From positions 457 to 64,456 of the forward strand of contig JAWODJ010000015.1 in assembly GCA_046483315.1 (NCBI GenBank): DNA of 64,000 nucleotides, in the 5' to 3' direction. Positions 1 through 64,000 of the stretch are shown piece by piece; positions within the stretch are counted from its first letter, which is position 1, and each line of letters begins with the position of its first letter. The position numbers and the translations under genes are program-made. Source of the stretch: Bacteroidales bacterium. Lineage in GTDB: Bacteria; Bacteroidota; Bacteroidia; Bacteroidales; PUMT01. The notes beneath the pieces were generated by a model that searched no databases, had not been told where the DNA came from, and worked only from the letters and a program-made list of their open reading frames with translations.

Positions 1-1179
1 GTATTCAGGAAACGGGTTATTTTCATCAAAGGGATATAAGGTATTTTGATCTTCAATTACTATTCCCTGTTCATTAAGACTGCCATCAGCATTGGTTGCC
101 TTACTAAGATCGAGGCCCATATACCTGGCGATAAACGGATATACAGCCATTCGTTTATTGTAGTCATATCCGTGACCTTCATCAGGAAGATGAATATTGC
201 CAACAAGTCCGGGGCTCCCAAACAACTCATAGATATATTTAATATAGGGGTATTCCACATCAGGAGTATTGCTTGTCCAGTCGCCGCCGACAGATACAAG
301 TAACTGCGGCCGGGGAGCAGCAAGAGCCGCAATCTCAACGTTATTGGTCTGAAATCCGGGAGACCTGTGAACAGGCATGCCGCTTTCACAGATGCAGCCG
401 CCGAAAAAATGAGCCGAAACCATCACAACAGGTACGGAGACTGAAATACGCTCATCCACTGCTGCAAGCAGAAAAGTCTGGGTTCCTCCGCCTGAAGCAC
501 CGGTAACACCGATATTATCAGGGTCGGCGCCTGTATGGATTAAAAAGTCAACTGCCCTGATGCTATTCCATAACTGGAGCTTAAGCACTTCGGGATGTTC
601 ATGTTCCCAGCCATATTCGGCAAGTTGTCCGTAACCGACCATATCCCACGCAAAAACAACGGCTCCCATCCGGGCCATGGAGGCAAAACGCTTTTGGGCA
701 TCAGCCCTGTAACGGCCATAATCACCCTGCTCGTTCCAGTGGCCGTGCGGACTTAAAATTCCTGGCATTTTTTCGTTTTTATCTTCAGGAAAATAAAGAC
801 TTCCGGTGACATAGACCCCTGGAAGACTTTCAAAAGCAACGTTTTGCACCTTGTAACCGTCAAAAGATCTTATTTCCCCAAACAAAGGATTCAGCCGGCA
901 TTTCTCAGGAAAAGATTCCAGTCCCGCTCCTTTCAGAATCTGGTTCCTGACCTTTTCAGCCCTGGACTCCCAATCACTCAATGTTGATATCTCAGATTGT
1001 ATACTATCCAAAAATGCTTTCCCTTCATCTTCGGTAAAATGATGCCCTACACATAACATTGATTCAGATGAATTATCAGTTTCCTGGATGTTGCAGCAAT
1101 TAAAAAGACCCGGGAGTACAAGTCCGCATGCAATGATAACAAGAGATGAAGGCAAAAACCGGAATTTATTATTTTTCAT
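1..1179 (-). CDS. alpha/beta-fold hydrolase (acetyl-xylan-esterase-like) lipoprotein; C-terminus lies beyond the window edge
   Basis: Absent from the ORF track because it has no stop in the window. Hand translation from ATG (1179..1177) stays open to base 1 (393 codons). It reads MKNNKFRFLPSSLVIIACGL (lipobox-like IIAC) and later NIGVTGASGGGTQTFLLAAVDERISVSVP (GxSxG nucleophile elbow). The core block is paralogous to 1201..3408. Confidence 0.75.
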   Translation of the reverse strand, partial: MKNNKFRFLPSSLVIIACGLVLPGLFNCCNIQETDNSSESMLCVGHHFTEDEGKAFLDSIQSEISTLSDWESRAEKVRNQILKGAGLESFPEKCRLNPLFGEIRSFDGYKVQNVAFESLPGVYVTGSLYFPEDKNEKMPGILSPHGHWNEQGDYGRYRADAQKRFASMARMGAVVFAWDMVGYGQLAEYGWEHEHPEVLKLQLWNSIRAVDFLIHTGADPDNIGVTGASGGGTQTFLLAAVDERISVSVPVVMVSAHFFGGCICESGMPVHRSPGFQTNNVEIAALAAPRPQLLVSVGGDWTSNTPDVEYPYIKYIYELFGSPGLVGNIHLPDEGHGYDYNKRMAVYPFIARYMGLDLSKATNADGSLNEQGIVIEDQNTLYPFDENNPFPEY

Positions 1180-1200
1180 ATCAAATATATAACTGGTTGA

Positions 1201-3408
1201 TTATTCAATCCACTTCAGAAAAAGGCCTGATAAATTATCCGAAGAATCTGTTATTATCAAATCATTCTCCTTTACGTCTGATTGCCTTTGATATCCTGAC
1301 CTGATAACTGCAAGGTCTGCATTTATACAATCCTTATCATCAGCCTGACCCGCTCCGTCAGTTGCTCCTGCAATAATAAGTTTACGCGGAGCAAGTGATG
1401 CAGCAAGGTCAGGCAGGTCATATACCTGCAATGCACCTGCAACAAAACTCCTGATAAAACCGGCATTGTAAAAACGGTTCGTGACAACCGAGTAATAGGA
1501 TGTATATGGCTCAATCAAAGCCACATGTGAAAACAAGCCATTGAACGCTGCAGCATGCAACAAGGCAGGCGACATATCCCTTATGGCAACGGCATAAATC
1601 TCCACAGCTTCATGATGCCTGTCCAGCACTGAAGCAAGCCTGACAAGATCTGCCGCATGAATCCCCACAATGCTTCTTCCTGTCAAAACAGAGGTAAACC
1701 ATACACTAATGGATGCTCCCGGTATATATAAATTTTCCCTGATATGACCGGGTCCCAGTTCACCGGTCCCAAGCATGTCAGGAACAAGCACCATGAATCC
1801 CTTATTGAGAAACCACCTGACTTCCGGACCGGGATCAGAAACCGCCAACTTACCTTCGGGGTGAATGTATATTACCGCCTTACCGTTGTTATTAAATGGC
1901 ACCATTAACAGATATGGTATGACATAATCACCTTCACCCTTAATAAAATATTTCTCCGTAATATAACCTTCCTGTTGTAATCTGCCGCTAAATACCGGTT
2001 CCCCCGGAAAAAGCGGTTCCCTGTATCCTGATATCATCATGGCTGAATCAGGTAACCCTCTCAGATGAATTACGGGGTCGGACCTTGATTCATTCAGGTT
2101 TCCGTATAGCTTTTCCGAATATGACCTGTTCAGGCTGAAGACGGTTTCGCTGTTCAGTGATACTGACACCTGTCCGTCAGGTGTAACACGAACTTCATCC
2201 TGATGAGGGATTTCCTGTTCTTTATCCTCCGCATCTCCGGGATTGCCAAGGTGTCTCTGAAAAAATGAATACATTGCTTCCCTGTTCCTGGCGGTTGAAG
2301 CATGACCGGCATCATCTTCAACCATCGAAAAATTATCCTCCTTACCAAATGCTCGGTAAACTTCAGAAACCTCATCTGAAGTCTCACGAGCCCCCTGGAT
2401 GCTGAAAAAATCATTGGTTGTGGTAATCATCAAAGCTGGCAGGGGAGCACGAACTGTCAACAGATCTGCATGGTCAATTCCGAGCCGGATTCCGTGAAAG
2501 AAATTCTGCTCAGCATCCTGCGGCCCGATGGACTGCAATAATCGTGTGAAACCAGTAATATAGCATTCAGGAGCCGAGGCATAAATTCTGTCATCAAATG
2601 CAGCAATATAGGAAGATTGAGTCCCTCCCCCTGAACGTCCTGTTATTCCAATTCTTGCGGTATCAACCTCATCCCTCGAAAAGAGATAATCAACAGCCCT
2701 GATACCATCCCAGATCATATACATAGCCTGTGAACTTCCCGACAGAAAGGCCTGTGCCCCGGCATATGAATGTTCGCTGGTAGGACCACCTATTTCCGAT
2801 GCTCCCGTGTCAGGATTGTAATATTCGCTTCTCTCTCCCTGCCCAACCGGATCGAAGGCAAAGACTATAAATCCTTTTTCAACAAGGTTTAGAATAATAT
2901 GAAGATAAACAGGGCTCCGGTAACCCTCCGCTGAATGACCGCTGCAATAAACAATGGCAGGGGATTTTCCGGTCAGTCCGGCAGGAATAAACATAGAGGC
3001 GGTTACAAAAAAACCGGGCTGTGACTCATATACTATATGCTCTATACGATAGCCATCCTTTTCAATGACCCTGAGGATAGAAGAATTCAAATCGGTCTTT
3101 TCCGGGAACGGGCCGACAATTTTATTAAGGGTTTCTTTTACATATCCCTGCCTCTTCTTCCAGTCCAGTGGTGAATGCAGGTCATCAATCAAAACAGATC
3201 TCTTTTCAAGCAGATCATAAGAATGATGAGAAAGAAAATTATACAAAGCATTATGTGAGTCTTTGTATCGGAGCCAATTCCCCAGTATATCAGTTTCCTG
3301 CTGGGCATTCAGCAGGAACAGGTTCAGAAAAAGGGTAAAAAATATACTCACAGATATCCTGTGCTTATCCGGACATCCGGCGTTGTTGATAAATATGTTC
3401 CTGCTCAT
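1201..3408 (-). CDS. large secreted alpha/beta-fold hydrolase (esterase/peptidase-like)
   Basis: 735 aa ORF with a hydrophobic N-terminal signal-like segment. The block IGITGRSGGGTQSSYIAAFDDRIYASAPECY parallels the GxSxG block of the neighbouring partial gene. Confidence 0.75.
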   Translation of the reverse strand: MSRNIFINNAGCPDKHRISVSIFFTLFLNLFLLNAQQETDILGNWLRYKDSHNALYNFLSHHSYDLLEKRSVLIDDLHSPLDWKKRQGYVKETLNKIVGPFPEKTDLNSSILRVIEKDGYRIEHIVYESQPGFFVTASMFIPAGLTGKSPAIVYCSGHSAEGYRSPVYLHIILNLVEKGFIVFAFDPVGQGERSEYYNPDTGASEIGGPTSEHSYAGAQAFLSGSSQAMYMIWDGIRAVDYLFSRDEVDTARIGITGRSGGGTQSSYIAAFDDRIYASAPECYITGFTRLLQSIGPQDAEQNFFHGIRLGIDHADLLTVRAPLPALMITTTNDFFSIQGARETSDEVSEVYRAFGKEDNFSMVEDDAGHASTARNREAMYSFFQRHLGNPGDAEDKEQEIPHQDEVRVTPDGQVSVSLNSETVFSLNRSYSEKLYGNLNESRSDPVIHLRGLPDSAMMISGYREPLFPGEPVFSGRLQQEGYITEKYFIKGEGDYVIPYLLMVPFNNNGKAVIYIHPEGKLAVSDPGPEVRWFLNKGFMVLVPDMLGTGELGPGHIRENLYIPGASISVWFTSVLTGRSIVGIHAADLVRLASVLDRHHEAVEIYAVAIRDMSPALLHAAAFNGLFSHVALIEPYTSYYSVVTNRFYNAGFIRSFVAGALQVYDLPDLAASLAPRKLIIAGATDGAGQADDKDCINADLAVIRSGYQRQSDVKENDLIITDSSDNLSGLFLKWIE

Positions 3409-3444
3409 GACTTTTATAATAATTAGAAAATATTTCCCTCCCTG

Positions 3445-4251
3445 TCAAATTTCCGATGCCGCTTCGGAATCAATAAATAACAATGCATCAGGATGTTTTC
3501 TTAATACAGATGCCGGGCAGGAAGTACTGATCTCCATATTCAGCGTATTTTTTACCGCTTCAGCCTTACGTTTTCCCGGCACAACACAACTAATTGATTT
3601 ACAATTCATAATAGCTGTTATGGTGAGAGTGACAGCCTCAACCGGCACATTATCAAGAGAAGGAAACCATCCTTCTCCCAGCTGTTGTCTGCGGCAAGCT
3701 TCATCAAGCTCGACAACCTTAACCAGGAATGGGTCGTTGAAATCCGCTACCGGCGGATCATTAAAGGCTATGTGACCGTTTTCACCTATTCCTATGCATG
3801 CAATGTCAACAGGATTTTCTTCCAGCAGTCTTGCATATTTCTTTATTTCCGCATCAAGATCTGATGAGTCACCATTAATAAGATATACACGGCCAGGATT
3901 AACTATGTCAAGTATGCGTTCTTTCAGGTATTTACGGAAACTTGCGGGGTGGTTTTCAGACATACCTTTATATTCATCAAGATGAAATACGGTTATCCTG
4001 TCCCACTCTATGTCCTTCTTCTTAAGCTCCTCAATAAATGAAAGTTGTGATGTTCCTGTAGCGAGAATCAGATTGGCTGTGCCTCTTTCATTTATAGCTT
4101 TCCGAATGACATCTGAAACATGGCTGGCTGCAGCTATCCCTGTGTCATTTTCCGACTCATATACCTCAATCTTTAGTTTTTCTTTGTAAAATGTTTTTAA
4201 AGGGTGCGACATATCTTCACTGTTTTTTTTGGTTATTGACAAAAATGACAA
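3445..4251 (-). CDS. nagB: glucosamine-6-phosphate deaminase/isomerase family protein (NagB-like)
   Basis: 268 aa. Motifs LILATGTSQ and GIGENGHIAFNDP are typical of the NagB/6-phosphogluconolactonase fold. The real start may be Met14 (4212). Confidence 0.8.
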   Translation of the reverse strand: MSFLSITKKNSEDMSHPLKTFYKEKLKIEVYESENDTGIAAASHVSDVIRKAINERGTANLILATGTSQLSFIEELKKKDIEWDRITVFHLDEYKGMSENHPASFRKYLKERILDIVNPGRVYLINGDSSDLDAEIKKYARLLEENPVDIACIGIGENGHIAFNDPPVADFNDPFLVKVVELDEACRRQQLGEGWFPSLDNVPVEAVTLTITAIMNCKSISCVVPGKRKAEAVKNTLNMEISTSCPASVLRKHPDALLFIDSEAASEI

Positions 4252-4288
4252 ACTTCTCCGAACATATTCCCCGTAAGGATTTACCGGA

Positions 4289-5536
4289 TCAGAAAAAGCT
4301 CAGTATTGCAAAATAGGTTGTTATAAGAGAAAACAGTATTACTGCAACCAAACCTGTATTCATTCTCCATGTAGGCAAATGGGAATTCACTACATCTTTC
4401 CTGTTTATTAACAGGAATACCGGTATGGCAACGGCAGGAAGTATAGCTGCCTGAAACGCCTGTGAAAACACCATAAGGATAGGGGGTGTCTGATTAATCA
4501 ATACTGAACCAAACGCAAAAATAAGTCCCCCGAAAATTAATATCCTGTACATAGGTGATTTAATATTACGCGGTCTGCCTGTATAATCGGATATCAGCCA
4601 CGGTGCAATCAGGACAATCGGAAACACCGTTGATAATCCCGCTCCGGTAATACCAATAATCAGCAAAAATGCAGCAACCTGTCCCCCTAGTGGCTCAAAA
4701 AGTCGTATCATTTCAACAGTGTTATCAAGCTTAAGGCCAAGAACATGCAAAGTCCCGGCAGATACGGCCATGATTACACCGCTGAGAAAAAGCATCATTG
4801 CGGCAGAAGTAAATGCATCTCTCTTTTCAGTTTTCAGATTTTTTATAGTCCAACCTTTCTCGGCCACTACAGTGCTGCGCATAATAAAAACAGCAGCCGA
4901 ACAGGTGGTACCCACCATGGCAGCAATAAGGCGAAGGGCCCCGGCGGTTTCCGGTACACCAGGGACCATGCCTTTGAAAATGACAGAAAATGAAGGCCTG
5001 ACCATAAAAAACACGGCAATAAAACATAATGCCATTAGTATAACAAAAACCGTCAGAATTTTTTCAAACATCCTGTACCTGCCATACCAGAGAAGAAAAT
5101 AGAGTATAACGGCAAATAACAGGATTATCCAGAATGTATCAATCATTACGGCATGGCTACCGGATACAAGCCGGATCCCCTCCTGAACAAGTTCGGCAAC
5201 TATCCCCATAATTCCCATGAGCGCGAGGAGTTCACCTATAATCAGGGCTATAATAATATATACCGCAAGTATCCGGCCTCCCCTTATCCTGGATTTAATA
5301 TTATACAATGCAGTATTTCCTGATGTCAGAGTCATCTGCCCGTATGCAACCATAAGTATCCAGGTGAACAGGCAGGAGAGGATAAGTGCCCAGAAAAGTG
5401 TCATGCCGTACTCTGCCCCTGCCTTTGCCATGGTGGTTATGCTTCCGGTTCCGATATTATATCCTATCAGAAATAAACCGGGACCTACCGCACTAAGTGC
5501 TATCAGTATTTTATTTTTCGGGCTTTTTTTATTCAT
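4289..5536 (-). CDS. NRAMP-fold membrane transporter lacking the canonical metal-binding motifs
   Basis: 415 aa polytopic protein. The N-terminus GPGLFLIGYNIGTGSITT aligns to the NRAMP TM1 block, but NIGT replaces DPGN. The TM6 block reads GTTCSAAVFIMRS instead of G(A)TVMPHNLYLHS. Confidence 0.7.
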   Translation of the reverse strand: MNKKSPKNKILIALSAVGPGLFLIGYNIGTGSITTMAKAGAEYGMTLFWALILSCLFTWILMVAYGQMTLTSGNTALYNIKSRIRGGRILAVYIIIALIIGELLALMGIMGIVAELVQEGIRLVSGSHAVMIDTFWIILLFAVILYFLLWYGRYRMFEKILTVFVILMALCFIAVFFMVRPSFSVIFKGMVPGVPETAGALRLIAAMVGTTCSAAVFIMRSTVVAEKGWTIKNLKTEKRDAFTSAAMMLFLSGVIMAVSAGTLHVLGLKLDNTVEMIRLFEPLGGQVAAFLLIIGITGAGLSTVFPIVLIAPWLISDYTGRPRNIKSPMYRILIFGGLIFAFGSVLINQTPPILMVFSQAFQAAILPAVAIPVFLLINRKDVVNSHLPTWRMNTGLVAVILFSLITTYFAILSFF

Positions 5537-5579
5537 CCGGCGTCCATTTATCGATACCCCATATCGTGCTTACTGCACA

Positions 5580-6836
5580 TCATCGTTGCTGAGGAGAATC
5601 ATAAACAACCTCACCTTTAACTATTGTTTTTAATACATTCATTTCAAAGTTTTCAAGCGTAAAGAGAATCAAATCGGCCCTCATTCCGGGTTTTATTTCA
5701 CCCCTGTCGCTCATACCGTAAAAACGGGCAGGATTAGTGCTTGTCATTTGAATTGCAGTAGCAAGATCACAACCAGTAACCTTCATTACATGCCCAACCC
5801 CTTTTGAAAGAGGTGATGCCGAACCACTCAGGACATTCTGGGCGGGATAGATCACTGCACCCTCCCGTGTCAGCTGTATCGTATCTCCAATGGCATTCTG
5901 GTAATATCCCGGAGCCAGTCCGCCATAATGACTTACATCGGAAGTAATGATAATACGGTTTGATCCCTTGGTATTGTAAAACACTCTTATCTGCTCCGGC
6001 AGCAGATGAAATCCATCACAAATAATGCTAATCATCAGTCTGTCATCAGATAACTGAGGCCACAGCGGGTTCCTGTGACGATGAATGGTATTGGCCAAAC
6101 CATTTCCGAGATGAGTGGCTATCCGGGCTCCACGGTCAATTGCTTCTTTAATCTGATCAGAAGATCCGTCATGATGACCAAGTCCGATTTTAATTCCCAG
6201 CTCATTAACCCCGGAAATAAAATCCATGGCACCATCAACATCAGGAGCCACGGTAACCTGCATGATATTTCCCCCGGAAGCTTCGTAAAGCTCCAGAAAT
6301 TCATTCAAATCCGGCGGACGGACATGCTGCAGCGGATGGGCACCCCTGTAACCATCGACAGGTGAAATATATGGACCCTCCAGGTGAAATCCGGCTATAG
6401 ATCCCAGTGTTGATTCATCATCCCTGACTTCGGCCAGCAGTTTAAAGTTTTTCAGAAATATTTCGTGATCATTTGTTGTCAGGGTGGGCATATAAGTAGT
6501 CACCCCCTCTTTCCAGAAAGCTGAAGTAATATTATGTATACCTTCAGCACTCAGCTCACCGCCTGTATCGACAAAGGAAACTCCCTTGTAGCCGTTAACC
6601 TGATTATCAATCAGTCCGGGAGCAATGTATATCTCACCGGAGCCCTCCGGCAACTCATCCAGCCTGACTATGCCGGTGATCAGACCCTCCTCAAACTCTA
6701 TACGTACAGGAGTCTGATCCATATAAAAGAGGCCTTCAATGCTCTGCTGTGAATAGGACATATAACAATTCATTAAAAAAAAAGAAACAAGCAATAATCC
6801 AAAGAATCTCATATAAATTGTTTTTAAGATTTTCAT
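5580..6836 (-). CDS. nagA: N-acetylglucosamine-6-phosphate deacetylase family amidohydrolase (NagA-like)
   Basis: 418 aa. The blocks GFHLEGPYISPVDGYRGAHP and PGLIDNQVNGYKGVSF are typical NagA. The annotated start gives a signal-peptide-like N-terminus (MKILKTIYMRFFGLLLVSFFLMNCYMSYSQQ). An alternative start is Met39 (6722). Confidence 0.8.
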   Translation of the reverse strand: MKILKTIYMRFFGLLLVSFFLMNCYMSYSQQSIEGLFYMDQTPVRIEFEEGLITGIVRLDELPEGSGEIYIAPGLIDNQVNGYKGVSFVDTGGELSAEGIHNITSAFWKEGVTTYMPTLTTNDHEIFLKNFKLLAEVRDDESTLGSIAGFHLEGPYISPVDGYRGAHPLQHVRPPDLNEFLELYEASGGNIMQVTVAPDVDGAMDFISGVNELGIKIGLGHHDGSSDQIKEAIDRGARIATHLGNGLANTIHRHRNPLWPQLSDDRLMISIICDGFHLLPEQIRVFYNTKGSNRIIITSDVSHYGGLAPGYYQNAIGDTIQLTREGAVIYPAQNVLSGSASPLSKGVGHVMKVTGCDLATAIQMTSTNPARFYGMSDRGEIKPGMRADLILFTLENFEMNVLKTIVKGEVVYDSPQQR

Positions 6837-6915
6837 TATCCCTTAAATAGTTACCAGTATAAATCATTATTGGTTTTGAATAAAATACCGTTTAGGGGGG
6901 TAAAGGCTGCTGTAT

Positions 6916-8262
6916 TTATCCTTTTTGCGCAACAGGTTTTAAATCCGTTAAGTCTTCTATCCTGATAATTTTGCCATTTTCTATGCTTTCCCTCGCTGCT
7001 ATACCAATCAGAGCCGACATAGCCCCGTCACGTGACCCTGCCGATTGTTTAAAACGGTCTGTCGCATCCGGGTATCTGAAAAGCCGGTCTTTCAGCAACG
7101 GATCAGAACCTCCGTGTCCTCCGGTCTGCGGCATAACCTGAATTGTTTTAACATTTCCGAAAAGGTTGATTATCTTTATCTCCTCATGCGGCCTGGCCCC
7201 TCCGGGCATGGATTGCTGTATCCACGTATCAAGACGCCCCCTGGTCCCGTTGATGGCCAGGCGGTAACCTTCATAAGGGGAAAAAGCTGTTAATGAATAG
7301 TTTACCTTGACTCCGCTGGCATACCTGTACTGAACAGCCATAGTATCATAAATATCTATCTCCTTTCTGAAAACGCATCCATCACGCAGGTAACCATCAT
7401 ATTTCTCATTATCAACATACAAACGCATTAAAGAGGCGTTTTTTGTGATATCCCAATAAAAGTTACATTGGCTTTTAAACGGACAGGTACGGCAATGTGT
7501 GTGACTTATATCGCTGTTTTTCCTCCCATAGAAGTCCAGCGATCCATAAGCAAATACTTCCTCGGGTTCCGAATTCACCCAGTAATTCAACGCATCGAAA
7601 TGATGGGTTGCTTTATGCACGAGCAGGGTGCCCCCTATATCTCTTAATCCGTGCCACCTCCTGAAATAACTCGCTCCGTGATCAGTGTCGAGGTACCAGT
7701 TCAGATCAACCGATTTGATATCTCCAATCTCGCCAGACCTGAGTAATTCCCATATCTTCCGTACATAGTTCCTGTAACGCATGTTGAATGTCACCACTAC
7801 CTTATTACCCGTCCTCTTTTCCGCATCCAGGATCGCCTGACATTTTCTTTGATCGGTGGTCATCGGTTTTTCAGAAATCACTTTGATGCCGCTTTCCAGT
7901 CCCTTAATAATGAATTCATCATGCGTATTATCAGTTGTGACAACTATCAGAATATCAGGTTTTGTCTCTTTAAGCATCTTGTCAAAATCGGTGTAAACCG
8001 GACAGTCAACCTTCATTAATTCTTTGGCATATTTCAACCTTCCGGGATTAATGTCGCACAGACCAACAAATTCTATTACATCATCATATTCTGCTTTGAC
8101 AGATGTACCCCACATACCCGTGCCCCTTATTCCGGTGCCGACCATTGCAATTTTTTTTCTTTGCCCGGTTGTGAACCCAAAAGCCCCCGATGAAGTCATT
8201 ACCGCTCCTGCAGCTAATAAACCGGTTTTTTTAATGAATCTCCGGCGATCTACCTTTTCCAT
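6916..8262 (-). CDS. Gfo/Idh/MocA-family oxidoreductase with twin-arginine signal
   Basis: 448 aa. It has a DRRRFIKKTGLLAAGAV Tat-type signal followed by the Rossmann block KIAMVGTGIRG. Confidence 0.8.
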   Translation of the reverse strand: MEKVDRRRFIKKTGLLAAGAVMTSSGAFGFTTGQRKKIAMVGTGIRGTGMWGTSVKAEYDDVIEFVGLCDINPGRLKYAKELMKVDCPVYTDFDKMLKETKPDILIVVTTDNTHDEFIIKGLESGIKVISEKPMTTDQRKCQAILDAEKRTGNKVVVTFNMRYRNYVRKIWELLRSGEIGDIKSVDLNWYLDTDHGASYFRRWHGLRDIGGTLLVHKATHHFDALNYWVNSEPEEVFAYGSLDFYGRKNSDISHTHCRTCPFKSQCNFYWDITKNASLMRLYVDNEKYDGYLRDGCVFRKEIDIYDTMAVQYRYASGVKVNYSLTAFSPYEGYRLAINGTRGRLDTWIQQSMPGGARPHEEIKIINLFGNVKTIQVMPQTGGHGGSDPLLKDRLFRYPDATDRFKQSAGSRDGAMSALIGIAARESIENGKIIRIEDLTDLKPVAQKG

Positions 8263-8271
8263 AACCTTAAA

Positions 8272-9672
8272 TTAAATTAACTTAGTATTGCCACCTTTTT
8301 CCAGCATAATATCCATACCTGGCTTATTTGACTGCCATGATCCGGCTGTGAAATCGGGAACATTCACCGGCATGGAACGGTTGGCAACTGACCATTCACT
8401 CAGGGGTATGACCGAACTCCATAAAGCTGCATCATATACATTCATATCCAGTGGCAGTCCGTTGCGCAGACAATCTACCAGCCGCCAGTCCATTAAAGTG
8501 TCCATCCCGCCATGTCCTCCAACCTGACGGGCCATCCCGCCTACCCTTTTTGTTATTTCGGGGGTATATTGTTCCTCAAGAGCCTTAAACTCTTCATCCG
8601 AAACCCAGCCACGGTGACTGGTGGCAATTCTGGCGGGCAAAGGATATTTCCTGGCAATTCCCTTTGTTCCGCTGATAAGATGAATCCTTGAATATGGGCG
8701 TGGTGAACTGACATCATGCTGCACCATGATGGTCCTTCCTTTCCCGGTCCGGATTATGGTAGTATTCATGTTGCCACGGTAATCCCTGCCGACATATTCG
8801 TGCCAGAAATCATCTTCAGCAGCAAGCTCTTCGGCCCTCTTTCCCATCATAAAATCATTACTTGACACAGAAACCAGAAACTCCATTCTGTCGCCGAAAT
8901 TGATGTCCATTAACTGACATATCGGGCCCAATCCGTGCATAGGATACAAACTGCCATCTCTTTTGGAATTCTCCTCAAGCCTCCACATATTTGCATAGCC
9001 GGTTTTGGAAAAATTGTGTCCCATCAGATCGTGTATGTATGCTCCCTCTCCGTGAATCATCTCACCAAAGAACCCCTGCCTGGCCATATTGAGAGTCATC
9101 ATTTCAAAGAAATCATAGCATACATTTTCAAGCATGATACAATGTTTCCGGGTCCTTTCCGATGTCTCAACCAGCTGCCAGCACTCATCCATAGTCTGTG
9201 CTGCAGGAATTTCGGTAGCGGCATGTTTGTCGTTTTCCATGGCATAAACAGACATTGGAGCATGAAGATGCCAGGGAGTGCATATATATACGAGATCCAC
9301 ATCATCTCTCTCACAAAGTTTTTTCCACTCATTCTCTCCCCCTGAATATATTGCAGGGTCATGGCCATGATCCCTTACAAACTCGCGTGCACGGTTTACC
9401 CGGGACGGATCGAGATCAGACAGGGCAGTTATTTTAACATCACCTATATGTACATGACGCCTGAGTGCCCCGTATCCGCGGCTGCCCACTCCTATAAGCC
9501 CTATGCGGACGGTATCAATTTTCGGAGCTGCATAACCGGCCATGTTAAATCTTTGGTTATGCGTTAACCTGAAAGGCGCTTTATCATCTGCAATTCCTGT
9601 AAATCCGGCACCGGCCATGCCAACCCCGGCCAGACCTGTCAGTTTAATAAAATCTCTGCGACTGGTTTTCAT
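8272..9672 (-). CDS. GH109-like NAD-dependent glycosidase / Gfo-Idh-MocA oxidoreductase with Tat signal
   Basis: 466 aa with an SRRDFIKLTGLAG Tat signal. The blocks MLENVCYDFFEMMTLNMARQGFFGE, LYPMHGLGPICQLMDIN, GGHGGMD and VPDFTAGSW parallel the Elizabethkingia GH109 alpha-N-acetylgalactosaminidase as I recall it. Confidence 0.75.
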   Translation of the reverse strand: MKTSRRDFIKLTGLAGVGMAGAGFTGIADDKAPFRLTHNQRFNMAGYAAPKIDTVRIGLIGVGSRGYGALRRHVHIGDVKITALSDLDPSRVNRAREFVRDHGHDPAIYSGGENEWKKLCERDDVDLVYICTPWHLHAPMSVYAMENDKHAATEIPAAQTMDECWQLVETSERTRKHCIMLENVCYDFFEMMTLNMARQGFFGEMIHGEGAYIHDLMGHNFSKTGYANMWRLEENSKRDGSLYPMHGLGPICQLMDINFGDRMEFLVSVSSNDFMMGKRAEELAAEDDFWHEYVGRDYRGNMNTTIIRTGKGRTIMVQHDVSSPRPYSRIHLISGTKGIARKYPLPARIATSHRGWVSDEEFKALEEQYTPEITKRVGGMARQVGGHGGMDTLMDWRLVDCLRNGLPLDMNVYDAALWSSVIPLSEWSVANRSMPVNVPDFTAGSWQSNKPGMDIMLEKGGNTKLI

Positions 9673-9948
9673 AATTATTGTCTTATACGTTTAAGAATAT
9701 TATATTTTGATTATACCTGTTAATTTTTACTTCACAGGCAAACATAAACTATATGGAACATTTAAGCAAAAAAAAATGAATGTATTTAATACTTTTTTGG
9801 TGATATTAGCTTATTTTTCTTTATAAAAATCACATTACTGCTTCATATTATTTCAATATCACCGTGTTTTTTAACATGTATTTGCATAAATGTATTGTCA
9901 GCATTTTATCTATAAAATTTGTTGTGCTTCACAAGCAAATCATACTGA

Positions 9949-9968
9949 GTTTTGCAATTTATCAATCA
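9949..9968. repeat. 20-bp exact repeat copy 1 (GTTTTGCAATTTATCAATCA)
   Basis: Identical 20-mer to 11448..11467. It lies in the intergenic region upstream of the GH109-like gene. Confidence 0.9.
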
Positions 9969-10047
9969 AAATAATCTGACACGCAATCCGTTGAAGGGCA
10001 GCTTTCAGATTGAAAGAAAAAATACCTTTCGGTTATCACACACTTGC

Positions 10048-11361
10048 CTAAATACGTGGAAGTTCCCAGGGTGCCCTGTATTCGGGTACCAGGTGTGAAT
10101 TGGCATCATCATCATTAATGAATTTCAACCCGGGTCCGTCCCAGTAAAGCCTTCTTCCTGTCTTGTAGGCAATATTCCCCAGGATGGCAACCCTGGCAAC
10201 ATTGGCTCCTATATCAATTCCTGCTGCAGGGGTCATGCTTCTGTTTCTGATACAAGCAATGAAATCTTTCATATGCAGATCCAGTCCCCTTCCTGTAGAG
10301 GGTTGCAGCTCAACCCTTTCCATTTCGGGCCGGTTATTCTTGTATTCGGGAATAACTTCCCACCCGCCGCGATCAACCACCAGTGTGCCGTAATTGCCCA
10401 CGAATCCTACACCATGGGTACGGCCGTAATATCCACCGTCAATTCCTATGCCATGGTCCCAGAGCATGGTGTACCCGTCAAATTCATAAATAGCCTGGAG
10501 TGTATCCGGCGTTTCACATGCGTCATCGGGATAGGCAAACTTACCGCCCATGGCCATTATTGATCTGGGTGACATTGCATTCATCCCGAATAATGCATAA
10601 TCGATTATATGCACTCCCCAGTCCGTCATCATCCCACCGGCATAATCCCAGAACCATCGGAATGTGAAATGGAAGCGGTTGGGATTGAATGGCCTTTCAG
10701 GTGCCGGACCTAACCAGAAGTCATAGTCCACTCCCTCCGGAGCCGGACCGTCAGGTTTGACAGGCACAGAGGTCATCCAGCCCTGGTATGACCAGGTGCG
10801 AACGGTCCGTATTTTACCCAGTCTTCCTGAATGAACAAACCTGATGGCATCCTGCCAGTGCGGATCACTTCGCTGCCACTGACCTATCTGCACCACGGGC
10901 TTGTACCTGTCCGCAGCTCTCACCATAACATTTATCTCCTCTATGGAGTTTGCCATCGGTTTTTCACAGTAGATATCCCTGCCTTCCTGCGCAGCATAAA
11001 CAAAAGGGATACAGTGCCAGTGATCAGGTGTTGCAATGATTATTACATCAATATCCCTGTTCTCAAGCATTTTTCTAAAATCGGTATATGCCCGGGGTTT
11101 TTTGCCCTGTATCTTTTCAGTGTCGGCCACCCTCCTGTCAAGCTCATTGCGGTCCACATCACAAAGGGCAATACATTCAGTGTCAGGCTGCCTTAAAAAA
11201 GCCTGAAGATTGGAAAACCCCATGCCTTTCACCCCTATTAATCCGCAAGTCAGCCTGTCATTTGCGCCAGTAACGGAGGCGGAAATATTGAATGGCGAAG
11301 CTGCCAGTCCCGCACCAGCTGCAGCGAGTCCCGTATGCTTTAGAAAATTTCTTCTGTCCAT
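10048..11361 (-). CDS. Gfo/Idh/MocA-family oxidoreductase with Tat signal
   Basis: 437 aa. It has a DRRNFLKHTGLAAAGAGLA Tat signal and the Rossmann block GLIGVKGMG. Confidence 0.8.
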   Translation of the reverse strand: MDRRNFLKHTGLAAAGAGLAASPFNISASVTGANDRLTCGLIGVKGMGFSNLQAFLRQPDTECIALCDVDRNELDRRVADTEKIQGKKPRAYTDFRKMLENRDIDVIIIATPDHWHCIPFVYAAQEGRDIYCEKPMANSIEEINVMVRAADRYKPVVQIGQWQRSDPHWQDAIRFVHSGRLGKIRTVRTWSYQGWMTSVPVKPDGPAPEGVDYDFWLGPAPERPFNPNRFHFTFRWFWDYAGGMMTDWGVHIIDYALFGMNAMSPRSIMAMGGKFAYPDDACETPDTLQAIYEFDGYTMLWDHGIGIDGGYYGRTHGVGFVGNYGTLVVDRGGWEVIPEYKNNRPEMERVELQPSTGRGLDLHMKDFIACIRNRSMTPAAGIDIGANVARVAILGNIAYKTGRRLYWDGPGLKFINDDDANSHLVPEYRAPWELPRI

Positions 11362-11447
11362 AATTATTCAAGATTAGATTATTCACTAAATCGTTAAAAT
11401 ACTGCCTGGCCATTGATACAGCCCCTGGCGGCAAAGCCGTGATCGCC

Positions 11448-11467
11448 GTTTTGCAATTTATCAATCA
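11448..11467. repeat. 20-bp exact repeat copy 2 (GTTTTGCAATTTATCAATCA)
   Basis: Identical to 9949..9968. It overlaps the stop codon of 11461..12456 and lies about 90 nt upstream of the start of 10048..11361. Confidence 0.9.
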
Positions 11468-12456
11468 CTCTTCATTGCATCATCAAAGGACACATCAGAG
11501 GGCTTAAAATCAACAGCTTTTACAAATTCACACGACTCTTCGGCACCGTGCTCACGATCCATGCCGCTGTCTTCCCATTCAACTGACAGTGGACCGTCAT
11601 AGCCTGTATCATTCAGAGCGCGTATAACACTCTCAAAATCTATCCTTCCCCGGCCTATGCTGCGAAAGTTCCAGCAACGTCGGGGATCTCCAAACTCCGT
11701 GTGCCCGCCGAAAACGCCTATATCCATCGGTGTATCGCTCCAGTAAACATCTTTCATGTGAACATGAAAGATCCTGTCGGCAAATTCATAAATAAATTTA
11801 ATATAATCCACTCCCTGGTAGCCCATATGGCTGGGATCATAGTTAAACCCAAAAGCAGGGTGATAATCAACAGCCTCAAGTGCCCTTTTTGCAGTAGCTA
11901 TATCAAAGGCTATCTCGGTTGGATGCACCTCCAGGCAATACCTTATTCCCAGATTCCTGTATTCATCAAATACTGGTCCCCATCTGCGGGAAAAATCCCT
12001 GTACCCCTCATCAATCATCTCTTTAGGCACCGCAGGAAATGAATACAGAAGATGCCATATGGAGCTGCCTGTAAAGCCTACCACATTTTCAATACCAAGA
12101 CGGCTCGCTGCTTCTGCCGTCCTCACCATCTCTTTTGCTGCTCTTTGCCTTATCCCTTCAGGATCGCCGTCCCCCCATATATACGAGGGAAGTACCGCCT
12201 TATGCCGCATGTCGGGAATGTCGCATACCGCCTGGCTGGCAAGGTGGGTGGAGATAGTAAACAGCTGCAGGTCATACTTTTTTAACATTTTCCTGCGCCG
12301 GTCACAGTAAGCCTGGTCAGCTTTATCAACTTCCATATGATCGCCCCAACACCCGAGTTCTATACCGTCATAACCGAATTCCCTGGTTTTCTGACACATA
12401 ATTTCAATGGGCAGGTCAGCCCACTGTCCGCTGAATAATGTTACAGGTCTGGCCAT
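11461..12456 (-). CDS. sugar phosphate isomerase/epimerase (xylose-isomerase-like TIM barrel) protein
   Basis: 331 aa. The blocks [23 protein letters not shown] and VHMKDV are typical of the AP_endonuc_2/xylose-isomerase-like TIM barrel family. Confidence 0.8.
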
Positions 12457-12495
12457 AATAATAGGATTTTTCTGATTAATATACTATACTGCTTT

Positions 12496-12503
12496 CAAAT
12501 GTA
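12496..12503 (-). promoter_or_regulatory. Bacteroidota -7 promoter box TACATTTG
   Basis: Exact TAnnTTTG match on the minus strand, 40 nt upstream of the ATG at 12456. Confidence 0.4.
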
Positions 12504-12576
12504 GTTTTTATTATCTAAATACCATATTATTTAAGTCATTTTCATTACCAGAGCAAAGGAGATTATAATAGTTTTA

Positions 12577-12584
12577 TAAATTTG
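12577..12584 (+). promoter_or_regulatory. Bacteroidota -7 promoter box TAAATTTG
   Basis: Exact TAnnTTTG match on the plus strand, upstream of the SDR gene at 12683. Confidence 0.35.
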
Positions 12585-12682
12585 CGGAAACAGGAACAGT
12601 AACCTTACATTTTTCCGAACCGGCAGATAAAAACCATAAAATTACCTGCACAGGACGGGGAAAGGATTTCAGACAGGATTAC

Positions 12683-13552
12683 ATGCATTTAAAGTCAGAT
12701 CCAGGCACCATTAAAAAAGATAATTTCCGGGAAGACGCTGAGGATAAAGCAGGCCCGGCATCTCAATATGCGCTGGTAACCGGTGCAAGCAGCGGACTGG
12801 GAAAAGCATTCGCTTTAGAACTGGCGGGCAGGAAAATCAATTTGCTGCTGGTTGCCCTGCCCGGTGATGGCTTGCCAGGGTTGTGCGAACATCTGAAAAC
12901 AACCTGTAGTATAAAATGTGACTTTTTTGAAACAGACATGACACAGCATGAAAGCGTTTATGAGCTTGTTAGACGGGTTAAGAAGAATTACAGGGTAAAC
13001 ATTCTGATAAACAACCTGGGGATGGGTGGCTCACACGAATTTGCAAGTGCCGGAACAGGTTACCTTGAAAATATGATATCTCTCAATATCAGAACGCTTA
13101 CACTTTTAACACATCAGTTACTTTCCGAACTCAAGTCCCATAAAAAGTCATATATACTAAACGTTTCAAGTCTGGCATCATTCAGTCCGATTGGTTACAA
13201 AACCATATATTCAGCCTCCAAGGTTTTCGTACTCTATTTTTCCAGGGGGCTCAGTCAGGAGCTCAAAGACACAGGTGTTTTTGTAAGTGTTGTTCATCCG
13301 GGCCCCATGAGGACAAACAGTCATGTTGTCAGGAGGATTGAAAGTCATGGTATTTTTGGAAAGATGGGTGTGCTTACACCGGAATATATGGCTTATAAAT
13401 CAATAGATATGATGTTCAGACGTAAACCGATTATCATACTCGGATGGTTTAACCGGCTTTGCTGGCTGGGAATGAAACTGGTGCCGCTGCGTATAAGACT
13501 TCCCCTGATTTCCAAACAGGTAAAAAAAACATTACCTGAACACAAACAATAA
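12683..13552 (+). CDS. classical short-chain dehydrogenase/reductase
   Basis: 289 aa with the TGASSGLGKAFA cofactor motif and the YSASK catalytic motif. Confidence 0.8.
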   Translation: MHLKSDPGTIKKDNFREDAEDKAGPASQYALVTGASSGLGKAFALELAGRKINLLLVALPGDGLPGLCEHLKTTCSIKCDFFETDMTQHESVYELVRRVKKNYRVNILINNLGMGGSHEFASAGTGYLENMISLNIRTLTLLTHQLLSELKSHKKSYILNVSSLASFSPIGYKTIYSASKVFVLYFSRGLSQELKDTGVFVSVVHPGPMRTNSHVVRRIESHGIFGKMGVLTPEYMAYKSIDMMFRRKPIIILGWFNRLCWLGMKLVPLRIRLPLISKQVKKTLPEHKQ

Positions 13553-13559
13553 CAAGGCT

Positions 13560-14549
13560 ATGTCGAGAGTACTTGTAACGGGTGCAAACGGCTTTCTTGC
13601 AGTCAATACGATTATAGAACTTCTTAAAAGGGGTTATACCGTCAGGGGCATGCTCAGAAATACAGCGCGGCTGGCTGCCGGGCATGAAAACCTCACTCCC
13701 TTTTACGGATGCATAACCGAAGAAGCAGATGTTCTTGAGGCTGTCAGGGGATGTGAGATTGTAATTCATACAGCCGCTGCAACCAACCAGTCATTTACGA
13801 GTTACCGGTGTTACGAGAAAGTCAATGTAGCCGGCACCCGAAATGTTATCAGGGCATCCCTTAAACATAAGGTAAAAAAGGTAATTTACGTCAGTACGGC
13901 CAACGCCTTTGGTTACGGCACAAAGACAGACCCCGGAGATGAAACCCGCCCCATGGAACACCCCTACACAGGGTCAGGATATGCAGTCAGCAAAGCCAGG
14001 GCGCAACAAATGATACTGAAGGAGCTTAAAGGATCCGGCACCGGAATAACAGTTGTAAACCCAACCTTTTTGATCGGCCCAAATGATCACAAAATAAGCT
14101 CTAACCGGATAATCATAAGAGCTTTGGGAAAAAGAATACTTTTCATTCCGCCGGGAGGCAAGAATTTTATCCATGTAAACGATGCGGCAAAAGGTATCTG
14201 TAATGCCATTGAAGCCGGTGCAGATGGCGAATGTTATTTACTGGCAGGTAAAAACCTGACATACAGGGAGTTTTATACCTTAACGGGTGATCTTTTAAAA
14301 CCAAAGCCTTTCCTGATAACAATACCTTCATCCCTGCTTCTGATTGCCGGGCTGGGTGGAACTTTCGCAAGGCTTGCAGGCATTAATACCGCACTGAGCA
14401 TAACAAATATGAAGATACTCTCTGTTGGTAATTACTATTCCGCCGGTAAGGCAGTTAAATTTTTAAGACTCCCGCAAACATCAATCAAAACAGCAATTCA
14501 GGATACGATCACATGGCTTGAAAAAAAATCTTCTTTTTCCAACCTTTGA
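13560..14549 (+). CDS. NAD-dependent epimerase/dehydratase (extended SDR)
   Basis: 329 aa with VTGANGFLA (GxxGxxG) and the YAVSK catalytic motif. Confidence 0.8.
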   Translation: MSRVLVTGANGFLAVNTIIELLKRGYTVRGMLRNTARLAAGHENLTPFYGCITEEADVLEAVRGCEIVIHTAAATNQSFTSYRCYEKVNVAGTRNVIRASLKHKVKKVIYVSTANAFGYGTKTDPGDETRPMEHPYTGSGYAVSKARAQQMILKELKGSGTGITVVNPTFLIGPNDHKISSNRIIIRALGKRILFIPPGGKNFIHVNDAAKGICNAIEAGADGECYLLAGKNLTYREFYTLTGDLLKPKPFLITIPSSLLLIAGLGGTFARLAGINTALSITNMKILSVGNYYSAGKAVKFLRLPQTSIKTAIQDTITWLEKKSSFSNL

Positions 14550-14597
14550 ATCGGGTTTTACGTTATAAGATAAAGTACCGGTTACAAAAAAGATTTT

Positions 14598-15317
14598 ATG
14601 TATAAAAGTATATTACTTTTTCTGTTTCCATTCCTGCTGTTGTTTCCGTCATGCAAAAAAGAACTCACCCTGCCGGCAAAAGTTATTTTTGAGTTCGGGA
14701 TGATATCTTATGAGAATGAGGAAAATGATCTTAAAAACGTTCCGCCTGTTGATATCCCAAAGGGAAGAATATTGATAGACAGGGGAACCCTTTCAATTGA
14801 ATCTATTGAATTTGACGGACGCAGGGATGAAGGCAGGGATGTTTTTTTCGTATCCGATCTCCGGCAGGCTCTCACGGTTGATCTTGAAACCGGCCAAATC
14901 AGCCAGCCACTGAGTTTTGACATTCCTCAGGGAGTTTACAACCGGGTGGAACTCTTCTTTGAACTCGGAGGAGATGACAATATACCATTTTTGCTTGAAG
15001 GCAGTATCAGGCTGGGGCATCTCGATGAGATACCACTGCGGTTCGAATATAACATCAGGGAGCAGATAAGGATCAGGGCGGAGCCGGGAAAAAGGTCAGA
15101 TAAGATTGTACTGAGGAAGGACACTCCATCAACAGCAAGGGTGGTAGTAGATGCAGGAGCGATGTTTGAATTTGTCAATATGGGAATGATAAGGAATGCC
15201 AGTCTGTCTGCCGTAGAAGGAGAGAATATGATTCTGATAAATTCGGGTATGAACAACGATATATTCAATTCCATTGCAAACAGGCTTGAAAAATCTTTCA
15301 GGGTGGTTATTGACTGA
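14598..15317 (+). CDS. lipoprotein, possibly DUF4382-like
   Basis: 239 aa with a signal plus lipobox (LLLFPSC). The block FDIPQGVYNRVELFFEL resembles FELEAGTYTQLRFLL of 17105..18001. Confidence 0.5.
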   Translation: MYKSILLFLFPFLLLFPSCKKELTLPAKVIFEFGMISYENEENDLKNVPPVDIPKGRILIDRGTLSIESIEFDGRRDEGRDVFFVSDLRQALTVDLETGQISQPLSFDIPQGVYNRVELFFELGGDDNIPFLLEGSIRLGHLDEIPLRFEYNIREQIRIRAEPGKRSDKIVLRKDTPSTARVVVDAGAMFEFVNMGMIRNASLSAVEGENMILINSGMNNDIFNSIANRLEKSFRVVID

Positions 15318-15322
15318 AATAA

Positions 15323-15868
15323 ATGACAATAAAGGATTTTAACCAGGAAAGCATACTCACCGGCTGCATGAAGAATGACAGGCGAATGCAGGAATTACTG
15401 TACAGGCATTTTGCCGGTAAAATGTATGCGGTTTGCCTGAGCTATACGGGAGAAAGGGCTGTGGCACAGGATATCCTGCAGGAATCCTTCGTAAAAGTTT
15501 TCAGAAATATTAAGCAATTTAACAATGACGGTTCCCTGGAGGGATGGATAAGAAAGATAGTTACCAATACTGCCATAGATCATTTAAGGAAGAAGAAGGT
15601 GACCAGGGAATATATAGATAATGAGCCTTCTGATCCCGAATTTCATACTCATAACAGTGCCATCAGAATAATGGGCTTCAATGAGCTTATGGAACAGATT
15701 AAACGATTGCCTGAGGGTGCACGGCTGGTATTCAACCTTCATGCAGTTGACGGGTATTCACATAAGGAAATAGCAAGTCAGTTGAATATTACCGAGGGTA
15801 CATCAAAATCTCAGTTCAACAGGGCAAGGAAATTACTGATGAGTTTTATCGGCAACATGAACCTTTGA
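15323..15868 (+). CDS. ECF-type RNA polymerase sigma-70 factor
   Basis: 181 aa. It has a region 2 block (AQDILQESFVKVF) and a region 4 HTH (GYSHKEIASQLNITEGTSKSQFNRARKLL). Confidence 0.85.
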   Translation: MTIKDFNQESILTGCMKNDRRMQELLYRHFAGKMYAVCLSYTGERAVAQDILQESFVKVFRNIKQFNNDGSLEGWIRKIVTNTAIDHLRKKKVTREYIDNEPSDPEFHTHNSAIRIMGFNELMEQIKRLPEGARLVFNLHAVDGYSHKEIASQLNITEGTSKSQFNRARKLLMSFIGNMNL

Positions 15869-15871
15869 CAA

Positions 15872-17023
15872 ATGGATTTTTTAAAGTGGTATAAAAATAT
15901 TATAGATTCTGCGGAAGAACAACCTCCTGCACGGGTCTGGGAAGAGATCCAGAACGAGCTTGATGTGGATCAGGTATGGACAGAAATCGATAAGGAGATG
16001 AAGGCAGGCAGGAGGAAGGATTTAGTTTTCCGCCTTTCAATGGCCGCATCAGTATTGCTGATAATTGCCCTGGGAACAATTCTTTTTTCGGAGGCCGGCC
16101 GGAGTCCTTCGGCTAAAATTATTACAGTTAATGATCCTGCCTTCCCGGCTTCCATTCCTGAATCAACATACAAACCCTCCATAATTGCCTATGCCAGTGA
16201 AATAAGAGATTTTCCCCGGCTACGTAATATCAGGGCCGGCAATGAGAAAATTGTTTACACGGGGAGTGAAAGTATTGTCATCGCACGGGAAGATTATTAT
16301 TCCCTGCCTCAAAAGAAAAGCATTCCTGATATCAGCAAATATAATGTTATTTCATCCGGCGGGCCTTATTCCCTTAGCGGGGAAGAACCCTCAACGGACA
16401 AAAAAGAAGTTACTTCAGGCGGCTACTACGCAGGGGTTTCCGGGCATCTTGCAAACACCTGGCTGTTAAACAACAAAACCTTGCAGGGCCTCAGAAGAGA
16501 TGAGTTTACCGCCTCCCTGCCGTCATTTGGTTATAACCTTGGAATTACCGCAGGAAAAAAAGTCAGCAGGAGACTGGACATCCAGGCAGAATTATACATT
16601 GTCTCATTGACACGTCAGAACTATAACGAGTATCTGCACGGCCGTTATATAAACAACAGCATACAGTTCAATTATTCAAGCCTGACTCTTTCAGGAAGAT
16701 GGCTATTGCTGAACAGGCAGGGTGGCAGTAGACACCTGCTGGTTACCGGGGCCTATACAGGAATACTTAAAAATGCCATGCAGGATATTAACGGAGAATC
16801 GATCTCATTGAAAAATGAATATAACACCGCAGACTACGGGATTATTGCAGGGTACGAATATCTTCACCCCGTGGGGAATAATTTTTATGTTGGAACAGGA
16901 TTCCAGACGAAACTGGGACTTAACAATATCTTTGCCGGCAATGAAATTATACCCGATTACCTGAACAGTACCCGCAACTTATCAATAAATCTTATACTTT
17001 CCGTCAGATATAATATTAAATAG
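15872..17023 (+). CDS. putative anti-sigma-like TM protein fused to an outer-membrane beta-barrel (porin-family) domain
   Basis: 383 aa, starting 4 nt after the sigma gene. It has a short cytoplasmic N-terminus and one TM segment (LSMAASVLLIIALGTILF). The C-terminal half has alternating beta-strand patterns (YYAGVSGHLANTW, FGYNLGITAG, DYGIIAGYEY). Confidence 0.55.
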   Translation: MDFLKWYKNIIDSAEEQPPARVWEEIQNELDVDQVWTEIDKEMKAGRRKDLVFRLSMAASVLLIIALGTILFSEAGRSPSAKIITVNDPAFPASIPESTYKPSIIAYASEIRDFPRLRNIRAGNEKIVYTGSESIVIAREDYYSLPQKKSIPDISKYNVISSGGPYSLSGEEPSTDKKEVTSGGYYAGVSGHLANTWLLNNKTLQGLRRDEFTASLPSFGYNLGITAGKKVSRRLDIQAELYIVSLTRQNYNEYLHGRYINNSIQFNYSSLTLSGRWLLLNRQGGSRHLLVTGAYTGILKNAMQDINGESISLKNEYNTADYGIIAGYEYLHPVGNNFYVGTGFQTKLGLNNIFAGNEIIPDYLNSTRNLSINLILSVRYNIK

Positions 17024-17104
17024 TTTTATCCCCGTTCCAACCTTTTTCCGTCAGCCATCGTCTTTCTTACAGAACAGTTTTTATTAATCCAAAATCTTAA
17101 AATC

Positions 17105-18001
17105 ATGAAAAGAATATTTGTTTTAATATCGGTTATTATGCTCCCGTTCATACTTTTCACATCATGTGAGAAGGACAACGGCGATAAGGGAACGTTAAAC
17201 CTTTCAATTACCGATGCACCGATTGATTCTGACGGGATAACCGGTGTATTTATCAAAGTTTCGGAAGTACATTACCATGTAAGTGAAATTAATGAATGGC
17301 AGGTTTTTGAAGATTATGAAGGTCCGAAATCATTCAACCTGCTCGATCTGCAAAGGGGAGAATCTGACCTGCTCGGTAGTTTTGAGCTTGAAGCCGGCAC
17401 TTATACCCAGTTAAGGTTTTTGCTTGATGCGCCTTTATTTGATGCCGGACCGATGTCAAATCCCGGTTGTTATCTCCTGTTTGAAGACGAATCAACACAA
17501 AACCTCTTTGTGCCGAGCGGTGCACAAACCGGCTATAAGGCTGTTGGAGCATTCACGGTACCAATTAATGGTTCTGTAGATGTAACGGCGGACTTTGATG
17601 TGAGGAAATCAGTTGTTAAAGCCGGTGCCTCAGGAAAGTACATACTTAAGCCAACTATCCGTCTCATTGTAGATAACCAGGCAGGCGTGATTGCCGGTGG
17701 AGTGACCAACATACCTGAAGGACACCAGGTTATTGTATATGCATATGAAACCGGCGCCTATGATCCCTCTGAGGCTGATGAACCTGCTGAAGAGCAGACA
17801 AGGTTTCCAAATGCAATAACCAGCGACATAGCAGATGAAAGCGGAGCTTATCACCTTGCTTATCTTGCACCGGGAATATATGATCTTGTTGTTACCTCCG
17901 CAATTGAAGGAGAGTTTCAGAATGTTCTCGGAACAGTTGACAACATAGTTGTGGAGAGTAAAGAAACTACAAGCCGGCAGATCAATATCGATGATCTCTA
18001 A
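17105..18001 (+). CDS. DUF4382-family lipoprotein
   Basis: 298 aa with the lipobox ILFTSC. The blocks LNLSITDAPIDSDGITGVFIKVSEV and LEAGTYTQLRFLLD match the DUF4382 pattern as I recall it. Confidence 0.65.
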   Translation: MKRIFVLISVIMLPFILFTSCEKDNGDKGTLNLSITDAPIDSDGITGVFIKVSEVHYHVSEINEWQVFEDYEGPKSFNLLDLQRGESDLLGSFELEAGTYTQLRFLLDAPLFDAGPMSNPGCYLLFEDESTQNLFVPSGAQTGYKAVGAFTVPINGSVDVTADFDVRKSVVKAGASGKYILKPTIRLIVDNQAGVIAGGVTNIPEGHQVIVYAYETGAYDPSEADEPAEEQTRFPNAITSDIADESGAYHLAYLAPGIYDLVVTSAIEGEFQNVLGTVDNIVVESKETTSRQINIDDL

Positions 18002-18023
18002 ATTCAGGGTGAAACTATTACCG

Positions 18024-18058
18024 GAGGGGCTGTCTTAAACGGGCAGCCTCTTTTTTTT
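18024..18058 (+). terminator. intrinsic terminator
   Basis: Hairpin GAGGGGCTGTC-TTAAAC-GGGCAGCCTC followed by T8, located 23 nt after the stop at 18001. Confidence 0.6.
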
Positions 18059-18275
18059 GTTAACAGACTGCATAAAACACCCATGTAAAAATTATTGCTC
18101 ACACATTGATGATTACAGCATGACGGGGTTGGCCTTAACTAAAAAAATAATAAACGGATAAAATTATCAATAAAAACATCCTTAGTTTATGCGATCTTAT
18201 TATATTGCATGCTTTTTAACATATTTTAATGTGCACGGATAATATTGCCGGCCTTATAACCTAAACAGTAAAAGC

Positions 18276-19157
18276 ATGGAAACCAATTATCTTACCGACA
18301 TAATGCTTCCGTTATCCCTTGCTGTTATCATGCTTGGAATGGGCTTGTCACTTGTACCGAATGACTTTAAAAGGGTTGTTCTTTATCCAAAAGCTGCATC
18401 AATAGGCATACTGAACCAGATAATCATACTCCCGCTTGTCGGTTTTCTGCTTTTATGGCTTTTCGGTCTTAAAAGTCCCGAGCTTGCAGTGGGCATAATG
18501 ATACTGGCTGCATGCCCGGGCGGACCCACCTCCAACCTTATCAGCCACATCTCACGGGGAGATACAGCACTTTCGATTACCCTTACAGCCATCTCAAGTC
18601 TTGTTGCCGTAATAACCATCCCCCTGATCGTTAACCTGGCTCTGTCATTCTTTATGCAGCAGGGAGAATATATACCTCTTCCGGTTTTTGACACAATAAT
18701 CAAGCTTACCCTCATCACCCTTCTTCCGGTAAGCATTGGCATGATGATCCGGGCAAAAGCAGTGAAATTTGCCGGTAAAATGAATAAGCCGGTAAAAATA
18801 GTTTCGGGTATCCTTTTGTTCCTGATAATAATGGCCGCCATCCTGAATAACAGGGAAATATTTATCAGCTCTTTCAGGGACGTGGGCCCCATAGCACTCT
18901 CGCTGAATGTGATAATGCTTTTAACAGGCTTTCTATCAGCCCGTATGCTGAGACTCAGAACAGCTCAGAGTATAACCATATCGGTGGAATCAGGTATTCA
19001 GAACGGTACACTGGGCATAACAATAGCCAGTGCACTTCTGCATAATGATGTTATGGCCATTTCGCCGGCAATTTACAGCCTGATAATGTTTATAACGTCC
19101 GGTTTTGTAATTGCCTACACTAACATTGGGATTAAAAAAGTTAAAGTTACAGCCTGA
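18276..19157 (+). CDS. bile acid:sodium symporter (BASS) family transporter
   Basis: 293 aa polytopic protein. The blocks GMGLSLVPNDFKRV and ACPGGPTSN are typical of the SBF/BASS family. Confidence 0.8.
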   Translation: METNYLTDIMLPLSLAVIMLGMGLSLVPNDFKRVVLYPKAASIGILNQIIILPLVGFLLLWLFGLKSPELAVGIMILAACPGGPTSNLISHISRGDTALSITLTAISSLVAVITIPLIVNLALSFFMQQGEYIPLPVFDTIIKLTLITLLPVSIGMMIRAKAVKFAGKMNKPVKIVSGILLFLIIMAAILNNREIFISSFRDVGPIALSLNVIMLLTGFLSARMLRLRTAQSITISVESGIQNGTLGITIASALLHNDVMAISPAIYSLIMFITSGFVIAYTNIGIKKVKVTA

Positions 19158-19277
19158 AACGCCAAAAAAGAATTGAACACTCGCGGATGAATCGTTTGTG
19201 GCAATATTTTAAATATTTCGACCAGGTACCTGAAGGTTTTAAGCATATAATAACAAAAAAGAGAGTCAATCATATAT

Positions 19278-19826
19278 ATGTACAGTATTATTGATATTGA
19301 AACTACCGGCGGAAGTCCACTAACTGAAAGAATAACAGAGATAGCTGTTTTGATTCATGACGGGATAAAGGTTACCGGTAAGTTCTCTACGCTTGTTAAC
19401 CCTGAGAAACCAATACCGGGATTCATAACGGGTATAACCGGAATAACCAACGACATGGTTGCCGGTGCCCCAAGGTTTTATGAAATAGCCCGGAAAATAG
19501 TGGAACTTACAGATAACAGGATCTTTGTGGCTCATAATGCCGCTTTTGATTATGGCTTCATATGCGAAGAGTTCAGGCAGCTTGGCTATATTTTCAACAG
19601 GAAAAAATTCTGCACCGTAAAGATGAGCAGAAAGCTTATTCCAGGACTTCGTTCATACAGCCTCGGAAAACTCTGCTCAGACCTTAATATCCGAATAGAT
19701 AACAGACACCGGGCCATGGGCGACGCCCTGGCAACAGTAAAGTTGTTTGAAATGCTTCTTACTCTGGATAATTCCTTACAACCTGATATTCACTACCAAC
19801 GTCAGAGCCGGGCGCGATTCAAATAA
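19278..19826 (+). CDS. DEDDh 3'-5' exonuclease (DNA pol III epsilon-like)
   Basis: 182 aa with IIDIETTG (Exo I), AHNAAFDYGF (Exo II) and HRAMGDA (Exo III, H-x4-D). Confidence 0.8.
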   Translation: MYSIIDIETTGGSPLTERITEIAVLIHDGIKVTGKFSTLVNPEKPIPGFITGITGITNDMVAGAPRFYEIARKIVELTDNRIFVAHNAAFDYGFICEEFRQLGYIFNRKKFCTVKMSRKLIPGLRSYSLGKLCSDLNIRIDNRHRAMGDALATVKLFEMLLTLDNSLQPDIHYQRQSRARFK

Positions 19827-19976
19827 AACCTGATCTTAACCGGTTTGCACAGATGTTTTTTGCGAACCGCCTCCAGTCCGCATTTTGAGCACAGGTGCTT
19901 CATTTTAATCTTCTCTGAAGCCTTCTTTCCTTTTTTCCTTCTTTTACACGCTTTTTCAGCCATCAAGACCTGCTGT

Positions 19977-21686
19977 TTATCCGTAATATTTTCCTCCCGG
20001 GAACTCATCCCTGAACTGCAACCAGTAATCTTTAATGGTTGTTTTTATCTCCCTGTGAAGCAGCAGCAATCCGATCAGGTTGGGAATGGTCATGAAGGCA
20101 ATGGTGATATAGGAAAGTGTCCAGATAATGGTTGTATCCGTAAATGCAGCAAGGAAAAAAAGGATGACATACACAATTCTGTAATACAATACATATGACG
20201 ACCCTGCCAGGTATGTTACCGCCCTGTCACCGTAGTAGGACCACGAAATAGCAGTTGAAAAAGCAAACAGCAACAGGCCTATTGAAACAATATACTGCCC
20301 CCAGTGTCCGAAATGGCTCCTGGTAAATGCCTCAGTAGTCAGGGGAGCACTATGTATCAATGACTCTCCTGCAAAAGTTACCGCTGCTGCAGACCCTGAC
20401 AACCTGCCCCTCTCAACTGCAAGGGTTCCTGTGAAAATATCACCTCCAAGCATAACGCTTACATTTTCAGCAATTGAACGGGCGTGAATCAGGGTAACAC
20501 TGTTTTCTATCCTGCCGTCCCGTACTTCAAGTGTTCCTGAAAAGAAAGGAGTGGCAGTCTCACCGTCAAGATAGGAAAAGATCTTCTCCCGGTCTTCCCT
20601 GCTGTCATCATATTCTCCTGAGAGGATTATCATATCAGTGGACTGGAACACGTTGCCGACTTTTTCTTTCCATACCCCTGATGAAAGCAGCACAAGGCCG
20701 GTTAAAGTACATATACATATTGTATCAATAAAGGGCTCCAGTATTGCAACCATCCCTTCCGAAACAGGTTCGTGCGCACGAGCGGCAGCGTGTGCAATAG
20801 GCGCAGAACCCTGCCCTGCTTCATTGGAAAAAAGGCCACGGTTAACACCGAGCTTAAAAGCATAAATGACGGAAGCCCCAAGAAATCCTCCCGTAGCAGC
20901 TGTTCCGGTAAATACATCTGAAAAAACAGAAGCAAGGGACGGTATAATATTATCATAATTATAAACCAGAACAGCCAGGGCTCCTGTAAGGTATATCAAC
21001 GCCATGCCGGGCACCAGCCGCGATGTAACCTTTGCAATACGCTTTATCCCCCCCAGGATAACAAAAGCAAGCAGCAAAGCAAGAATGCCTCCTGTTATAA
21101 TATGAGGTATCCCGAATGTTGCAAAAATTGAATTTGAGATGCTGTTGATCTGGGGAAGATTCCCTGTCCCTATGGATGACAGAATGGTGGCGCCGGCAAA
21201 GAAAGCCCCGAGCCATTTACCCGTATTGATTATCTTCTTGTTGGGAAGCCTGATATTGAGCCGTTTTCTCATATAGTACATAGGTCCGCCGGCAATCATG
21301 CCTTTTTCATCCTTTTCGCGGTATTTATGAGATATGGTTACCTCAACAAATTTCGTTGTCATGCCCACAAGGGCTGTAACAAGCATCCAGAATAAGGCGG
21401 CAGGCCCTCCCATATGGATTGCAAGTGCCACGCCGGCGATATTCCCGGTTCCCACGGTGCCCGACAAGGCCGTAGTAAGTGCCTGGAAATGTGAGGTGTC
21501 TCCTTCATCACTTTTTTTATCAAACCTGCCGGTAACCACCCTGAAAGCATGTTTAAAATAACGGAATTGAGGGAAACCAAGGTAGAGGGTAAAAAATATT
21601 CCTGTTCCCAGAAGCAGGTAAACAAACCAGGGGCCGCTACCAATATAACTGTCAATGAGTAAAAGGAAATCGTTCAGTTTCTGCAT
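19977..21686 (-). CDS. alanine/glycine:cation symporter (AGCS) family transporter, long form
   Basis: 569 aa. The blocks [23 protein letters not shown] and [15 protein letters not shown] are AGCS signatures. It carries a roughly 100-aa soluble insertion ([20 protein letters not shown]...). Confidence 0.85.
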
Positions 21687-21758
21687 GCTGTTTTAATCTT
21701 TGTGCCGCTAAAATAATATTTTTTTCATGCAAACCAGTAACACAAAAAAAATAAACCC

Positions 21759-22544
21759 CTACAGGGGGTAAGACACCATTCCTCCGTCAACAGCTATGCT
21801 CTGGCCTGTGATGTAGCCGTTTCTCTCTGATAAAAGGAAGGCAGCAAGCGCTGCAAGATTCTCAGGCTCTGCAAATTTACCCGCAGGAATACTGTTCCTG
21901 CGCATGGCAATAACTTCATCAAGGCTTTTGCCGGTATTTTTTGCAATGGTATTGTGCAGTGAAGCCAGGCGTTCCGTATCAGTGGCACCGGGGAGAAGAC
22001 TGTTAATAAATACATTGTTTTTCGCCACTTCTGCAGACAGGGTCTTAAGGTACGTTCCAACGGACTGCCGGATGGAATTACTTAGTACAAGTCCCTGAAT
22101 TGGTTGCTTGACACCTGTGGATGATATGCTTATTACCCTGCCGTATTTTCTTTCCTGCATTGACGGTACAAAATATCTTGTAAGACGCACAACCGACATA
22201 AGAAGGGTATTAAAAGCCGACAGCCACACTTCATCGCTATGGCCGAGGGCCGCCCCCATTGGTGGCCCTCCCGAATTCATTATCAATCCGTCAAGATATC
22301 CGAATTTACTGTTTACAAATTCAGCAAGAGCACCAATATCTTCTTTCTTTGATACATCGGCAGGTATGGCGTGTACCTGACTATCACTGCCAATAACTTT
22401 TTCAGCCTTCTCAAGGTTATCCTTTGACCGGGAAGAGATAATGAGTTCAGCACCTTCGGCGGCAAGAATCCTTGCGCAAGCCAGGCCGATTCCCCTGCTT
22501 CCTCCGGTAATGAGTATTTTCCTGTTTTTTAAAAGAAGATCCAT
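21759..22544 (-). CDS. SDR-fold protein with substituted catalytic Tyr/Lys
   Basis: 261 aa with the ITGGSRGIGLACA cofactor motif. At the position of YxxxK the sequence is SNSIR, by alignment to YSASK of 12683..13552. Confidence 0.8.
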   Translation of the reverse strand: MDLLLKNRKILITGGSRGIGLACARILAAEGAELIISSRSKDNLEKAEKVIGSDSQVHAIPADVSKKEDIGALAEFVNSKFGYLDGLIMNSGGPPMGAALGHSDEVWLSAFNTLLMSVVRLTRYFVPSMQERKYGRVISISSTGVKQPIQGLVLSNSIRQSVGTYLKTLSAEVAKNNVFINSLLPGATDTERLASLHNTIAKNTGKSLDEVIAMRRNSIPAGKFAEPENLAALAAFLLSERNGYITGQSIAVDGGMVSYPL

Positions 22545-22550
22545 GGTCTT

Positions 22551-23477
22551 TCAGGTTTTTTTTAAATCAATAACAAAATTCTTAAGCGAACTGAATCCGT
22601 CTATTTTTGTCTCCACCACATCTCCATGGTTAATAATACCTGCCCCCGGGGTGCCTGTCGAAATAATATCGCCGGGCAAAAGAGAATATACAGAGGAAAA
22701 AACAGAGATCAGCTGTTCGGGCGGATATATCATATTTGAAACGATATTTTCTGCCTTTACCGCCCCGTTGATGATGGTGGAAATACGCTGATCACCCAGA
22801 GGCAAAACCTCGTCAGGAGTAAGCAGAAAAGGGCCAAAACTGAAGAAACTGTCAAAACCCTTTGACATGGTCAGAAACCTGGGGTTAAGTGACAAGATAT
22901 CCTCAGCCGTTACATCAATAATACAGGTAAATCCGGCTATACAGGCTGACCAGTCCTTCCGTGGCACATTCCTTGCCTTTTTACCTATTATAATTCCAAG
23001 TTCGGCTTCCGCTGTGGTCCGGTCTGATAACTCAGGGATCATAATAGAATCACCAAAACCTATTACAGTTGTAAAGGGTTTTATAAAAGACCCCGGATAT
23101 AATTCAGGCTTCTGTTCTGACAGTGCAACAATATGCTCGGGATAATTCAATCCCACACCAATTATCTTTGACGGCTTTCTGTACAAGGGAGCATACAAGA
23201 CCTCGGAAAACGGAATAACCTGATCCTGAAGCTTGCTGACTGTCTTTCCCTGATCATCAATATACCAGCTGGTGATTTCAGACAGCACCCCGGTTTCAAT
23301 GATTTCAAACAGATCGGCAGGCCAGCTCCTGTCAAGGTACTTAACAACACTGGCAACGGGTATTGCACCTTCAGGGTAGATAATCGCTGCCTGTTCGGAA
23401 TCCTTATAATTTACAGATGCTATCTTCATAATCCTGCATAATACCAATTTTTTGCCATGTAAATTACAAACTGGCAA
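22551..23477 (-). CDS. fumarylacetoacetate hydrolase (FAH) family protein
   Basis: 308 aa. The blocks GVGLNYPEH, ELGIIIGKKA and LLPGDIISTGTPGAG are typical of the FAH family. The likely true start is Met17 (23429). Confidence 0.8.
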   Translation of the reverse strand: MPVCNLHGKKLVLCRIMKIASVNYKDSEQAAIIYPEGAIPVASVVKYLDRSWPADLFEIIETGVLSEITSWYIDDQGKTVSKLQDQVIPFSEVLYAPLYRKPSKIIGVGLNYPEHIVALSEQKPELYPGSFIKPFTTVIGFGDSIMIPELSDRTTAEAELGIIIGKKARNVPRKDWSACIAGFTCIIDVTAEDILSLNPRFLTMSKGFDSFFSFGPFLLTPDEVLPLGDQRISTIINGAVKAENIVSNMIYPPEQLISVFSSVYSLLPGDIISTGTPGAGIINHGDVVETKIDGFSSLKNFVIDLKKT

Positions 23478-23489
23478 CCTGTAAAAGCT

Positions 23490-23873
23490 TCAGTCCATAA
23501 GATCGTCATCCCTTATCAGCATAAGAATAGCTGAATGCGGTACAATAATATATTTCTCCCTGTTAAACTCTATCAAATATGAACTTTCCTGAAGAAACAC
23601 TGCCAGGTCGCCAACGCGCACCTGCAGGGGAAAGTAGTTTTGCTTCTCATTATCCTGTTTCCATTGTTCCTGTGCTTCCGGCAATGACGGTATAGGATAT
23701 CCCGGACCCGATTTGATAACGTACCCGCAACTGACTTTTTGCTTATCTTCAAAGCCGGGAGGAAGAAACAGGCCTGATTTTGTTTTTTGTTGGGGACTTT
23801 TGGGTTTCAGAAGGACCCTGTCGCCTATGACAATAAATTTATTAATATCCTGATTATCGAGAAAAAAAGACAT
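23490..23873 (-). CDS. GroES/Cpn10-like protein with insertion
   Basis: 127 aa. VIGDRVLLKPK..KTKSGLFLP and RVGDLAVF resemble the Cpn10 pattern. There is no groEL neighbour. Confidence 0.5.
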   Translation of the reverse strand: MSFFLDNQDINKFIVIGDRVLLKPKSPQQKTKSGLFLPPGFEDKQKVSCGYVIKSGPGYPIPSLPEAQEQWKQDNEKQNYFPLQVRVGDLAVFLQESSYLIEFNREKYIIVPHSAILMLIRDDDLMD

Positions 23874-23953
23874 TGGCTGTCAACAAATTTAATTACAAAC
23901 AGTTAGTTCAGAAAAACCAAAGTTAGTAAAACTTTATTATATCCCAATTTAAA

Positions 23954-23977
23954 CAGGCCGGCATTTTTGCCGGCCTG
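23954..23977 (-). terminator. perfect 9-bp stem hairpin, probable terminator of 24089..25066
   Basis: Hairpin CAGGCCGGC-ATTTTT-GCCGGCCTG, located about 110 nt downstream of the stop at 24089. The T-run on the minus strand is short (TTTAAATT). Confidence 0.45.
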
Positions 23978-24088
23978 CATAAGTGTTTTATTCTCACATC
24001 GAAGCCCTTCGCATCAAGCTGTGACTGAACTTCAGTTTTTTATTGCACCCCGCCATGTCCGGAACAGTGCAATATGCGACTCCCGAAT

Positions 24089-25066
24089 TCAGGCTTCTGA
24101 TTCTTCCGGTTTTAAATCTGTATAGAGAAACCTTGTCTCCAGAGCCCACTGGTCATCCGAACGGTTCCAACGGTAAAGGGATTCTTCAGAAAGCTCACCC
24201 TCTTCATCATAGGCAAAAACCTTTCTGGTCGAATTGACCCATTCCCTGCGGGTAAAATCCCATTTCTGTTCAATATCCTCGGTCTTGTTTTCTTTCTGGT
24301 ATGATATAAGATACCTTACTCCCAGAACCCATTCTCTCTGACTTTCACTCCAGGTAGCCCTGGTTTCCCGTGTAACTTTACCCCTGTAATTATAGGCAAG
24401 GTTATACCTGCCAAATGCCTGCCAGTAATTTTCAGGCTTTTTCCAGGTTTCCACGAAAACCTCATGCGGGGGACCGTAGCCTTCCCTGTAACTGAAAGAA
24501 AATTTCATGTAATTATTCCATGAATTTTCCATACCGGCATAGGTTCGCACCATAACCTCACTTTTCTCAAAATCACGATTATAGGAGATAAGATAGACAA
24601 CGGTGTTCAACCACTCTCCGGTTGGCCTGTGCCACTCCTGGTAAAGAACTTCAGATGCATTATCCCTGGCATCATAAGAGGTGGTCTTCATCTGTACATT
24701 AATCCAGTCCTGTGCATTATTGTTCCACTGCTGCAGAACGGACTGCACCTCGTTACCCCTTTCATCATAGTTCTTAAGCGTCTGTTCATGGTTTTCCCAC
24801 TTTTCCTCATCCTTGTACCATCGCTGGTTAAGTATGCTGGTAACAAGCCTGGATTCATCAGCAAAATGAAGGTCCCGGGCATAAATTCCCCAGGTTTCCG
24901 CCTCTTCATCCCATGAATAGGTGTATGTTGTGTCCACACTTGCAATATCCTGAATTTCCATAATATCAGGCATCTCAATCTGCGCATTTATCACCTGCTG
25001 AAACAGCAGTACCGATAAAATTATTCCTGTTAGTCTCATAGCTTTATATTTAAAAAAGATTTGCAT
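24089..25066 (-). CDS. secreted tandem-repeat protein (about 31-aa W-x6-W...Y repeats)
   Basis: 325 aa with a signal peptide from Met10 (25039). It has 8-9 consecutive repeats, for example QWNNNAQDWINVQMKTTSYDARDNASEVLYQ and WDFTRREWVNSTRKVFAYDEEGELSEESLYR. Confidence 0.6.
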   Translation of the reverse strand: MQIFFKYKAMRLTGIILSVLLFQQVINAQIEMPDIMEIQDIASVDTTYTYSWDEEAETWGIYARDLHFADESRLVTSILNQRWYKDEEKWENHEQTLKNYDERGNEVQSVLQQWNNNAQDWINVQMKTTSYDARDNASEVLYQEWHRPTGEWLNTVVYLISYNRDFEKSEVMVRTYAGMENSWNNYMKFSFSYREGYGPPHEVFVETWKKPENYWQAFGRYNLAYNYRGKVTRETRATWSESQREWVLGVRYLISYQKENKTEDIEQKWDFTRREWVNSTRKVFAYDEEGELSEESLYRWNRSDDQWALETRFLYTDLKPEESEA

Positions 25067-25394
25067 TTTGTTTACTGTTTACTTACATATTAACGAATAA
25101 ATTGTTCATTTAATTACAGGTTATAACCAATATGGCAATAATGACCTATATCTCTGTAAAATTGAATCCTGCATGGCATTTTCCTGTTTAACGGATATAC
25201 TCAGGCCTTTGTATATATGAGACCGGAAAGTATCAGCCATACCCTATGCAAAAACGTATCTATTTTAACAATAATTAACCGTCAGTATATTTTTTTTGCC
25301 CGGCAAAATTTTGACTTACAGAAGGAACCGCTGCGCTTTAACATAAAATTTTTTCATGCGTCTGTGTATAATTTTACGCAGAAAAAATTTTATG

Positions 25395-25402
25395 TATATT
25401 TG
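25395..25402 (+). promoter_or_regulatory. Bacteroidota -7 promoter box TATATTTG
   Basis: Exact TAnnTTTG match, 22 nt upstream of the ATG at 25424. Confidence 0.4.
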
Positions 25403-25423
25403 AAGTAAAAAGCATAAGATATT

Positions 25424-25981
25424 ATGATTGAACTTACTGAAGCCCGGATAGAAGACAGGGAGAAAGCCTATAACTGGCTGTTTCACTCTGACTTTTCTGA
25501 TTTTCTCATGAACCTCGAGGGGTATACCAAAGATACCATCCCTGCTTATGAAGAATTCTGCAATGAATACTGGGATTTCTTTTTTGACGGAACACAACCG
25601 GAAAACGGACGTTGCTATAAAATTATTTCCTCCGGAAAGAAAGAAGAGATAGGGTTTATTTATTATACAGCTTTTCATGTTAAATCAGGAATTGCCGAAC
25701 TGGATATATGGCTCAGATCGCTCGATTATGCAGGCAAAGGCATTGGTACCGAGGCTATAACCCTGCTGGTAGATAAGCTTCACAGGGAACTTGGATTCCA
25801 TACCTTCTTTATGCGCCCCTCAAGACAGAACACAAGGGCAGTGAATGCCTACATTAAGGCAGGCTTCAAAGAAACCGAACTTGTGGCCGAGGATTATTAT
25901 AAACCCGAGTTTATAGAGGAATACAGAAAAGGCGGCTACGGAAAGGGTAAGGATGTATTCCTTGTGAAAAAAATAAAGTAA
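25424..25981 (+). CDS. GNAT-family N-acetyltransferase
   Basis: 185 aa with the acetyl-CoA pocket block GKGIGTEAITLLVDKL. Confidence 0.8.
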   Translation: MIELTEARIEDREKAYNWLFHSDFSDFLMNLEGYTKDTIPAYEEFCNEYWDFFFDGTQPENGRCYKIISSGKKEEIGFIYYTAFHVKSGIAELDIWLRSLDYAGKGIGTEAITLLVDKLHRELGFHTFFMRPSRQNTRAVNAYIKAGFKETELVAEDYYKPEFIEEYRKGGYGKGKDVFLVKKIK

Positions 25982-26003
25982 CACAGAAGGTTTATCAATC
26001 ATC

Positions 26004-27017
26004 ATGAACATAAATGATCCCCTGTACAATCGATTTCATCTCGTCAGAGAGATGTATGAAACGATTGATTATATTAAAAACTTCAGTGCAGAATCAGCCG
26101 GAAATTTTCTGCCGGATTTACAGGGCAAAGCCCTAATGCTTACAGGTGAAGGAAGCAGCCGCATATTTCCCGGAAAAAATGCCGTTCACAGGAGACTAAA
26201 GAGCAACGGTGGTGCACTTATACTGACTGAAAGCTCGACCGATCTGTCAGACAAAAATCTTGAAGATTTCATAGTAATTGGTGCATCCAACAGCGGAAAA
26301 ACAAAAGAACTGATCAATCTGTTCAGGAATCTTGAAAACTCAGGTCATAAATACCTGTATGGCTTAACCTGCAACCGCAATTCACTACTTGAAAAATACT
26401 GCGTCAGGACCCGGGTAATTGATGCCGGTCCCGAGAAAGCCGTTGCAGCCAGCAAATCTGTTGTTGCCCAGGCACTGTTCTACGACGCCATAATATCAGG
26501 TTGGGATGAAAAAGCGGATTTTAATACTCCTTTACTTGCCCGTAATTTCGAAGAAGCCCTGAATTCTCCAGTAAGCAACAGTATTACAGATCTTATATGC
26601 AGGGCTGATACTGTCTACTTCAGTGGTTACAACAACGGGGCGGCAGAGGAACTTACCCTGAAAACCAATGAAATAATAAGAAAAAAATCTTCATACCTGC
26701 CGGGCACTTACCTGTTGCATGGTGTTGAAGAGGTGATGTCACCAAAAGACATTATTATAATGGTGGATACCTATCCTGAGGAGTTTGACAAGATAAAATC
26801 AGTCTATTCCGATAATATCGGAACCCCCGTTATATCGATTTCAAGCTCCTCCACTCCTTTTCATACTGTGAAAACACCTCACGTTTCAGAGACTTATAAA
26901 TCCTACATAAAACTTGCCGCAGGCTGGAACATGCTTATTGAAGCCGGAATAAAACTTGGTATCGACCCCGATAAACCAGAAAGAGCAAGGAAAATAGGTA
27001 ATGAGGCAGCAGACTGA
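26004..27017 (+). CDS. SIS-domain sugar-phosphate isomerase/deaminase (GlmS C-terminal-like)
   Basis: 337 aa with the blocks LTGEGSSRIFPG and IGASNSGKTKE, typical of tandem SIS domains. Confidence 0.75.
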   Translation: MNINDPLYNRFHLVREMYETIDYIKNFSAESAGNFLPDLQGKALMLTGEGSSRIFPGKNAVHRRLKSNGGALILTESSTDLSDKNLEDFIVIGASNSGKTKELINLFRNLENSGHKYLYGLTCNRNSLLEKYCVRTRVIDAGPEKAVAASKSVVAQALFYDAIISGWDEKADFNTPLLARNFEEALNSPVSNSITDLICRADTVYFSGYNNGAAEELTLKTNEIIRKKSSYLPGTYLLHGVEEVMSPKDIIIMVDTYPEEFDKIKSVYSDNIGTPVISISSSSTPFHTVKTPHVSETYKSYIKLAAGWNMLIEAGIKLGIDPDKPERARKIGNEAAD

Positions 27018-27887
27018 TCAGGCATTTGCATTATAGTAAAGTGCCGCGGCCCCAAGTAATGCAATTTCCTGGGTTTGTGTTATCAGTATCTCCAGGTTTT
27101 CAACAGAGCGGGGATATGGAAAATCCCTTATCTCTTCCCACATAGCCTCACTGTAAAGATCAAAAGAATCTGCAACGCCTCCGCCCATAATAATGGCAGC
27201 AGGATCGACAGCCAGCATTATGGTTTTTATTGCCCTTCCCAGGTGTATGCCGAATTCGCCGAACGCCTTCAATGCATCAGGATCCTTCTCCATTGCTTTC
27301 TGAGCCATTCTGTCGCCTGTTTCACCATAAACGTGCTGAAAAAACTGCCCGCTGGCGTAATGTTCATATATACCGTCGAGATATGGTATTTCGCCAAATT
27401 CGCCCGAGCCGCAGTTCCTGTCCGGCATCAGGTACCCTCCCTTTATAATTCCCGCACCCAGTCCGGTCCCGCAAATAAGTCCGACAAAATCCTCATAATC
27501 CCTGCCTTTCCCGAAAAATCTTTCACCAGTTGCAAAGCAGTTGGCATCATTATTAATATAGACAGGCACCCCAAACTCCTTCTCAAGTGTATCTTTAAGG
27601 TATACCTCCGTCCATGAAGGGATATTCTGAACATTATAAACAATCCCCTTTTCTGAATCAACGAGGCTGGGCACCCCTATGCCTATTCCCGCCACCTCGT
27701 TATCTGACACCTCATGTATCAGTCTTATAAGCACATCAGTAACTTCAGATGCATTGTCAGTCCGGGGAACAAAATCAGACGCAGTGACCGTGATTTTATT
27801 ATCCTTAACTTTTCCGGTTCGTATTTTGGTGCCCCCCATATCAACACCTGTTACCGCATGAACTTTTGTTTTGTCATTTAAATCCAT
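27018..27887 (-). CDS. ROK-family sugar kinase
   Basis: 289 aa with the blocks GVDMGGTKIR, NDANCFATGE and GTGLGAGII. Confidence 0.85.
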   Translation of the reverse strand: MDLNDKTKVHAVTGVDMGGTKIRTGKVKDNKITVTASDFVPRTDNASEVTDVLIRLIHEVSDNEVAGIGIGVPSLVDSEKGIVYNVQNIPSWTEVYLKDTLEKEFGVPVYINNDANCFATGERFFGKGRDYEDFVGLICGTGLGAGIIKGGYLMPDRNCGSGEFGEIPYLDGIYEHYASGQFFQHVYGETGDRMAQKAMEKDPDALKAFGEFGIHLGRAIKTIMLAVDPAAIIMGGGVADSFDLYSEAMWEEIRDFPYPRSVENLEILITQTQEIALLGAAALYYNANA

Positions 27888-27898
27888 AGGAAAAAATA

Positions 27899-30523
27899 TT
27901 AATTAACGGTATTATCATGATGCCATCCCTTTACCCTTACCCTTATATCGGAAGCGTCAACAAGTGCGGCATCAACACTTGCCCTGAGTCTCCTATTTTC
28001 GCCGGGCAGAAGCGATATATAATTGTCCTCCCAGAAAACAGGCAGAACTGACATATCCTTTTCAGAATCAATAATTGCCAGTTCCAGGAAGAAGGCAATA
28101 ATGTCACCCGGGTTTGAAAGGTCGCATACAACCTCAAACCTTCCTTCCTTTTCAACAACCTCATATGAAATATCTATGCCGGTGCGGGGCATTGTGTTCA
28201 AAGCCGTGAAATCGGCAAAACTTTTTGTGGGTGTATAAACCCAGTATGTTGATTCAAAATCAGGTACATCTTTTTCAACAGACAGCCAGTAGAAATTTAC
28301 AGCAACTTCATTACCCGACGAATCTAAAATTCTGAGATCGAGAAACCATGTCGGACTGAGGTCATCTATTTCAGGTATCCCGGTTACCTGTTTTGAACTG
28401 TTTGCCCGGATATCAAAAAAAACTTCATGCGAAAGCAACTCTTTTGACTCAATATCAAAGACTTTTGCAACCAGTCTTAAACCCTCTTTATCCTCAAGAT
28501 GTTCATTGTGAACATAAATCGCCCCGTCACCATAATTATATATTGCCATCAGCGGTTCATTGGCTTTCCTGGCCCCGTAAAAAGCTCCATTGGGCATAAG
28601 ATAGTAATCGAAAAGCTGCCAGTACATTGCAGGCCATGCAGAATTGTACATCCACTGAATAACACCTGTGCTTTCATATTTATTAACTGCGAATGCCTCA
28701 AACATAGGCCGCATTGCTTCATAATTTGATGCCTGGTTCCTGAATGCAAACTCTTCAAGGCTTTCCGGCTCACCATAGCGTGCATTGAAAGCAATAAGAA
28801 AACGACTGAGGTCGTCAAACTCGTAAGTGCCGCAATGGAAGGCCCACATATCATCAACAGGCCACCAGTTCTCTTCCGGCAACATCCTCTTTATACTTTC
28901 TACTGGCGGAACCTGGGGACCCGGACCTGTTTCAGTATTGAAACCGTATGCACCGCCGTAATTCCTGTCTGTATACCAGTAAACCGGAGGCACCCAGTCA
29001 TACGGTCCGTGCATTTTAACCCCTGAAGGTCCGGTAAAATCAGATATTGAACTACCGCAATGGCTTAACAGAGGGCGTGTTGTGTCGGCCTCTGCCATAT
29101 ATTCGTGCAGCATAATTTCCAGCTCGGGCGGCGGCAGCTTATCGCTTCCGAAGTTCCACAGGAATACACTGGGATGATGCCTGAGCCAGTATACCTGGTC
29201 CATATAGGCCTTTGCCTGCAGCTCCATCTCTCCGGTCTCAAAGACCGACATATATTCCGATTCCGGTCTTCCACTGTATGATTCCCATTCCCACTGGCAG
29301 CTCCAGCCGATCATAAGCATGATTCCATTTTCATCGCAACGATCATACAGGGTCCTGTTACTACCCCAGAATCCTTCAAGTCGTAAAGTATTAAGGTTCA
29401 TATGTTTTGCATAATCAACCTGGGCAATAACTTTCTCATCACTATCTGCAAGCAACATATCATCTACCCATCCGCCACCCTTGATGAGAACTTTCCGGCC
29501 GTTTACCATGAAGCCGAGATGCCCCCCGGGAGTCATATAACTTTCAACCTGCCTTATACCGAACCGGAACTCTTCAATGTCACTTATTTCGTTGTCCACT
29601 TCGGCTGTTATGTCAATATCATAAAGATGGGGATTGCCAAGATTGTTGGGCCACCAGAGTTCCGGGTTTCTGAGATGCAGCTGCCGGAATTCAGACGGAG
29701 CAAACACCACTTCAGTCTCCTGGCGGGCATCAAGTCCCAGGGTTTTTGAAACACTTATATTGTCAAAAGATGCAACAACTTTTACATTTTGTTTCTGACC
29801 GGAATGATTTTTAAGGACGGCAGAGATATGCACCCATGCCTCATCCAGGCTCTCAGTGTTAACTTTTGTAACCACATTCGGACGTTCTATAGATACTGCC
29901 CCTGTCTTTCTCAGTTTCACTCCTCTCCAGAGACCCATGTTCCTGTCCGGTGCCTCCGGATTCCAGTCCACGAACCCCATGGTAAGATCTCCCAAAACCG
30001 GCGGAATTATCTCCACGGCAATTACATTCTCTCCCCCGGCAAGATAAGGAGCTATGTCGAAATGCCACATGCCGAAAGCCCCCTCAATACTCTCCTCACC
30101 TGCAAGAAGACTGCCGTTAAGCCATATATTCGCCTTATAGTTAAGCCCTTCAAAAGTGAGCCTGTAATTATCATTATCGCCGGGTTTATCAACGGTAAAA
30201 GTTTTTCTGTACCACCAGGGAACCTCAAACCGGGATGTTTCCACCTGCAGAAGATTATCGGCAAAATAAATATCGGAATAATGGCCGTTCTGCCTCAGTG
30301 CGCTAAGAACAGTGGACGGGATATCGGCAGAATACCAGTTTTCAGAAGAAAAACCGGGAAGGGAAATAACATCACCCCCGGCATCGGTAACTTCCGAGGA
30401 GAATACATGCCAGTTGCCGTTCAACCCGATTTCATCACAGACCACTGACGGTTCGGGTGTGCACGAAGCCATTAACAGTATGCTGTTAACTGCAAAAAAC
30501 GGTAAATATAAAAACCTGCTCAT
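27899..30523 (-). CDS. glycoside hydrolase family 2 enzyme (exo-beta-glucosaminidase/beta-mannosidase-like)
   Basis: 874 aa with a signal peptide. The domain order and length fit GH2 (sugar-binding, Ig-like, TIM barrel). The assignment to the glucosaminidase subgroup is an inference from size and gene context. Confidence 0.7.
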   Translation of the reverse strand: MSRFLYLPFFAVNSILLMASCTPEPSVVCDEIGLNGNWHVFSSEVTDAGGDVISLPGFSSENWYSADIPSTVLSALRQNGHYSDIYFADNLLQVETSRFEVPWWYRKTFTVDKPGDNDNYRLTFEGLNYKANIWLNGSLLAGEESIEGAFGMWHFDIAPYLAGGENVIAVEIIPPVLGDLTMGFVDWNPEAPDRNMGLWRGVKLRKTGAVSIERPNVVTKVNTESLDEAWVHISAVLKNHSGQKQNVKVVASFDNISVSKTLGLDARQETEVVFAPSEFRQLHLRNPELWWPNNLGNPHLYDIDITAEVDNEISDIEEFRFGIRQVESYMTPGGHLGFMVNGRKVLIKGGGWVDDMLLADSDEKVIAQVDYAKHMNLNTLRLEGFWGSNRTLYDRCDENGIMLMIGWSCQWEWESYSGRPESEYMSVFETGEMELQAKAYMDQVYWLRHHPSVFLWNFGSDKLPPPELEIMLHEYMAEADTTRPLLSHCGSSISDFTGPSGVKMHGPYDWVPPVYWYTDRNYGGAYGFNTETGPGPQVPPVESIKRMLPEENWWPVDDMWAFHCGTYEFDDLSRFLIAFNARYGEPESLEEFAFRNQASNYEAMRPMFEAFAVNKYESTGVIQWMYNSAWPAMYWQLFDYYLMPNGAFYGARKANEPLMAIYNYGDGAIYVHNEHLEDKEGLRLVAKVFDIESKELLSHEVFFDIRANSSKQVTGIPEIDDLSPTWFLDLRILDSSGNEVAVNFYWLSVEKDVPDFESTYWVYTPTKSFADFTALNTMPRTGIDISYEVVEKEGRFEVVCDLSNPGDIIAFFLELAIIDSEKDMSVLPVFWEDNYISLLPGENRRLRASVDAALVDASDIRVRVKGWHHDNTVN

Positions 30524-30609
30524 AAAGGTATAATTTAGTTATAAAAAATCCCTGAACAATTGTTTTCTATAATATACACAATATAATGATTCTGCTGAAA
30601 TTATTAATT

Positions 30610-31437
30610 TCAGGGCAAAGCTCCGGGCGAATAAATTGAATATGCCGATCCCACTGCCGTGCTGTATTCAGCATAATCAGGAATAATAAACTCTTTTCCG
30701 AACAGTTTGCCAAGTCTTTTAAATATTTTTCCTGCCTGCGGCAGCCTTACCAGCTTGCCGGTAAGCACTATCTGATCAATATTATGCTCACGTGAAGCAA
30801 ATACGCCCATCATGCCAATACTCTGGCATACAAGGTTTATGAGGCCCAAAGCCAGGTCTGCACGGTTTGCCTTATCGGAATGCTTGCCAAAATTTGAAGC
30901 AGTGGCAGAGAGCGGGATATCTCCCATCTCAACCTGGGTGATATCCCTTATGTTAAGATCAATATTCCCCAGGTTGCCTTCATCTGCCAGGTCAACAATG
31001 TTCTGAAAATCTGTTGTGTTCAATACATACCTTGCCAGACCGATAAGTGTTCCTCCACCCACCCCTGAGCCGCCAAGGTGCCTTATCTCTTTCCCATCGG
31101 CCAGCACTATGGCAGTTCCCGTACCCATACTTACCACAACGGCCTTTTTAAACCCCGCAAGAAACAGACCCCCGTGCCCTATGGCAGTAAATTCAGGTAC
31201 TCTCTTTACGGGAATCCCGAACAGCTCATTGCCAAGCGAGTTTGCTCCCACACCGGTAACAGCTATATTATCAATATCTTTAAGCTTCAGTAAAAATTCA
31301 TCAGTAAACTTGCCAAGGGCACCTGAAGCAGATGTAACAGGGTCATCAGCCTGCACCGAGATAACACCGCACACCCGTGATTTCCTGAATCCGGCAATCT
31401 TGGTTGTGGTTCCCCCTATATCAATGCCAAGGATCAT
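30610..31437 (-). CDS. type II pantothenate kinase-like (fumble/ASKHA) protein
   Basis: 275 aa. ILGIDIGGTTTK, GGSGVGGGTLIGLARYVL, NIDLNIRDI and ATASNFG run parallel to Staphylococcus type II PanK (GGIGTGGGMIQGLGYLL, NTIDLKVRHI, TAANFG), recalled from memory. Confidence 0.6.
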   Translation of the reverse strand: MILGIDIGGTTTKIAGFRKSRVCGVISVQADDPVTSASGALGKFTDEFLLKLKDIDNIAVTGVGANSLGNELFGIPVKRVPEFTAIGHGGLFLAGFKKAVVVSMGTGTAIVLADGKEIRHLGGSGVGGGTLIGLARYVLNTTDFQNIVDLADEGNLGNIDLNIRDITQVEMGDIPLSATASNFGKHSDKANRADLALGLINLVCQSIGMMGVFASREHNIDQIVLTGKLVRLPQAGKIFKRLGKLFGKEFIIPDYAEYSTAVGSAYSIYSPGALP

Positions 31438-31565
31438 AATTTATCCAATAAGCTGCCAAGTTAAAAAATATATTCTAATATTGTACCGGAATAGACTTTT
31501 ACCCGGAATCCCGGCCGGGATGACAGGCAGATAACCCTGCCCGGCGGCTCTTAGTTAAAGTATCC

Positions 31566-32273
31566 ATGTGCAGAAGAAATAAATATTGTGTTCCCGAGCC
31601 AGTGCTGTTCAACTGCCTGAAACACCATGCCGGTTACGTTGCCGGATTCATCAGTAATTATCCCGCTCCCGGGTTAACCTCAGCCGGGCATCCAGATAAA
31701 GAAAACAATACAGGTAAAGACACGAGTCACCCTGGTCAGGCTGATCATGAAAGTTTAACGGGCCTTCATGGGCATACAGGATTGTCGGAAGCTGGCAAAA
31801 AACTCCAGCAGCAACTCACCGCAACAGGAAAATCGCAAACTGACTTTTATACGGGAAGGCTTACCCCCCTAAAAATCGCCCGGGAGATAAAAAGTTTCCT
31901 TGAAGGCAAAAAACTGCTGGAAAAAGCTTCATATCTTCAATGGCTGGACCGCCCGGGATCATTATACAGGATAACGGAAATAAGTGACGGATCGGTTTGG
32001 GTACTTCTGCCGGGAAAGACTGAAGGCCGCCATGTTCATATCCATCCTGCCAGATATTCACCGTTAACCCTGAGAATAAGATCCGAAACACTTAAAACCG
32101 CAATTGCGGTTTTATGGTACTGCAACCTCTGCGGCAGGGATCATAATGATCTGAAAGTGGTGAATGAGGCACGCGAAAAACTGCTTGGCCTTTCCCCCGT
32201 CAGGGAGGTGAAAGCGCAACGCGGAATTGGTAAAATAATAAGGATACTGACACAGATGGCTCTTTCAAAGTAA
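31566..32273 (+). CDS. hypothetical protein
   Basis: 235 aa ORF, convergent with the Trx-TrxR gene. The C-terminal half looks globular and I recognise no family. Confidence 0.4.
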   Translation: MCRRNKYCVPEPVLFNCLKHHAGYVAGFISNYPAPGLTSAGHPDKENNTGKDTSHPGQADHESLTGLHGHTGLSEAGKKLQQQLTATGKSQTDFYTGRLTPLKIAREIKSFLEGKKLLEKASYLQWLDRPGSLYRITEISDGSVWVLLPGKTEGRHVHIHPARYSPLTLRIRSETLKTAIAVLWYCNLCGRDHNDLKVVNEAREKLLGLSPVREVKAQRGIGKIIRILTQMALSK

Positions 32274-32383
32274 ACCTGTTAACCCCGTTATCGTTGCTAT
32301 ACCGACTGCAGGAGAGCATACTGCAGGGGAAACGCAGATAAAAGATCTTTTTTGCCCCGGTTAACCGGTAAGGGATATACCCC

Positions 32384-33652
32384 TTACTCCAGCTCTTTTG
32401 TAATGGCAATGGCCGCTATTGTTCCATCTGCAACCGCAGTGGTGATCTGGCGGTATTTCTTGCTGTTGATATCGCCAACCGAATAGACACCCTCAATGCT
32501 TGTCTGCATATCCTCATTGGCTTTAATATAGCCCCACCGATCCACTTCCAGCTTATCACTGATCATTGAAAGGTTGGGTATCAGCCCTATAAAAACAAAA
32601 ATGCCATCGGTAACAAGAACTTTGCGCTTACCTGTTTTAAGCTCCTCGACCTCCACTTCCATCTTATCTCCTTTCCGGGCGAATGAACGAGGCTCATGTT
32701 CAAAAAGAAAAGAAATTTTGGGATCAGCAAGAGCTTTTTCCTGTGCCTCTTTATTTGCCTGTAATTTATCAAACTGGTGTACCAATGTGATCTTAGAGGC
32801 AAATTTGGAAATAAAGGCCGACTCTTCAATAGCTGAATTACCACCGCCAATTACAATAACCTCCTTGTTATCGAAATATTTGGCATCGCATGTTGCACAA
32901 TAGGAGATACCGCTTCCCATGAATTCCTGCTCACCCGGAATATTCAGCTTCCGGGGCGAGGTGCCTGTTGCAATAACTATCCTTTTTGCCCTTATCGTTT
33001 CATAATCATCTATCATGATCTCTTTTCTTATAAGGTCAACCCTGGTAACATCAACGGCCACCTTATAGATGGTCCCGCATCTTTTTGTCTGTTCCGACAT
33101 GTTGTGCGACAACATATATCCAGGCTGAGGCTCAATAAATCCGGGATAATTCGACACCATGTGGGTAGTTGCCACGTATCCGCCGGGAAGGGCGACATCA
33201 ATAAGGGTTGTATCAATTTTTGCCTGGCACAGGTACAATCCCGCCGTCAGTCCCCCGGGACCAGCTCCCAGTATCGCCACTTCAGTGTCCGTAATAACTG
33301 GTTTCACTCCCTCCATGATACTGTCTGTCTTCTCCTTCCCTGCCAGATGGCGGATCTCCCTAACTATTTCCGAACGTTTAATGCCACCTGAGAGCCTCTG
33401 GCAAACCTCCCGGCCATCTTCATAAAAAAGAAGGGTAGGCGACGACCTTACTCCCAGCTTTTCGGCAAGCTCCCTGTTTCCCTGCCTGAATACCTTAACA
33501 AAGGTCAGCTCGTTTCCGAACAGTTGCTCCAGGCTCTCAAGCTTTGGTGCGAGAGCATCGCAGGGTGGGCATTCCGTAGAATAAAAATCTACCAGCACCG
33601 GTCCACGGCCACTGATAACATCATTGAATTCATTTGCAGTAATCTCTTGCAT
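32384..33652 (-). CDS. thioredoxin / thioredoxin-reductase fusion protein (N-terminal Trx, C-terminal low-Mr TrxR)
   Basis: 422 aa. The Trx fold has VLVDFYSTECPPCDALAP. The TrxR half has the FAD motif ILGAGPGGLTAG, the redox dithiol YCATCDA and a second dinucleotide motif VIGGGNSAIEE followed by HQFDKLQA. Confidence 0.85.
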   Translation of the reverse strand: MQEITANEFNDVISGRGPVLVDFYSTECPPCDALAPKLESLEQLFGNELTFVKVFRQGNRELAEKLGVRSSPTLLFYEDGREVCQRLSGGIKRSEIVREIRHLAGKEKTDSIMEGVKPVITDTEVAILGAGPGGLTAGLYLCQAKIDTTLIDVALPGGYVATTHMVSNYPGFIEPQPGYMLSHNMSEQTKRCGTIYKVAVDVTRVDLIRKEIMIDDYETIRAKRIVIATGTSPRKLNIPGEQEFMGSGISYCATCDAKYFDNKEVIVIGGGNSAIEESAFISKFASKITLVHQFDKLQANKEAQEKALADPKISFLFEHEPRSFARKGDKMEVEVEELKTGKRKVLVTDGIFVFIGLIPNLSMISDKLEVDRWGYIKANEDMQTSIEGVYSVGDINSKKYRQITTAVADGTIAAIAITKELE

Positions 33653-33748
33653 GGCTTAAAAAGATTTATTATTACATTAACTTTTTCTCTCCGGAGCGGA
33701 CAAACGGGTGTCAAAAGCCGATGGTACGCCGAATCAGAAACTATATAT

Positions 33749-35062
33749 CTATTTATTTACCTTATCCGGGAAATAAGCAGCAATCCCCAGCTCCAGCAGC
33801 TCTTTTACCGGCCTGCAATCCGGACTGTGTCTGCTTCCGTTCCGGTTCTTTGAAACGGCCGCACAGCCTCCGCCGCAAAGCAAATTCAGGTTACAGTTAC
33901 TGCACTCACTTATTGAAAGTATATCCCGGTCATTCCACTCCTCTATCTTCTCTTCATACATCACCCTTTCGGGGAAAAATCTCCCAAGCTCCTCTCCCTT
34001 CTTCCCTGCGGTTGCAGTGCATGCATAAATACTGCCTGTATAGTCGAAAGCCCATTCCGTTTTTGTGCCGGGACAGGCATCAAAGAGTGGTGCGGGCAGT
34101 TCACCGGTTTCATACAGTGCCCTGGATACAGAAAAGGATGGTTTGTGAAACTCAAGAATGTGAGGATACTCTTTCATTAACCTGTAAAGTTCAGTATACA
34201 TCTCAATACGCGAAAATAGCCTGCCTCTTTTTACCTGGCAATCATGCAGCTCATAATTCCTTCCAAGTTGTGTACTGAACAGCGGTGATCCGGTCCATCC
34301 CCTGTCAATGGAGAAACGCGCCAGTGCGGGTATATTGTCAATGTTTTCCCTGTCTGCCACAACCCTTAGATTGACCGGGATATTATTCTCCAGCAACAGG
34401 TCCACCCCTTCTGTAATCCTGTCAAAGGTACCTTCACCGCTTTTCAGGGTACGACGGCGGTTATGAACATCACGGGTTCCGTCAAGAGTGACCTGGATTT
34501 CCCTGATTTGTGCCTGCCTGAACAGGCCGATATACTCAGAAAGGTGATATCCGTTGGTAACAACTGCGATACCGGTTTTCATCTCATTTGCACGTTCAAT
34601 GATGTAACCTACGGTGTTCATATGGCTTCTGCCGGGAAGCAGGGGTTCGCCCCCGAAAAGGGTTATATACCTGCGCCGGTTGACAAATTCCGTTTCGATA
34701 TGTTTGAAAAAGGCATCAATAACCTCCTTATCAAGTCCGGCTCCTTTAACATCGTAATCGCCCTGGTAACAATAAGAGCAGTTAAAATTGCAACTGTAGG
34801 TGGGAACAAAAAACAGCTGAACCTCATCTGTTTCCCTCTCATCCAGGAACTGAAGGTAGGCTTTTCTGAACAGGGACTTTTCAGCTTCGGGATCAACAAT
34901 GTATCCACGTCCGGCAAGGTCAGGATGGTTCAGGTTTCCTTCCTGCATGCCCTGCCAGGTATTCCTGTCAATAATATCGGCACTTCCGTAAAGGGAGTTA
35001 AGGATAAAGTACTCATCCGAATCTCTTATCTCTGAGATAATATTAAACCTGGATAATTCCAT
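33749..35062 (-). CDS. radical SAM / SPASM-domain enzyme, peptide-maturase-like
   Basis: 437 aa. The CxxxCxxC motif is in PTYSCNFNCSYCYQ, about 90 residues from the N-terminus. The full SPASM pattern is present: C-x12-G-x4-C (CPGTKTEWAFDYTGSIYAC), then CSNCNLNLLCGGGC (C-x2-C-x5-C-x3-C), then a distal Cys (SPDC). Confidence 0.85.
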   Translation of the reverse strand: MELSRFNIISEIRDSDEYFILNSLYGSADIIDRNTWQGMQEGNLNHPDLAGRGYIVDPEAEKSLFRKAYLQFLDERETDEVQLFFVPTYSCNFNCSYCYQGDYDVKGAGLDKEVIDAFFKHIETEFVNRRRYITLFGGEPLLPGRSHMNTVGYIIERANEMKTGIAVVTNGYHLSEYIGLFRQAQIREIQVTLDGTRDVHNRRRTLKSGEGTFDRITEGVDLLLENNIPVNLRVVADRENIDNIPALARFSIDRGWTGSPLFSTQLGRNYELHDCQVKRGRLFSRIEMYTELYRLMKEYPHILEFHKPSFSVSRALYETGELPAPLFDACPGTKTEWAFDYTGSIYACTATAGKKGEELGRFFPERVMYEEKIEEWNDRDILSISECSNCNLNLLCGGGCAAVSKNRNGSRHSPDCRPVKELLELGIAAYFPDKVNK

Positions 35063-35063
35063 G

Positions 35064-35075
35064 CTTTCGCGAAAG
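35064..35075. promoter_or_regulatory. perfect 12-bp palindrome CTTTCGCGAAAG abutting the radical SAM start codon
   Basis: Read directly from the sequence. It is separated by 1 nt from the ATG at 35062..35060. Confidence 0.3.
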
Positions 35076-35225
35076 GATATGAACGGGGACTTTTATCCGG
35101 GGAATGACAATTTTACTCTTTTACTTACGGACGTTTATGCCGGTAACCCGGGTTTATCCAAAAAGTTATAACAACCTTGCAGTGTCCACTTCCCGGTATT
35201 TAACTGACTAATCCGGTTTTATTTC

Positions 35226-35324
35226 TCAGTCATGACACCCGGCCACGATCTTTGATTTCTTTGCACAGCATTGTGCCTGCACAGACTTCCTCTCTTCTGT
35301 ATTCTTTGTAGTCAGACTCTTCAT
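35226..35324 (-). CDS. candidate precursor peptide (32 aa, 3 Cys)
   Basis: Below the ORF-track size cut-off. Hand translation gives MKSLTTKNTEERKSVQAQCCAKKSKIVAGCHD followed by a stop. It is co-directional with, and 163 nt upstream of, the radical SAM gene and is preceded by a TAnnTTTG box. Confidence 0.35.
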   Translation of the reverse strand: MKSLTTKNTEERKSVQAQCCAKKSKIVAGCHD

Positions 35325-35369
35325 CGTAAATATTTTAAACTGTATTCAACTTATAGCTTTTATTATCTG

Positions 35370-35377
35370 CAAAGATA
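35370..35377 (-). promoter_or_regulatory. Bacteroidota -7 promoter box TATCTTTG
   Basis: Exact TAnnTTTG match on the minus strand, 46 nt upstream of the small-ORF ATG (35324). Confidence 0.35.
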
Positions 35378-35471
35378 TAAAATAAATATCAATATATCTG
35401 TAAAGGTATCTCCCCCTTTATTCATCACCCGGCAACCCGACAGGCTTCTTTGGACAGGCACGTTTCGAAAA

Positions 35472-35503
35472 GAAAAAAACAGATAAAAAGCCGGTAGCCG
35501 GCT
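35472..35503 (-). terminator. intrinsic terminator of the TonB-dependent receptor gene
   Basis: On the minus strand, AGCCGG-CTA-CCGGCT is followed by TTTTATCTGTTTTTTT, located 23 nt after the stop at 35526. Confidence 0.6.
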
Positions 35504-35525
35504 GCTGTTTTCCAGGGCGGGAAAT

Positions 35526-37751
35526 CTAAAAATTTCCGGTAAGGCGCATGCTGAAATTACGGTGAGGCCTTATATCACCCGGGCGGCCCATATATTCGGT
35601 ATTGAGAACGTTCTTTACCACCATTGACATCCTTAGTTTTTCATTTATGGCATAACCAATGTGCGGGTCAACCAGAAGATGCCCCCTGACGGATTCATTC
35701 CAGTAATCATAAAAACCGGGGAGGATCGTTTCCCTGGTAAGTTCATTCAGAAAAACATCATCGATATTCAGTATTGGTGAACCGGCCTGCAGACTGAACC
35801 CAAAATCATATCTCCCGTATTCACTTCCCAGGCTAAGTGTAACCGAATGCTTGCGCCTGTATTTAAGGTATACATCGCCTCCTGCAGCAGTTCGGGAGTT
35901 AACCTCCACAGGGTATATGAATACATATCCGCCGGTGACTGTATTGTTGAACCTGCCCGCCGGGCCGGACAGGGCAAATTCAATTTCTGTACCATACACC
36001 CTCGAATGCTCAACATTGGTGGCCATGAATCTGGGAGGGAAGTAAAAAAGATACTCAATCATATCTTTATTACGCGAGTGAAACACGGCAATATCAAGCT
36101 GCCCGTTCAGCCGTCCGGTTAGTATCCCCTGCTTGATTCCCAGTTCAGAGCTCCAGCCTGATTCGGGGCGGATATCCGGGTTCGGAACTATTCGCACCGA
36201 ACCCATGGTTGTTGCTGCATGTTTTTCAGCAATGGAGGGATAACGGTATCCCTGTCCGAAAGATGCCCTTAAAAAAGTGTAATCCAGCAACCTGTAATTT
36301 ACTCCTGCCCGGAAAAGAGGAACAAGCCTGTCCCACAGCCCGTCAAGTGTATTATGCTCAATCCGTATACCGGCAACCACCTTCAGTCTTTCGACAGGAG
36401 CAATTTCAGCCTGGGTATAGCCAGCAAGGTTAAAAGCATGATGATCACCGTACAGGGCCGAGTATATACGGCTGTAGTTTTCCATTATACCGAGATTAAT
36501 ATCAACCAGCCGTGACAAAGTGTACCTAAACTGATACTCTGCCAGAAAAGAGAGTGCACGGCTGTCGTTTTGCCCCGCTTCGGGAAACCTGTTTCCTGAA
36601 GATTGAAGCCTTGTCCTCAGGTCATGCATGTAACGGGTTCCACTTTTCATGCTGATGTATGGATCAATAGTAATAAGGCTTCCGTTTAACTTATTTGCAG
36701 TGGACTCATCCTGCTTCAAAGCACCTGACCAGGCATTCTCCCACAATATGAAATCTCTCTTCCCGGTGATACCGGCATTCATGCTAACACCGTATGAAAG
36801 ACCTTCAAACCGTTCATCATCATGCTTAAGACTCAAATTGAGCCTGCCCAGTTTCTCATCGTTAAGTTTCCTGTAGCCATTGTCATTAAGAAGATGAAGG
36901 GCAACACTCATACCTGTGTTACCGTATCTTTGCATATGAGAAAAAGATGCACTCTGCCAGGTTCTTGGTGAATCCCACCATACCCATTCCCCCCGGCCCG
37001 GCCGGCCAAAAACTCCTGCCTCTGAAAAAAATCTTGTAACAGGCTCACTGCCTGCTTCTGCAGTCCTGAAATTAATTACACCATTGAGGGCGGAAGATCC
37101 GTACAAAACCGATGATGCACCTTTTATAATCTCTATCTGCGAGATATTCTCAAGAGGAAGGAACTGCCATTTTATATTTCCGGCGTCAGCCGATAAAACC
37201 GGCAATCCGTCAATAAGGGCAATAACCCTGCTTCCCGCACCGTAACTGAAGCCACTCCCTCCCCTTACAGAAGCCTGTCCGTCCAGCACTTCTATTCCGG
37301 GTGTTTTATTAATCAGTTCGGTTGGGTCAGTGATATGAGAGGAGGAAATCATTCCCGGCTTTATAATGTTTACCGAGACCGTAAGTTCAGAAACTCTTTG
37401 TTCAACCTTACCCGCACTTATTACAATCTGGTCTATCTCCGCAGCATCATATTCGAGTCCCACATCCAGAATAACAGTATCGCCCGGCGGCACATGGACC
37501 GTACGTGTTACTGAGGCATACCCCACATACCTGAATGTGATACTTATTCTCCCGGTGCTGGTATTTGCCGTATAAAACCCCGTCCTGTCAGTTACAGTAC
37601 CCTGACCCTTCCCGTAAAGAACACTGGCTGAAGGTAAAGGCTCCATCGTTTGCCGGTCAAAAACCCTTCCCTTAACAATACCCTGGCCATAGGAGGTCTT
37701 ACAGGCAAGAAACGAAAAAAGAAAAAGGACCGCAAGCAGCCGGTTGATCAT
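35526..37751 (-). CDS. TonB-dependent receptor with CarboxypepD_reg N-terminal domain
   Basis: 741 aa. It has a signal peptide, IVKGRVFDRQTMEPLPSASV (carboxypeptidase-regulatory-like), a plug, a long beta-barrel and a terminal aromatic residue (..RLTGNF). Confidence 0.85.
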   Translation of the reverse strand: MINRLLAVLFLFSFLACKTSYGQGIVKGRVFDRQTMEPLPSASVLYGKGQGTVTDRTGFYTANTSTGRISITFRYVGYASVTRTVHVPPGDTVILDVGLEYDAAEIDQIVISAGKVEQRVSELTVSVNIIKPGMISSSHITDPTELINKTPGIEVLDGQASVRGGSGFSYGAGSRVIALIDGLPVLSADAGNIKWQFLPLENISQIEIIKGASSVLYGSSALNGVINFRTAEAGSEPVTRFFSEAGVFGRPGRGEWVWWDSPRTWQSASFSHMQRYGNTGMSVALHLLNDNGYRKLNDEKLGRLNLSLKHDDERFEGLSYGVSMNAGITGKRDFILWENAWSGALKQDESTANKLNGSLITIDPYISMKSGTRYMHDLRTRLQSSGNRFPEAGQNDSRALSFLAEYQFRYTLSRLVDINLGIMENYSRIYSALYGDHHAFNLAGYTQAEIAPVERLKVVAGIRIEHNTLDGLWDRLVPLFRAGVNYRLLDYTFLRASFGQGYRYPSIAEKHAATTMGSVRIVPNPDIRPESGWSSELGIKQGILTGRLNGQLDIAVFHSRNKDMIEYLFYFPPRFMATNVEHSRVYGTEIEFALSGPAGRFNNTVTGGYVFIYPVEVNSRTAAGGDVYLKYRRKHSVTLSLGSEYGRYDFGFSLQAGSPILNIDDVFLNELTRETILPGFYDYWNESVRGHLLVDPHIGYAINEKLRMSMVVKNVLNTEYMGRPGDIRPHRNFSMRLTGNF

Positions 37752-38164
37752 TTTGCTTTGAATGTCATCCGGATATTAAATTCTTCCTCAGGATTAAGGG
37801 GATTTGGAAAATCAGTTGTGATCTTCAGTGAAGAAGATGTCAGTTCAGCAATTTTAGTTGTAAGTGGAAAATCCAGGGCATCTGTAATAATAACAAGCTC
37901 CGTCTCTTCCTTTTCAAATCTCCATGTACCGGTATAATCACCGAAATAACCGGTACCATCGGCATTGAACTTCACATCACCGTTGAAATCACCCAGCAGT
38001 TCCCCTGATCCACTGGCATCAGAACCGTTAACAAGCAAACTGTCTGATACCCAAACAGGCGTTGTCAGCATGTCAAATCTTGCAGATACCTCATCTTCAT
38101 CCTTATCACACGATACAATGATAAGGGCAGACAAAAACACTATAAACAAGCCCAGTTGCTTCAT
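37748..38164 (-). CDS. small lipocalin-like lipoprotein
   Basis: 138 aa with the lipobox LIIVSC. It overlaps the TonB receptor start by 4 bp (ATGA). Its composition is beta-rich. Confidence 0.55.
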   Translation of the reverse strand: MKQLGLFIVFLSALIIVSCDKDEDEVSARFDMLTTPVWVSDSLLVNGSDASGSGELLGDFNGDVKFNADGTGYFGDYTGTWRFEKEETELVIITDALDFPLTTKIAELTSSSLKITTDFPNPLNPEEEFNIRMTFKAK

Positions 38165-38241
38165 ATTATTATATTTAAAATAGATGATCCATTAATATTA
38201 TAAATTTCAGATGACTGATTCATACTGCTGTCAGATACGAT

Positions 38242-38865
38242 TCACTCTTTTATGCCCGTTACGGTAAAACTGCAAACATTAATCCTGCCTTTTTCATAAG
38301 GCCTGCTTTCTTCAATTATTCTAACCTGTTTGAATCCTGCTCTCTCAATCGTTGCAAGATATTCATCCCTGGTAACAGCTCCTGCCCAGCATTCAGCAAC
38401 AGCAACAGGGTCAGAACTATACTCATCCGGCACCGGTTCAACAGAATAGATATCACTTATAACAAAACGCCCGCCCTTCTTAAGCAGGCGGAAGATCTCC
38501 ATCCATACCCGGTCTTTCCTGTCCACATGATTAATGACACAGTTTGAAATAACGAGGTCGGCAAGGTTACTGCTTAGGGGTATTTCCCGAAGCCCTGACA
38601 AAATAAACCCGACATTGTCAATACCTAGTTTATTTGCAGCAGAGCGGCCCTTATTGACCATTTCAGGCGTTGCATCAACTCCATAAACAAAACCTTTGCT
38701 GCCGACAATATCTGCCAGTCTTATCACGTCGGTACCACGGCCGCTGCCAAGGTCAATACAAATCTCACCGGGTGCTGCCCCGCTTTTTTCCATTGCCCCG
38801 CCGCAGGAGAGGCAGCAATTATCATCCGCAAGCCGGGAGTAACGAAATTTTACCGCATCTTCCAT
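38242..38865 (-). CDS. class I SAM-dependent methyltransferase (ArsM-like short form)
   Basis: 207 aa with SAM motif I (ICIDLGSGRGTD). CCLSCGG near the N-terminus and DLVISNCVINH resemble arsenite methyltransferase family members. Confidence 0.75.
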   Translation of the reverse strand: MEDAVKFRYSRLADDNCCLSCGGAMEKSGAAPGEICIDLGSGRGTDVIRLADIVGSKGFVYGVDATPEMVNKGRSAANKLGIDNVGFILSGLREIPLSSNLADLVISNCVINHVDRKDRVWMEIFRLLKKGGRFVISDIYSVEPVPDEYSSDPVAVAECWAGAVTRDEYLATIERAGFKQVRIIEESRPYEKGRINVCSFTVTGIKE

Positions 38866-38891
38866 AATTTCCCTGTCGAATTATTCTTTGC

Positions 38892-38899
38892 AAATGTAA
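38892..38899 (-). promoter_or_regulatory. Bacteroidota -7 promoter box TACATTTG
   Basis: Exact TAnnTTTG match, 27 nt upstream of the methyltransferase ATG (38865). Confidence 0.4.
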
Positions 38900-38912
38900 A
38901 TAAAATTTTTTC
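38893..38912. repeat. 20-bp exact direct repeat copy 1 (AAATGTAAATAAAATTTTTT)
   Basis: Identical to 39032..39051. It overlaps the -7 box. Confidence 0.85.
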
Positions 38913-38979
38913 ATCAAAAATTATACACAGTCAGATGAAAAAATTTTTATGTTAAAGCGAAGCGGTTCCTCCTGTAAGT

Positions 38980-39010
38980 CAAAATTTTGTATTTTCTGAA
39001 CAAAATTTTG
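38980..39010. promoter_or_regulatory. twin palindromic decamers CAAAATTTTG-N11-CAAAATTTTG (candidate operator pair)
   Basis: Two identical self-complementary 10-mers at 38980..38989 and 39001..39010, 21 bp start to start. They are enclosed by a 9-bp inverted repeat, CTCCTGTAA (38969..38977) and TTACAGGAG (39023..39031). Confidence 0.35.
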
Positions 39011-39031
39011 GCTTCTTGTTTTTTACAGGAG

Positions 39032-39051
39032 AAATGTAAATAAAATTTTTT
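39032..39051. repeat. 20-bp exact direct repeat copy 2 (AAATGTAAATAAAATTTTTT)
   Basis: Identical to 38893..38912. The flanking base turns the -7 box into TACATTTC. Confidence 0.85.
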
Positions 39052-39068
39052 TTCTGCGTAAAATTACT

Positions 39069-39183
39069 CCGGGAAGAGATGTTCGTCACCTCCGCGCTCC
39101 CCCACAAGTAGGGTCGAACGGCTTTCCCGCATCCGGTTCCTCCATGTGGGCTTTCCGGATAACCAGGTGACCCCATCCTCCCG
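39069..39183. ncRNA. unclassified GC-rich structured element (candidate ncRNA or 3' UTR structure)
   Basis: A GC-rich patch in an AT-rich spacer. Complementary segments are GTCACCT (39085..39091) with AGGTGAC (39165..39171), extended imperfectly by CCGGGAAGAGATG with CATCCTCCCG. CCCACA (39101..39106) pairs with TGTGGG (39145..39150), interleaved with ATCCGG (39131..39136) and CCGGAT (39155..39160), which is a pseudoknot topology. I recognise no family. Confidence 0.2.
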
Positions 39184-39232
39184 AACAGTGGTTTGCGGTG
39201 GCGGGCCTCACAGTAAACTGCTAAAACACGGT

Positions 39233-40039
39233 TTACTGCTTCTGAAAATACTCCCTGATAAGTCCGGGGACATCTGTAGTTATTGACAAAGCACCAAATT
39301 CCTTCAGCTCCCATGCCCTTTCAGGGTCATTTACCGTCCAAACATGATATTCATATCCCGCATCAGTAATCTGCTCAATAAACTCCCTTGTTACCAGTCC
39401 GTGATGCGAAGAAAAACCATCGGCTCCTGTACTCTCCAGGGTTTCAATAACAGTTTCCGGTCCGGGTACAACATTTCCATGGTTATCATAACTTAAGCCT
39501 GATAACCAGTAGGCGTTGTGTTCAGGCCTGTCACGTTTCACTGCTTTAATTACATCAGAATTGAAAGATATAATAACGATCTGTTCATTTTTCAGTCCCG
39601 ATCTGTCAATCTCCCCGTAGAGCTTCGGTAAAATCTCCACACCCTGTTTTATCTCAACAAATATCTTTTTCCCGCGAGGAACTGTTTCAAATACCCCGGC
39701 AAGGGAAGGTATTACCGTTCCCGACCATTTATCATCTTTCCATGCCCCAACATCAATTTGCCTCAGCTCCTCCAGGGTCGATTCAGACACAATCAGGTCG
39801 ACATCAGAAAACCTCCCTGTTCTCGAATCGTGTATGCAGACAATCTCCTGGTCGGTGGTAAGGAAAAAATCGCCCTCAATGGCATCTGCACCCTGCTCCC
39901 ATGCCAAAAGGAATGAGGGTATGGTATTTTCCGGAGCATCCTGTGATGCACCCCTGTGGGCAACAATCAGGTAATCCGCTGCCGGCTCAGCGCATCCGGT
40001 TATCAATGTGATCATTGCTATAAAAACTATTTTATACAT
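39233..40039 (-). CDS. glpQ: glycerophosphodiester phosphodiesterase
   Basis: 268 aa lipoprotein-like protein (LITGC). IVAHRGASQDAPENT and EGDFFLTTDQEIVCIHD are GDPD signatures. Confidence 0.85.
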   Translation of the reverse strand: MYKIVFIAMITLITGCAEPAADYLIVAHRGASQDAPENTIPSFLLAWEQGADAIEGDFFLTTDQEIVCIHDSRTGRFSDVDLIVSESTLEELRQIDVGAWKDDKWSGTVIPSLAGVFETVPRGKKIFVEIKQGVEILPKLYGEIDRSGLKNEQIVIISFNSDVIKAVKRDRPEHNAYWLSGLSYDNHGNVVPGPETVIETLESTGADGFSSHHGLVTREFIEQITDAGYEYHVWTVNDPERAWELKEFGALSITTDVPGLIREYFQKQ

Positions 40040-40077
40040 CTGTTTTAACTTACGGGATTTAACTTCATTTGGTGATC

Positions 40078-40893
40078 TTATTTTAAAAATTCAAGCAGTA
40101 TCCATAACCTGGTAGGTTTTGATAATCTAACCATATCAGCGGACCTGGGTTCTATCCTGGTCATCTCAGGCATTCTTCCCTGATACTGACCCGGATACTG
40201 ACCGGGCATGCCCCCGGGATTCCTGACACCTCTGCCTGAGCGTTCCGGCCTCTGCCTTTCAGATGATGAAGGCGGTTCAAAATAACCAGTTTCAAGGCCT
40301 ATACTTACCGGTGTATTGCCAGATAGAGGGTTATACCCGAATTCAAGCACTTCATAGGGAATTACCGCTTCATAAACCAGCAGGTCATCAACAATTTCAG
40401 CGTTTACCCTTATGCGGCTGTCTCTCATTTTGACTGTCCTGGCAGAAGTGCCGTAAATACCTATCAGTTCAATCTCCTCTGCCATTTCAAGAACAGAATT
40501 CATATCTCCTCCCATTATTCCTCCGGCACTGCCCGGGTTCCTTCCTTCAGATCTTCGCGCCTGCGGCATCCTTAAACCTGTGGGAAATCTGAAACCTTCT
40601 ACCTTGTTCTTTTGACCATTCCTGTCAATCCAGACCGTAAAGCCAAAATAAACGATCTTTCTTTTTACAGCAGGATCAGAAACGGCCAGTTTCAGGTAAA
40701 GATTATTGCGGTCATATTCAAACCCATAGTGAAACCCGGTATTCTCGTCCTGTTTCATCCTGTCTGGCAGGCCGTCTTTCACATCTTCCTTCAAAGCCAC
40801 CGGGTCATCCTGTCCTGGAGCAACCAGCGCCACAGGCATACTGCAGCCGTAAGCAGACATTATGACAACTGAAAATACTGTTATTAACCTCAT
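40078..40893 (-). CDS. hypothetical lipoprotein with Gly/Pro/Gln-rich C-terminal region
   Basis: 271 aa with the lipobox SAYGC. I recognise no family. Confidence 0.5.
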   Translation of the reverse strand: MRLITVFSVVIMSAYGCSMPVALVAPGQDDPVALKEDVKDGLPDRMKQDENTGFHYGFEYDRNNLYLKLAVSDPAVKRKIVYFGFTVWIDRNGQKNKVEGFRFPTGLRMPQARRSEGRNPGSAGGIMGGDMNSVLEMAEEIELIGIYGTSARTVKMRDSRIRVNAEIVDDLLVYEAVIPYEVLEFGYNPLSGNTPVSIGLETGYFEPPSSSERQRPERSGRGVRNPGGMPGQYPGQYQGRMPEMTRIEPRSADMVRLSKPTRLWILLEFLK

Positions 40894-41307
40894 ATTAAAA
40901 TCATGTTAGCTCTTGTTATAACAACGGAAAAAGTAAAATTATTATAAACCGGGCGGAGCAATCAGAAATATTATTTGACCGGTTCAAAGATGACAAAGTT
41001 TATTCTTTTTTTTTGTATTTTGTTGAAAATAGTAATCACTTTGTTTTTTTATACGCACAAACCAGGTTAATCAATTTAACAACCAGTTAATTATATTTAG
41101 CAGGTAATTCATATTCAGCAATTTAACTCCGATGGATGATTCATACCTTATTGACCTTCGGTCGAACTCACATGCAGAATGTTGCTCGTTCAGCATTATT
41201 TTACGGAGGTGACTTTCATTTTATTTTGTGTGACGAAGTACCATTAGGGATCCATCCGAAATATTTAAACCAAAAAAGAGTTATTCTATTAATAAAACCT
41301 TCTGATA

Positions 41308-41946
41308 ATGGAACCGACAGCTAACTCAGTCAGATCAAAGAATCTTCTTTTCCTGGCACTGGCATTTTTCTTTCTGAGCATATCTCTTGAGGCCCAGACC
41401 GATTTTGAATACTATAACATTGCACTTGTGAAATTCAATATTGGCGACTACAAAGGAGCAGAATCCGACCTGACCAAAGCAATTGATATCAATCCTGAGA
41501 ACTCATCAGCCTATGTACTGAGAGGTGCCGTGAAACATAATCTTGAGAATTTTCAATCTGCAATGGAAGATTTCACAAAGGCCATTGAAATAGATTCCCG
41601 CCAGACGGGAAGCCGCAAACTTACAATCTATGATCAGAAAGGAAATATAGTCGAATCATCCCTTCCGGTAAAGGCAGATCCCAACATGGCAGTCCCTTAT
41701 TACAACAGGGGTCTTTCCAGGCATGAACTTGAAGATTACATGGGGGCGATAGAAGACTACAATATGGCAATTGAGATTAACCCTGAGATGGAATCTGCAT
41801 ATCATAACAGAGGCTACGCCAGATTTATGTCGGGAGATATAAATGGTGCATGCCTCGACTGGCACAAAGCATATGAGCTTGGATATGCGGAAGCATCTGT
41901 TTTAATCAAAGAGCACTGCAGCGACAATCTGCATGAGAATCATTAA
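41308..41946 (+). CDS. tetratricopeptide-repeat protein
   Basis: 212 aa with a signal-like N-terminus. It has repeated TPR-type units (YKGAESDLTKAIDINPENSSAYVLRG, YMGAIEDYNMAIEINPEMESAYHNRG). Confidence 0.75.
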   Translation: MEPTANSVRSKNLLFLALAFFFLSISLEAQTDFEYYNIALVKFNIGDYKGAESDLTKAIDINPENSSAYVLRGAVKHNLENFQSAMEDFTKAIEIDSRQTGSRKLTIYDQKGNIVESSLPVKADPNMAVPYYNRGLSRHELEDYMGAIEDYNMAIEINPEMESAYHNRGYARFMSGDINGACLDWHKAYELGYAEASVLIKEHCSDNLHENH

Positions 41947-41957
41947 CTGCTGCCGGC

Positions 41958-42989
41958 TTACTGCCTCTTTTTCAAAATATCCATTGTTATCATATCCTTC
42001 AAAACCATTATCCACTCCGGCATATCATTCAGGCTTTCGACGTATTCCAGGTGAGCACCTCCTGCTTTTAAAAAAAGTTTATCATACTCAATTCCCAGTT
42101 CAACTGTTGTCTCCAGGCAATCGGCAACAAATGAAGGCGCTACGATCAGTATTTTGCCTGAACCTTCTTTTGCTTTGCTCACGATAACATCTTCGGTATA
42201 GGGTTTGATCCATTTGTCAGATAACCCGGACTGGAATGCGGTTGAATAATCCCCCTTGTCAAGTCCCAGTTTTGCAACCAGCAGCCTCGTGGTTTCATGA
42301 CAGGTTGCCTTATAGCAGTATTCCCCGTCTTCAGGAAGGTGGTTTTCACAACTGCAGCTTCCCGAAGGCCTGCCGGGATGTACCCTGTCGATGTGCCTGA
42401 GCGGCAAACCATGATAAGAGAAAACAATATGATCATACTCACTGTAATTATATGACCTGATTCTTTTAACAAAGGCATCTATAAACCCGGGGTTATCATA
42501 AAACTGGTTAATGATCCGTATTTCAGGAATTAATTCCCATTTTTTTACCCGGTCCATGATCACCGCCAGTGATGTCCCGGTGGTAGAAGAAGCGTACTGC
42601 GGGTAAAGAGGTAATGCAATAATTTTCGAATATCCCTTTTTCTTTATCTCTTCCAGAACCCTCTTCAGGTTCGGGTTGCCATAGCGCATTGCCAGGAATA
42701 CCCTGAATCTGTTGTCAAGGAGTTCCTGCAATTTATCTCTCACACCTGTTCCGTGGTAAAGAAGGGGGAAACCATTATCCGAAAGCAGCATTTTGTATAG
42801 TTTTGCCGACCGGGGCGACCTGAAAGGAACTATTACCAGGTTAACCAGGATCTTCCGTAACAGCCAGGGGATATCAATCACCCTGGGATCATTCAGAAAT
42901 TCAAAAAGATATTTCCGTACATCCTTTACCGAAGGCGAATCGGGCGTCCCGACATTTATCAGTACTACTGCAGTTTCCGGACGGTTCAT
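41958..42989 (-). CDS. hemH: ferrochelatase
   Basis: 343 aa with the blocks VVLINVGTPDSPSVKDVRKYLFEFLNDPRVIDIP and ALPLYPQYASSTTG. Confidence 0.9.
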   Translation of the reverse strand: MNRPETAVVLINVGTPDSPSVKDVRKYLFEFLNDPRVIDIPWLLRKILVNLVIVPFRSPRSAKLYKMLLSDNGFPLLYHGTGVRDKLQELLDNRFRVFLAMRYGNPNLKRVLEEIKKKGYSKIIALPLYPQYASSTTGTSLAVIMDRVKKWELIPEIRIINQFYDNPGFIDAFVKRIRSYNYSEYDHIVFSYHGLPLRHIDRVHPGRPSGSCSCENHLPEDGEYCYKATCHETTRLLVAKLGLDKGDYSTAFQSGLSDKWIKPYTEDVIVSKAKEGSGKILIVAPSFVADCLETTVELGIEYDKLFLKAGGAHLEYVESLNDMPEWIMVLKDMITMDILKKRQ

Positions 42990-43034
42990 GGAAAAGCAAT
43001 TTTTAATGGTGATAGCAACCTGAAAATCCGCTCA

Positions 43035-44429
43035 CTATGTTCGTTTACCTCTTATATTATCAACTATATCACCGGCAAGGGTTTTAGCCTGCCTGATCCT
43101 GTCGGCCATACCGATACCGTCACGAATGGCACCGGCAAGGAATAATCCCCGGTACCTGCCCTCTATACCCTCTATCCTCTCCAGCCTCTCCTTTGACGTG
43201 TCCGTATATTGCGGTATGGCCCTTTTATACCGGAAAATCCTGAAAATTTCAGGATCAGGGTCTTTAATCCCGAACATATCCTGTATCTCTTTGTATACAA
43301 GGGATCTTGTCTGCTCATCATCTAACTCTGTCAGCTCAGGATGCCTGTACCCGCCTGTAAAAACTGACAGGAGCGCTCCGCCTTCAGGTGCCCTGTTTTC
43401 CAGGAAAGATGATGTAAACAGTACACCCAGGATTTTCCTCTTTTCCCTGGACGGCACCAGTCCCCCGAAAGCATTCAGCTCCGCACCCTTCCAGTCTTTA
43501 AACCCCATTACCACCTGCGTCACACCGGCATATTCAAGATTTGTAATGGCTGAAAGATCCTCACTATCCAAAAAAGGAAACAGGGAAGGAAGCAGAGCGC
43601 TATCCGCCGTTGAAATAACATAAGGTGCAGTCATCTGACAGGAATTTCCATCTATTGAGCTGTTAACCAAAAAACTGTCTTTCTGTACCTGAACTGAGAC
43701 ATTCTCTGAATTCAGAAAAATCCTGCCGGCGCCGATAGCTTCAGCCAGGCCCTCTGTCAATGAACCAAGGCCTCCCTCAGCCGAAAAAACCTCCCGTGTC
43801 GCCTTTTTCACCCTCTCATCACCCGGTTCAAATCTTTTTCTCACTGCTCCCCTGATAAAACTCCCGTAATTCTGCTCCAGTGCATACAGTTTGGGTAAGG
43901 CATAGCGGGTAACCAGCCTGTTGGGATCGCCCGCGTATATTCCGGAAATAAACGGATCGACGGCATAATCCAGGTAACTTCTGCCAAGCCTTCTTTTAAC
44001 AAGCCCGGCAACTGTTTCAAAAGGATCATCTGCCTTTCGGCGGAACGGTTCTCCAAGTATCCTCAGTTTATCGCCGGTGGTAAAAAGGGGAGTTGTGATC
44101 GCACTTATCAGTCCCCCGGGCAGGGCATGCCACCTGCCCGATTTCCAGATAAGCCTTCTTTTGGCATCGGGATTTGCAATTTCCAGCCTGCAACGACCGG
44201 TCAGATCTTCAAACAGCTCAGCCGCCTCGGGATGGGACAGCACCCCTGTATTCGGCCCTGCCTCATATATAAAACCATCTTCCCTGAAAGTCTGTATTAC
44301 ACCTCCGGCCCGGTTTTCCTTTTCAAGAATAACAACATCAAGTCCCTGCTTCACAAGATACCATGCAGCAGTAAGGCCGGTCAGCCCTGCCCCGATGATT
44401 ATAACATCAGCATTCTTTTTTTCAGTCAT
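43035..44429 (-). CDS. hemY: FAD-dependent protoporphyrinogen oxidase (HemY type; CgoX not excluded)
   Basis: 464 aa. It has DVIIIGAGLTGLTAAWYL..LEKENRAGG (a GxGxxG FAD fold) and sits between hemN and hemH. Confidence 0.75.
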   Translation of the reverse strand: MTEKKNADVIIIGAGLTGLTAAWYLVKQGLDVVILEKENRAGGVIQTFREDGFIYEAGPNTGVLSHPEAAELFEDLTGRCRLEIANPDAKRRLIWKSGRWHALPGGLISAITTPLFTTGDKLRILGEPFRRKADDPFETVAGLVKRRLGRSYLDYAVDPFISGIYAGDPNRLVTRYALPKLYALEQNYGSFIRGAVRKRFEPGDERVKKATREVFSAEGGLGSLTEGLAEAIGAGRIFLNSENVSVQVQKDSFLVNSSIDGNSCQMTAPYVISTADSALLPSLFPFLDSEDLSAITNLEYAGVTQVVMGFKDWKGAELNAFGGLVPSREKRKILGVLFTSSFLENRAPEGGALLSVFTGGYRHPELTELDDEQTRSLVYKEIQDMFGIKDPDPEIFRIFRYKRAIPQYTDTSKERLERIEGIEGRYRGLFLAGAIRDGIGMADRIRQAKTLAGDIVDNIRGKRT

Positions 44430-44431
44430 TT

Positions 44432-45805
44432 TTAAAACGATCTGGAGAATTTATTACTGGTGGCGGACATTAACGGGTCAAACGAGGCCGCCACATTTCT
44501 TATAAACAATGAACCTTCGCCGGTAATCTCAACAGAATCATCAGTGAGATCAATAATCCCGTCTTCCTTAAATTGATTTAATACCCTCTCGTTATAGCCT
44601 ACGGTTTCCTTTATTTCATATACGCCGGTATCAAAGCGTTTTGCTATGCCTGCCCAGCTTATCCGCTTGTTGCACATTAATTCGGTAATTACTTCGCGTA
44701 TAATTATCTCGGCATCATTCAAAACATAACCTTTACGAACAGGAATGGATCCTTTTGCCACAGAAGCGATATACTCGCCGGTCGATTTGGTATTCTGGGC
44801 ATACACCCGCTGTAACTGGCTGATGGCTGAAACACCGAAAGCGTAAACCTGGCCGGTGGTTTCACGTGTGCAATATCCCTGGAAATTGCTGTGCAGACGG
44901 CCGGATTGCAATGCCTGGTACAATTCATCTTTCTCCTGTACAAAATGGTCAAGCCCTATTGGTTTGTACCCGTTCCCTGCCAAAAGATCAGAGGCCCTGC
45001 TGTACATGGCAGATTTTTCCTCACTGTCCGGCAACCCCTTTTTTTCCAGTTTTTCCTGCGCTTTATTAACCCATGGTACATGAGCATAGGAAAAAGTAAC
45101 CAGCCTGTCGGGATTGACATCAATAGCTTTTTGTATACTTTCAGTAAAACTGTCCGCAGTCTGGCCGGGCAGCCCGTATATGAAATCGAGGTTTATCCTG
45201 ACAGAAGGTTTCTCCGACCTGAGAAAGGAGACCAGCTCTTTTACCGGCACTGATGAAGGATCCCTGTTAACACCTTTCAATACCTTTTCACTGAAATCCT
45301 GTATGCCAAAGCTGAACCGGTTAAAACCGGCTTCCAGCAATTGCTGCAGGTATGGAATATCGAGGCAGGCCGGGTTACATTCTATGGCTATCTCAGGGGA
45401 AGGATCAAATGAAAGGTTCTTATGCAGCAGATCCATCAGCCTGACCAGGTACCCCGACGGAACAGAATTCGGAGTGCCGCCCCCGAGATGAACCTGTGAC
45501 ACTTTCCTTTTTTTATCAATCAGTCCGGTTACCTGCAACAGTTCGTTACTTAAAGCATCGAAATACTCTTTCACAGTTTGTATATCCGGCAACGGGCAGG
45601 AGTTACATCCGCAGTAAAAACAGATCTTTCTGCAAAAAGGGATATGAAAATAGAGGGATACCGGCCTTGGTTCCCAGTCATTTGAATGCTTTACTGCCTC
45701 CAGGTAATCGTCTGCCGAAAAGGTATCCTCAAAATAGTTGGCAGGCGGATAGCTTGTGTACCTTGGTACCGGAGTGTTGTATTTTTTTATAATGTTTTCG
45801 TGCAT
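44432..45805 (-). CDS. hemN: oxygen-independent coproporphyrinogen III oxidase (radical SAM)
   Basis: 457 aa with YFHIPFCRKICFYCGCN (CxxxCxxC) and length and blocks typical of HemN. Confidence 0.9.
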   Translation of the reverse strand: MHENIIKKYNTPVPRYTSYPPANYFEDTFSADDYLEAVKHSNDWEPRPVSLYFHIPFCRKICFYCGCNSCPLPDIQTVKEYFDALSNELLQVTGLIDKKRKVSQVHLGGGTPNSVPSGYLVRLMDLLHKNLSFDPSPEIAIECNPACLDIPYLQQLLEAGFNRFSFGIQDFSEKVLKGVNRDPSSVPVKELVSFLRSEKPSVRINLDFIYGLPGQTADSFTESIQKAIDVNPDRLVTFSYAHVPWVNKAQEKLEKKGLPDSEEKSAMYSRASDLLAGNGYKPIGLDHFVQEKDELYQALQSGRLHSNFQGYCTRETTGQVYAFGVSAISQLQRVYAQNTKSTGEYIASVAKGSIPVRKGYVLNDAEIIIREVITELMCNKRISWAGIAKRFDTGVYEIKETVGYNERVLNQFKEDGIIDLTDDSVEITGEGSLFIRNVAASFDPLMSATSNKFSRSF

Positions 45806-45867
45806 CTTTGTTCAGCTTCCTTTTTCGGGATCTGACTTTCAAACAGGCAAGCCTGCCTGTTATAGTC

Positions 45868-46911
45868 CTATCGCCCCCAGTTCATGTTTTTTATCCGGTC
45901 AGCCATGAATTTTGCATTATCATACGGAGTATCCTTTATAAAACCGTGCCCCAGGTTGAATATCCAGTTTTGGTTCGACCTTCCGAAGGAGATATATTTT
46001 TCCAGCCGGCCGGCAATCTCCTCCTTTCCTGCATACAGGAGTCTCGGGTCCAGGTTCCCCTGCAGGCCAATATCCTTATGGACGATCTTTCTTGCCACAT
46101 CCAGCGGTGTCTGCCAGTCTATACTGAGATAGTCGCAGATACCGGGAGTTACAGTTTCAATTCCCACTCCCAGCCCTTTGGGGAAATATATAAAAGGGAT
46201 ATTGCCGTCCCTGGCCACCCGGCTTATCTTCCTTATTGACGGCATGAACAACTCATTGTAAAGTTCAACCGGAACAAGGCCCGCATGAGTGTCAAAAAGC
46301 TGGAACACATCTATCCCGTGTTCAATCTGTCCCTTTATATACTCTATTGAAACATCCGTCACAATTTCAATTATTTTACCGGTAACGGACCTGTTTTCGT
46401 ACATGAACCTTATTGCTTCGGGAAAATCAGCTTTTTTGCCCAGACCCTGTATCATGTAGCACATTACCGTAAGTGGTGCCCCGCAGAAACCTATTAAAGG
46501 TATTTCAGCCGGTTTTAACTCAATGACCCTGTCTATGATGTTGTAAACAAACCGGAGTTTTGACGGGTCAGGATTCAATTGTGCGAGGGGGTCGCTGCTG
46601 CCGGCAAGCGGAGCAGAAAATACAGGTCCTTTGTCAGTAAATTCAAACCCCATTCCCACAGCCCAGGGAACCATAAGAATATCAGAAAAGAGTATGGCCG
46701 CATCTACCCTGAGGTCATTTACAGGAAGCAATGTAACCCTTGCTCCGATATCGGGATCATTCATCATATGCCACAGGGAGTATTTTTCTTTCAGTGCCCT
46801 GTACGAAGGAAGCACCCTCCCGGCCTGTCTCATAAACCAGAATGGCGGCCTTGCCGTATCTTTACCTGCAAAGGTCTTCATAAGCAGAGAACTATTCGGA
46901 TCTGTCTGCAT
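45868..46911 (-). CDS. hemE: uroporphyrinogen decarboxylase
   Basis: 347 aa with the PPFWFMRQAGR signature. Confidence 0.9.
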   Translation of the reverse strand: MQTDPNSSLLMKTFAGKDTARPPFWFMRQAGRVLPSYRALKEKYSLWHMMNDPDIGARVTLLPVNDLRVDAAILFSDILMVPWAVGMGFEFTDKGPVFSAPLAGSSDPLAQLNPDPSKLRFVYNIIDRVIELKPAEIPLIGFCGAPLTVMCYMIQGLGKKADFPEAIRFMYENRSVTGKIIEIVTDVSIEYIKGQIEHGIDVFQLFDTHAGLVPVELYNELFMPSIRKISRVARDGNIPFIYFPKGLGVGIETVTPGICDYLSIDWQTPLDVARKIVHKDIGLQGNLDPRLLYAGKEEIAGRLEKYISFGRSNQNWIFNLGHGFIKDTPYDNAKFMADRIKNMNWGR

Positions 46912-46916
46912 CTTTT

Positions 46917-48221
46917 TTATATTTTATCAGTTATCAGCCCTGCAAGTACCTTGCGGCTCTTTTCAATTGTATTTTCGATATCACGTGCAGTGTGGGCAGA
47001 TGAAACAAAGCATGCTTCAAACTGGGAGGGAGCAATATAGATACCTTCACCCAGCATGCCATTGAAATACCTGGCAAACAACCTGGTGTCGCACGACATT
47101 ACATCACTGTAGGATGTCACCTTATTTCTTCCGGTAAAGAAAAGAGTGAACATTGAGCCTGCCCGGTTTACAACACCGGGTATTCCTGCCTCGCGGAGAC
47201 CTGCAAGCAGGCCGTCTGCAAGGAGCGCGGACTTGCTCTCCAGGTCATTATAAAGATCATCATTGTTGTTTATGATCTTAAGTGTTGCTATTCCTGCCGC
47301 CATCGCCACCGGGTTGCCCGACAGCGTTCCTGCCTGGTATACCGGACCGGACGGGGAAAGCCTGTCCATTATATCTTTCCTTCCGCCGTAGGCACCGACC
47401 GGTAACCCCCCGCCTATTATCTTACCCAGCGTGGTGAGATCCGGACTGATATCCAGAAGTTCCTGTGCCCCTCCTTTTGCAAGGCGGAAACCTGTCATAA
47501 CCTCATCAAAGATAAGGATTGCTCCATACATCGTGCATAAGCTCCTGACAGCCTGAAGAAATTGCCTGTCCGGCTCAACAACCCCCATATTGCCTGTTAC
47601 AGGCTCAATGATAACAGCGGCTATGTTGTCGCCATGCAGGCTGAAAAGGTTTTCCACCGAACCGGCGTCATTAAAAACGGCATTAAGCGTATCTTTGGCG
47701 GTACCTTTGGTGACACCGGGGGAGTCAGGTTCTCCGTGAGTCAATGCTCCGGAACCGGCTTTTATCAGGAAGCTGTCGCCATGGCCGTGATAGCAACCTT
47801 CAAATTTAACAACCTTATCCCTTCCGGTGAAACCCCGGGCAAGCCGTAATGCACTCATGGTCGCCTCGGTTCCCGAATTTACCATCCTTACACTTTCTAT
47901 CGAGGGCACCATGTCTTTTATCAGTTCGGCCAGTTGTATTTCAAGAATGGTGGGCGCCCCGTAGCTTGTGCCTGACAGGGCAGCTTCCCTGACCGCACTA
48001 ACCACTTCCGGATGCGCATGCCCCAGGATCATCGGTCCCCACGAGCCCACATAATCGATAAATTCATTGCCGTCGATGTCAAATATTGCCGAATCCTCTG
48101 CTTTTTCAATAAAGAGCGGGTTACTGCCTACACTTTTAAGCGCCCTTGCCGGTGAGTTAACCCCGCCGGGAATGCTTTTCAATGCACGGTTAAATGCTTC
48201 GGTACTTTTGCCTGTCTCCAT
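46917..48221 (-). CDS. hemL: glutamate-1-semialdehyde 2,1-aminomutase
   Basis: 434 aa class III aminotransferase with the blocks [19 protein letters not shown] and GKIIGGG. Confidence 0.9.
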
Positions 48222-48239
48222 GTAATCTGTAATTTACTG

Positions 48240-49208
48240 TTATAATTCTGCGATAATATCCTGTGTATGGTATGAGATAATTATATCGGCACCGGCCCGC
48301 TTTATTGAAGTCAGTATCTCCCTTACAATCCGTTTTTCGTCAATCCATCCTTTTTCGGCGGCAGCCTTTACCATGGAAAATTCACCACTTACATTATATG
48401 CTGCAACAGGAATATTGAAATTGCTTTTTACTTCATTTATCACATCCAGGTAGCTCAGGGCCGGCTTTACCATTACAATATCCGCACCCTCCTCAATATC
48501 CAGTGCTGTTTCGCGAAGTGCTTCATCTTTATTTGCCGGGTCCATCTGGTAAGTGGCACGGTCACCAAACTGCGGCGCACTCCCGGCCGCTTCGCGAAAC
48601 GGCCCGTAAAAGGCAGAAGAGTATTTTGCTGAATAGGACATAATGGGCAGGCTGTGGTAGCCGTTGCTATCAAGCTCTTTCCTGATGGCGGCTACACGGC
48701 CGTCCATCATATCACTAGGCGCAATCATATCGGCACCGGCCCCGGCAAATGATACCGACTGACGGACAAGTGTAGCTATGGTTAAATCATTGTCCACATC
48801 ACCATCTTTAATAGTGCCGCAATGTCCGTGAACCGTGTATTCACAGTTACATACATCTGCAATTACAAACATTTCTGGAATCTCCTCTTTAACAGATCTT
48901 ACAGCCTGCTGGACAATACCATCCGGTAAGCAGGCAATTTCACCCGTCTCATCCTTCCGGTCAGGAATGCCGAAAAGTAACACCGAATGTACCCCTTTTC
49001 CGTAGAGCATTTTGCAATGCTCAACCAGTTTGTCTGCCGAAAACTGGTAATTACCGGGCATGGATCTGATTGGGTTGCTTATGTTTTTACCATGCCTTAC
49101 AAACAGGGGCATAACAAGGCTTGCACCTGTCAGCACTGTTTCTCTGATCATATTTCTCGTTACTGCCGATTTTCTTAAACGACGAAGTCTTGTTACCGGA
49201 TAACTCAT
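48240..49208 (-). CDS. hemB: porphobilinogen synthase (Zn-type)
   Basis: 322 aa with PVTRLRRLR, the Cys-rich Zn site DVCNCEYTVHGHCG, and VKPAL. Confidence 0.9.
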   Translation of the reverse strand: MSYPVTRLRRLRKSAVTRNMIRETVLTGASLVMPLFVRHGKNISNPIRSMPGNYQFSADKLVEHCKMLYGKGVHSVLLFGIPDRKDETGEIACLPDGIVQQAVRSVKEEIPEMFVIADVCNCEYTVHGHCGTIKDGDVDNDLTIATLVRQSVSFAGAGADMIAPSDMMDGRVAAIRKELDSNGYHSLPIMSYSAKYSSAFYGPFREAAGSAPQFGDRATYQMDPANKDEALRETALDIEEGADIVMVKPALSYLDVINEVKSNFNIPVAAYNVSGEFSMVKAAAEKGWIDEKRIVREILTSIKRAGADIIISYHTQDIIAEL

Positions 49209-49262
49209 TTTTCAGATTTTATATTTTCTGTTTTTCCAATGGCAGATATCCACAAAAGGATA

Positions 49263-50021
49263 TTACCTGTAATAATTCATAATCGCCTCTGCAATCCCTG
49301 ATGAATTCATTTTTTGCGCCGTAACCAGAGGTTTGATGCCTCTCTGCATTACCGTTTCGGCGGTTACACTTCCTATGCACGCAATCCTCAGCGAATCCAG
49401 ACTTATCCTATCCTTTGCTGCCAGGCAAAAATTATTGAATCCTGAGCTGCTTGTAAAAATTATCATCTCATATTTATCGTCCTGTACAAATTTCAATACT
49501 TCATAATTGATATTGCGGGGCATTTCGGTATTATAGACGTTTATCCTGAATACCTCTGCAATGCCCTTAAGTCCCTCTTCAACAGTGCCGCGGGCCAGGT
49601 TGCCTGCCGGCAGCAGCACCCCGGGGTTTTTACCCGTAAAAAGTTCACGCAGCTCCGCCGAAAAAGCCTCACCTGTTGACCCTTTACCCGTATAGTGTGC
49701 CTCATGAGCAAACCTGCTGAGCCCGGAACCGGTATCCCTGCCTATTACGGCAATTTTTGTATCCCTTCCGGTTTCGTAACTGCCGGTTAAATCCTTCAGA
49801 TGGCCGAAAAAATGAATAACCCCGTTTGAACTGGTGAACACTATCCAGTCGAAACTACCGGCACGCCTCAGAACCTCCTTTTCATTATCCGTCAACTCAG
49901 CTCTGCGGATATCAATCATTGGCATTTCCAGCAGTTCAGCCCCCTGCTCACTGAAAAATTCCCTCAGTTCTTCAGATCTTCCGGCAGGACGGGTTGATAT
50001 GAATGTTTTTCCCCTGATCAT
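49263..50021 (-). CDS. hemD: uroporphyrinogen-III synthase
   Basis: 252 aa. Its size and its position overlapping hemC by 4 bp fit HemD, as does the two-lobe repeat pattern (WIVFTSSNGV / MIIFTSSSGF). Confidence 0.75.
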   Translation of the reverse strand: MIRGKTFISTRPAGRSEELREFFSEQGAELLEMPMIDIRRAELTDNEKEVLRRAGSFDWIVFTSSNGVIHFFGHLKDLTGSYETGRDTKIAVIGRDTGSGLSRFAHEAHYTGKGSTGEAFSAELRELFTGKNPGVLLPAGNLARGTVEEGLKGIAEVFRINVYNTEMPRNINYEVLKFVQDDKYEMIIFTSSSGFNNFCLAAKDRISLDSLRIACIGSVTAETVMQRGIKPLVTAQKMNSSGIAEAIMNYYR

Positions 50022-50947
50022 ATTTTTCTTATCTCCTTCAATATTTTATCCCCTCCGCGGGCAAGAAGCTTTCCTGCCAGCTGTCTGCCGGGTTCGTCAA
50101 CTTCCCCGGAAGGGAATGTCATCTTCTCTTTAATGTAAATCCTGCCATCGGGAGAAGCGATAAAACCGGTTATTGTGACGGACAAACCGTTAAAACCGGT
50201 AAAGCATCCCGCGGGCACCTGACAGCCACCCTGCAGGGTATTCAGAAAATCCCTTTCCATGCCGGCTGCCAGCCATGTCTGCCGGTGGCTGATCTTTTCA
50301 CAAACTTCATTGATATATTCATCATTTTTGCGGGTTTCAACGGCAATTATACCCTGGCTTACCGCCGGAATAAAAATATCCGGGTCGAGTATTTCCGTTA
50401 TTTGGCTCCTCAGGCCAAGCCTTATAAGTCCGGCAGCTGCCACTACAATTGCATCGCAGTGTCCTTCCTTCATTTTCTGCAGACGGGTATTGACATTGCC
50501 ACGTATGTCCACAACCCTGAGATCTTTATTAAAATTCAGCAGGCCGGCCTGGCGACGAAGGCTTGAGGTTCCTATTACGGTACCTGCATTAAGCTCGCTT
50601 ATTTTTTTATGGCCGGCACTGACCAGGGCATCGCGGAAATCACCCCGTTCCAGGACGGCGCCAACCCTGAAGCTGTCCGGCAATTCGGTAGGCAGGTCCT
50701 TGAGACTGTGAACAGCCATATCGACTTCACCGTTAATGAGCGACCGTTCAAGCTCTTTTGTGAATAGCCCCTTGTCCCCGATTTTGGACAATGCCACATC
50801 AAGTATTTTATCCCCTTTTGTCTTGATAATTACTATCTCCGTACCTGTGTCCGGAAAGTGTTCACGGATTTTCTCACGAACCTGCTCTGCCTGATAAAGT
50901 GCCAGATTGCTGCCACGGGTGCCTATTTTAATTATTCTTTTGCTCAT
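50018..50947 (-). CDS. hemC: hydroxymethylbilane synthase (porphobilinogen deaminase)
   Basis: 309 aa with the blocks IKIGTRGSNLALYQA, GDKGLFTKELE and SSLRRQ. Confidence 0.9.
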   Translation of the reverse strand: MSKRIIKIGTRGSNLALYQAEQVREKIREHFPDTGTEIVIIKTKGDKILDVALSKIGDKGLFTKELERSLINGEVDMAVHSLKDLPTELPDSFRVGAVLERGDFRDALVSAGHKKISELNAGTVIGTSSLRRQAGLLNFNKDLRVVDIRGNVNTRLQKMKEGHCDAIVVAAAGLIRLGLRSQITEILDPDIFIPAVSQGIIAVETRKNDEYINEVCEKISHRQTWLAAGMERDFLNTLQGGCQVPAGCFTGFNGLSVTITGFIASPDGRIYIKEKMTFPSGEVDEPGRQLAGKLLARGGDKILKEIRKI

Positions 50948-50965
50948 TTGCGTAAAAGGAGTTGG

Positions 50966-52231
50966 TTACTTTTGCTTTTCATCAACCGTAAACAATTCGC
51001 TGATAATATTCAGTGAACCTGAGGCAGGTCTGTTTCTTTTTACTTCCCTGAGATTCTTTATTATCAGGTTAATATATTTTTGTGTGATACGGTTTGTATA
51101 TTCATCAATAAGCTTAAGCTTTTGCTCATCTTCCATCCCTTTATAAATATTCATTTCATCTTCCCGAATTTTCCGGATGTTCCTTTTAATAGTTTTTATC
51201 AGGGGACGCAGTGCCAGGCAGTCCACCCAAAACATATACTCTTCAGCCAGTTCATTCACTATTTCATTTGCCTGCTCCATACTTTCCATGCGCCTGCCGG
51301 AGTATGAATCAACTATTTGCTGCATATCATCAACGCCGTAAAGCATTACATTTTCCAGGTCTGAAACGGAATTTTCGATGTTACGCGGCACCGACAGGTC
51401 GATATATACCTGCCGGTTATTTTGCCTCTCAGCCATTGCCGTCTCAACATCAGATTTACCTAAAAGATGGTGGCGCGCACCTGTGGCAACGATTACAATG
51501 TCACAATCCGGCAAATGGCTGCATATTTCATCAAAATTCACTACCGTGGCTCTGTTTTCCTGCGCCAGGGCCAGGGCATTCTTGTAAGTACGGTTGGCAA
51601 CAAATATCCTGGTTACACCCCGTTTTATCATATAACGAAGCGCGAGCCTCCCGGTTTCCCCGGAACCGATAAACAAAACGGTTTTCGCCGGCAAGTCGTC
51701 AAATATTTTACAGCATAAATCAACCGCAACATTACTTACCGATGAAGGACCTTGTTGTAATGCGGTTTCGGTACGAACCCTCTTACTGGTTTCAAAACTT
51801 TTCTGAAACAGACGCATAAGCACAGCATCGGTCAGGACCGCCTCCGTACAGTAAATATAGGCTTCTTTCACCTGATTTACAATCTGATCTTCACCAATTA
51901 CCAGTGAATCCATCCCTGATGTGACCCTGAAAAGATGTTTTACCGCCTCCCTGTCCACATAACTGTAGAAAGCACCTTCATAATTCTGCGGAACCTTTTT
52001 AAAATTGTGCAGCAGTTCAGTAAGTACTTTACTCACCCTCTTGTTACAGGACTTATCATGATAATAATATAATTCTGTACGGTGGCACGTGGACAGTACC
52101 ACTAATTCTGTTATCTCAGTCTTCTGCTGTGCCAGCTCGGAGAAAGGTACAATATCTTCCCTGGCAAGGGCGAAATATCCGCGAACATCCTGGGAGGCTG
52201 TTTTATGATTTATTCCCAATACACCAATCAT
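50966..52231 (-). CDS. hemA: glutamyl-tRNA reductase
   Basis: 421 aa with GINHKTA, the LSTCHRTELY catalytic Cys block and GSGETG (NADPH). Confidence 0.9.
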   Translation of the reverse strand: MIGVLGINHKTASQDVRGYFALAREDIVPFSELAQQKTEITELVVLSTCHRTELYYYHDKSCNKRVSKVLTELLHNFKKVPQNYEGAFYSYVDREAVKHLFRVTSGMDSLVIGEDQIVNQVKEAYIYCTEAVLTDAVLMRLFQKSFETSKRVRTETALQQGPSSVSNVAVDLCCKIFDDLPAKTVLFIGSGETGRLALRYMIKRGVTRIFVANRTYKNALALAQENRATVVNFDEICSHLPDCDIVIVATGARHHLLGKSDVETAMAERQNNRQVYIDLSVPRNIENSVSDLENVMLYGVDDMQQIVDSYSGRRMESMEQANEIVNELAEEYMFWVDCLALRPLIKTIKRNIRKIREDEMNIYKGMEDEQKLKLIDEYTNRITQKYINLIIKNLREVKRNRPASGSLNIISELFTVDEKQK

Positions 52232-52351
52232 AATGATTTAAATAAATATCAACAAAAAACTTTAAATTGATAACCTTGTGCATACACTAACCAGGTGCCA
52301 GGCACCGGTCAAAAGTTAATACATGCAAAGATTTAATAAGGTCGGGGTGGA

Positions 52352-52708
52352 TCAGTACAGAGGAGGGGGCCTGGAAAAAAGGCTGAAATTGGTATCCCGG
52401 CTAAATATTCTGACGTGAGTAATAACAAACAGTTTTTTTATCTCAGGGAAATACGCCGGACTTAACCGGGAAGGAACTGATATGTCAGAGTTTTGGTAAA
52501 CTTTTTTGTGTGGGGAGTAATCCTGAAAATGGAAGTCGCTTTTAGCGAACTCCCTGCTATGAGAATACCTGATTTCCTTTTCAGATTTTTTCTTGTTGCT
52601 TGTTTTATTATTTATTTGATAAACGGAGTATATCCCAAAGCTGACGGAATATACGGCAACCAGTATTATGTAGGGAATATGAGTTGAAAAAAACCCGGTA
52701 AAAAACAT
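52352..52708 (-). CDS. hypothetical small membrane protein (weak)
   Basis: 118 aa ORF with one N-terminal TM-like segment in an otherwise non-coding 0.8-kb spacer. There is no further support. Confidence 0.2.
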   Translation of the reverse strand: MFFTGFFSTHIPYIILVAVYSVSFGIYSVYQINNKTSNKKKSEKEIRYSHSREFAKSDFHFQDYSPHKKVYQNSDISVPSRLSPAYFPEIKKLFVITHVRIFSRDTNFSLFSRPPPLY

Positions 52709-53030
52709 TTTCTGTTTTATTTACAGCCAGATAAACCTGCCGCTTTGATTAGTTATTCGAGCCTGCAAATTAATATAGTTTTAGTCTTGCACCAAACATT
52801 TTTACACATAATCGTCCGGGAAATATTGATTTTATTTTAAGCGGCACCGATTGGCTCCTTTCTCCGGGGAGATAACAGAAAACAATAAAACGCAATCAGT
52901 TTATTTTTAGCTTGTTGCGTTTCTCTGTTGTCGGAGTGGCAAGATTAAAATTACAACCTCACCTGCTGGATCAACGGCATGTATTTGAAAACCAGGTTCA
53001 TGGGCAATTGTATAATATTACAGATAATAA

Positions 53031-53717
53031 TCAATCCTCTTTAAGTACTGATTGAATATTCTTCAATTTGCCAAAAAAGACAACTATATCACCTTCATGT
53101 AAAACAGTCTCAGATGATGCTACTCCCTGTGGGACATTGACTTTTCTTTTTTCTCCGATAACATTTGTTTCTATTTCCGGTTTCATTACGGAAAGCAGAA
53201 GGATATTGTGATTTCGCCGAAATTTTATATCCCCCAGTTTCTTGCCAATATAACGCTTTGGGATAACCGCCTCTACCAGGCTGTACTCCCTTGATAACTC
53301 AAATGAATCGATTATTCCGGGAAAATCAAGTTTGTTTGCCCATCTTTCTGCTGTTTCTTCCTCAGGATGAACGATCTCGGTGATTCCCATAGCATCCAGT
53401 ATTGTTTCGTGCAAAGGATTAACCGCCCGACTGATAAGTCGTTTCACATTCATCTTTTTCATCAGGGCTGTTGTCATCAGATTCGCACCTTCATCCTCAC
53501 CAATACATACTATTGCAACATCAGTTTCCTTTACAGGAAGATTGCTGATGGCCTGTTGATCAGAAGAGTTAAGACACATCGTAAAGGTTAATTTTTCCTT
53601 CATAGCTTCAACCTTGTTTATATCACTGTCAACGCCAAATATTTCATGGCCCATAGCGGTAAGTTTCTCCGCAAGGGAAGAGCCAAAATTTCCCAGACCG
53701 ATAATAATAAACTTCAT
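53031..53717 (-). CDS. trkA: Trk/Ktr K+ uptake regulatory subunit (TrkA-N plus TrkA-C)
   Basis: 228 aa with a KFIIIGLGNFG Rossmann block and a C-terminal RCK-C block (LGDIKFRRNHNILLLSV). Confidence 0.85.
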   Translation of the reverse strand: MKFIIIGLGNFGSSLAEKLTAMGHEIFGVDSDINKVEAMKEKLTFTMCLNSSDQQAISNLPVKETDVAIVCIGEDEGANLMTTALMKKMNVKRLISRAVNPLHETILDAMGITEIVHPEEETAERWANKLDFPGIIDSFELSREYSLVEAVIPKRYIGKKLGDIKFRRNHNILLLSVMKPEIETNVIGEKRKVNVPQGVASSETVLHEGDIVVFFGKLKNIQSVLKED

Positions 53718-53729
53718 ATTTAAATAAGT

Positions 53730-55448
53730 TTAATTGATTAATATACTTTCAGACGGATACCTGTAATTAAGATATTTGATTTTTCTTAAAAATGCTACCA
53801 GTATGGTTAGCATGCTGACTCTTCCAATAAACATGGTGAAAACAATCACCATTTTGCTTGGATTACCCAGATCTCCGGTTATTCCCATGCTCAAGCCAAC
53901 CGTGCTGTAGGCAGAAAAACATTCGAAGGCTACAGGAAGTAATTCTCTCTCCGGTTCAAAACCTGTTATAAGAATAATGGAAGATCCTGCAACAATAAAT
54001 GACAATAGCATAATTGCAAATGCACGTTTTACAGATACTTCTGACACCTCTCTCCGGAAAACCTCGATCCTGTCCTTTCCCCTTGCAAGACTAACCACAT
54101 TCATAAAAGCTATCGCCAGTGAACTTGTCTTGATTCCTCCTCCCGTTGAGCCTGGTGATGCGCCGACCCACATTAAAAATAATACCAGCAGTACTGTCGG
54201 GGGAGCAAGTGCCGATGTGTCAACCGTGTTGAAGCCTGCTGTTCTTGGGGTTACCGCCCCAAAAAAAGCGGTAATAACCTTTCCTGCTTTTCCATGTTCA
54301 GCAAGGGTATTGTTATATTCAAAAATATAGAAGAAAAAGGTTCCCGTAAGAATAAGCACCAGGGTAGTTATCAATACGATCCTTGTATTTATATTGATAA
54401 CCCAGGGCACATAAAGTGATTCTTTCCTGAAGATCCTGTTAATAAAAAGATGTTTTAAGTACCTGAGTATATTAAATACGATAGGGAAACCCAGTCCACC
54501 CAGGATGAAAAGGAAAGCAATCGTGAGGTGGAGATTATAATTGAACCTGAAAGCACCTTCAAAAAGGCTGTCGGACAAGGTTGAAAATCCGGCATTACAA
54601 AATCCGGACACAGCATGAAAAACTGAAAAGAACATCTGCTCTCCGGCAGAAGTAAAAAGGGTGCTGTCAAGGGTTGTAAATATTATTGCAGCTCCTGCAG
54701 CCTCAATGGCAATGGTAAGAAGGATAATTATATTCATTGTTCTGAAAACTTCAGCGATCTTTTCAGAATTAGTCATATCTTTCAGCAGGATTTGACTTTC
54801 GTAGGAAGCACCACCCCTGAAAAAGTAACTGAAATAACTTGTAAAAGTCATAATGCCAATGCCACCGGCCTGAATAAGTATCATTATTATCACCTGACCG
54901 AAAGTGGTAAAGTAACTGCCTGTATCAACTACAATTAGCCCTGTTACGCAGACTGCACTTGTGGAAGTGAAAAGAGCATCAATGACTCCTATTCCTGAAT
55001 ATGTCGCCCTGGGTAGTAAAAGCAGAAAAGTGCCCAAAACAATAATTGCAAAAAAACTTACAATAAACAGTTGTGCAGGATTCAGGTACCGGTATGTAAG
55101 AGTAGATTTAATTGCTGAGACTTCCCGGAAAAAAACCAGTATTACTGCAAAATATAACAGGTATCTGTTGTGAAAAAAAGAAGAAAAGTCCCACTCTGCA
55201 AACCCTGAGAGTACTCCAAGCAGAAGTAGAAAAAACAGAGCATCGAAAAACCATACTTTTGGAAGAGGACGTTTCCTGGACAAAAAGTACCTGTTAATAG
55301 CCGAAAACACACCGGTTATTAAGGTGAAAATATAAAAACTATGCAGGAAATCCTGAGTTTCAGCATCCTGGTCGAACCCAAAATCATAGATTATTGAGAG
55401 TACTGCAATAAGGCTTATCCAGAATGGAATTCGACTAAAATATTTCAA
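53730..55448 (-). CDS. trkH: TrkH/KtrB-family K+ transporter, long form
   Basis: 572 aa polytopic protein. Selectivity-filter-like repeats include TSAVCVTGL, CNAGFS, RTAGFNT and YSTVGLS. Confidence 0.8.
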   Translation of the reverse strand: MKYFSRIPFWISLIAVLSIIYDFGFDQDAETQDFLHSFYIFTLITGVFSAINRYFLSRKRPLPKVWFFDALFFLLLLGVLSGFAEWDFSSFFHNRYLLYFAVILVFFREVSAIKSTLTYRYLNPAQLFIVSFFAIIVLGTFLLLLPRATYSGIGVIDALFTSTSAVCVTGLIVVDTGSYFTTFGQVIIMILIQAGGIGIMTFTSYFSYFFRGGASYESQILLKDMTNSEKIAEVFRTMNIIILLTIAIEAAGAAIIFTTLDSTLFTSAGEQMFFSVFHAVSGFCNAGFSTLSDSLFEGAFRFNYNLHLTIAFLFILGGLGFPIVFNILRYLKHLFINRIFRKESLYVPWVININTRIVLITTLVLILTGTFFFYIFEYNNTLAEHGKAGKVITAFFGAVTPRTAGFNTVDTSALAPPTVLLVLFLMWVGASPGSTGGGIKTSSLAIAFMNVVSLARGKDRIEVFRREVSEVSVKRAFAIMLLSFIVAGSSIILITGFEPERELLPVAFECFSAYSTVGLSMGITGDLGNPSKMVIVFTMFIGRVSMLTILVAFLRKIKYLNYRYPSESILIN

Positions 55449-55634
55449 TTAAGAAAACTTTTTGAAGGTTTACTGGAAAATAATTTCTTTAGTATTTTCA
55501 TGTGTAGATGTTTTTTGAAATCAATAACAACAAGTTAAGTTCAGCTTGAATATTATTCAATTCAGAACTGAAAGGAAAATTTGATGTTGAACATGAATGA
55601 ATTTAGGCATTTATACAAAGTTTTCCAAAGACTC

Positions 55635-56318
55635 TTATTCACCAAAGCGATAACCGATCCCCGACTCAGTAATTAAAAAAGTTGGTCTTGAAGGATTGTC
55701 TTCAATTTTTTTTCTCAATTGTGCTACGAATACTCTCAAATATTGGGTCTGTTCACTGTAATTATATCCCCAAACTTCTTTAAGTATATACTGATGCGTT
55801 AGAACACGACCATGATTTTTAGCCAGTAGACAAAGTAAAGAAAATTCAGTAGATGTGAGTTTTAATATTTCATTGTTTTTTCTTACAATATGGCTGACCA
55901 TATCAATACTTAGAGCACCAAATTCCAGTTTGGTGGCTTCATCTTTGATTTCTCCAGACCTTATAGCAGCACGGATTCTGGCAAGCAATTCACCACTCCT
56001 GAATGGTTTTATTAAATAATCATTTGCTCCATTATCTAAAGCGATAATAATTTCCTCCTCGGAATTTCGCACTGATAATACTATAACAGGTTTGAAAAAC
56101 CACTCCCTTAATTTTTTAAGTATTTCCTGACCATCGATATCTGGCAACCCCAAATCCAGAATTATTAAAGAAGGGTGATGGGTTGCTGCATCAACCAATC
56201 CATCTTTGCCATTAACCGATTGGATAATTTTATATCCATTTGCTGAAAGTGTAATTTCCAGCAATCTGCGAATTTGAAGTTCATCATCAATTATTAATAT
56301 GGTTTCATTTTCATTCAT
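55635..56318 (-). CDS. OmpR-family response regulator, KdpE-like
   Basis: 227 aa. ILIIDDELQIRRLL..LIILDLGLPDIDGQE..PVIVLSVRNSEEEIIIALDNGANDYLIKPF runs closely parallel to E. coli KdpE (recalled). It has a winged-helix C-terminus. Confidence 0.85.
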   Translation of the reverse strand: MNENETILIIDDELQIRRLLEITLSANGYKIIQSVNGKDGLVDAATHHPSLIILDLGLPDIDGQEILKKLREWFFKPVIVLSVRNSEEEIIIALDNGANDYLIKPFRSGELLARIRAAIRSGEIKDEATKLEFGALSIDMVSHIVRKNNEILKLTSTEFSLLCLLAKNHGRVLTHQYILKEVWGYNYSEQTQYLRVFVAQLRKKIEDNPSRPTFLITESGIGYRFGE

Positions 56319-56329
56319 GTGTTTTCTAA

Positions 56330-57856
56330 CTACAGACTACTTATTTCCAGTTTTTCAGTTGGAATTTTGATTGTAAACTTTGCCCCACCATTTATTGAGT
56401 TTTCAACCGTTATTAGGCCATTATGAGCCTCAACAAATCCTTTAACGATAGACAAACCTAATCCAAGTCCACCGGTTTTGCTGCCATCTACCCTGAAGAA
56501 CTTTTTAAAAACATTTTTCATTTCAGCTTCAGGAATCCCGGGACCTTTATCAATAACCTCAATAATAAATACTCCATTATCATAACTGGTATTAAGTTCA
56601 ATATTTGAGGCCCCGGGAGCATATTGTGTTGAATTGAAAATAAGATTATACAAAACCTGTTCCATTAAACCAAAATCTATTTTTATCAGAGGCATCTCTT
56701 CCGGTATTGTTATCTTCAACGAAAATGGCTTCAGCTCATCTTCTAAATCTTCTGTCACCTTATTAATAAGATCATTAATATCATACCAGTCAAGCCGCAC
56801 AGAAATATGACCGCTCTCTAATCGTGATATATTTAATAGGTTTTCAATAAGCCTGTTCAGACGTAACGAAGCAGTGAAAATTTCTTGACATAATGCTAAT
56901 TGGATATTCTCTGAATTTGAAGAATTTAATATTGAATCTGAAGCACCCATAATTGTAGCAACAGGTATTCTTAATTCATGTGAAATTGAGTTAAACAATG
57001 TTTTGTACAACCTGTCTGATTCATCTAAAAAGCGGACTTTTTGAGCCAATTCGCCAAGAAATTCCCTTTCAAGTGCATTGGATATTTGCGCAAGGAATGT
57101 ATCCCAATAAGATTTCTGTTCATCCATAAATTGGTTGTTTTGCCTGACTGCTACAACCCCGGGATTTAATCTGGTTCCAGGTAATGGAAAAAATGTATAC
57201 TCAACTGAAAATGAATTACTGGTATAGGCCCCTGCTCTTTGAGAATGGTTAAAAACCCATTCAGCAACGGTATATTCAATGGGTGTAAGTTTTTTTTCTT
57301 TTTGTAACCGGCCTGATGAATTAAGTATATTATTCCCATCCTGCAAAATAAATAAAGAATCAATTGAAAAATTATTCTTTATTTCTGCAATAGCAACTGC
57401 CAAAACCTCATCAATACCCCTGGACTTTGATAATTCTTTAGTTAATTGAAAAAGTGCATTTGTACGTTTTTCTCTTTCACGGGCCAGTTTTTCCTGCCTG
57501 CGCACTCTGGTAGTTAAAACTCCGTTTACCAGTGCAATAATGAAGAACATTCCAAATATTAATATATCTTCCGTTTTTTCTATATGAAAAGTGTAATTTG
57601 GTGGTATAAAGAAAAAGTTCCAAACCAGAGCACTTAAAGTTGAAGTAAACAGAACAGGACCGATACCCATAAAAGTAGATAAGATTGAAACTACAAACAA
57701 CAGGATAAAGGATACAACATGATAATTCTCAGTATCGGAAAGGGGAGTGCAGATCAACGCAGTACTGCCAATAATAATAATGGAAAGTATATATTGATTG
57801 ACCTCTGAACTTAAAATTTGGGATACAAACTTTTTTATATATCCTGTCAGATTCAT
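56330..57856 (-). CDS. sensor histidine kinase resembling the C-terminal half of KdpD (TM/DUF4118-like, GAF-like, HisKA, HATPase)
   Basis: 508 aa. It has four N-terminal TM segments, the H-box SHELRIPVATIMG and the G-box GGLGLGLSIV. There is no N-terminal KdpD/Usp sensor region. Confidence 0.8.
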   Translation of the reverse strand: MNLTGYIKKFVSQILSSEVNQYILSIIIIGSTALICTPLSDTENYHVVSFILLFVVSILSTFMGIGPVLFTSTLSALVWNFFFIPPNYTFHIEKTEDILIFGMFFIIALVNGVLTTRVRRQEKLAREREKRTNALFQLTKELSKSRGIDEVLAVAIAEIKNNFSIDSLFILQDGNNILNSSGRLQKEKKLTPIEYTVAEWVFNHSQRAGAYTSNSFSVEYTFFPLPGTRLNPGVVAVRQNNQFMDEQKSYWDTFLAQISNALEREFLGELAQKVRFLDESDRLYKTLFNSISHELRIPVATIMGASDSILNSSNSENIQLALCQEIFTASLRLNRLIENLLNISRLESGHISVRLDWYDINDLINKVTEDLEDELKPFSLKITIPEEMPLIKIDFGLMEQVLYNLIFNSTQYAPGASNIELNTSYDNGVFIIEVIDKGPGIPEAEMKNVFKKFFRVDGSKTGGLGLGLSIVKGFVEAHNGLITVENSINGGAKFTIKIPTEKLEISSL

Positions 57857-57912
57857 TTTGCATTATTAGAATACAAAAATAATTATAATAACACTATTTT
57901 ATTTTTGGGTTT

Positions 57913-59358
57913 TTACCTGGTCCAGAAAGTTCTGGTAAACAATATAAAAATTGTATATATTTCTAATCTGCCGACCAACATTAAAAAAGCAAGGATTAAT
58001 TTGCCTAAAACGGGTAAATGTGCAAAGTTATTTGCCGGGCCAACTGTTCCTATTCCTGGTCCTATTCCAGCCATGCAGGTGGCTACTGAACCACCTGCAG
58101 TTATACTGTCAATTCCAATTAAAACCAACATCAGGCTTCCTGCCAGAAAAATAAGTAAATAAATAAAAATAAATGTGAGTATAGAATTATTTGTATCAGC
58201 ATTCATAATTTTGTTATTAATCTTAATCGGAATAACACTATGAGGTGAGAGTAATTGTTTGAAATTTCTCCCGATATTCTTAAAAAGAATCAGATGTCTG
58301 ACCATTTTTATACCCCCTGCAGTGGAACCGCTACTCCCTCCAAGAAACATAGCAAAAAATATTATTGTCCATGCAGATATGGGCCATTGAAGATAATCTG
58401 CAGTAGCATACCCTGTGCATGTAAGTACTGATATTACCTGGAAATATGCTTCTCTAAAGGATTCTTCAAAAGGTTTTTGCATTTTAAAAAACAAAGTGGC
58501 ACTGATTATAATTCCAACAAAAAATACAATACCCAGGAAGAATTTTAATTCATCGTTTTCTTCGACTTTTTTCAGTTTTCCTTTAATCAGATAATAGTGT
58601 ATCACAAAATTAGTTCCCGACAAAAGCATAAAAACCATTATTACATATTGTATGTAAGGTGAATAATTTGCTATGCTGGTATTTTTTGGTGAAAACCCGC
58701 CTGTTGCAATTGTACCAAATGCATGGCATACACTTTCAAAAAGATTCATCCTGCCAAACAGTAAAAAAACAATTTCTGCAATGGTAAGTGAAATATAAAT
58801 TAACAATAATCGAATGCCTACAGATTTTATTTTAGGGTGAATTTTTTCCTTAACAGAGGATTCTAAAGTAAAAAGATGATAACCGCCAATCTGGAATGTT
58901 GGCATAATAATAATAAACAGAACTATGATTCCAATACCCCCGATCCAATGTGTTAGACTTCTCCAGAATAGTATTGATTTCGGTAATGATTCAATGTCGG
59001 TTAAAATTGATGAACCTGTTGTTGTAAAACCAGAAACAGACTCAAAAAAAGCATCGACAAAGGATGGGATTGCACCTGAAATGATATAAGGTAAACTTCC
59101 AATAAGACTTATAAAAAGCCATGACAAAGTTATAGTGAGGTATGCTTCTTTTCGTTGTATTGAAATTTCGGTTAACTCCTTATTAGTGATTAAAAAGAAT
59201 ACTATTCCAATTATAAAGGCTGTTAAAGAAGAAATAATAAATGCCGAAATATTTTCAGAATAGTAAATACCTATTATAGTACAAAATAACAATGCTGCAG
59301 AAATAATAAATAAGTTCCTGCTAATTACTTTATATACAATATTAAAATTTATAACCAT
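57913..59358 (-). CDS. trkH: TrkH-family K+ transporter
   Basis: 481 aa polytopic protein with SVSGFTTTG, IATGGFS, VLTCTGYA and GSTAGGIK filter-like repeats. Confidence 0.85.
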   Translation of the reverse strand: MVINFNIVYKVISRNLFIISAALLFCTIIGIYYSENISAFIISSLTAFIIGIVFFLITNKELTEISIQRKEAYLTITLSWLFISLIGSLPYIISGAIPSFVDAFFESVSGFTTTGSSILTDIESLPKSILFWRSLTHWIGGIGIIVLFIIIMPTFQIGGYHLFTLESSVKEKIHPKIKSVGIRLLLIYISLTIAEIVFLLFGRMNLFESVCHAFGTIATGGFSPKNTSIANYSPYIQYVIMVFMLLSGTNFVIHYYLIKGKLKKVEENDELKFFLGIVFFVGIIISATLFFKMQKPFEESFREAYFQVISVLTCTGYATADYLQWPISAWTIIFFAMFLGGSSGSTAGGIKMVRHLILFKNIGRNFKQLLSPHSVIPIKINNKIMNADTNNSILTFIFIYLLIFLAGSLMLVLIGIDSITAGGSVATCMAGIGPGIGTVGPANNFAHLPVLGKLILAFLMLVGRLEIYTIFILFTRTFWTR

Positions 59359-59867
59359 TAAAAATTCTTTGCATATTTTTTATATAATAGTATGGCCCGG
59401 CTCATGATACCTGATACTATTATGATTACAAATAAAACCTGGATAATATAAAGACTATATAAAATTTACAGAAGGAGTATAAAGATTTTATAAAGAATAT
59501 TTTTCCTTATTATCCTATTTAATTGACTGCAAGGAAAACTGGCCGAATGTACCAGGTAATAGTACACATCAAATTTTGCAAAAGGACATATCAGGATATC
59601 CTGATTCGTTTATTTGACTTGTTAACCTTGTTACAACTTAGAAATAGCAGGATAATGATCCGTTGTGATTGATTAAATATAATTCTCTATGGTACTGCAT
59701 CTGTATATCTCTTCCGGAATTATCCCATATGCCATAATCTGATGTAAATACTGCAGCGGTATTAATATTTTTCTTAACTTGGGTTGAATGTAAAATATTA
59801 TAACAGGTATACTGTATTTCCATGGGGGAAGGGATATAATTGGATTTGTGATCAGTATAACCAAAAT

Positions 59868-60075
59868 GGCTCACAATACGCTTCGCTTGACGATAGCTCC
59901 GTGCTTCGCACTCCTGCTCCCTATTGCGAGCCATCGGACCCGGGAATAATCCCGGGCCCGTTACCGCCAAGTGTAAGAGACTGAACCGAACAGACAATTT
60001 GCTACTAAAAGACAAACAGTCCTCCCACAAAACAGCACATTTGCAATTGGCTTCGCCGAACTTCGTTTCACACAG
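59868..60075. other. unclassified GC-rich, stem-rich non-coding patch
   Basis: Lies in a 790-bp gene-free AT-rich gap. GGCTCACAATA (59868..59878) pairs with TATTGCGAGCC (59922..59932) over 11 positions. The single non-Watson-Crick position is G-U only if the transcript is minus-sense. There is also a CCCGGG-AATAAT-CCCGGG hairpin (59939..59956), and GACTG (59979..59983) pairs with CAGTC (60017..60021). Confidence 0.2.
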
Positions 60076-60149
60076 ACCGACACACAACCTAAAATTTCAA
60101 AAGAGCTGTTTCTTTTCAATCGCTAGGAGTAAATGACTATTTTTATAGT

Positions 60150-60959
60150 TTGATAAAAAAAACAATGGATAATAATAAGCAGAATATAATCATTTATAAA
60201 ACTGCTGATGGTAAAGCATCAGTAGCTCTATATGCAAAAGACGGCAATATTTGGATGAACCAAAACCAGCTTGCCGAACTTTTTGCCACCTCTGTCCCAA
60301 ACATTAGTATGCATATATCAAACATATTGAATGAAGGTGAGTTAGAGCATAATTCAGTTATTAAGGATTACTTAACAACTGCCGCTGATGGCAAAGAATA
60401 TAAAGTTACATTTTACTCGCTCGATATGATTTTGGCTATCGGTTTTCGAGTTCGTAGTAAACGAGGCACACAATTCAGGATTTGGGCAAACAAAAACCTG
60501 AAAGAATATATGGTAAAAGGGTTTGTAATGGATGATGACCGTTTAAAAAATCCAGATGGCAGACCTGACTATTTCGATGAATTGTTGGAACGGATACGCG
60601 ATATTCGGGCATCGGAAAAACGTTTTTACCAAAAAATTAAAGACTTATTTGCGCTTAGTAGCGATTATGATGCGGATGATAAATCAACTCAAATGTTCTT
60701 TGCCGAAACGCAAAACAAACTTCATTTTGCTGTAACAGGACAAACGGCTGCTGAATTGATTGTTTCTCGTGCAAATGCCGATAAACCGAATATGAATTTA
60801 ACCTCGTGGAAAGGTTCAATTGTTAGAAAACAAGACATTTTTATTGCAAAAAACTACCTAACCCACAACGAGATAGATACGCTCAATCGATTAGTAGTTA
60901 TTTTCCTTGAAAGTGCAGAGCTGAGAGCTAAAAACCGAATGAACATAAATCATATTTAA
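60150..60959 (+). pseudogene. RhuM-family protein, apparently C-terminally truncated
   Basis: 269 aa. NIIIYKTADGKASV..WMNQNQLAELF..IGFRVRSKRGTQFRIWANK..YFDELLERIRDIRASEKRFYQKI is the RhuM pattern. The ORF ends at ..AELRAKNRMNINHI, where full-length relatives as I recall them continue for about 60-70 more residues. Confidence 0.65.
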
Positions 60960-61151
60960 ATCAGGCTGATCTCCTTTTGCAAGTGATACCGCAAACATTA
61001 TCCGGAATTGCATTCAAACAGTTGAAACTAATACAATGAAAAAAGGGAATATTACAGAAGAGTTGTGGCTCATTGGAGTGGTTCCGAATTAACTTTATTA
61101 AATGTTTTAAAATTCTTTTCATATGGTTAACAAATTTGTTAACTTTGTGTT

Positions 61152-61499
61152 ATGATTAGAGAGATAAGGTTTTATAAAAATTATTTCATAGATTTCTATA
61201 TCTCACTTGATTCGTCTACCCAAGAGAAAATCGAATATGTTTTCAAAGTTATCCGGACTGTAGACAGGATACCTGAAAAATTTCTTAAACATATTGAGGG
61301 TACAGATGGACTTTACGAGATCAGGATAAAAGCTGGAAGTAATATTTATCGAGTCTTTTGTTGTTTTGATGCTGGCAGGATTGTGATTCTTTTTAATGGG
61401 TTCCAGAAGAAGAGTCAGAAGACACCCCGAAAAGAGATTACAAAAGCTATTAAACTTAAAGATGAGTATTTTACTAATATAAACGGAGACGAGTCATGA
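61152..61499 (+). CDS. type II toxin, RelE/ParE superfamily (Gp49/HigB-like)
   Basis: 115 aa. It has GTDGLYEIRIKAGSNIYRVFCCFDAGRIVILFNGFQKKSQKTP. The toxin-first order and the 4-bp overlap with an HTH gene fit a HigBA-type arrangement. Confidence 0.8.
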   Translation: MIREIRFYKNYFIDFYISLDSSTQEKIEYVFKVIRTVDRIPEKFLKHIEGTDGLYEIRIKAGSNIYRVFCCFDAGRIVILFNGFQKKSQKTPRKEITKAIKLKDEYFTNINGDES

Positions 61500-61795
61500 A
61501 GACAATTAAAGATGCCAAAACGTTTGACGAGTTACTTGATATAAAATATGGTAAACTTGGAACTCCAAAGAGAGATGAATTCGAGACCAATGCAAAAGCA
61601 TTTGTTATTGGAGAGATGATTAAAGATGCCAGAAAAGAAGCTCATATAACTCAAGAGGAATTGGCTCGTAAGACAGGGACTAAAAAGAGTTACATTTCCC
61701 GGGTTGAGAATGGGAAAATTGATATCCAAGTTTCCACCTTATTCAAGATATTTGAAGAAGGACTTGGTCGAAAAATTGGATTGATATATTTATAA
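61496..61795 (+). CDS. XRE-family HTH antitoxin (HigA-like)
   Basis: 99 aa with the HTH ITQEELARKTGTKKSYISRVENGK. The start overlaps the toxin stop (ATGA). Confidence 0.85.
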   Translation: MKTIKDAKTFDELLDIKYGKLGTPKRDEFETNAKAFVIGEMIKDARKEAHITQEELARKTGTKKSYISRVENGKIDIQVSTLFKIFEEGLGRKIGLIYL

Positions 61796-61895
61796 ATACC
61801 TACGACGCCACAACAAAGTGGATATTCCAGGCGGACACCTCGGGGAAATATTTCAACATAATGGACTTCACGGCAGACACCGCCGTCAATTTTTT

Positions 61896-61910
61896 CCCGC
61901 TTTCAGCGGG
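61896..61910 (+). terminator. weak hairpin downstream of the TA pair
   Basis: CCCGC-TTTCA-GCGGG followed by ATTTT. The stem and T-run are short. Confidence 0.25.
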
Positions 61911-62162
61911 ATTTTCGGAGGGCGCATTTTCCCTTGCGGAAAGATAGTTTTTTGGCGGATTTTTTGTTTTGCGTGCTGGCGTTTGGCTCTTTTGCAAAAG
62001 TTAGTGAATCCGGAATGGTTCGTGCTTTTGCAAATGTGCCAAACCGGAGACGGACAAAAAATATGACAAAAAACTATGTGAGGTAGGCTTTAACCTGATT
62101 ATTTTAACCAGTCTGGCGAAAAAACTCATCTAAAACATATAAATCAAGGTTTGCACCAATAA

Positions 62163-62351
62163 CTAAAAATCCACAATGACCGAAATAATCTCATCTATAT
62201 TTTTAAATCCTTTATCGGCCGTTATTAGCGGAATATTAAAATAATGGGCAGTGGCCGCAATAATGGCATCAGGTAATTTAAGGTTATTGGTTTTTCGAAT
62301 GTTAATGGCAGTATCTTTTATATTTCTACTTAAAAATCCAAATTGATATTT
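62163..62351 (-). pseudogene. PIN-domain (VapC-like) toxin, C-terminal remnant
   Basis: Hand translation gives KYQFGFLSRNIKDTAINIRKTNNLKLPDAIIAATAHYFNIPLITADKGFKNIDEIISVIVDF followed by a stop. The LPDAIIAATA...LITxDxxF block is the C-terminal PIN signature. There is no start codon, an in-frame stop sits at 62352..62354, and the N-terminal half is missing. Confidence 0.6.
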
Positions 62352-63797
62352 TTAAGCCGGGATTCACCCGGTTTTTGAACAAAGGCTACTCAATCGTGGC
62401 CAATTTGGTTTAACTCCACCCTTGAATACTTTGTATCCTTTGTCCTTTTGGCACAAATGCCACTTGATTTATTTGTTTTTGAGCTACTTGAACGTACCTC
62501 GCCCATATACTCTGGTGTTGGTTCTCATATTTACCTCCTTTCTCTGTTTTTATGCTGCTTCGATGAGCCTGTCAAGCTCTTCCCAGTCAGCTTTATAAAA
62601 ATGATGCTCATACATTTTAAGTTCTGTCTGGTGCCCACTCCTGGTTATTTTGGCGGGCACTGCAATAAACCAATTAATAAAACTGCGGTGTTCCTGCTTT
62701 TTAAACTTGTTTTTCCTTTGGCGCATCATTACCGATATGTTGTATGCCAATACACTTAACTGCCAGAGGATATCATTTGCCCAAAAGTCATCGGTTAACG
62801 TGCTTCCTGCCATCACATGCCCTTTTATCTGCTCAATCCATGTCTCGCTCGTGGAACGCTGCTTGTAGAGCTCATGTAACTCAATAGCATCCATATCATA
62901 ATTGCTGATATAACATGCGTATTGATATACCGGAACTATTTTATTCTCTCCCAGGTATGATACTTCAACATATTCCTTAACTGTCCTCATTGCTTTCAGT
63001 GTTCTGGAGCGTTGCCAGGATTTTGCCCGGTAGCTGAACTCGCATGTGGCAACATCTTTAAGTCCCTCTATATCAACCCATGTTTGTGCTTTTAACAAGT
63101 CCTCAAGGTTCTTGAGTTTAACTTTTACCAGGTAGTCCCAATTATAAGATTCCAGTACATCAAATAATTCTCCTGAAAAGAACCCGCTGTCTGCTCTGAA
63201 AAAAACTTTCCTAATATTCCGTGGCAGACTGGTTTGCACTTCCTTTAAGAATTCAACAATACCATTGGCTGTATATGCTGATCCGGATCTGAACCATGTA
63301 TGATAAAGCAGTTTCATCTCACTTACATAAACCAGCAGCGGATGGTAGCTTTTGGCTCCTTTCTTTGTCGTGTTAAATCCCTTCTCGGCGCCTTCCTGGT
63401 TGCCGCAAACAGATTTTACAGTGGAATCGGCATCCAGCGTTATACTTTCAAGTCCGCTCTCACTTAACCACCGGGCATTTTTTGACAGCAATAAGATTTG
63501 CAATTTGCGTGCACCGCCTTGCCCTAGACTCTTAAGCGTAGCAGATATGGCATTTTCGTTTATGCCCTTTTTCAATCTCAGCAGCGATTTTACCAATCCG
63601 TCCCCGCTAAAGGCAGAAATCCTGCAAATCCGGCTTATGCCACTTATCGAAGCCAGTGTTATTGCCATCAAAATCTGGTTGATACCAAACTTTGTGGCAT
63701 TATGCCACACGGTGGGGAAAGATGAACTGATGGATCTTATGATGTTTTGGCGGTTCATATATTTTGTAACTGATACTTAATGATTGAAATCTCTTCA
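62352..63797 (-). mobile_element. IS1380-family insertion sequence (boundaries approximate)
   Basis: The limits are only bracketed by the truncated PIN remnant on one side and the stop codon of the neighbouring gene (63798) on the other. I could not identify terminal inverted repeats by eye. Confidence 0.3.
62550..63758 (-). CDS. IS1380-family DDE transposase
   Basis: 402 aa. ITLDADSTV, RSGSAYTANGIVEFLKE, FFRADSGFF, YKQRSTSETWIEQIK and DFWANDILWQLSVLAYN parallel the ISEcp1-type transposase blocks (IDIDSSV, RSGNTYTANG, FRMDSGYF, YEKRGNAENYIKEAK, SFWANEA), recalled from memory. Confidence 0.85.
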   Translation of the reverse strand: MNRQNIIRSISSSFPTVWHNATKFGINQILMAITLASISGISRICRISAFSGDGLVKSLLRLKKGINENAISATLKSLGQGGARKLQILLLSKNARWLSESGLESITLDADSTVKSVCGNQEGAEKGFNTTKKGAKSYHPLLVYVSEMKLLYHTWFRSGSAYTANGIVEFLKEVQTSLPRNIRKVFFRADSGFFSGELFDVLESYNWDYLVKVKLKNLEDLLKAQTWVDIEGLKDVATCEFSYRAKSWQRSRTLKAMRTVKEYVEVSYLGENKIVPVYQYACYISNYDMDAIELHELYKQRSTSETWIEQIKGHVMAGSTLTDDFWANDILWQLSVLAYNISVMMRQRKNKFKKQEHRSFINWFIAVPAKITRSGHQTELKMYEHHFYKADWEELDRLIEAA

Positions 63798-64000
63798 TTA
63801 TCTTTCAATTTTTACTTTAGCCAGATATATAGATGATTTTCCTTCATGACTGGAATAATAAGACATCCAGAGCAAGTTTTGGTACCAGACAAATCCCGGA
63901 TAGCTGTTATCTCCACCGCTCGGGAAGATTAATTCCGGCGAATAGGAATTCAGACTCATTGGACCAATCGCCGTCTGGTTTTTCTTTCCCCCATAATATC
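63798..64000 (-). CDS. C-terminal end of a BNR/sialidase-fold-like protein (N-terminus beyond the window)
   Basis: Not in the ORF track. Hand translation entering from the window edge gives YYGGKKNQTAIGPMSLNSYSPELIFPSGGDNSYPGFVWYQNLLWMSYYSSHEGKSSIYLAKVKIER followed by a stop (TAA at 63800..63798). The ending resembles beta-propeller sialidase-like proteins. Confidence 0.45.
   Translation of the reverse strand, partial: YYGGKKNQTAIGPMSLNSYSPELIFPSGGDNSYPGFVWYQNLLWMSYYSSHEGKSSIYLAKVKIER

Follow-up and report, generated by a model that had tools for sequence, protein, structure and literature searches.

Does a short open reading frame beside a radical SAM gene encode the substrate of a peptide-modifying pathway, and which genes belong to that pathway? 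The question was raised by a window of 64,000 nt from a Bacteroidales bacterium (GCA_046483315.1, contig JAWODJ010000015.1, positions 457 to 64,456 of the forward strand), in which the original prediction had seen a RiPP-like unit of three minus-strand genes. All three ORFs were found in their places (Table 1), and the gene 3′ of the last one (31566..32273) is convergent, as had been claimed. The unit, however, has four members and not three. The locus is one copy of a widespread cassette encoding an ArsM-like methyltransferase (MT), a peptide of 31–32 aa, an RRE-bearing radical SAM (rSAM)/SPASM enzyme and a thioredoxin–thioredoxin reductase (Trx-TrxR) fusion. Its gene set, conservation, linkage, domain architectures and catalytic residues were observed directly. 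We searched databases and the literature and found no description of this cassette. It represents an undescribed pathway of hundreds of anaerobic bacteria that may connect ribosomal peptides with arsenic or metalloid chemistry.

Table 1. Features of the cassette and its surroundings (positions in the window)
Feature	Coordinates	Strand	Basis or remark
Trx-TrxR fusion, 422 aa	32384..33652	-	Pfam Thioredoxin and Pyr_redox_2
TrxR module CATC	32888..32899	-	motif in fusion
Trx domain ECPPC	33560..33571	-	motif in fusion
Radical SAM/SPASM enzyme, 437 aa	33749..35062	-	Pfam Radical_SAM and Fer4_12 matches
SPASM Cys region of rSAM	33815..34075	-	Cys pattern
CxxxCxxC of rSAM, C91/C95/C98	34769..34792	-	motif
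RRE-like domain of rSAM, aa 1-80	34823..35062	-	AF2 model
Precursor-like peptide gene, 32 aa, MKSLTTKNTEERKSVQAQCCAKKSKIVAGCHD	35226..35324	-	Lys-rich leader (MKSL start), then invariant core
Peptide core AQCCAKKSKIVAGCHD	35229..35276	-	invariant across loci
-7 box TATCTTTG	35370..35377	-	seen in sequence
Terminator-like hairpin and T-run, 3′ of TonB receptor gene	35489..35503	-	pattern scan
TonB-dependent receptor, 741 aa	35526..37751	-	Pfam Plug, TonB barrel, CarboxypepD_reg; cluster C15
Lipoprotein-like ORF, 138 aa, no family	37748..38164	-	cluster C14, no Pfam match
ArsM-like SAM methyltransferase, 207 aa	38242..38865	-	fourth cassette member, overlooked in the original prediction

The ORF of 32 codons is indeed a gene, conserved far above chance expectation. 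We compared 81 genome loci, the evaluable denominators differing by gene. At 77 of the 81 there was a single mini-ORF, without exception on the same strand as the rSAM gene. The core AQCCAKxSxxxxGCHD-stop was found at 76/77 evaluable genome loci from at least four phyla, and at 43/46 evaluable metagenome loci. Its 11 invariant residues varied only synonymously among the genome loci, indicating strong purifying selection, and the summed entropy over 17 core codons was 3.8, 5.7 and 22.4 at codon positions 1, 2 and 3, respectively. The leader starts with MKSL in 55/74 loci and has a Lys content of 32%. The ORF and its three Cys are kept uninterrupted in syntenic loci; where public databases call the gene at all, it is labeled only ‘hypothetical protein’.

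Being short, directly 5′ of the rSAM gene and endowed with consecutive Cys codons, the mini-ORF could instead be no substrate at all but a leader peptide acting in cis (uORF or attenuator), sensing Cys-tRNA or thiol status and regulating the genes 3′ of it. We consider this very improbable. It is the amino-acid sequence that is conserved, synonymous changes being free, and the conserved positions include non-Cys residues and the C-terminal end. The distance to the rSAM gene ranges from 2 to >1000 nt, and shuffled versions of the spacer fold at least as well (z = +1.68). At the divergent locus L169 there is an 8-nt overlap between the peptide gene and the start of the rSAM gene, and the rSAM itself bears a peptide-recognition domain.

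That domain had been anticipated from the N-terminal extension of the rSAM. The AF2 model (pLDDT 83) predicted an RRE-like β3-α3 arrangement (E7-11, E18-22, E27-31, H33-40, H47-51 and H58-76), and the top Foldseek match was CteB, over the full length (TM 0.70, 17–18% identity). CteB was also the best PDB match by sequence. The claim of a complete SPASM Cys pattern was borne out by the motif (C330-x12-G-x4-C348, C387xxC390x5C396x3C400 and C416). The Pfam SPASM model PF13186 gave no match to the 437-aa protein at E<0.1, so that the SPASM call depends on this motif and on alignment over the full length with SPASM enzymes. The CxxxCxxC and SPASM Cys were each conserved in 80–81 of 81 orthologs. 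The nearest NCBIfam models were RiPP maturases (CefB, TIGR04463, Clo7bot and PapB), each far under its cutoff (CefB 155 against 600 bits, PapB 108 against 340; SCIFF 80 against 425), and the rSAM therefore belongs to no named family. Its closest named relatives being RiPP maturases, this test came out in favor of the proposed reading.

As in the CteB/SCIFF and PapB/freyrasin systems, an N-terminal RRE is followed by an rSAM core and a SPASM domain with two auxiliary-cluster Cys sets, and a Cys-bearing precursor gene adjoins the maturase. Unlike in those systems, the peptide has 3 Cys in ∼31 aa, with neither the six-Cys pattern nor the CxxxD repeat, and an ArsM-like MT and a Trx-TrxR fusion, both absent there, are obligatory. 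The closeness to CteB, PapB, CefB and TIGR04463-type maturases leaves room for an ordinary thioether RiPP of ranthipeptide- or sactipeptide-like type without any metalloid, where the rSAM would cross-link Cys to other residues, the MT would tailor S, N or O atoms of the peptide and the fusion would keep thiols reduced. The leader-and-core layout fits this, and the C-x-D end of the peptide is reminiscent of PapB, which makes Cys-Asp thioethers. We regard such a pathway as rather unlikely, although it remains a serious candidate, on account of the properties of the MT and of related rSAM clades described below.

The MT gene was found at 72/81 loci (66/68 evaluable ones), and is as conserved as the three genes originally proposed. 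At other loci, the gap from its stop to the peptide start has a median of 28 nt; lying directly 5′ of the peptide gene would also suit an enzyme that tailors a thioether peptide. By sequence and predicted fold the MT is ArsM-like: its best solved relatives by sequence were ArsM and AS3MT, and the top 13 Foldseek matches were all to one or the other (TMq 0.75–0.81). C17, C18, C21, C36, C109 (SNCVIN) and C159 (ECWAG) were kept in 68–72 of 72 orthologs. The protein shares with ArsM/AS3MT the Rossmann MT core and, judged from alignment and model, the cysteines of SNCVIN and ECxxGA (C174 and C224 in CmArsM) and an equivalent of C72. It differs in lacking the N-terminal domain (C44) and the C-terminal domain, in having a flexible N-terminal CCxxC whose CC is conserved, and in lying outside an ars operon, always paired with peptide and rSAM. 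With these domains missing and a score of 181 bits against the cutoff of 263 for NCBIfam arsenite methyltransferase NF008823, the MT is not certified as ArsM. An ordinary peptide methyltransferase, as the conventional thioether pathway supposes, would have no need of the metalloid and redox Cys of ArsM.

The fusion scored 305 bits against TIGR01292 (cutoff 343) and 199.5 against AhpF (cutoff 503), AhpF being the best full-length NCBIfam architecture match. In both, a Trx fold with CxxC at the N-terminus precedes a low-molecular-weight TrxR module that has its own CxxC, and this domain order implies that electrons pass internally from flavin through one dithiol to the next. AhpF has two Trx folds; the cassette protein has one, with the ECPPC motif, and AhpC is not conserved near the cassette. 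CPPC and CATC were invariant in 70/70 orthologs, and a conserved HQFDKLQA stands in place of HRRDxLRA. The HRRDxxRA sequence is the NADPH motif (PMC5627308), and the electron source of the fusion would probably be NADH or another donor, not NADPH.

The linkage of the fusion to the rSAM held up in both directions: it lies downstream of the rSAM gene in 59/65 evaluable loci and, starting from the fusion in metagenomes, the rSAM was present in 50/52 loci, the peptide in 43/46 and the MT in 35/38. The proposed role as a helper of the peptide needs correction. The disulfide cascade of ArsM is re-reduced by Trx (PMC6138428), and a reductant for the corresponding cascade of the ArsM-type enzyme is at least as plausible. 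Three loci without the fusion have a stand-alone thioredoxin between MT and peptide; we read this as selection for a thioredoxin and count it in favor of the metalloid reading presented below.

From the rSAM, the peptide was present in 76/77 evaluable loci, the MT in 66/68 and all four genes in 49/56. Pairwise divergences of the three enzymes correlated (r = 0.61–0.64, matched by 0 of 500 permutations); judged from these sequences, the enzymes co-evolve. Even L169, with 45% rSAM identity, has the same four parts in another gene order. Among the neighbor gene clusters across loci, no protease or exporter was conserved with the cassette. This, and a core that is invariant over phyla, unlike in most secreted RiPPs, speak against a conventional thioether product.

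The same invariance would suit a redox cofactor precursor or thiol carrier, of which the modified peptide or a fragment cycles between dithiol and disulfide, with the fusion as reductase and the MT capping or tuning the peptide. MftA and PqqA likewise have an invariant C-terminal core, and mycofactocin and PQQ resemble the cassette in their small peptide, RRE-dependent rSAM/SPASM enzyme and apparently intracellular pathway with no exporter. A flavoprotein dedicated to disulfide reduction, whose nucleotide motif is atypical, also fits, as do recurrent accessory genes for redox proteins (secreted Trx, DUF6132, DUF1847, SQR-like flavoprotein and DUF302), which suggest general thiol, sulfur or envelope redox and not arsenic specifically. 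However, no client dehydrogenase or oxidoreductase family accompanies the cassette in the gene clusters or in a Pfam census of 268 flanking genes, and neither a client dehydrogenase nor a peptidase is linked to it as in mycofactocin and PQQ. MftB and PqqD are separate RRE proteins, whereas here the RRE forms part of the enzyme, and the peptide has neither the C-terminal Gly-Val-Tyr nor the Glu/Tyr motif of those precursors. As a cofactor role also leaves the ArsM-type Cys, the ArsM fusions and the arsenic context of sister clades unexplained, we think it improbable.

This context was found only outside the clade of the window. Sister rSAM clades combine different CC-peptides with ArsM, and in one clade rSAM and ArsM are fused in single proteins (P0283, P0402–P0408). 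The small ORFs of the arsenic-linked sister clade have a conserved CC (..E[STQ]CCNY..), and its neighboring genes encode AioA (1262 bits, cutoff 359), AioB (183, cutoff 96), ArsN1b (242, cutoff 210), proteins resembling ArsN2 and ArsC, and ArsM proteins best matching the arsinothricin ArsM model. Such fusions and neighbors are not accounted for by a metalloid-free thioether pathway. On the other side, tblastn over the window and 160 own-clade loci (1.46 Mb) found no arsenic genes locally, the census of flanking genes likewise found none in the window's clade, and ArsN, ArsC and transporter genes were absent from its loci, all of which would suit the thioether alternative. The arsenic-linked rSAMs are merely 31–35% identical to those of the window's clade, and their function may therefore have diverged.

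We tentatively favor, with somewhat less than even confidence, a RiPP-like pathway that acts on peptide thiols and on a thiophilic metalloid, As(III) being the likeliest, with the Trx-TrxR fusion recycling disulfides. The RiPP-like reading was supported overall, each refutation test set out in the original prediction favoring it, with the fourth gene and the role of the fusion as its two corrections. In the absence of expression, mass-spectrometry or arsenic data, all chemical steps, their order and the identity of the metalloid are inferred. The Lys-rich MKSL leader would bind the N-terminal RRE, and the rSAM would use a 5′-deoxyadenosyl radical to abstract H from the core and form a covalent link; the most cautious proposal is a Cys thioether, such as one joining Cys30 and the C-terminal Asp. 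The two adjacent Cys, alone or together with the third, may bear the metalloid, which the peptide would pass to the ArsM-type MT or keep ready for it. The MT retains the metalloid-binding and redox cysteines of ArsM, and the fusion would re-reduce disulfides of both MT and peptide. The product is likely to stay intracellular, because neither a protease nor an exporter belongs to the cassette. Metalloid binding gives no reason for the eight non-Cys invariant residues of the peptide, and a metalloid-carrier model leaves the role of the rSAM unspecified.

CC-xn-C is a recurring three-thiolate As(III) site (C12, C13 and C18 of ArsD; C95, C96 and C102 of AfArsR), and the CC-x9-C of the peptide resembles these triads in its Cys pattern alone. 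Those sites lie in folded proteins unmodified post-translationally, whereas the cassette motif lies in a 31-aa peptide coupled to an rSAM. ArsM prefers As(III) on three thiols (PMC6138428), and the addition of carbon radicals of the rSAM enzymes ArsL and ArsS to As(III) is established (PMC13598754; see also PMC8552651). As in ArsL/ArsM (arsinothricin) and ArsS/ArsM (arsenosugars), a radical SAM gene is coupled to an ArsM-type methyltransferase, and the sister CCNY clade bears arsinothricin-resistance acetyltransferases of the ArsN1 type. The cassette enzyme differs from ArsL and ArsS in being an RRE-bearing SPASM peptide maturase, and the cassette in having a ribosomal peptide.

In the window, the MT and peptide genes are separated by the lipoprotein and TonB-receptor pair, a lineage-specific insertion restricted to the window and 5 close relatives. 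Both elements said to set the unit off, a terminator-like hairpin and a -7 box, are present; the isolation is an artifact of this insertion, the fourth gene lying beyond it. The folding energy of the hairpin is unexceptional. TATCTTTG fits the Bacteroidetes -7 promoter consensus, TAnnTTTG, and only 8/74 loci have a box of this type in the 120 nt preceding the peptide gene, among them the window and three of its relatives with the TonB insertion (L003–L005).

The original prediction placed a RiPP-like unit of three minus-strand genes in the window, comprising a Cys-containing mini-ORF, a radical SAM (rSAM) enzyme and a thioredoxin/thioredoxin-reductase (Trx-TrxR) fusion, with the next gene downstream convergent. 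All three ORFs were found and the gene downstream is indeed convergent; a terminator-like hairpin after the TonB receptor gene and a -7 box ahead of the mini-ORF, both part of that prediction, are likewise present. The three members are real. A fourth conserved gene, encoding an ArsM-like methyltransferase (MT), had been missed (see the table).

Features of the cassette region in the window
Feature	Position	Strand	Basis
Thioredoxin/thioredoxin-reductase fusion, 422 aa	32384..33652	-	ORF seen directly
Radical SAM protein, 437 aa	33749..35062	-	ORF seen directly
Peptide ORF, 32 codons, MKSLTTKNTEERKSVQAQCCAKKSKIVAGCHD	35226..35324	-	ORF seen directly
-7 promoter box TATCTTTG	35370..35377	-	sequence read directly
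Terminator-like hairpin, 3' of TonB receptor gene	35489..35503	-	scan
Lipoprotein-like ORF (138 aa, no family) and TonB-dependent receptor (741 aa)	35526..38164	-	insertion
ArsM-like MT	38242..38865	-	ORF clustering across loci

We scanned one genome per GTDB species for relatives of the rSAM enzyme, found 486 and retrieved 80 loci. With the window counted, exactly one ORF encoding AQCCAKxSxxxxGCHD-stop was observed on the rSAM strand in 77 of 81 loci; this conserved core was present in 76 of the 77 evaluable loci, those having at least 400 nt of upstream sequence, and the mini-ORF thus passed the conservation check. Eleven residues of the peptide (A, Q, C, C, A, K, S, G, C, H and D) are invariant and their codons are free to vary, the summed entropy over 17 core codons being 3.8, 5.7 and 22.4 at codon positions 1, 2 and 3, respectively. 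Invariant residues combined with third-position entropy point to constraint at the level of translation. Judged by these substitution patterns, the peptide ORF is a real gene under strong translation-level constraint, and neither an RNA element nor a chance ORF. Its N-terminal half is variable and contains 32% Lys, the start is MKSL in 55 of 74 loci, and the median length is 31 aa. The variable, Lys-rich N-terminal half followed by an invariant C-terminal core indicates a leader-plus-core layout. Neither Pfam nor NCBIfam has a model for the peptide, and exact look-ups in public databases returned, where the gene was called at all, only the label 'hypothetical protein'. Selenocysteine variants of the peptide were looked for and none was found. 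We also noted an extra CC or CGC in the leaders of four loci (L035, L043, L065 and L079), 5' of the AQCCAK core, which suggests from the sequences that additional thiol pairs may be tolerated or useful there. A relative of 69% GC (L174) has a duplicated peptide unit, ACCAPK...AQCCAK.

In the rSAM enzyme, the CxxxCxxC motif (C91, C95 and C98) is kept in 81/81 orthologs, and the 437-aa protein matched PF04055 with E = 2e-19. The seven SPASM cysteines (C330-x12-G-x4-C348, C387xxC390x5C396x3C400 and C416) are conserved in 80 of 81 orthologs, and an eighth, C275, in 80-81 of 81. The SPASM region aligns with those of CteB and anSME. An AlphaFold2 model (pLDDT 83) places three strands followed by three helices at residues 7-76 (pLDDT ~89), and Foldseek returned full-length CteB chains as the best matches (TM 0.70), followed by anSME, ChlB and SuiB. 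The model fold, the match to CteB and the SPASM cysteines together support both the N-terminal recognition element (RRE) and the complete SPASM domain that had been predicted for this enzyme. This support comes from motif and model only; the Pfam SPASM model PF13186 (at E<0.1) and the Pfam PqqD model PF05402 did not match the protein.

The top NCBIfam matches of the rSAM enzyme are all RiPP maturases and all well under cutoff: CefB (NF038107; 155 bits, cutoff 600), TIGR04463 (134 bits, cutoff 525), Clo7bot (128 bits, cutoff 600), PapB (NF047865; 108 bits, cutoff 340) and the SCIFF maturase TIGR03974 (79.7 bits, cutoff 425). The best 25 NCBIfam matches were confined to SPASM peptide maturases and enzymes related to them, with no ArsS or ArsL model included. 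Among solved structures, CteB, the thioether synthase of SCIFF, is closest in sequence. In CteB-type enzymes the RRE binds the leader, and a Cys thiolate is cross-linked to a carbon radical. The data support an RRE-bearing SPASM peptide maturase outside any named family, the modification of the peptide itself being inferred. The peptide differs from the substrates of the related systems. SCIFF has six Cys in ~45 aa, whereas the window-type peptide has three in 31-32 aa; it also lacks the Cys-every-fifth repeat of CefA/CefB, and has only one C-x-D, at its C-terminus, in place of the CxxxD/E repeats of PapB ranthipeptides. In mycofactocin the RRE is a separate MftB-type protein and the C-terminus is GVY, whereas here the RRE is fused and the C-terminus is GCHD.

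The peptide ORF could instead have been a regulatory uORF or attenuator of the rSAM gene. We find this scarcely credible, as selection acts at the amino-acid level, the rSAM enzyme carries an RRE, and the spacer (median 75 nt from the peptide stop to the rSAM start) is variable in length and shows no more folding than shuffled sequence. Scanning the window with Rfam and for tRNAs gave no hits.

Clustering of all ORFs in the loci revealed a family of ~210-aa proteins in 72 of 81 loci (66 of the 68 evaluable). The MT scored 181 bits against the NCBIfam arsenite methyltransferase NF008823 (cutoff 263), the match beginning at profile position 59. Its best PDB sequence matches are CrArsM, human AS3MT and CmArsM, and each of the 13 highest-ranked Foldseek matches to its model is an ArsM or an AS3MT, with a target-normalised TM of only 0.49-0.56. 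ArsM has a three-domain fold, whereas the MT (207 aa) corresponds to the central methyltransferase domain alone, without the N- and C-terminal domains. Its C109 and C159 align with the SNCVIN (CmArsM C174) and ECxxGA (C224) motifs, and C21 sits at the position of CmArsM C72 in alignment coordinates. These three cysteines and an N-terminal CC are kept in 68-72 of 72 orthologs. The region of CmArsM C44 is missing, its place possibly being taken by the N-terminal C17/C18. On sequence and structural model, the fourth cassette gene encodes an ArsM-like methyltransferase, and As(III) methylation by it is an inference.

In most loci the MT stop lies a median of 28 nt from the peptide start, which indicates an ancestral operon order of MT-peptide-rSAM-TrxR. 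In the window and the five loci closest to it (L003-L007), and in no others, a lipoprotein gene and a TonB receptor gene separate the MT from the peptide. The hairpin and the -7 box had been taken as the boundary of the unit. This does not hold; the window has a separate terminator and -7 box because the lipoprotein/TonB receptor pair was inserted between MT and peptide in its lineage. Only 8 of 74 loci have a -7-type box 5' of the peptide; the window is one of them, and three more are relatives with the insertion. A sigma-70 promoter scan was uninformative (12 sites against 12.2 expected).

Of the 56 loci whose sequence extended far enough in both directions, 49 had all four parts. The association was reciprocal, holding from the rSAM side and from the fusion side: among contigs of an independent metagenome collection anchored on the fusion, 50 of 52 evaluable loci had the rSAM gene, 43 of 46 the peptide and 35 of 38 the MT. 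The pairwise identities of MT, rSAM and fusion were correlated (r = 0.61-0.64, 63 loci), a level reached in none of 500 label permutations. The linkage of the cassette is tight, reciprocal and old. As labelled, the hosts are mainly Bacteroidota, and also include Ignavibacteria (complete chromosomes among them), Spirochaetota, one Deltaproteobacteria MAG and one Syntrophomonadaceae MAG. Many of the loci are MAG contigs and single taxonomic labels are possibly wrong; a cultured host is Carboxylicivirga caseinilyticus A049 (L070).

Six evaluable loci lack the fusion; among these, three have a stand-alone thioredoxin, while the fusion gene is frameshifted in one and reduced to a remnant in another. 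The stand-alone thioredoxin lies between MT and peptide in L012, L013 and L074, which have no downstream fusion, and also in L041, which retains the fusion, and in L071, whose contig ends just past the rSAM gene. In a rearranged cluster of the order TrxR-MT-peptide-rSAM (L169), the rSAM enzyme is 45% identical and the core, AQCCAKNSKIVSGCHD, is the same. The cassette is also present on the 69%-GC contig L174. There the 724-aa protein P0423 appeared to be an independent MT-rSAM fusion, and was rejected as such: within the apparent linker (contig positions ~770..970), in a different reading frame, is the uninterrupted peptide gene MKSLIKKIKPTPQAQNACCAPKADEKVAQCCAKVSKAVAGCHD, whose CC unit is duplicated, and the merged gene call probably results from read-through in high-GC DNA. 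An Ignavibacteriales MAG (L066) was considered as a case of a missed peptide; it has a real partial cassette of rSAM and fusion only, with an MFS transporter directly upstream and both MT and peptide absent.

The CPPC of the Trx domain and the CATC of the TrxR domain are invariant in 70/70 fusion orthologs, and the FAD and pyrophosphate motifs are present along with the redox CATC. In an alignment to D. radiodurans TrxR, HQFDKLQA (residues ~291-300) replaces the NADPH 2'-phosphate motif HRRDxLRA, a substitution conserved in the 70 orthologs. Thioredoxin reductases without an HRRDxxRA-type motif use NADH or other donors (PMC5627308), and the motif change suggests that the electron donor of the fusion may be NADH or something other than NADPH. 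The fusion scored 304.9 bits against the thioredoxin reductase model TIGR01292 (cutoff 343.45) and 199.5 bits against AhpF (cutoff 502.9). AhpF has the same domain order, with TrxR after the Trx fold, and gives the best match to the full-length architecture, though below cutoff. As far as its motifs allow us to judge, the fusion is intact but atypical. A peptide-derived redox cofactor or carrier would account for such a dedicated reductase and for the invariance of the peptide. We consider it quite unlikely as no client enzymes accompany the cassette; no conserved peptidase or dehydrogenase of the mycofactocin type was found in the flanks.

We searched 1.84 billion representative proteins with the rSAM enzyme. 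The window's clade was reduced to one representative (537 bits), below which lies a graded series of rSAM relatives. Two of these (P0256 and P0265, 42-43% identity) carry a C-terminal fusion to the Cys-rich DUF5714, which matches the NCBIfam 'metal-binding double selenoprotein MbdU' (128 bits). Others of ~790 aa (P0283 and P0402-P0408) are true fusions of an rSAM/SPASM enzyme (35% identity) to an ArsM-like MT, the latter 40% identical to the window MT and keeping YGCGSP, SNCALN and HCVSGA. A small ORF upstream of the fused clade and its unfused kin encodes two adjacent cysteines that are conserved, as in ..VESCCNYDITGQSG..LVLPPMTHIQDMPR or ..IEQCCNYEIR... Peptides of this CCNY family (..E[STQ]CCNY..) were found at eight loci (L161-L164, L167 and L170-L172), upstream of rSAM/SPASM enzymes and full-length or fused ArsM.

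Judged with curated models, the neighbours in this CCNY clade are arsenic genes and include AioA (1262 bits, cutoff 359), AioB (183 bits, cutoff 96) and the arsinothricin-resistance acetyltransferase ArsN1 family B (242 bits, cutoff 210), together with an ArsN2-like GNAT protein (117 bits, cutoff 125) and a Trx-type ArsC-like reductase (143 bits, cutoff 174). PiT-like or MFS transporters, a MIP channel, an FAD oxidoreductase and an A-T didomain protein also occur. The best model for the ArsM proteins of this clade is arsinothricin ArsM (298-308 bits, cutoff 500). The CCNY loci have the look of a biosynthetic cluster, so far undescribed, for peptide-templated organoarsenicals. A CC-peptide with an ArsM-type enzyme in both rSAM clades, in one of them amid arsenic genes, provides a functional clue for the cassette.

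For the window's own clade the arsenic link, as presently inferred, rests on homology and kinship alone. When 268 flanking ORFs were surveyed with Pfam, no arsenic-resistance family appeared among the common neighbours, and tblastn of ArsC, ArsN1, ArsN2, AioA, AioB, PiT, MIP and FAD oxidoreductase against 1.46 Mb found nothing in the window or the 160 loci. In this the cassette differs from the organoarsenical clusters (ArsL/ArsM and ArsS/ArsM); linked genes for arsenic resistance, transport or redox chemistry were seen only in the CCNY clade. The absence of local ars genes, like the homology of the rSAM enzyme, agrees with an ordinary thioether RiPP supplied with a tailoring methyltransferase. 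This reading remains possible, if somewhat unlikely in our estimation: it explains neither why the MT should retain the ArsM-type cysteines nor why sister rSAM-ArsM fusions lie amid arsenic genes.

The best model we can offer, held tentatively and as something short of probable, is a RiPP-like peptide-thiol pathway around a thiophilic metalloid. The four genes with their linkage, domain make-up and conserved catalytic residues are established directly, and the chemistry is inferred without expression or chemical data. The rSAM enzyme would modify the invariant peptide core, and the metalloid, As(III) being the likeliest, would be carried by the CC pair, with or without Cys30, either to the MT or on it. 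The disulfides that result would be recycled by the fusion, which is probably not specific for NADPH, and the product would act intracellularly. In ArsM, As(III) is bound via a Cys pair with three-thiol delivery preferred, and thioredoxin re-reduces the enzyme after each methyl transfer (PMC6138428). If true, this peptide-thiol model would join radical-SAM RiPP maturation and microbial arsenic/metalloid methylation, two fields that have not yet met, and offer a testable account of how some strict anaerobes cope with thiophilic metalloids or put them to use. The model would also add a new precursor-peptide family with a 16-residue core invariant over at least four phyla and a dedicated client for an atypical Trx-TrxR fusion without the NADPH motif, and the CCNY-type clade, with its ArsN1 and AioAB neighbours, would become a candidate for making an organoarsenical antibiotic on a peptide template.

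In a covalent form of this model, which we regard as unlikely, the product would be a ribosomal peptide with covalently held arsenic or another metalloid. The vicinal Cys pair would chelate As(III), and a peptide carbon radical generated by the RRE-rSAM/SPASM enzyme would attack the chelated arsenic to form a C-As bond, after the logic of ArsL and ArsS, where rSAM carbon radicals add to As(III) (PMC13598754). The ArsM-like enzyme would then methylate the arsenic, with Trx-TrxR recycling the disulfides. Such a product would be the first 'arseno-RiPP', and the CCNY clade with its ArsN1 self-resistance gene would represent a peptide-templated route to an arsinothricin-like antibiotic.

Conservatively, the cassette is an rSAM/SPASM RiPP system with unprecedented obligatory ArsM-like and Trx-TrxR partners. 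So read, it defines a large unnamed RiPP family that is spread over 486 or more species-level genomes and has an unusual set of enzymes under strict conservation; at least one of its hosts is in culture. We found no family model naming the peptide, the rSAM clade or the cassette in Pfam, NCBIfam or public databases, and no description of the cassette in the literature, searched also with literal motif strings and with subscription journals poorly covered.

The flanks of the cassette are heterogeneous, with no recurring peptidase or exporter. Genes that recur beside it encode a secreted thioredoxin (20 loci), DUF6132 (20) and DUF1847 (18), along with an SQR-like flavoprotein, DUF302, and Crp, MarR or NtrC-type regulators. 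Similarity between the accessory DUF1847 and the DUF5714 fused to sister rSAM enzymes was undetectable. DUF1847 is Cys-rich, and DUF6132 is a small Cys-rich membrane protein. In Marinilabiliales-type genomes (L008, L010, L020, L025, L027, L036, L051, L061, L067 and others), the cassette is accompanied by a set consisting of the secreted thioredoxin, DUF6132, DUF1847, DUF302, the SQR-like flavoprotein, a membrane 4Fe-4S protein and a Crp regulator.

Follow-up and report, generated by a model that had tools for sequence, protein, structure and literature searches.

A conserved three-cysteine peptide gene upstream of a CteB-like radical SAM/SPASM gene in Bacteroidales: a candidate family of enzyme-modified peptides

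In the window, i.e., the whole stretch of 64,000 nucleotides of Bacteroidales DNA that was analyzed here, a gene for a radical SAM/SPASM enzyme is preceded by an open reading frame (ORF) of only 32 codons. We found that this ORF is a real small gene, which is strongly conserved and under purifying selection, and that it is linked to the enzyme gene in its relatives. It is likely, in our view, that the encoded peptide serves as the dedicated substrate of the CteB-like enzyme that is encoded 163 nt downstream. The two genes usually stand in the order short ArsM-like methyltransferase, peptide, radical SAM enzyme and thioredoxin–thioredoxin reductase (Trx-TrxR) fusion, and if this reading holds, the four-gene cassette would represent a family of peptides modified by radical SAM enzymes that is so far neither characterised nor curated. 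The features of the locus are collected in Table 1.

Table 1. Position and description of the features at the window locus
Feature	Position	Strand	Description
Trx-TrxR fusion	32384..33652	-	Trx (CPPC) fused to a thioredoxin-reductase-like flavoprotein, AhpF-like layout; Pfam Thioredoxin + Pyr_redox_2
Radical SAM/SPASM enzyme	33749..35062	-	437 aa, CteB-like, predicted N-terminal RRE-like domain; Pfam Radical_SAM, Fer4_12
Spacer, peptide stop to radical SAM start	35063..35225	-	163 nt; fold z-score 0.23
Peptide gene	35226..35324	-	32 aa; ATG 35324-35322, TGA 35228-35226; translation MKSLTTKNTEERKSVQAQCCAKKSKIVAGCHD
Core of the peptide gene	35276..35229	-	AQCCAKKSKIVAGCHD
Leader-like part of the peptide gene	35324..35277	-	MKSLTTKNTEERKSVQ
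Putative promoter -7 box	35370..35377	-	TAtcTTTG, Bacteroidetes-type; 46 nt upstream of the ATG
Terminator-like hairpin and T-run	35489..35503	-	6-bp stem with 5 G-C pairs, then TTTTATCTGT
Insertion between methyltransferase and peptide	35526..38164	-	138-aa predicted lipoprotein + TonB-dependent receptor
TonB-dependent receptor	35526..37751	-	Pfam Plug, TonB_dep_Rec_b-barrel, CarboxypepD_reg
Predicted lipoprotein	37748..38164	-	138 aa; in the insertion
Short ArsM-like SAM methyltransferase	38242..38865	-	207 aa; NCBIfam arsenite methyltransferase model matched below its cut-off

A small conserved gene

A single ORF of 32 codons is meaningless by itself. The 12 kb around it contain 135 ORFs of at least 25 aa, so that a frame of this length alone is compatible with chance, and it is the comparative evidence that decides. 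Translation of the minus strand from the ATG to the TGA confirmed the 32-aa ORF that the first-pass annotation had reported, and its composition agrees with the description given there, namely a hydrophilic N-terminal half rich in Lys, Thr and Glu followed by a Cys-bearing C-terminal half, CCAKKSKIVAGCHD. The core of the peptide holds three cysteines in a CC...C pattern. Written as a degenerate DNA pattern, this core matches the window once (0 matches were expected from 100 shuffles) and the whole genome once, so that the gene is single-copy here. It had also been suggested to look for paralogous mini-ORFs elsewhere in the genome; none were found by the core pattern genome-wide or among the neighbors of the other radical SAM genes, which are anSME-like genes, MoaA and one SPASM gene, none of them with a Cys mini-ORF. 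Phage origin was considered as well and was ruled out by the core pattern, which gave 0 matches against viral contigs.

For the comparison we fetched 80 loci encoding radical SAM relatives with 53-77% identity to the window enzyme. These are metagenome-assembled genomes (MAGs) and one isolate, labelled as Bacteroidales, Cyclobacteriaceae, Ignavibacteriales, Spirochaetales/Leptospirales, Deltaproteobacteria and Syntrophomonadaceae. The same mini-ORF lies just upstream of the enzyme orthologue in 76 of them, and its carriers belong to the Bacteroidota, Ignavibacteriota and Spirochaetota and include a delta-proteobacterial and a Bacillota MAG. In three of the four loci that lack it the upstream flank is shorter than 260 nt, and the fourth (L071) has a different context. 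Conservation of the frame in relatives had been set beforehand as a check on the ORF, and the frame is clearly conserved.

The last 16 codons and the stop read A-Q-C-C-A-K-x-S-K-x-V-A-G-C-H-D-stop, with 11 of the 16 residues invariant in 77 sequences that were found with a search expression in which only the Q, the three Cys and the stop were fixed. In these sequences the mean entropy is 0.24, 0.31 and 1.37 bits at codon positions 1, 2 and 3, respectively. Among the matches listed, 153 distinct core DNAs gave a pairwise pN of 0.126 vs a pS of 0.89 (pN/pS 0.14, pS being saturated); half of them were picked by the core pattern, so the fixed residues are unbiased only in the enzyme-seeded half, and the invariance inside the metagenome set, which was chosen by that pattern, is partly there by construction. 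The N-terminus of the peptide is conserved too (M-K-S-L-[IVT]-K-K-K), while the remainder of the leader is 30% lysine, is usually 15-16 residues long and carries an extra CC or CxC pair in 27 of 153 peptides (among the matches listed). Outside the Bacteroidia, in phyla that use Shine-Dalgarno sites, each of the 14 loci checked has GGAGG, AGGAG or GGAG at a distance of 5-9 nt ahead of its start codon, which is ATG or, in three of them, GTG. Since the frame recurs and the core is near-invariant while third positions are saturated, the ORF is a real gene and, as far as the sequences can tell, its product is translated as a small protein. The leader-plus-core division proposed from the window also stood up, as the frame, the M-K-S-L-[IVT]-K-K motif and the 16-residue core are all kept by purifying selection.

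Existing annotation mostly passes over this gene. Six of ten peptide variants have no entry among the 15 billion proteins of a large collection and those that were called are labelled "hypothetical protein", and neither Pfam nor NCBIfam gave a match for five variants even at E 10.

The cassette and its genomic context

Of 400 genomes sampled evenly across the phylum, 3 contain the core DNA pattern and 0 a reversed control pattern. A protein search with a threshold of E <= 1e-80 placed the enzyme orthologue in exactly these 3, with peptide and enzyme adjacent. The other 397 genomes have neither peptide nor enzyme, hence the cassette is rare, occurring in about 1% of the sampled genomes. The linkage was also followed from the side of the peptide in a metagenome scan that matched at least 120 stretches, with 80 loci returned. 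Among the matches listed, the enzyme is encoded downstream on the same strand in 32 of the 37 peptide-seeded loci with at least 1.7 kb of downstream sequence and elsewhere in the neighborhood in two more; the methyltransferase precedes the peptide in 51 of 58 metagenome loci and Trx-TrxR is present in 19 of 24. The corresponding figures for the 80 enzyme-seeded loci are 68 for a methyltransferase directly upstream of the peptide and 74 for Trx-TrxR. The first-pass annotation had remarked that the ORF is placed as a precursor gene would be relative to its maturase, and this strict co-occurrence with a CteB-like radical SAM/SPASM enzyme upholds the remark. A high-GC clade, with peptides of the form MK[LM]LTKP..CCAPEK.AQCCAKASRLVSGCHD, has a permuted order in which Trx and TrxR are separate genes and the enzyme is upstream of the peptide or on the other strand. 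Two loci among the matches listed (L112 and L162) have methyltransferase and peptide, with the enzyme absent from the available flank. Together with the permuted order, these two loci indicate that the peptide is tied to the whole cassette and not only to the enzyme.

The Trx-TrxR fusion matches AhpF homologues and scores 304.9 bits with the NCBIfam model TRX_reduct, below its cut-off of 343. The methyltransferase scores 180.9 bits with NF008823, which is also below the cut-off (263), whereas the canonical ArsM of the same genome reaches 311.6; the two share 27-39% identity. Its nearest solved structures are ArsM 5EVJ and 4FR0. The cysteines C17, C18, C21, C36, C109 and C159 are kept in 63-64 of 64 homologues, C21 aligning with Cys72 of CmArsM and the SNCV and ECWAGA motifs with those of Cys174 and Cys224, and most homologues have an additional C-terminal CC(C)(C) tail. 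Classical arsenic detoxification was considered as the role of the cassette and was rejected, since the genome carries a complete arsR-arsC-arsM-acr3 operon on another contig and ArsC or Acr3 was found near the cassette in 0 of 160 loci (an ArsR-type regulator in 3) among the matches listed. Frequent neighbors among the matches listed are thioredoxins with a signal peptide (55 loci), DUF6132 (37), DUF1847 (22), rhodanese (11) and an SQR-like flavoprotein (9), and a neighbor in 18 loci which we take from its sequence to be a DUF302 protein. The recurrent neighbor clusters of the 160 loci listed include no leader protease and no ABC or MFS exporter.

These partners raise the question of whether the peptide mainly works with the methyltransferase. 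One explanation is that it is a carrier of soft metalloids or thiols and not a classical RiPP: the vicinal Cys pair and the third Cys would bind As(III), or Sb, Se, Te or persulfide, and hand it to the methyltransferase, Trx-TrxR would re-reduce the peptide, and the radical SAM enzyme would only stabilise the peptide or act on the bound element. In the chaperone ArsD, As(III) is bound by Cys12, Cys13 and Cys18, and ArsM relies on Trx/TrxR for its turnover in vitro. Such a carrier fits the retention in the methyltransferase of the As(III)-ligand cysteines and of the N-terminal CC, its C-terminal tail, the extra cysteine pairs in some leaders, the two loci with methyltransferase and peptide but no enzyme in the flank, and the thiol and sulfur neighbors (DUF6132, secreted thioredoxins, rhodanese, SQR-like, DUF1847). 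Yet, ArsC and Acr3 never adjoin the cassette, while the genome keeps its canonical ars operon elsewhere; in the clade of the window the peptide stayed with the enzyme and not with the methyltransferase (see below); strict co-occurrence with a SPASM enzyme that bears a predicted RRE implies a modified peptide; and a simple chaperone does not need a near-total invariance of the non-Cys residues of the core. We therefore regard the carrier as rather unlikely, although it is the most serious competitor of the dedicated substrate.

At the window locus itself the methyltransferase and the peptide are separated by an insertion, whose proteins have only generic receptor matches in NCBIfam. Among the matches listed it occurs only in the clade of the window (L006-L012) and in one metagenome locus (L160). 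In the enzyme tree the insertion clade is monophyletic, and as the uninterrupted order is seen in its sister (L026), the insertion is derived. In this clade the peptide remained with the enzyme when the insertion separated the methyltransferase from them. A TonB receptor and a lipoprotein inside the cassette could suggest that the peptide gives rise to a secreted, bacteriocin-like RiPP with an antimicrobial or signalling role, the receptor serving in uptake or immunity; a radical SAM/SPASM enzyme with a Cys peptide is also the layout of sactipeptides and ranthipeptides, and secreted thioredoxins are often neighbors. We hold this to be very unlikely. The insertion is limited to one derived clade, none of the 160 loci listed has a recurrent leader protease or exporter, the peptide has no Gly-Gly or other cleavage motif, and it is single copy with a core that is near-invariant over at least five phyla, unlike the fast-evolving bacteriocins.

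Transcription signals and the spacer

The Bacteroides promoter -7 consensus is TAnnTTTG. A box of this type precedes the peptide gene in the window, and the close relatives L006, L008, L009 and L010 have similar boxes ahead of theirs. It is a putative own promoter of a peptide-radical SAM-TrxTrxR unit, which can be argued only for the clade of the window: over the family as a whole it shows no enrichment (8 of 60 loci, 13%, vs 9% background), so that the general claim of an own promoter was dropped. In most loci the peptide gene lies close behind the methyltransferase and is probably co-transcribed with it. In the window, the terminator-like hairpin beyond the end of the receptor gene closes the unit of methyltransferase, 138-aa lipoprotein and TonB receptor before the promoter region of the peptide. 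A scan for sigma-70 promoters found nothing, as expected for Bacteroidota.

The 163-nt length of the spacer between peptide and enzyme was reproduced, and it had been proposed that this spacer could set the stoichiometry of the two products. In the window the spacer has no exceptional structure, with a z-score of 0.23 for the whole against dinucleotide shuffles and of -1.4 for the first 76 nt, and an Rfam scan of 34500-36000 gave only a chance match to a plastid intron fragment (E 0.26). Over 128 loci of the family among the matches listed, the median length of the spacer is 72 nt, with extremes of 2 and 1075 nt; in 23 of these loci it is shorter than 15 nt, and there is no hairpin at all. For 100 listed loci, the first ~70 nt after the peptide stop have a mean z of -3.15 and 62% of them are below -2, as calculated only for gaps of at least 40 nt and with mononucleotide shuffles as the reference. 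Many of these hairpins resemble intrinsic terminators, and a terminator-like hairpin behind a precursor gene is the usual way in which precursor transcripts come to exceed enzyme transcripts. The clade of the window does not show this strong hairpin. The proposal is thus backed by the hairpin after the stop in the family and not by the spacer of the window, and it suits the family better than the window locus.

The same hairpins, which stand behind the ORF in most loci, can also be read in another way, by which the ORF is the regulatory leader of a Cys-sensing attenuator, or a chance frame, and its product has no function. The shortness of the ORF, mostly missed by gene callers, would agree with this. 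Attenuators, however, keep regulatory codons and not 16 residues with invariant A, Q, A, K, S, G, H and D, and the protein is fixed while synonymous sites are saturated. Moreover, the hairpin lies beyond the stop codon without alternative pairing with the ORF, the loci with the shortest spacers have none, and the spacer of the window has no significant structure. We give this explanation hardly any credence and keep to a functional small protein.

The enzyme, its proposed action and known systems

The window enzyme matches Pfam Radical_SAM at E 2e-19 and is named merely "radical SAM protein" in public records. It reaches no curated peptide-maturase equivalog cut-off of NCBIfam: the best score is for CefB (NF038107; 155.1 bits vs 600), followed by TIGR04463 (133.7 vs 525), PapB (NF047865; 108.3 vs 340) and the SCIFF maturase (TIGR03974; 79.7 vs 425). 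As it is below every one of these cut-offs, its chemistry is not transferable by homology. In an alignment of 62 family members, the CX3CX2C cysteines C91, C95 and C98 are invariant, and so are C330, C348, C387, C390, C396, C400 and C416 of the SPASM region, with C275 conserved in at least 90%; the C-terminal cysteines align with the SPASM cysteines of CteB. Seven SPASM cysteines is the count for CteB and QhpD (PMC10352776). The AlphaFold (AF2) model of the enzyme has a pLDDT of 91 and a pTM of 0.89, with ~95 over residues 1-80, where strands are predicted at 7-11, 18-22 and 27-31 and helices at 33-40, 47-51 and 58-78. This predicted N-terminus has the layout of an RRE, the winged-helix, PqqD-like RiPP-recognition domain. 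The top Foldseek matches are CteB 5WHY and 5WGG (TM about 0.7, full length, 456-473 columns), and CteB is also the best match by sequence (E 1e-13, about 18% identity). Further structural matches are anSME, SuiB, ChlB, SkfB and PqqE; anSME, a Cys-to-formylglycine oxidase, almost equals CteB. In the enzyme tree, Spirochaetota, Ignavibacteriota, a MAG labelled Myxococcota and a Bacillota MAG are nested among Bacteroidota, with 8 changes of label vs a minimum of 4. This nesting fits some lateral transfer or mis-binning, which it does not prove.

We infer from the sequences and the model that the enzyme modifies the peptide, as well as the type of bond and the physiological role; the chemistry would probably be Cys thioether cross-linking or thiol/metalloid handling. 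The RRE-like domain would bind the M-K-S-L-[IVT]-K-K leader and the radical SAM cluster would generate a 5'-deoxyadenosyl radical that abstracts hydrogen from the peptide core. A core cysteine may, as in CteB, bind to auxiliary cluster I at its open site and form one or more intramolecular thioethers to a nearby carbon, of the sactipeptide or ranthipeptide type, with the invariant C-terminal C-H-D as the most obvious site. For this thioether detail we would claim only about half of the confidence that we place in the substrate role. The product is probably intracellular, as no protease or exporter recurs with the cassette in the 160 loci listed, and it probably acts together with the ArsM-like methyltransferase and the AhpF-like Trx-TrxR disulfide reductase. 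The constant presence of these two partners, the extra CC/CxC pairs in the leader and the sulfur and thiol neighbors speak for a function in the chemistry of thiols, sulfur or metalloids and against an antibiotic, and the invariant non-Cys core, the single copy and the lack of protease and exporter suggest an intracellular product of precise shape, cofactor-like or a carrier.

Another hypothesis goes further, and we consider it unlikely: the peptide carries or becomes an organo-metalloid or unusual thiol cofactor. As(III) or Se/Te would be bound by the three core cysteines, and the radical SAM enzyme, in analogy to ArsS and ArsL, would join a carbon of the peptide to the metalloid or to sulfur. 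Methylation of the bound element would fall to the ArsM-like enzyme, and recycling of the thiols to the AhpF-like Trx-TrxR. ArsS and ArsL add carbon radicals to arsenic. If this were true, the cassette would be the first to yield a RiPP that contains a metalloid, or else it would provide anaerobes without glutathione with a low-molecular-weight thiol system derived from a peptide.

Coming back to the peptide as an enzyme substrate, the cassette is carried by hundreds of anaerobes from sediments, springs and wetlands, which belong to at least five phyla. The core of the peptide equals that of a cofactor precursor in its conservation, and no RiPP class is known to have a metalloid-type methyltransferase and a dedicated disulfide reductase as its set of partners. 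Because gene callers miss the peptide in most genomes, the enzyme appears there as an orphan radical SAM protein. With the peptide added, the system is open to direct test by co-expression and mass spectrometry, and a cultured carrier exists in Carboxylicivirga caseinilyticus A049. It could reveal new Cys chemistry, or a link of RiPPs to arsenic, selenium or sulfur metabolism in anoxic habitats.

No model in Pfam, NCBIfam or Rfam describes the peptide-enzyme system, and a literature search on the system and the motif found no relevant description; a paper on RiPP mining in Bacteroidales treats a different cluster (PMC10352776). Several known systems can be compared with it. PapA/PapB and QhpC/QhpD are radical SAM/SPASM systems in which Cys sulfur is linked to the side-chain carbons of Asp or Glu. 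The window enzyme is likewise of the SPASM type and matches PapB, and with the invariant Cys-His-Asp end a Cys-to-Asp thioether is chemically plausible by analogy. The PapB score is nevertheless below the cut-off, the peptide has a Cys-x-Asp spacing without a repeated motif whereas the repeats of PapA are Cys-x3-Asp, and the dehydrogenase subunit context of QhpC is absent. CefA/CefB (Cys-every-fifth) and TIGR04463 also act on Cys-containing peptides and give the best NCBIfam matches of the enzyme, which is far under their cut-offs, and the peptide lacks the every-fifth Cys periodicity.

On the side of the partners, the methyltransferase is like ArsM in its structural alignment, its As(III)-binding cysteines and the dedicated Trx-TrxR alongside it, and is unlike ArsM in being a short paralogue below the family cut-off that arsC and acr3 never adjoin. 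The vicinal CC and the distal C of the peptide may resemble the Cys12-Cys13-Cys18 site of ArsD, to which the peptide has no detectable homology. PqqA/PqqE and MftA/MftC share with the cassette a very small precursor whose C-terminal core is invariant, a radical SAM/SPASM enzyme that depends on an RRE, which is predicted in the window enzyme (PqqE being among the structural matches), and redox partners encoded in the operon. Both also occur as a single copy in a genome and have a product that stays inside the cell, as that of the cassette probably does. The cassette differs from them in having no recurrent peptidase or tailoring enzymes and no linked dependent dehydrogenases, and in a core chemistry that would be based on Cys and not on Glu/Tyr (PqqA) or Val-Tyr (MftA).

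The system that the cassette works most like is SCIFF (CteA/ScfA with CteB/ScfB), the ranthipeptide of Clostridia (TIGR03974; 5WGG and 5WHY). The window enzyme is well below the cut-off of the SCIFF maturase and only distantly identical to CteB, the peptide has three cysteines (CC...C), ends in C-H-D and matches no model, unlike the six-Cys tail of SCIFF, and the hosts are Bacteroidota, Ignavibacteriota, Spirochaetota and others instead of Clostridia. To our knowledge, SCIFF loci do not have an ArsM-like methyltransferase and Trx-TrxR as constant partners. What the two have in common is a short and conserved gene for a Cys peptide, a wide taxonomic range, a radical SAM/SPASM enzyme with a (here predicted) RRE-like domain and seven SPASM cysteines, and a locus that does without protease or exporter.

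A canonical arsenic operon elsewhere in the genome

The genome of the window also carries a canonical arsenic operon on a separate contig from that of the cassette (see the table), with genes for an ArsR/SmtB regulator, a thioredoxin-type ArsC, a full-length ArsM and an Acr3 that is interrupted by the end of the contig. The ArsM of this operon scores 311.6 bits, which exceeds the cut-off. The methyltransferase of the cassette is thus a second, divergent paralogue.

Coordinates of features in and around the cassette loci
Feature	Location	Positions	Strand	Remark
Canonical arsenic operon	L087 (G000:C30:21000-29292)	5755-8291		contig separate from the cassette's, same genome
Protein of 144 aa, IS1595-type transposase zinc-ribbon domain	L084	1494-1928	-	
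Same	L057	1118-1552	-	
Same	L162	11914-12348	-	
ArsR/SmtB-type regulator, C-terminal CVNNCNC	L079	220-507	+	directly upstream of cassette methyltransferase
Methyltransferase-peptide pair with the genes that come after it	L112	8693-13095		other genes in the position of the radical SAM enzyme
TonB-dependent receptor and 138-aa predicted lipoprotein	window	35526-38164	-	between methyltransferase and peptide
Trx-TrxR fusion	window	32384-33652	-	

Genes upstream of the methyltransferase

The IS1595-type zinc-ribbon protein is encoded upstream of the methyltransferase, on the opposite strand, in 19 of the 160 loci (the three tabulated and 16 more) and may be either a regulator or the remnant of a mobile element. 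An ArsR/SmtB-type regulator occurs in only 3 of the 160, including L079. Several loci (L056, L066, L025, L142, L164 and others) have extended islands, in which a row of genes for DUF1847, signal-peptide thioredoxins (between one and three) and DUF6132 precedes the methyltransferase; DUF6132 is a small membrane protein that carries a C-x4-C motif. Rhodanese and SQR-like flavoprotein genes lie near these islands, as do genes that, judged from their sequences, are probably DUF302.

Atypical loci and a peptide shared by two MAGs

In a high-GC clade of metagenome loci (L118, L132, L134, L140, L146, L166 and others) the peptides have an extra, second CC pair (MK[LM]LTKP..CCAPEK.AQCCAKASRLVSGCHD), Trx and TrxR are individual genes, and the gene order is permuted, the enzyme being encoded either upstream or on the opposite strand. 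At L112, the place of the radical SAM enzyme after the methyltransferase-peptide pair is taken by DUF1847 and a second methyltransferase, together with a protein that has a CxxCH heme-binding motif and may be a multiheme cytochrome, and with candidates for a cytochrome b and a YeeE-like membrane protein; all these labels except DUF1847 were read from the sequences.

The peptides of a Syntrophomonadaceae MAG (L047) and an Ignavibacteriales MAG (L085) are identical, including the GTG start, and their enzymes are sisters with a support of 100/100. Either the genes passed recently from one phylum to the other, or the binning is in error.

Receptor insertion and Trx-TrxR fusion of the window

Among the loci listed, the receptor and lipoprotein insertion is restricted to the window's clade (L006-L012 and L160), and the receptor has only generic matches (heme, B12 and siderophore receptors). 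The Trx-TrxR fusion scores 304.9, slightly short of the thioredoxin-reductase cut-off of 343; it starts with an N-terminal thioredoxin containing CPPC, and its domain order is AhpF-like.
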